NCBI GenBank assembly: GCA_027451365.1
Contig: DAIDJN010000060.1
Location: 1-16,063, forward strand
Direction: 5' to 3'
DNA from: Phycisphaerales bacterium
Lineage (GTDB): Bacteria; Planctomycetota; Phycisphaerae; WQYP01
DNA: 16,063 nucleotides
The notes under the pieces were generated by a model. That model was not told the DNA's origin. It saw only the letters and a program-made list of their open reading frames with translations, and made no database searches. Shown one piece after another: positions 1-16,063 of the stretch; position 1 is the stretch's first letter, and the number at the start of each line of letters is the position of its first letter. The position numbers were made by a program, and so were the translations under genes.

Positions 1-107
1 GAAAGTTGAAAATAGACCGCAGGAGGCGTTGTCTTTGCGTGCGTCAGCAAGTCTTTTGCCCCAGCCGAATTTTGCTCTACTATCTACTCTCTCAAAACTC
101 CTGCTCT

Positions 108-127
108 ATTTTGGCCTCCGGCCAAAA

Positions 128-128
<1 letters not shown>
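108..128. repeat. Short perfect hairpin directly 3' of tRNA-Pro (possible terminator or processing signal)
   Basis: ATTTTGGCC-TCC-GGCCAAAAT. Confidence 0.4.
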
Positions 129-202
<74 letters not shown>

Positions 203-748
203 ATAAAGCTGCAAACAGTCTACCGGAATTATCTCACCGCTGCCAGCCTGCTGAAATCCACATGCCCAATTGAGCTTCCCCGCCTTTTTTATCCGGAAGG
301 GAAATGATTACTTAAATAGCCGAGGGTGCCGACGGAGGAACTTTTCTACAAATCATTCGCGTTCCTGCGACGACGATGATGGCTAGACGCCGCCCCCGGC
401 ATTGCAGCGGCAGCGCAGAGCCGATGGCCGCTGCCCGATCTTTTATGGTGGCGGTCATCGTGCCCCAAAATTGAGAAGGCCACGCTGTCGGTCCCTGATG
501 ATATAAGCAGGCCAAAGGGGTGCCTGAAGGGCGCAAAAATGTTGCTGAATCGCCGCTTAGCGGCTTTGCCGGTAAAAACTGGCACACCCGCCCAATAAGC
601 TGCCAAGGAAGCCGCACAGGCTCACACGCGGCGGTTGACAACAGACATCGCCATCGGCACGCAAGACAGCCGATCTGTTTCATTTCTCACCCAGGCCTCT
701 ACATTTTCGCTAGTGTGTAATAATAATGCCAATCCGCATTTTTTCTGT

Positions 749-777
749 TTGACGCGCTACCTCCGAAACCCTAAGCT
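749..777 (+). promoter_or_regulatory. Sigma70-type promoter for the small basic peptide gene
   Basis: TTGACG (749-754) - 17 nt - TAAGCT (772-777). Confidence 0.6.
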
Positions 778-832
778 ACATGGCTCGCCTGATTTCAGGC
801 GTTTGTATTTGAGAATCGACAGGAGAACTGCC

Positions 833-913
833 ATGCCCAAACCACGTCGCCGCCGCAAGATCGGTAGCAAAAAGCGTCACGCCAAATGGAAGGCTCGTCA
901 TCATCAGCAGTAA
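833..913 (+). CDS. 26-aa Arg/Lys-rich peptide MPKPRRRRKIGSKKRHAKWKARHHQQ; candidate small ribosomal or nucleic-acid-binding protein
   Basis: AGGAG Shine-Dalgarno at 821-825, ATG 833, upstream sigma70 promoter; composition resembles tiny basic ribosomal proteins. Confidence 0.65.
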   Translation: MPKPRRRRKIGSKKRHAKWKARHHQQ

Positions 914-1058
914 ACCCATTGGATAGTGGGGCATCCAACTGTCCAGCGTTCACAGAGCATTGACCCTTTTCGGGCGTCCGGAATTGGCCTCCGGATTCCC
1001 GCGCCATGTCTGTTCATATATTGATAAATATAAGTTAATATATTTATAATACACAAGT

Positions 1059-1079
1059 CCGCACCGCCGGGCGGTGTGG
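1059..1079. terminator. GC-rich hairpin between the convergent small-peptide gene and leuA
   Basis: CCGCACCGC-CGG-GCGGTGTGG; followed on the minus strand by an AT-rich tract but no clean U-run. Confidence 0.35.
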
Positions 1080-1142
1080 CGGATCGCGTTTAAGGAGAAC
1101 CGTTCCGAAAGTGGCCCTTGGCCGCATTTCCCGTTCGTCCGT

Positions 1143-2723
1143 TTATTGTTCCAGCGGCGTGGCCTGTCCGATCGTGCGCCGCGTCAGCGTTCGCACGCGG
1201 TTGATGGCCGCAAGATACGCCCTGGCGGAAGCTTCCAGAATATCTGTGCTGAACCCGCGCCCGCGGACTTTGCGGTCTGAATGCGTTAATTCCACAGTGA
1301 CTTCGCCCTGCGCCTCACGGCCTGCAGTGACACTGCGGACCTGATAAGACTCCAGGCGGGCGCTGATGCGTGTGAGCCGCTGAATGGCGGAAAAAAGTGC
1401 GTCTACCGGCCCATCGCCGGTGGCTGCATCGGTAATTTCCTGGCCTGCGGAATCAATCAGGGTGACGGTGGCGGTGGCCACGCCGCCTGTACTGGCCATT
1501 ACCTGAAGGTTCTTTATCTGAAACAACGATTCATGCGTTTCAAGTTGCTGCTCGACCAGCGTGTCCAGGTCTTCATCATAAATTTCCTTCTTTTTGTCGC
1601 AGAGCACTTTGAATTGCGCAAAGGCCTTGTCTAACTGAGCTTCATCCAGGCGGTGCCCAAGCACATCCAGCCGTTCGCGCAACGCGTGGCGGCCGCTGTG
1701 TTTGCCCAGCACAAGTTTATTCTGAACCAGTCCGACATCCTCCGGCGACATAATTTCATACGTGCTTCGTTCCTTCAGCACGCCATCCTGATGAATTCCC
1801 GATTCATGCGCGAATGCATTTTCGCCCACAATTGCCTTGTTTCGCTGGACATGCAAACCAGTAAGGGAACTTACCAGACGCGACGTGGGCACCAACCGCC
1901 GCGTGACAATGCCGGTGCTGAACGGGAATACATCGGGCCGGGTATGCATGGCCATCACAATTTCTTCAAGGGCGGCATTGCCGGCGCGTTCGCCGATGCC
2001 GTTAATGGTGCATTCAATCTGCCGGGCACCGCCCTGTATCGCGGCAAGTGAATTGGCAGCCGCAAGGCCAAGGTCATCATGGCAGTGGGAACTGAAAATC
2101 ACATTCTTACCACCGGAAACATGGGCAATTAAATATTCAAACATCGCGCGGTATTCCTCCGGCGACGCATACCCTACGGTATCCGGACAATTAATCGTGG
2201 TCGCGCCGGCGTCAATGGCGGCGGCCACAACTTCACCCAGGAATTCCAATTCCGTTCGGCTGGCGTCTTCAGGCGAAAATTCAATGTCCTTTACAAAGTT
2301 ACGGGCCAGGCGGATATTTTCCACCGCAAGCCGGATAATTTCATCCTTGGCCTTCTTAAGTTTGAATTCACGGTGAATTTTGCTGGTGGCAAGAAAAATA
2401 TGAATGCGGCCATGGGCGGCATTTTCCACCGCCTCGCCAGCGCGGCGCACATCGCGTTCCGTGCAGCGGGCAAGACCGGCCACGGTGGCCCGTTTTATCT
2501 GCGTGGCGATGGTTTTTACCGCATCAAAGTCGCCGGGGCTGGTGATGGGGAATCCCGCCTCAATAATGTCCACACCCAAGGCTTCAAGGGCATGGGCAAT
2601 TTCCAGTTTTTCGGGCAAATTCAACGACGCCCCGGGTGATTGTTCGCCATCCCGCAAAGTGGTGTCAAAAATCAGGATGCGTGTCTTTTCAGTGGCTGCG
2701 GTTTGATTGGTCTGGTGTGTCAT
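1143..2723 (-). CDS. leuA: 2-isopropylmalate synthase (526 aa from the ATG at 2723)
   Basis: IFDTTLRDGEQSPG, IEAGFP, HCHDDLG, NGIGERAGN, AFAHESGIHQDG, LGKHSG motifs and C-terminal regulatory domain (GDGPVDA). GGAGA SD precedes ATG 2723; the longer ORF start at 2846 lies inside the attenuator. Confidence 0.96.
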   Translation of the reverse strand: MTHQTNQTAATEKTRILIFDTTLRDGEQSPGASLNLPEKLEIAHALEALGVDIIEAGFPITSPGDFDAVKTIATQIKRATVAGLARCTERDVRRAGEAVENAAHGRIHIFLATSKIHREFKLKKAKDEIIRLAVENIRLARNFVKDIEFSPEDASRTELEFLGEVVAAAIDAGATTINCPDTVGYASPEEYRAMFEYLIAHVSGGKNVIFSSHCHDDLGLAAANSLAAIQGGARQIECTINGIGERAGNAALEEIVMAMHTRPDVFPFSTGIVTRRLVPTSRLVSSLTGLHVQRNKAIVGENAFAHESGIHQDGVLKERSTYEIMSPEDVGLVQNKLVLGKHSGRHALRERLDVLGHRLDEAQLDKAFAQFKVLCDKKKEIYDEDLDTLVEQQLETHESLFQIKNLQVMASTGGVATATVTLIDSAGQEITDAATGDGPVDALFSAIQRLTRISARLESYQVRSVTAGREAQGEVTVELTHSDRKVRGRGFSTDILEASARAYLAAINRVRTLTRRTIGQATPLEQ

Positions 2724-2768
2724 GATAAAAATCTCCGTTCGCCGTGAATCCAGTTTTGTGAACATAAT

Positions 2769-2804
2769 AAAAAAAACCCCGCAGGCATTGCCCGCAGGGT
2801 TTTT
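2769..2804 (-). terminator. leuA attenuator terminator (3:4 stem)
   Basis: Minus strand AAAAACCCTGCGGGC-AAT-GCCTGCGGGG-TTTTTTTT: long stem plus U-tract upstream of leuA. Confidence 0.85.
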
Positions 2805-2835
2805 ACAGTTTTTTGAAATAAGACCCCGTGAGCAA

Positions 2836-2913
2836 CTATAGTGCAAAGCCTGCCAGGCCCAGCAGTAGCAGGGTCAGGTTGGTTTGAATGGGGTTGCCGG
2901 TCACGGTATTCAT
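2836..2913 (-). CDS. leuL: Leucine attenuator leader peptide MNTVTGNPIQTNLTLLLLGLAGFAL (25 aa)
   Basis: Run of control codons CTG CTA CTG CTG plus three more Leu codons, placed just upstream of antiterminator/terminator elements and leuA. Confidence 0.85.
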   Translation of the reverse strand: MNTVTGNPIQTNLTLLLLGLAGFAL

Positions 2914-2920
2914 GGCCTCA

Positions 2921-2949
2921 TTTCTAGCGTTTTTATTCGACTATGTCAA
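2921..2949 (-). promoter_or_regulatory. Promoter of the leu leader/leuA transcript
   Basis: Minus strand TTGACA (2949-2944) - 17 nt - TAGAAA (2926-2921), 7 nt before the leader ATG. Confidence 0.55.
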
Positions 2950-2997
2950 TGGATAGGCTGAAATTTTACTGGAACCCGATAAATAAGCGGTTTTAGC

Positions 2998-3026
2998 TTG
3001 CAGTCGCACTGCGCATGGGGTAGATT
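2998..3026 (+). promoter_or_regulatory. Promoter of tRNA-Ala
   Basis: TTGCAG (2998-3003) - 17 nt - TAGATT (3021-3026). Confidence 0.55.
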
Positions 3027-3041
3027 AACCAAACCGGTGCA

Positions 3042-3112
3042 GGGGACGTCGTTCAATGGGAGGACGGCGCGTTCGCAATGCGCAGATGGGGGTTCGATTC
3101 CCCTCGTCTCCA
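3042..3112 (+). tRNA. tRNA-Ala, anticodon CGC; integration target; CCA not encoded
   Basis: GGGGACG/CGTCTCC acceptor stem with the G3:U70 alanine identity pair and A73; anticodon arm GCGCG-TTCGCAA-TGCGC; T arm GGGGG-TTCGATT-CCCCT. Confidence 0.95.
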
Positions 3113-4549
3113 ATCCACCGAGTTCCCCGGTAAATCGCGGTTTTCCCCGGTGTTTATCGTGTTTTCTGGTTGTGCCGCGTTATCGACTACGGCGCTACCA
3201 GGCGCTACCGGGTGCTTAGTTTCCGCACACAAAAGCGCCCCATTGCGCGCCATACTGGTCACGCTTTCGCGAATCGCTCCCGGTGCCTGTTCGGCATTGA
3301 CTGGCAGGTTATCCGTGCCGGTTGCCCGCAGGCTCTGGCTTTCAGGCGGCAGGCTCAAGTCTGGCAGTTTGGCCAGGGCTTGGCTTTCCTGTTCCACAAG
3401 CCGATGCCCGTAAGTGTCCATGGTCAGGGTAATCGTGCTATGCCGCATAATGGATTGAATCACTTTCGGATGCGCTCCCGATGCGGCCAGCCAGCTTCCG
3501 CATGTATGGCGTAGGCTATGAAAGTCGCCCACGCGGCCCAAGTCGTCGGCGTATGGGATATTGGCGGCGGCAAGGTCGGCTTGAATCATTTTCGCCGTGA
3601 CGCCGGTTGACGGCATATTGAATGCTTTGGCCATCGGCAGTTTGCCGGTCAGGAAAGACTTGAGTATCGCGGCGGTATCCGGGCGCAGCTCAAGGCTGGC
3701 ATATTGTCGGTTCTTGGTGAATTGCCCATCAAGTTCCACGGTCGGCGGATTGCCATCCGGCTTGAAGCAGCCGGCGGTCAAGGCGCTTATCTCGCCCGCC
3801 CGCAAGCCGGTTTCCACGGCCAGCCTGTAAATCATCGCCCGCTCTTGGCCAGGCACGCCACGCCACGGCTTGGCCGTTTCAGCGGCGGCCAGCAGTCGCC
3901 GGACTTCATCCACGGCAAACGCCCGGCGTACATGCCGCCTATCGCCTTTGGCGTTCATCCCGGCAAAGCCCAGCGCAGGCGATTGTGTGGCCCGGCCATC
4001 GCGTACCATCCAGCCGCAGAATTGCTTCACGGTTTGAACGTAAGCGTTGCGCGTGCGGATATTGACACCATCCGGCCCATCACGCATTGCGGAAAAGAAT
4101 TGCTGAAGCGCAATCGGCGTTAATTGCGCCCAGAATGTAATGCCGCAAACGTCGGTCAGCTTTTGCATACGATATTCCAGCAGGGACAACCGCTTGACGG
4201 TTACGCCTTTGGCCCGCAAGTATTCAATCCAGTCGGCGGCGTGCTTGCTCAAGGGTTCGCCGGCGGCCAGCGTATGGCCTTGCAACAAGCCCCAGCGGGC
4301 CAAGACTTTCGCGGTTTGGTGCGGCAGGGTTTCAATCCACTTCGTGGTATCCTCCGGCAGGGTTTCGCCACTTGCCCGCAGGTTAATCAGGCGTTGCACG
4401 TTGCGGCCAAGGGCCCCCGTCAGGCGTTCATTTTCAAAGCCCGGCAGCCGCATGATCCGCCCGGCCGCGGTGCGAAGTTCGCAGTAAAACTTGTCATAAG
4501 GCAGGCTTTTACCGTCAGCGGTTCGGCGTGTTGGCTTGTAAATTCGCAT
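3053..4549 (-). CDS. int: Tyrosine recombinase/integrase; integrated form 498 aa with its 3' end antisense to tRNA-Ala
   Basis: Catalytic signature TGLRAGE (R), FTKN (K), FHSLRH (HxxR), MRHS (H), MDTY (Y380); SD-like AAGGA upstream; 118 aa tail after the catalytic Tyr runs through attL. Confidence 0.95.
   Translation of the reverse strand: MRIYKPTRRTADGKSLPYDKFYCELRTAAGRIMRLPGFENERLTGALGRNVQRLINLRASGETLPEDTTKWIETLPHQTAKVLARWGLLQGHTLAAGEPLSKHAADWIEYLRAKGVTVKRLSLLEYRMQKLTDVCGITFWAQLTPIALQQFFSAMRDGPDGVNIRTRNAYVQTVKQFCGWMVRDGRATQSPALGFAGMNAKGDRRHVRRAFAVDEVRRLLAAAETAKPWRGVPGQERAMIYRLAVETGLRAGEISALTAGCFKPDGNPPTVELDGQFTKNRQYASLELRPDTAAILKSFLTGKLPMAKAFNMPSTGVTAKMIQADLAAANIPYADDLGRVGDFHSLRHTCGSWLAASGAHPKVIQSIMRHSTITLTMDTYGHRLVEQESQALAKLPDLSLPPESQSLRATGTDNLPVNAEQAPGAIRESVTSMARNGALLCAETKHPVAPGSAVVDNAAQPENTINTGENRDLPGNSVDWRRGESNPHLRIANAPSSH
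3065..3150 (+). repeat. attL direct repeat (86 bp)
   Basis: Identical to 9197-9282; starts at the anticodon stem and extends 38 bp past the tRNA 3' end. Confidence 0.95.
3232..3253 (+). repeat. 22-bp repeat, putative integrase arm-type site (copy 1)
   Basis: AAAGCGCCCCATTGCGCGCCAT, identical to 9118-9139. Confidence 0.65.
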
Positions 4550-4552
4550 GGT

Positions 4553-4963
4553 TCACTTTCCTTTGCTCAAGACTGGCCGTTGTCGCGTTGCGGTCTTTGC
4601 GGTTTGGTTGTTAAATTCTATTTCCGCCGCCTTTAGCGCTTGGTCGATTCTTTCGGCCATCGCAATAGTTGTGTTGTGCCGGGCTTTTTCAATGCGGCAA
4701 AGCGTTTCTGGCGGTATTGCGGCCCGGCGTGCCAGGTCAGCTTGTGACAAGCCCAGCCGTCGGCGGGTTCGGAGAATGTCTCGCGCCAGGCTCGCTTTGG
4801 CATATTCCAACGCCGGGTATCCGCCGCCCGGTAGTTTGCCCGGCAGTTTCGGCGTGTTAAATTCCTGCTTCGGCACGCCCGCACGCTCCAGCAGTTTCAG
4901 GTAATCCCGTTCGTCCATAATCACGCGCCGCCGCCCATCCAGTTCAATCGCCTGTACGTTCAT
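4553..4963 (-). CDS. Xre/HTH_3 protein, putative HigA-like antitoxin
   Basis: C-terminal ILRTRRRLGLSQADLARRAAIPPETLCRIEKA helix-turn-helix; 3 nt downstream of the RelE gene; GAGGA SD. Confidence 0.85.
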   Translation of the reverse strand: MNVQAIELDGRRRVIMDERDYLKLLERAGVPKQEFNTPKLPGKLPGGGYPALEYAKASLARDILRTRRRLGLSQADLARRAAIPPETLCRIEKARHNTTIAMAERIDQALKAAEIEFNNQTAKTATRQRPVLSKGK

Positions 4964-4966
4964 AAT

Positions 4967-5218
4967 TCAATCCTCGTAAAATCCGTCGCGGTGTCCAATT
5001 TTCTCGATCCAAAGAATGTTATGCCGCATGTAAAATTGCACGCGGTAATCTCCGGTGCGTATTCGGAAGCGCCCAGCCAGCGGCCCGGTCAATGGCTTGG
5101 CTCCGCTTACTTCGGGCCAGCGGCCCAGGCGGCGGATAACGCTCTGTACGCGGGCATTTATGGCCACTGGCAGCCGATCCATTGTTGCCGCCGCTTCATC
5201 CGTGAATCGAACATCCAT
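4967..5218 (-). CDS. RelE/ParE-family type II toxin (toxin-first, HigB-like arrangement)
   Basis: 83 aa with KPLTG..GRFRIRTGDYRV and IGHRDGFY, the RelE-type pattern. Confidence 0.88.
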   Translation of the reverse strand: MDVRFTDEAAATMDRLPVAINARVQSVIRRLGRWPEVSGAKPLTGPLAGRFRIRTGDYRVQFYMRHNILWIEKIGHRDGFYED

Positions 5219-5224
5219 TGCCGC

Positions 5225-5254
5225 ATTCTATCCAGCCTTGATACTCGCGTCAAG
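5225..5254 (-). promoter_or_regulatory. Promoter and palindromic operator of the toxin-antitoxin-int operon
   Basis: Minus strand TTGACG (5253-5248) - 17 nt - TAGAAT (5230-5225) - 6 nt - ATG; inverted repeat CTTGA-N8-TCAAG (5237-5254) overlaps the -35. Confidence 0.75.
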
Positions 5255-5458
5255 TCTATTACGGTTCGGCTTTGCCCAGACACGCCGGCGGCTTTGGCGT
5301 CAACGGTCACCCGTAGGCTCGCCGGTGCGTATGCTACCGATGGCGATTGATTCCCAACGCTTTGGCCATAAGTATGCCTTGTTTGGTTTTTCAACATTTA
5401 CTCGAATTTTGCGACACGACAGCGTTAAGCCTTTTTTACGTGAAAAAGTACCTTTTGC

Positions 5459-5494
5459 AAAAAAAGGAGCAAAAAAAGCGAGTAAATTTGCTCC
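5459..5494 (-). terminator. Intrinsic terminator downstream of the alpA-helicase genes
   Basis: Minus strand GGAGCAAA-N13-TTTGCTCC followed by TTTTTTT. Confidence 0.6.
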
Positions 5495-5694
5495 CATCGG
5501 TCAATCTGTGGTTGATAATTTTGGTTTTGGGTTTGCATAGGGATTTTCCTTAAAAAAGTGTGAACAATCTGGGTTATCCGGCGGCTCCGGCGGCTTGGCC
5601 TCGGTGGCTGGTTTTGGGAAGCGGAATTGTCGTTGCGGACTGCTCATTTTTACACCTAATTTTTGCACACCTTTACACGCCTTAAATTCAGTCG

Positions 5695-5730
5695 CACACA
5701 CACCCCTACAACCCCACACAGGTGTGTGTG
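5695..5730. repeat. 10-bp perfect inverted repeat just after the helicase gene; candidate origin element
   Basis: CACACACACC-N16-GGTGTGTGTG. Confidence 0.5.
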
Positions 5731-5743
5731 TGGGTTTTCGGGG

Positions 5744-7582
5744 TTAGGGCGGCGCGTCGGAATTACAGACCTCATGGAAGGTCTGCGCTGGGTCCGCGCT
5801 GAATACAATCCGCTTATTCCCGGCTGCGGTAATCCGCCACGCCTTAACAGCCTTGCTTCGCCCGGTGGAAGTCTCCCAAACCTCGACCAGCCCACTAGCT
5901 TTAAGCCCGTTCAAGATTGTGGTCATAACCGGCTTGGTCAGGCCCCGCGGCCAACCCCGCAAGCTAGACAAAATGCCGTAAACGCCTTGCGGTGCGGATG
6001 GTGCGGCAAACAAGACTTCGCCCGCCTGTATAGCCTCGTGTATCAGCCGCAAAACAGCCCCGGCTAGCGGATGCTCTCTCGGCGTGTTGAATTCGCCCAC
6101 GCGATCCCAAAGGTGGTGTAATTCGCTGAATTGCAACGTGATCGGTTCTTGCAGGCGTCCAAGATTGCATTTTTCGTGCCGCAACTCAATCTGGTCCGGG
6201 TAATCTTCGCTGCGGATAATTGCCATGCGCGAACGCATCGAATTATGCCAGGCGGTACTTCCCGAATAACTTTCCCTTGAATCTTTCAATCGGGCGGCGG
6301 AAACGTGCGTTTGCAGCAGTAAACCGGCGTCGCCGGCGGCTTTTCGCAACGCGGTGATAAACTGCCGGACGTGCGCCCGCTTATTTTCATCCGCGCCGAA
6401 TGCGTCGCTGGCGTTGTCGATCAGAATAAAGCCGGGTTGGTAACTTCTAATGCGGCATACCAGACTGTCATAGGTCGGCGTCGTGCCGGCGGCGATACCT
6501 CGGCCATCACATTCAAACAGTGTCGGATTCTCGGTGCCGTCAACCAGCAGAAAATTCTCGGCCAGTGCCGCCGGATCAATGTTCCGGGCCCTGCAAATGT
6601 TTCTCAACCGCATTCGGCACATGTGCGGCGGGTCTTCCAATGAAACGTAAATAACGCGGCATTGCGTTGTCTCAATTCCGTGAAAATCGCGCCCCACGGC
6701 CACGCAGGCCGCTAATTCTAAAGCTAAAAGCGTTTTGCCCGATCCGCCGTGACCGCCAAGGCCATTGACAACGCGTCGCGCTACCCAGCCTTGCAAAATC
6801 CAATCTTGTGGCGGATCATCGGATTCAAACAGGTCGGAAACATTAACATCAGGCAAATTTTCGGCGGGCTTATTCGCTGGCTCCGCCAGCGCCCGCAGTT
6901 CTTCGATTGTCGGTAGTTGATCAGCCACGGCTTGGCCAGCTTCAATCGCTTGCTGGACGCGGTTGGCTTTGGAATACATGGCGGCGGCCCGGCCACACTC
7001 GACCATTTGCGACAAATAAGGATCGGCCATGCCGTCGCTTGGTAGCAGTCGCCCCAGTTCGCGGGCTTTCAAGGCCGCGCCCGGGTTGCCACGCCGGGTC
7101 AGTTCGTCGGCCACGGTATCGGCGCAGGGTGCAAAGTTTTGTTCGCATTCCGATATTATTGCGGAAAAAATGTCGCGGTGTTCTGGGAATGCCCAGCGGT
7201 ATTTGGCTAGCGTGCGTTGGTTCGCGTCCAGTGCGATAACCACGCGGTTGACATTCCAGCTTGGGTTTTGTGAAAGCGGTGATAACAGGCTCGCTAAAAA
7301 CTTATTTTCGAATTCAATCCAGCGGTCAACTATTTTCGGTATCGGCGTGTCAGCAGGCCCCGGTTGCGCGGCTTGCGGCCCGGCGGCGGTGGCCTTTGGC
7401 GTCGGCTCTGGCTTCTGTGCCGCGGCTCGTGGTTCTGCGGGTGGCGATTGTGCTGGCGGCGTCGCGGCGGCTGGCGAATAACTTTCGGCCTCCGGGCAAT
7501 CTTCCAGGCACGATAACGGCGGCGGGTTTTCATCAAGCGGGCAGCCATCGGCTTGTGGTGGCTCGTTAGTTTGTAGTATCAT
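5744..7582 (-). CDS. Replication protein: DnaB N-terminal-like domain, AAA_25/RepA-like SF4 helicase and possible C-terminal winged helix (start 7582 preferred, 7687 possible)
   Basis: Walker A GHGGSGKT, VIYVSLED, Walker B FILIDN, LLLQTH, YSGSTAW..SMRS; EFENKFLASLL...FPEHRDIFSAI...ADTVADEL resembles DnaB_N; AGGA before ATG 7582, which avoids overlap with alpA. Confidence 0.82.
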   Translation of the reverse strand: MILQTNEPPQADGCPLDENPPPLSCLEDCPEAESYSPAAATPPAQSPPAEPRAAAQKPEPTPKATAAGPQAAQPGPADTPIPKIVDRWIEFENKFLASLLSPLSQNPSWNVNRVVIALDANQRTLAKYRWAFPEHRDIFSAIISECEQNFAPCADTVADELTRRGNPGAALKARELGRLLPSDGMADPYLSQMVECGRAAAMYSKANRVQQAIEAGQAVADQLPTIEELRALAEPANKPAENLPDVNVSDLFESDDPPQDWILQGWVARRVVNGLGGHGGSGKTLLALELAACVAVGRDFHGIETTQCRVIYVSLEDPPHMCRMRLRNICRARNIDPAALAENFLLVDGTENPTLFECDGRGIAAGTTPTYDSLVCRIRSYQPGFILIDNASDAFGADENKRAHVRQFITALRKAAGDAGLLLQTHVSAARLKDSRESYSGSTAWHNSMRSRMAIIRSEDYPDQIELRHEKCNLGRLQEPITLQFSELHHLWDRVGEFNTPREHPLAGAVLRLIHEAIQAGEVLFAAPSAPQGVYGILSSLRGWPRGLTKPVMTTILNGLKASGLVEVWETSTGRSKAVKAWRITAAGNKRIVFSADPAQTFHEVCNSDAPP

Positions 7583-7637
7583 CGCGTATCCTATTCTTTT
7601 TTTGGCCGGGTGCTTTTCGTCGGGTGCCCGGCCATAT

Positions 7638-7874
7638 TTATGCGCGTCTAATCTTTTGCCATTTGTCGGCGGTCGGCGCTCCGGCATTTATCCAGTTTTG
7701 CAGCTCGGCAACACTCCACAATCGCCGCCGTCCCAGCCTGAATCCCGGCGGGCATCGGCCACCAGATACTAAAATTCTCCAATGACTTTCCGACACGCCA
7801 ACCAATGCGGCGGCCCCAAAGGAATCCACTGCCAGGGCAGCGGGCGCGGCAGGTGCATTTGTATGCGTACTCAT
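7638..7874 (-). CDS. alpA: AlpA-family regulator / recombination directionality factor
   Basis: AAALVGVSESHWRILVSGGRCPPGFRLGRRRLWSVAELQNWI matches the AlpA/excisionase pattern; GGGAGG SD. Confidence 0.85.
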   Translation of the reverse strand: MSTHTNAPAAPAALAVDSFGAAALVGVSESHWRILVSGGRCPPGFRLGRRRLWSVAELQNWINAGAPTADKWQKIRRA

Positions 7875-8008
7875 GGCCGCGCCTCCCGGCCAGTGCGGGC
7901 GGCGTAGGCCCGGCGTTGTGCGGCGGCTAAGGCGGCCAGCGCCCGCCGGTAGCGCTGGTAGGCTTTGCGTTCTGCGGCGGTCATATTGTGGATTTGCGCG
8001 GTCTTCAT
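7871..8008 (-). CDS. Small Ala/Arg-rich hypothetical protein (45 aa from the ATG at 8008; start uncertain)
   Basis: ATGA stop/start overlap with alpA at 7871-7874 suggests translational coupling. Confidence 0.45.
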   Translation of the reverse strand: MKTAQIHNMTAAERKAYQRYRRALAALAAAQRRAYAARTGREARP

Positions 8009-8023
8009 ATCAGTACGGCTATG

Positions 8024-8142
8024 TGTCGGTACTTTGCGCGCAGCGGTGCCCCAAAAAAGCGTAGCAAACACTACGTTTTACGCGGTTTTAGAATTTTAGA
8101 ATTATTTCCTTAAGTACCGACAAGAGTACCGACAAAGTACCG
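8024..8142. repeat. AGTACCGACA motif cluster, putative regulator binding sites
   Basis: Direct copies AGTACCGACAA at 8113-8123 and 8125-8135, partial AGTACCG at 8136-8142, inverted copy TGTCGGTACT at 8024-8033. Confidence 0.65.
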
Positions 8143-8148
8143 GCGCGG

Positions 8149-8958
8149 TTATCCCATCGCATGGGCGCGGACGGACTTCCCGGCCCGGCTGGCTAATGGT
8201 TTACCGCCGGTCTTTTTCAGTGCGGCGTTTATCCGGTCATAGGTGGCGGGCCTTGATATTCCCAGTTCAACGGCAGTGGCTCCAACATTCCGGTTGCATC
8301 TTATGTATACCTCCAGTGCATCAGTTTGCGGTTTGGTCAGCGGCTTGCGCGTCAATCTCCGCTTAGCCCTATGCCTGCCCGGCGTTTCCGGTGCAACGGG
8401 TAACGCCTTGGCGGCTTTGGCGGTTTCGGTGGCCCACGCCTCCAGCAGATTTTCGGTTTGAGCCCAACTTTCATCGCTTTGGTCGCAAGACCGCAGCGCC
8501 CGCTCGCAGCGGTGGCGCAGCGTTTCGGGCAAGCCGCGCTCAGCCATTGCGGCCACGCGCTTTTCGGCACATACCAGTACCCGCCGGGCGGTATCAATGT
8601 TCGCCTCGCGGCCTATCTGCAGCGCGGTTGTGGCGTCAATTCGCCCATCTTGCTCCCAAAACGCATCCGGCGTGCTGGCGGTTCGGTAAAGCCGTCGCGC
8701 TGCGTCCATGTCAGCGCAAAACTGCCCAACCAGTTCCAGCAGCGTAGGCTCTTGCGGCTTACTCGCGGCAATCAAAGTCGCAATTTCGGCAACCGCGGTT
8801 GCGGCGTCGCGAATCGCGGCAAATTCGGTGGCCATTAAATCGGTGTCGCTTGGCCCGGTTGTGTTGGAGTTTTCGACTTGCTTGGTTTGGTTCACGTTCA
8901 CCGTCCTTAAAAGTCCGGGCCAGCCGGGCATAACAGCGGACGGTGAATCAACCATCAT
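8149..8958 (-). CDS. Hypothetical protein with C-terminal HTH (sigma region 4 / PucR-like); start uncertain (GTG at 8895 has an AAGGA SD)
   Basis: LTKPQTDALEVY...VGATAVELGISRPATYDRINAALKK. Confidence 0.7.
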   Translation of the reverse strand: MMVDSPSAVMPGWPGLLRTVNVNQTKQVENSNTTGPSDTDLMATEFAAIRDAATAVAEIATLIAASKPQEPTLLELVGQFCADMDAARRLYRTASTPDAFWEQDGRIDATTALQIGREANIDTARRVLVCAEKRVAAMAERGLPETLRHRCERALRSCDQSDESWAQTENLLEAWATETAKAAKALPVAPETPGRHRAKRRLTRKPLTKPQTDALEVYIRCNRNVGATAVELGISRPATYDRINAALKKTGGKPLASRAGKSVRAHAMG

Positions 8959-8998
8959 GCCCGGCCAGTTCGCGGCCAGCTAAGCCGCTCCCGAAAGG

Positions 8999-9196
8999 TC
9001 ATTTTACCGGCCCTTTGGCCGATTCAACAATCAAAACAATCGCGGCCTTGATACTCTCCGGCAATTCCGCCCAGCGGTCGGCCAATTCGGTCAGTCGCGG
9101 GTCGGCGTTTTGCGCCGAAAGCGCCCCATTGCGCGCCATGCAGCTTTCGTCGCTATGCGTTTTGTGCTTGTTTTGTAGTGTTTCTGCGGTACTTGG
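8999..9196 (-). CDS. Detached integrase C-terminal segment (65 aa); in frame with int after excision
   Basis: The att repeat offset (6,132) is a multiple of 3; ORF 8999-9250 repeats DWRRGESNPHLRIANAP and continues PSTAET...DPRLTELADRWAELPESIKAAIVLIVESAKGPVK*. Confidence 0.8.
   Translation of the reverse strand, partial: PSTAETLQNKHKTHSDESCMARNGALSAQNADPRLTELADRWAELPESIKAAIVLIVESAKGPVK
9118..9139 (+). repeat. 22-bp repeat, putative integrase arm-type site (copy 2)
   Basis: Identical to 3232-3253. Confidence 0.65.
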
Positions 9197-9282
9197 CGGC
9201 GCGTTCGCAATGCGCAGATGGGGGTTCGATTCCCCTCGTCTCCAATCCACCGAGTTCCCCGGTAAATCGCGGTTTTCCCCGG
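9197..9282 (+). repeat. attR direct repeat (86 bp; tRNA-Ala 3' fragment plus 38 bp)
   Basis: Identical to 3065-3150; lacks the tRNA 5' acceptor strand and D arm. Confidence 0.95.
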
Positions 9283-9291
9283 CACCGCATG

Positions 9292-9966
9292 TTATGGCTT
9301 GTTTCTTCTGGCTAAAATTTTCGCGGCCATGGCGTGCGCCCGCCGAATTTTGGCGGCGGTCATCCGATCTTCCAACAGCGATATTGCGGCGGCAGCATTT
9401 TTAGACCACGCGTGCGAACCACCGTCGTTCTTGGCGAGGATGTACCACTTTAGTGAACTGACGTAGTTTCTTGGGACGCCGCGGCCACTGCCATATTGGA
9501 GGCCTAACAGCTATTTGCCTTCGGCATATCCCCGCGCGGCCGCCTTGCGCCACCATTTTGTTGCCTTAACGAGATCATACGGGACGCCGTGGCCCAAGCC
9601 ATAAGCGAAGCCGAGGATGCATTCGGCCTTGGCGTCCCCCTGGTCCGCCGCCTTACGGAACCAATTTGCCGCCTTAGCGTAATCCTGCGGCACCGCCCTT
9701 CCGCTGGCGTAAAGCGCGCCGAGGCTGCATTCGGCGGTCGAATTACCACTGTGTGCCATTTTTTCGAGTTGCCGCAGGGCGTCCTGTTTCGCGGAGGAAT
9801 TTTTACCGGATTCGGCTTGGGTCGCTAACTGATCGGGGGGCAATTTATCAGCAGCGTCTGGAGTTTTTGCCACCAAAAACTTGGGGAGGCCGAACAGAAT
9901 ATATACAATTAACAGGATGAATACATAATGACCTGTGAATTGTCGCGGCCATGCAGATGGGGCCAT
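9292..9966 (-). pseudogene. Sel1-repeat exported or membrane protein with an in-frame TAG at 9511-9513 (start 9966 or 10059)
   Basis: Two Sel1 repeats (AECSLGALYASGRAVPQDYAKAANWFRKAA; AECILGFAYGLGHGVPYDLVKATKWWRKAA), then a third beyond the stop (*LLGLQYGSGRGVPRNYVSSLKWYILA) running 72 codons to TAA at 9292-9294; N-terminal hydrophobic segment. Confidence 0.75.
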
Positions 9967-10076
9967 ATTTCCTGAAACCGTGTTCACAATTATGACTCTT
10001 TGGGCCGGTTGCTGACTGATGAACACGATACCGGTCAGGGCTTCTTCATAAGGCTTCATTCCCTGGTAAACGCGCC

Positions 10077-10256
10077 TTAGGGCTTTTTGCGGTACACGTT
10101 TAATCCGATTTTTTCATCCCGATCGGGAATTGACACATTGCCTTCGGTGGACGCGATAATAATAGTCTTGCCGGAAGATGAAGGGCCAAAGTCCTTGGTC
10201 AGGTCCACTTTAATCGTCAGAATATTGCCTTCAACTTTTAACTCTACATTCTTCAT
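10077..10256 (-). CDS. Hypothetical protein, 59 aa (MKNVELKVEGNILTIKVDL...SSSGKTIIIAST.GN)
   Basis: Strong AGGAGA SD before ATG 10256; compact beta-rich, protein-like sequence. Confidence 0.8.
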   Translation of the reverse strand: MKNVELKVEGNILTIKVDLTKDFGPSSSGKTIIIASTEGNVSIPDRDEKIGLNVYRKKP

Positions 10257-10589
10257 TGGATTCTCCTTTTTTTTCGGCCAGCCACCCAAAACGCGCGGCC
10301 ATCCGCAATGGTATGGTCTAACGGTTTTCAAGGCGGTCAAGATATTCCTGCATGTTAAACGTGGTGTGGGAAATGTTCCATAGCGTCGCGGAGCGGCAAC
10401 GGATAATTCGGCTCATTCCGCCACGCGGGCGTTCGCGAACCCGTTTGAGCACTTATTTGAATATTGCCAGGATTCACTTCTACGAATTGTTGGCAATGGC
10501 CGGCCAACGCCGCGCCAGGCGGCCAATCCTGACAAATTATTAACAGGGCCGCTTGCCAATATCGCTACGTTCGCTAAGAATACAGGGTA

Positions 10590-10663
10590 AGGAAGGCTCC
10601 CTGATTCGGGGCGAAGCCCCGCCGGTGCATACCGGCTTTCGATTCCCTGGGGATTGCCTTCCT
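10590..10663 (+). ncRNA. Candidate structured 5' leader RNA upstream of the HNH gene
   Basis: AGGAAGGC (10590-10597) / GCCTTCCT (10656-10663) enclosing hairpins GGGGC-GAA-GCCCC and GCCGGT-GCAT-ACCGGC. Confidence 0.4.
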
Positions 10664-10668
10664 GGTGA

Positions 10669-11319
10669 ATGGGAGCAGTTTGCGTGTCGGAACTACCCTC
10701 GCCAACGGGCCTTTCATGCAGCGTATTAGTCCTGAATCGGCTGTATATGCCGATCCGCGTGGTCAATGCGCGCCGCGCCTTTATTCTGCTTTGTAAAAAT
10801 CTTGCGGAAGTTATTTCCGTTGAAAACGGAATTCACTTCTGTTACACCATTGAATCCTGGACGGAAATTTCTCAGCTTAAAGCCCAGTATGAACGTGAGT
10901 CCCACGACTTTGTGCAGACCGTGCGCTACGAAATAGCGGTCCCGCGGATTATCCGGCTGCTTGGTTACGACCGCCTCCCCAAGCAGGATGTCAAACTGAA
11001 CCGGCGGAATATTTACGCACGTGATAACAGCACCTGCCAGTATTGCCGCAAAAGGCTGCCCACCAGCGAACTTTCGCTGGACCATGTGATTCCGCGATCT
11101 TTGGGCGGGAAAACAGTCTGGGAAAATCTGGTCTGCTGCTGCGTCAAATGCAATGCCCGCAAGGGCGGCCGCACGCCCCATCAGGCCCACATGCAGTTGG
11201 CAAAGCTGCCCGTCAAGCCAAAGCGGAATCCGGTCATTAATGTTCGGCTCGGTTCGGATAAATACTCGTCATGGAACCATTTTCTGGCCCATGCGTACTG
11301 GAGCGTGGAACTTAAATAA
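10669..11319 (+). CDS. HNH endonuclease (McrA/HNH_5-like); GTG at 10684 is the likelier start
   Basis: VLVLN..YMP N-terminus, RRNIYARDNSTCQYC, LSLDHVIPRSLGG, WENLVCCCVKCNARKG; GGGAG SD at 10671-10675. Confidence 0.9.
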   Translation: MGAVCVSELPSPTGLSCSVLVLNRLYMPIRVVNARRAFILLCKNLAEVISVENGIHFCYTIESWTEISQLKAQYERESHDFVQTVRYEIAVPRIIRLLGYDRLPKQDVKLNRRNIYARDNSTCQYCRKRLPTSELSLDHVIPRSLGGKTVWENLVCCCVKCNARKGGRTPHQAHMQLAKLPVKPKRNPVINVRLGSDKYSSWNHFLAHAYWSVELK

Positions 11320-11353
11320 CCGGGAACAAATAACCGGGAAAATTAACCGGGAA
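11314..11353 (+). repeat. Three tandem TAACCGGGAA units (13-14 bp period)
   Basis: Copies at 11317, 11331 and 11344. Confidence 0.75.
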
Positions 11354-11396
11354 AATCGCGGGCATGATGGCTATCGCGCCTTTTGGCCAGGACGGC

Positions 11397-12416
11397 ATGA
11401 ACAATCAACCGATAAACTCCAATGGGGCCGCCCTCCAGCCTTTGCTGGAAGTCGATAACCTGCGCGTCTATTTTCCTATCCGGACCGGGTTTTTCAGTTC
11501 TGTCAGCGGTCATGTGCGGGCGGTGGATGGTGTGAATCTGCGCATTGCCCAAGGGGAAACCCTGGGCCTTGTGGGGGAGTCCGGCTGCGGAAAAACGACT
11601 GTCGGCCGGGCGATTCTGCGGCTTTTGCCCCCGGGTGTCGCCACTGTCAGCGGCCAGGTACGCTTTGACGGCCAGGATATTGAGCGTATGCGGCCCGGTC
11701 CGCTGCGATCCCTCCGACGGCAAATGCAAATCATTTTTCAGGACCCGGTCGGATCACTGAATCCTCGAATGACGGTCGGTGCAATGATCGCCGAACCCAT
11801 CGCCGTCCATAACCTTCTCCCGCGCGACCAGATTCCCAACCGGGTCACGGCACTCCTGGAACGTGTGGGGTTTTCCGCGGACGCCGCCGGCCGGTATCCG
11901 CATGAATTTTCCGGCGGCCAGCGGCAACGCATTGGAATCGCCCGGGCGCTGGGCTTGAATCCACGGCTGATTGTCTGCGATGAACCGGTATCGGCGCTGG
12001 ATGTGTCAATTCAGGCACAAGTGTTGAATCTGTTGAATCAATTGCAACGCGACATGGGCCTGGCGTTTTTGTTTATCGCGCATAATCTGGCGGTGGTGGA
12101 ACATTTTTCAGACCGCATAGCCGTGATGTATCTTGGGCGCATTGTGGAAACCGGCATTTCGCGCCAAATCGTGGGTTTTCCCAAACATCCTTATACCCAG
12201 GCGTTGCTTTCCGCCGTTCCCAAACCCGAACCGCGCCGTACCGACCGACGTCTGGTGCTTGCCGGTGAAGTTCCAAGCCCGGCCAATCCGCCGGGCGGTT
12301 GCCCGTTTCATCCACGCTGTTCCATCGCTAAAGACCGGTGCCGTGTGGATATGCCGCCAATGGAGGCCAAAGGTGGCGATGCAAATCATCTGGCGGCCTG
12401 CTGGGAAACGCATTAA
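11397..12416 (+). CDS. Oligopeptide/dipeptide ABC transporter ATP-binding subunit, OppF/DppF-like (11364 is an alternative start)
   Basis: GESGCGKT, IFQDP, YPHEFSGGQRQR, VCDEPVSALD, IAHNL, HPYTQALL and Cys-rich GCPFHPRC tail. Confidence 0.93.
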   Translation: MNNQPINSNGAALQPLLEVDNLRVYFPIRTGFFSSVSGHVRAVDGVNLRIAQGETLGLVGESGCGKTTVGRAILRLLPPGVATVSGQVRFDGQDIERMRPGPLRSLRRQMQIIFQDPVGSLNPRMTVGAMIAEPIAVHNLLPRDQIPNRVTALLERVGFSADAAGRYPHEFSGGQRQRIGIARALGLNPRLIVCDEPVSALDVSIQAQVLNLLNQLQRDMGLAFLFIAHNLAVVEHFSDRIAVMYLGRIVETGISRQIVGFPKHPYTQALLSAVPKPEPRRTDRRLVLAGEVPSPANPPGGCPFHPRCSIAKDRCRVDMPPMEAKGGDANHLAACWETH

Positions 12417-12671
12417 ATCAATGTCCCCCTCCCGGCACGTCCGCGCAATAGCCCCATTGAAAAAAAGCAGGATGCGAAGAATGACGTTCGCGGTCTGATC
12501 CTGATAATTGTGTGTCGGACAGAATACCGGACCATCAATGTGCGAACATGCGTTTACGGGTCAAAACGACTGATCCCGACCCGCCTGGACGATTCAGCAT
12601 GATGCGCCGGGAAAATCCTTGATTCGCTGACAAAACTGGCACGCTCGGCCGTCAGACGCGACACAGCCTGT

Positions 12672-12699
12672 TTGACCGGGAACCTGTGCGCGTTATCAT
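12672..12699 (+). promoter_or_regulatory. Possible sigma70 promoter for the DUF2167-like gene
   Basis: TTGACC - 16 nt - TATCAT. Confidence 0.4.
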
Positions 12700-12762
12700 A
12701 CAGGCACTAAAACGGTCGCAAAAACTGTCGTGGAACCCTGGCCCTTCGGAAGGAGTCTGTCA

Positions 12763-13671
12763 ATGTTGCAAACGCATTTTTCATCCGCTCGAATGACCGC
12801 ATGCAAGGCGGCCTGTATTTTGATGTTGTGTTGCGCCGGCGTGGCCGGGGCGCAGAACGTTACTTCTACTCAGCCGGCCGTTGCGGCCACCACGCGGCCC
12901 GCTAATCCATTTGCCCGGCTTCACTGGCAGATCGGCCCGTGCACCGCGATCATCGGTTCACACGCGAGCCTGCAGGTGCCCGCGGGTTATGCATTTCTTT
13001 CCCCAGCGGATGCAAAGAAATTTCTGGAACTTAATCAGAATCCCGTCGGGTCCACCCACCATTACATTCTGACGCCCAAATCTATGGACTGGTTTGTGGA
13101 TTTTTCCTTTAACCCCATCGGTTACGTCAAAGACAATCAGAAAATTGACGCGGCGGCGGTCCTGCAAACCGTGCGACAGGGCACAAAGGCGGCAAATGAG
13201 GAACGTGCCCAGCACGGTTGGGCCGCGATGACGATCATCGGTTGGAAGTTTCCGCCACGGTACGACACCCAGACGCGTCGCCTGGAGTGGGCGATACTTG
13301 CGTCCAGCGGCAATCAGGAATTTGTCAATTACAACACCCGCATTCTGGGTCGCCGGGGCGTTACCAGCGCGCTGCTGGTGGATGATCCACAAAATCTGGA
13401 TGCCGATGTGGTTAAATTCAACGGTCTTTTAAGCGGGTTTCATTACAATCCGGACGAGCGTTATTCGGCATATAAAACTGGGGATAAAATTGCCGAATAT
13501 GGCCTGGCGGCGCTGATTACGGGTGGTGCGGCGGCGGTGGCGCTGAAAACCGGACTATTGGCCGTGATTTTAGCCAAGCTTGCCGCCATGTGGAAACTGC
13601 TGGCCGCCGGCTGCGTTGCCGTGGCGGGCTTTTTCCGTCGCCTGTTCCGGCGTCCGAAAAAATCGGCCTGA
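12763..13671 (+). CDS. DUF2167-like membrane-anchored protein
   Basis: Signal peptide; GYVKD, PPRYD..TRRLEWA, VNYNTRILGRRGV, GDKIAEYGLAALITGG motifs; C-terminal TM followed by a basic tail; AAGGAG SD. Confidence 0.85.
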   Translation: MLQTHFSSARMTACKAACILMLCCAGVAGAQNVTSTQPAVAATTRPANPFARLHWQIGPCTAIIGSHASLQVPAGYAFLSPADAKKFLELNQNPVGSTHHYILTPKSMDWFVDFSFNPIGYVKDNQKIDAAAVLQTVRQGTKAANEERAQHGWAAMTIIGWKFPPRYDTQTRRLEWAILASSGNQEFVNYNTRILGRRGVTSALLVDDPQNLDADVVKFNGLLSGFHYNPDERYSAYKTGDKIAEYGLAALITGGAAAVALKTGLLAVILAKLAAMWKLLAAGCVAVAGFFRRLFRRPKKSA

Positions 13672-13706
13672 AAACATGACGGCGGATTGCGGGAAATGCG
13701 GGGGAA

Positions 13707-14669
13707 TCAGGTGCGGCTATCCGGTCCGGCGGTTCGAAGAATTTCCCTTACGCCGCGACTTTCCAGCGCATTGAGCAGCGGTTGATACAAAGCGTTTAAT
13801 CCATTTATCGATGGATCATCGGTCAGCAAAGCGGCCCGGGCGCAGGCTTTGCCATCGGGTCGGGCGGCAATAGCGCGGACAATCCAGCCTTTCTGCCCGG
13901 CAGCGGTTCGCGGCATGGCACAGACGCCAATGGGTGCCAGGCAGTCCCCGGCCAGCCTCCGCACGATGCCGCGTTCAAAGGCCAGCGCCGCGGCGGTCTG
14001 CACATCATGAATCAGATTTAACACAGAGCGAATGACTGCGTCATCCGTGCGGGTTTCCAGAACCAGCGTGCCCTGACCGGCGGCGGGAATAAATTCGTCC
14101 TCCGACAAAATAGTGGCTTCTGCCGGCAGAAGCTCGGCCCGCCGAAGTCCCGAAAGCGCTAAAATCGTGCCGGCGATGACACCGTCACGAACTTTTTTCA
14201 GACGCGTGTCAATATTTCCCCGCAAGGGCTGAACCTGAATGTCCGGACGCAGCATCAGCAGTTGGCTTTGGCGTCGCAGGGAAGAACTGCCCACCACCGC
14301 GCCGCGCGGCAGTTTCAGAATGCTTTGGCCCGCATGACCGAACCAGACATCGTTGGGGGCTTCGCGCGGCGGCGTGGCGGACAATGAAAGACCGTCCGGA
14401 ATTTCCACTGGCACATCCTTGGCCGAATGCACCGCAAGATCAATTTCCCCCGCAAGAAGGGCGGCTTCAATTTCCTTTACAAAAAGACCCTTGCCGCCAA
14501 TTTGCGCCAACGGCTGATTCGCCAATTGGTCGCCACTGGTGGAAATAATGACCAGTTCCACGGGCCGCCCGCCGGCAAGCGGCAGAAGTTGATTGCGAAT
14601 CATGCCTGCTTGCGTGCGGGCCAACAGGCTGCCGCGAGTACCAATGCGAATAGGTTTTGAATCATTCAT
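13707..14669 (-). CDS. hemC: Hydroxymethylbilane synthase (porphobilinogen deaminase)
   Basis: IRIGTRGSLLA, GGKGLFVKEIE, VHSAKDVP, GSSSLRR, RGNIDTR, PAAGQG, cofactor Cys in GDCLAPIG. Confidence 0.96.
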   Translation of the reverse strand: MNDSKPIRIGTRGSLLARTQAGMIRNQLLPLAGGRPVELVIISTSGDQLANQPLAQIGGKGLFVKEIEAALLAGEIDLAVHSAKDVPVEIPDGLSLSATPPREAPNDVWFGHAGQSILKLPRGAVVGSSSLRRQSQLLMLRPDIQVQPLRGNIDTRLKKVRDGVIAGTILALSGLRRAELLPAEATILSEDEFIPAAGQGTLVLETRTDDAVIRSVLNLIHDVQTAAALAFERGIVRRLAGDCLAPIGVCAMPRTAAGQKGWIVRAIAARPDGKACARAALLTDDPSINGLNALYQPLLNALESRGVREILRTAGPDSRT

Positions 14670-15006
14670 GCGGCGATATCCAGCCTGGCGAATTCACGAG
14701 CTCCCGGCCGGCCCGCTGCCGACCTTTTTCAATGAATTGACACTAATGCCCTTTGCCGCCCGCGTCCACTGTCGGTTACCCAAGGCATTGGCGATGGTGC
14801 GGACCGTCTGGTGAGCCGGGCTTGGGCGGAAATCCGATGATGGATTAAGGATTTTCCCCATCTGATATTGCGTGCCTTTCCGATTGGGCGATGCCTCGGA
14901 ATCTGCGATCATGACTTTCAATTCATTCGTGCCATGCACGCGGATTTGCCAGGGGCGATTGTATCGCGGGGAAGTCCGCGGTGGCACTGAACATCATCTT
15001 GCCCTC

Positions 15007-15047
15007 GCATGGCCGGTAGGGGTCGCAGCTTCCCTTGCCGGCCATGC
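15007..15047. terminator. Long hairpin just downstream of the dehydrogenase stop codon
   Basis: GCATGGCCGGTAGGGG-loop-CCCTTGCCGGCCATGC; the T-run is on the + side. Confidence 0.5.
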
Positions 15048-15052
15048 CCTTT

Positions 15053-15916
15053 TTAACTGTGGCCCGGCAGGTGATATATTTGCGGGTTCAGCGGATGGGC
15101 TGGACATCGGCCTTCGACCATGGCCAGAAGATTTTCGCTGGCCATCACCGCCATACGGGTCCGCGTTTCGACGGTTGCCGACCCGATATGCGGCAGCAGA
15201 ACCACATTGGCAAGCTCTGTCAGGCCGGAGGCAATTTGCGGTTCATGCTCGAACACGTCCAGGCCGGCGGCCGCGATTTGCCCGTGGCGCAACGCGGCGA
15301 CAAGCGCGGTTTCATGAATCAGCGGTCCGCGGCCGGTGTTAATCAGAATGGCCGAAGGTTTCATGCGGGCGAATTCCTGCGCGCCAATCAGGTGTCGTGT
15401 GTCATCGGTCAGCGGCAGATGAAGCGAAATGATATCCGCCTGAGTGAGGAGGTCATGAAATGTCAGATATTTGGCGCCGACCGACGCCTCCAGTGTCTGA
15501 TTTCGCCGCCGACCGGAATACACAACCGGCATTGTGAACCCGCGTGACATTTCCGCCACGCGGGTGCCAATGCGTCCGGCCCCCACGATGCCCAGTGTTT
15601 TTCCGGTGACACCGGTCCCCATAAATTCCAGAGGTGCCCAGCCGCGCCATGCGCCGCTGCGCACACAGGCGTCCGCTTCCACCACGCGGCGGCAGCAGGC
15701 CAGAATAAGCGCCCAGGCCAATTCGGCGGTGGCTTCGGTCAGGACGTCCGGCGTGTTGGCGGCGCCAATACCCCGCGCGGTACATGTTGCAATATCAATA
15801 TTATTAAAACCAACCGCGTAGTTGCTGATGCCGCGCAGGTTCGTGCACTCTTCAAGTACAGGTTTGGAAATAATATCGGTCAGCATGGTCAGCCAGCCAT
15901 CGCATGATCGGCCCAT
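15053..15916 (-). pseudogene. D-2-hydroxyacid dehydrogenase (glyoxylate reductase GyaR/GhrB-like), apparently lacking roughly 40 N-terminal residues
   Basis: NYAVGFNNID, NTPDVLTEATAE, GIVGAGRIG, INTGRG, GLDVFEHEP, LPHIGSAT. Starts at the DGWLTMLTD segment, which is normally internal; an in-frame TAA lies 9 codons upstream. Confidence 0.75.
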
Positions 15917-16063
15917 ATCTATACCGTAGTTCCCCCCAGTTTAAGCCTATCGAGTCGTTTACAAGCCTTTGATTTATCGTGGTTTGCAGCGATTTTTCGG
16001 GTCGATTTTGCCTTAAATTTGTACCCATGTAAATGTCGTGTTGTAACTTGACATTGTCTTTAT

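Follow-up and report, generated by a model that had tools for sequence, protein, structure and literature searches.

The window analysed here is the whole stretch of 16,063 nt of contig DAIDJN010000060.1 (assembly GCA_027451365.1) from a Phycisphaerales bacterium. It carries an intact tRNA-Ala(CGC) gene (3042..3112, plus strand; ARAGORN), the host target or attB gene. Two att cores, which lie 6,132 apart, form a perfect direct repeat of 86 bp that is extendable on neither side. The tRNA-side copy (3065..3150) covers the last 48 nt of the tRNA, starting at the anticodon arm, and 38 nt downstream, whereas the far copy (9197..9282) holds a displaced tRNA 3' fragment. With an intact tRNA at one end, the displaced fragment at the other and an integrase in between, the arrangement is that of a tRNA-targeting island.

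The tyrosine integrase gene, int (3053..4549, minus strand), runs from 4549 into the att core, whose antisense reading supplies int codons, and its TGA stop sits within tRNA-Ala. The repeats, the run into the antisense tRNA and the product of 498 aa had been reported in an earlier note and were recovered by repeat search and ORF analysis. Residues 213-383 match PF00589 (E 1.1e-12, above the cut-off) and the catalytic domain (3401..3913, minus strand) contains the complete R-K-H-x-x-R-H/W-Y set (R250, K279, H344, R347, H370, Y380). A scripted join of 9196 to 3065 yields, as claimed, a single ORF of 560 aa, in which 495 shared residues, including all six catalytic ones, are followed by 65 new residues in place of S-S-H. 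These 65 codons and their stop lie at 8999..9196 (minus strand); the remaining two frames at the far att site end after 34 and 13 codons. The attP of this 6.1-kb integrative element sits in the 3' part of its own int: the free form encodes a helical hairpin, and insertion severs this hairpin while leaving every catalytic residue in place.

The new tail had been described as a 65-aa domain. Only part of it is conserved, namely a helical hairpin of about 30 aa (9017..9100, minus strand) with the pattern L-x6-W-x2-L-P-x6-I, which is predicted to form a homodimer; the other 30 or so residues are unconserved and overlap a DNA arm repeat. This repeat is a second perfect direct repeat, overlooked by the earlier note. 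Its two 22-bp copies (3232..3253 and 9118..9139, each of two 10-bp units) flank the core, lie 246 bp from each other in attP, and are candidate arm-type integrase sites. The int-side copy lies in unconserved linker codons (3151..3313, minus strand) that extend from an xTGT motif to the core and also make up the int-side attP arm. In a genome of the same genus, leuA and tRNA-Ala are followed by 1.5 kb in which neither integrase nor tail gave a match. The 9196-3065 joint was not seen in four public runs, which are contigs with small shares, so that this result is uninformative either way.

Besides the integrase, the element contains a toxin-antitoxin pair, a helicase, an Xis-like gene and a regulator, all on the minus strand. 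An Xre-type HTH protein, the likely antitoxin (4553..4963; HTH_31, E 7.5e-9), ends 3 nt before the start of int and is preceded by a RelE/ParE-type protein (4967..5218; ParE_toxin, E 5e-4, under the curated cut-off), the likely toxin of a type II pair; an equal pair is found upstream of int in element L034. A sigma-70-like promoter match (5225..5253, 10/12) lies upstream of this toxin-HTH-int run and is a mere lead, since the count of such matches was no higher than in shuffles. The replication module is represented by a RepA-like AAA_25 helicase (5744..7687, E 1.7e-31). At 7638..7874 lies the gene of an HTH_17 protein (E 1.1e-5, just below cut-off), excisionase (Xis/AlpA)-like by family, and this gene, read 7874-7638, is a conventional candidate for control of directionality. 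A 269-aa protein with a C-terminal HTH, a likely regulator (8149..8958; HTH_30, E 1.2e-5), begins 40 nt past the tail stop.

A lack of frame conservation across att had been named in the earlier note as one of the points that would refute its reading, but 46 further elements were found to join in frame to the same hairpin. They use at least 25 tRNA/tmRNA targets, range in size from 4 to 18 kb and larger, and belong to two deep integrase clades (split supported 100/100) with identities of 28-77% (median 43%, 25 rows). The named relatives are Planctomycetota, except for one 'uncultured bacterium', and a cultured planctomycete, Planctomicrobium SH664, has such an element (L058); a scan of IMG/VR with the integrase alignment gave no relative. 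Tested from the integrase side, the hairpin is gained in frame in 13 of 16 elements having both att copies in the DNA available, and the frame is kept in 11 of 11 larger elements that were paired with a far tail. Tested from the tail side, 22 of 40 tails continue, in frame, an integrase ORF of more than 400 aa. Out-of-register joins were absent from the tail-side test and from all elements in which integrase and tail are both present. The exceptions are of several kinds: L276 is in register with a TGA within both core copies, L048 and L063 (two of the 16) gain an open extension of 72 aa in which the motif is absent, 4 of 100 integrases end directly behind the catalytic domain and a fifth (L105) stops ahead of the core. 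The last two kinds imply that tail-less versions exist or that decay is common. The spacing of 6,132 had been considered meaningful as a multiple of 3; this does not hold, as the length is not divisible by 3 in 18 of the 35 in-frame elements for which it is known, and the spacing is irrelevant because the frame simply continues through the core. Nor does integration exchange two functional tails: the hairpin is lost, and the integrated-only ends vary from 1 to 356 aa.

From the catalytic-domain end to the tRNA the frame is open in 96 of 100 loci, compared to 29 of 200 for other frames. A chance open frame is ruled out by these frame tests and by codon tests, and the sequence comparison indicates that selection holds int and tail in register across many elements. 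One could still argue that there is no switch, in that the hairpin is an ordinary stabilising appendage, int and attP overlap for compactness, and both forms behave alike. The existence of relatives without the tail fits such a view, but some 110 stop-free codons have been kept through the arm sites and through at least 25 different tRNA cores. Retaining these codons in order to reach the hairpin implies that the free form depends in some way on having it, in which case losing it matters too, and we regard an idle appendage as very improbable.

The hairpin also exists outside this locus. Word-based searches with a single tail found nothing, being too insensitive for a 30-aa motif, but profile searches returned a family of 4,625 clusters, most of them called as short hypothetical proteins. 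The codon-position entropy of 1.20/0.90/1.58 bits shows that third positions vary most, which supports conservation at the protein level, whose absence the earlier note had likewise named as refuting, and rules out a mere DNA motif. No Pfam, PHROG or PDB family matches the hairpin sequence, no significant tail match was obtained in phage and plasmid collections, and ESM Atlas matches are to unnamed clusters only, with Planctomycetota commonest. We found no description of this integrase-hairpin family in the published literature, of which subscription journals were thinly covered and the Islander/TIGER supplement tables may list elements. Fusion to integrases, which the earlier note had suggested looking for, is found in nature at seven loci, three of them circle-like (terminal repeats, no tRNA), and in 24 database proteins with PF00589 and the hairpin near the C-terminus among 120 long matches listed. 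The terminal repeats of the fused contigs could reflect collapsed tandem arrays instead of free circles. Tandem arrays and fused remnants are present (L253, L271). Finally, an Xre-type HTH protein (P0230) terminates in the same hairpin.

The tail could conceivably also be made on its own. On C58 the tail is immediately followed by a stand-alone paralog that has a Met of its own, two motif copies occur in 5 of the 12 database members listed, and in the window the ATG at 9139 could begin a protein of 46 aa. The tail might accordingly act also, or mainly, as a small protein in its own right, produced at the far end of the element once integrated and capping the hooks of incoming or re-formed full-length integrase, as an immunity or a brake on re-integration. 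The ATG at 9139, however, belongs to the arm repeat, a Met within the 37 residues before the helix is present in only 10 of 52 circle forms, and independent expression would have no need of frame conservation across att. Such a capping protein is in our view highly improbable.

In the AlphaFold model of a natural fusion, the tether (404-512) has a pLDDT below 50 and the hairpin is folded. The fold was based on a fragment-free alignment; one that combined integrases with tail fragments placed the tails wrongly and was dropped. The homodimer was modelled on 35 residues. It scored 0.54 against 0.07 for the best control, past a mark that 20 of 30 solved pairs attained, against 1 of 23 single chains. 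The runs share at least 96% of their contacts, the partner pLDDT is 86, and the conserved L9, W16 and I27 fall in the predicted interface. The hairpin is thus predicted to pair with itself at the end of a disordered tether of about 110 aa. A fold search gave a best Z of 4.3, with the TP901-1 CI dimerisation, CapH C-terminal and CFAP410 C-terminal domains among the top rows (Z 3.3-4.3, identity 6-14%). These are likewise C-terminal two-helix hairpins of about 30-35 aa; the likeness is one of common arrangement and no evidence of homology, and, unlike the integrase hairpin, none of these hooks is removed by recombination.

Amphipathic hairpins are able to bind other proteins, and self-pairing alone was modelled. 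The hairpin could dock another protein, whether the Xis-like one, a host factor or a protease adaptor, and the switch would then act via partner binding or turnover. Repressors of mycobacteriophage BPs carry degrons that depend on att: attP lies in the repressor gene, and integration removes an ssrA-like C-terminal degron and alters the behaviour of the protein. The planctomycete elements resemble BPs in having attP inside a gene and losing a C-terminal tag on integration, but the gene is that of the integrase, not of a repressor, and the ends have no degron pattern. The ends of 150 family members vary, with K, R, P and E the most usual final residues and Ala last in 6, so the tail has no ssrA-like end. 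An ssrA-like degron on the free form is ruled out, and stability control by a degron finds no support. Moreover, as the hairpin is common to two distant integrase clades and an HTH protein, self-pairing fits better than a single partner, and docking appears to us quite unlikely.

Self-rewriting bacterial tyrosine integrases are known from the Myxococcus phage Mx8, whose IntP is converted on integration (IntP/IntX), and the similar Mx9, and the cut Mx8 enzyme reportedly has lower activity. For Mx8, attP was described to lie inside int, with integration making a new 3' end that does not inactivate the enzyme (PMC6070905), and the Islander paper cites Mx8 and SSV for integrases reaching across attP (PMC4383910). 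The planctomycete layout is like that of Mx8 in that attP lies inside int downstream of the catalytic tyrosine and the C-terminus is replaced on integration. The Mx8 Int sequence contains an antisense-tRNA-like peptide and then roughly 110 residues. This segment shares no motif with the hairpin, whose profile gave no match to Mx8 Int even at E 100, and the marginal score of Mx8 Int against the integrase profile (2.4 bits) indicates no close kinship. Mx8 is a 49-kb phage with one target, in contrast to the range of sizes and targets found here, and what the planctomycete enzymes lose is a defined piece of 30 aa, predicted to be a dimer hook and common to two clades. On the Mx8 precedent, as given in PMC6070905, the swap would change the enzyme instead of killing it.

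With SSV1, pTN3 and pT26-2 the elements share att inside the integrase gene, tRNA targets, a partitioned gene and scope for chimeras (PMC8371274, PMC7253208). In the archaeal suicidal integrases, according to the same sources, int(C) receives the catalytic tyrosine and neither piece is active, whereas here the cut falls 115 residues past the catalytic tyrosine and Y380 stays in the N-terminal 495 residues. Furthermore, the named relatives are bacterial, not archaeal, and PF00589 is the sole domain found in the integrase, whereas PF16795 marks the SSV1 type. A late-cut suicidal integrase is nevertheless conceivable, in which no recombination would proceed without the hairpin. The integrated form would be dead, and for excision a full-length enzyme would have to be supplied in trans, by a superinfecting element or by the inner junction of an array, where int reads into the neighbour's tail. 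In line with this, hairpin and frame are very strongly conserved, arrays and fused remnants occur as noted above, and trans rescue is described for archaeal suicidal integrases (PMC8371274). On the other hand, the catalytic and DNA-binding domains are all intact, single elements retain the Xis-like gene and have int right behind a gene with a promoter match, and the cut form of Mx8 is described as remaining active (PMC6070905). We consider a dead integrated form rather unlikely.

The earlier note had inferred that integration state controls the activity, stability or directionality of the integrase. It seems reasonably probable, given the predicted pairing, that the free circle provides a dimer-competent, integration-proficient enzyme, and that insertion removes the hook and leaves an altered resident form. 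The full-length gene specifies arm-binding, core-binding and catalytic domains, the disordered tether of about 110 aa and the C-terminal hairpin of about 30 aa, and the stretch that codes for the tether is attP itself, with its core derived from the tRNA between two arm repeats. On an incoming or excised circle the hook would dimerise the integrase and favour attP assembly and attB capture. After insertion only the hook-less enzyme, of lower or changed activity, would be made, so that the element would be stable and its excision dependent on an Xis-like protein; excision would bring the hook back. As insertion severs the hook, the integration event would set the oligomeric state of the very enzyme that performed it. 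More tentatively, this portable, unnamed dimerisation hook may perhaps act as a built-in memory of integration state in planctomycete integrases, with recombination itself toggling the enzyme between an integrating form that is competent to dimerise and a resident form that has no hook. In that case tandem arrays would create full-length chimeric integrases at their inner junctions, because the hook is common to clades and targets, and stand-alone hook proteins could be decoys. If true, control of directionality or activity via the oligomeric state of a recombinase would be used by thousands of elements.

Planctomycete elements of a large group follow, as a rule, a layout for which one phage was known. 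It is the norm in a phylum-wide family, as opposed to the statement in a 2021 review that self-disrupting recombinases are exclusively archaeal. As the lost piece is small, defined and modelled, the role of the removed Mx8 C-terminus becomes testable as well. What is annotated as integrase in these genomes is the cut form, which calls for caution when integrases are mined as tools. The hairpin, finally, can be used as a marker for island ends and free circles, and it accounts for the short 'hypothetical proteins' that occur by the thousand next to tRNA fragments in planctomycetes.

The window carries a small integrative element bounded by two perfect copies of an 86-bp att repeat (3065-3150 and 9197-9282), which spans the 3' 48 nt of tRNA-Ala(CGC) (3042-3112) and 38 nt beyond. 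The genes between the repeats encode an HTH protein, a RelE/ParE-type protein, an AAA_25 helicase, an Xis-like HTH_17 protein and an HTH regulator. The integrase gene runs from 4549 to 3053 and stops within tRNA-Ala; the coordinates given in the earlier note are confirmed. Joining the element ends in silico yielded an ORF of 560 aa, in which 65 residues (the tail, encoded at the far att copy) follow 495 residues common to both forms and replace the last 3 of the integrated form. All six catalytic residues and the PF00589 domain (213-383) lie within the common part. The 560-aa circle form and the retention of the catalytic residues in both forms, as claimed earlier, were thus reproduced. The repeat spacing, a multiple of 3 to which a meaning had been attached, has none, since the frame continues through the core (the att repeat) at any element length; among the 35 in-frame elements whose length is known, 18 are not multiples of 3. 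The one genome of the same genus that was searched has leuA and the tRNA, and the 1.5 kb behind contain neither an integrase nor a tail match. Within 4553-5253, the RelE/ParE-HTH pair stops 3 nt ahead of the integrase start and is preceded by a promoter-like match; the same gene order is also present in locus L034. On the circle, a RelE/ParE-HTH-int transcript could continue across attP to the tail and on to the regulator at 8958.

Integrase relatives were taken from GTDB (79 loci, from the best 80 of 107 matches) and from metagenomes (the best 80 of 446 matches). The stretch between the end of the catalytic domain and the next tRNA is open in the integrase frame at 96 of 100 testable loci; for the other two frames the count is 29 of 200. 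Sixteen elements, including one on contig C58 of the same genome and excluding that of the window, had both att copies available. On joining, 13 gain in frame the hairpin, the conserved helical part of the tail; two (L048 and L063) gain 72 open codons without the hairpin motif, and in L105 the integrase stop precedes the core. The hairpin scores of this first set of tails are circular, because 10 of the 13 were in the profile; the frame test is not. Eleven larger elements were paired by hand with a tail match that lies upstream on their contig and on the same strand; all 11 are in frame.

The test was also made from the tail side, with 40 tails on long contigs (a subset of the genome-survey matches) and up to 20 kb behind each. 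An in-frame join to an integrase ORF of more than 400 aa was found for 22 tails, among them the near-identical L264 and L269, and L253, the inner junction of a tandem into whose outer junction no integrase reads. One tail joins a decayed integrase in frame, and in L276 (G409:C4) integrase and tail are in register with a TGA within both core copies, because the tRNA-His T-loop reads TGA on the antisense strand. Among the others are one remnant that is already fused and two that lack an integrase; for the last 13 no partner copy lies within range. This brings the number of other elements with an in-frame join to 46, with none out of register, where chance would give one in three each, so that the conservation of frame across att on which the earlier reading depended is confirmed. 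The elements are related to one another, though not closely: integrase identity among 25 of them is 28-77%, at least 25 different tRNA/tmRNA targets are used by the in-frame elements, and the integrase tree consists of two clades (38 and 7 rows) split at 100/100 support. The ends present only in the integrated form vary from 1 to 356 aa; integration therefore takes away a module and adds none. The conserved split of the integrase is almost certainly real and selected. In L042, L051, L055, L056, L061, L104, L201, L249 and L278 int and the tRNA share a strand, so that the reading frame passes through the tRNA in the sense direction; the join is in frame wherever testable.

A first, weak tail profile, built from four sequences, matched in 90 of 401 genomes of the phylum, and an improved one in 40 of 41 genomes chosen for having a related integrase. 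The four-sequence profile also retrieved 4,625 clusters at 50% identity (E <= 0.001). Lengths in the best 150 range from 42 to 258 aa, and the clusters that were looked up, 10 in all, are unnamed or 'hypothetical'. Residues L9, W16, L19, P20 and I27 are each at least 90% conserved among 42 aligned hairpin copies. The entropy at codon positions 1, 2 and 3 (1.20, 0.90 and 1.58 bits) and the crude pS (0.69) and pN (0.41) place the conservation at the protein level. The tail is thus a conserved protein family, of which only the last ~30 of the window's 65 residues are part, and the '65-aa domain' has to be shortened accordingly. A tRNA/tmRNA match was found within 400 nt upstream of 38 of the 59 tails with enough upstream DNA (controls: 2 of 54 windows), and in 34 of those 38 the frame is open as far as the motif. 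The hairpin also forms the C-terminus of two proteins of other types, the Xre-type HTH_31 protein P0230, 125 aa long, and a protein with an AEP-TOTE primase domain (L156:369-1811); Xre-type repressors often have a dimerisation domain at that end.

Tail homologs occur fused to integrases as well: in seven loci integrase, tRNA-derived peptide and hairpin form a single ORF. Three of these are complete contigs, 6.7-11 kb long, that lack a tRNA gene and carry terminal repeats (127 bp exact, 140 bp and 308 bp). They look as free circles would after assembly, the alternative being collapsed tandem arrays; of the window's own element no circle form was observed. Over 2.3 kb the fused L203 shares 96% identity with the integrase end of the integrated L201. 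PF00589 is present in 24 of the 120 long hairpin matches listed, 16 of them 492-584 aa long, and the hairpin ends no more than 26 residues before the C-terminus in 23 of the 24. Other long matches, P0230 and the primase-domain protein aside, resemble read-through into att sites.

In an AlphaFold model of a natural fusion (546 aa) the N-terminal, core-binding and catalytic domains are folded, residues 404-512 form a tether with pLDDT below 50, and the hairpin (513-541) is folded again; the window's hairpin modelled alone has helices at 7-14 and 21-34 (pLDDT 92). The DNA encoding the tether is attP itself, with the core and a direct repeat on both arms. In the window this repeat is 22 bp, two 10-bp units, and its copies are 81 and 57 bp away from the core. 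Among 27 elements the median length of the longest exact arm match is 12 nt, with eight at 17-25 nt, whereas comparison between elements gave a median of 8 nt and one cross match of 25; the spacing is frequently not a multiple of 3. By analogy with the lambda family, the repeats fit candidate arm-type binding sites. The predicted hairpin homodimer scored 0.54, a mark attained by 20 of 30 solved pairs and by 1 of 23 single chains; the best control scored 0.07. Contact agreement between runs was at least 96%, partner pLDDT was 86, and the conserved Leu, Trp and Ile sit in the modelled interface, which supports a putative self-binding of the hairpin. A fold search with the hairpin gave nothing significant (Z <= 4.3); small oligomerisation hooks occur among its top rows.

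The element resembles myxophage Mx8 in that attP lies within the integrase gene and integration changes the C-terminus. The cut form of Mx8 Int reportedly has lowered activity. Mx8 Int differs in lacking the hairpin, and the window's element therefore works like Mx8 but outside its family. Mx8 integration creates a new 3' end and the enzyme is not inactivated (PMC6070905; Islander, PMC4383910). In archaeal suicidal integrases the catalytic tyrosine passes to int(C) (PMC8371274, PMC7253208), a loss that the window's integrase does not show. The portions searched of PMC12884075, PMC13626063 and bioRxiv 10.64898/2026.06.07.730663 hold nothing on a hairpin-integrase family, and for Planctomycetota no description of such integrases was found in a literature that included few subscription journals and no supplements. 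The split-integrase layout is real, conserved and general, and represents a form of the Mx8 principle that uses an unnamed domain.

The mechanism that we propose is concrete and testable. Two gene states, the conserved register and the natural fusions are established by the sequence analysis; self-pairing of the hairpin (the hook) on a long tether is modelled. The free circle would encode a dimer-competent integrase, suited to assembling the attP complex, and insertion would leave a catalytically complete enzyme without hook, by which further recombination would be damped and excision left to the Xis-like protein; excision would then restore the hook. Taken as a whole, a hook carried on the free circle, lost on insertion and regained on excision seems to us somewhat the better bet. 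Five tail-less integrases, two elements with a different extension and one whose core contains a stop codon count against it, and its main rival is that the cut integrase is dead and the full-length enzyme is required in trans.

The same genome contains a second intact element of this design at tRNA-Lys(TTT) (L001, C58:85391-94163). Its integrase is 31% identical, with a frame that enters the tRNA, and the same frame at the far att copy yields a helical segment resembling the window's tail; immediately behind the L001 tail there is a separate ORF of 65 aa, which has a Met of its own and a diverged hairpin copy. At tRNA-Gly(CCC) (L002, C57:8558-13321) the far att copy and tail are kept, no integrase match was found within the element, and a two-gene pair resembles AbiEi/AbiEii as judged by eye. 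A decayed integrase has its frame entering tRNA-Arg(CCG) (L003, C73:62158-62800); its 22-bp arm repeat is identical to that of the window despite the different target, and database protein P0005 resembles a tail matching it. A weak fifth hairpin match in this genome (C18:2709-2810, E 3.6e-4), near which no tRNA was called, is probably a remnant. Finally, window positions 127-270, downstream of tRNA-Pro(GGG), recur on C63 and, in two places, on C77 close to tRNA-Pro(CGG), as matches of 45-73 bp.
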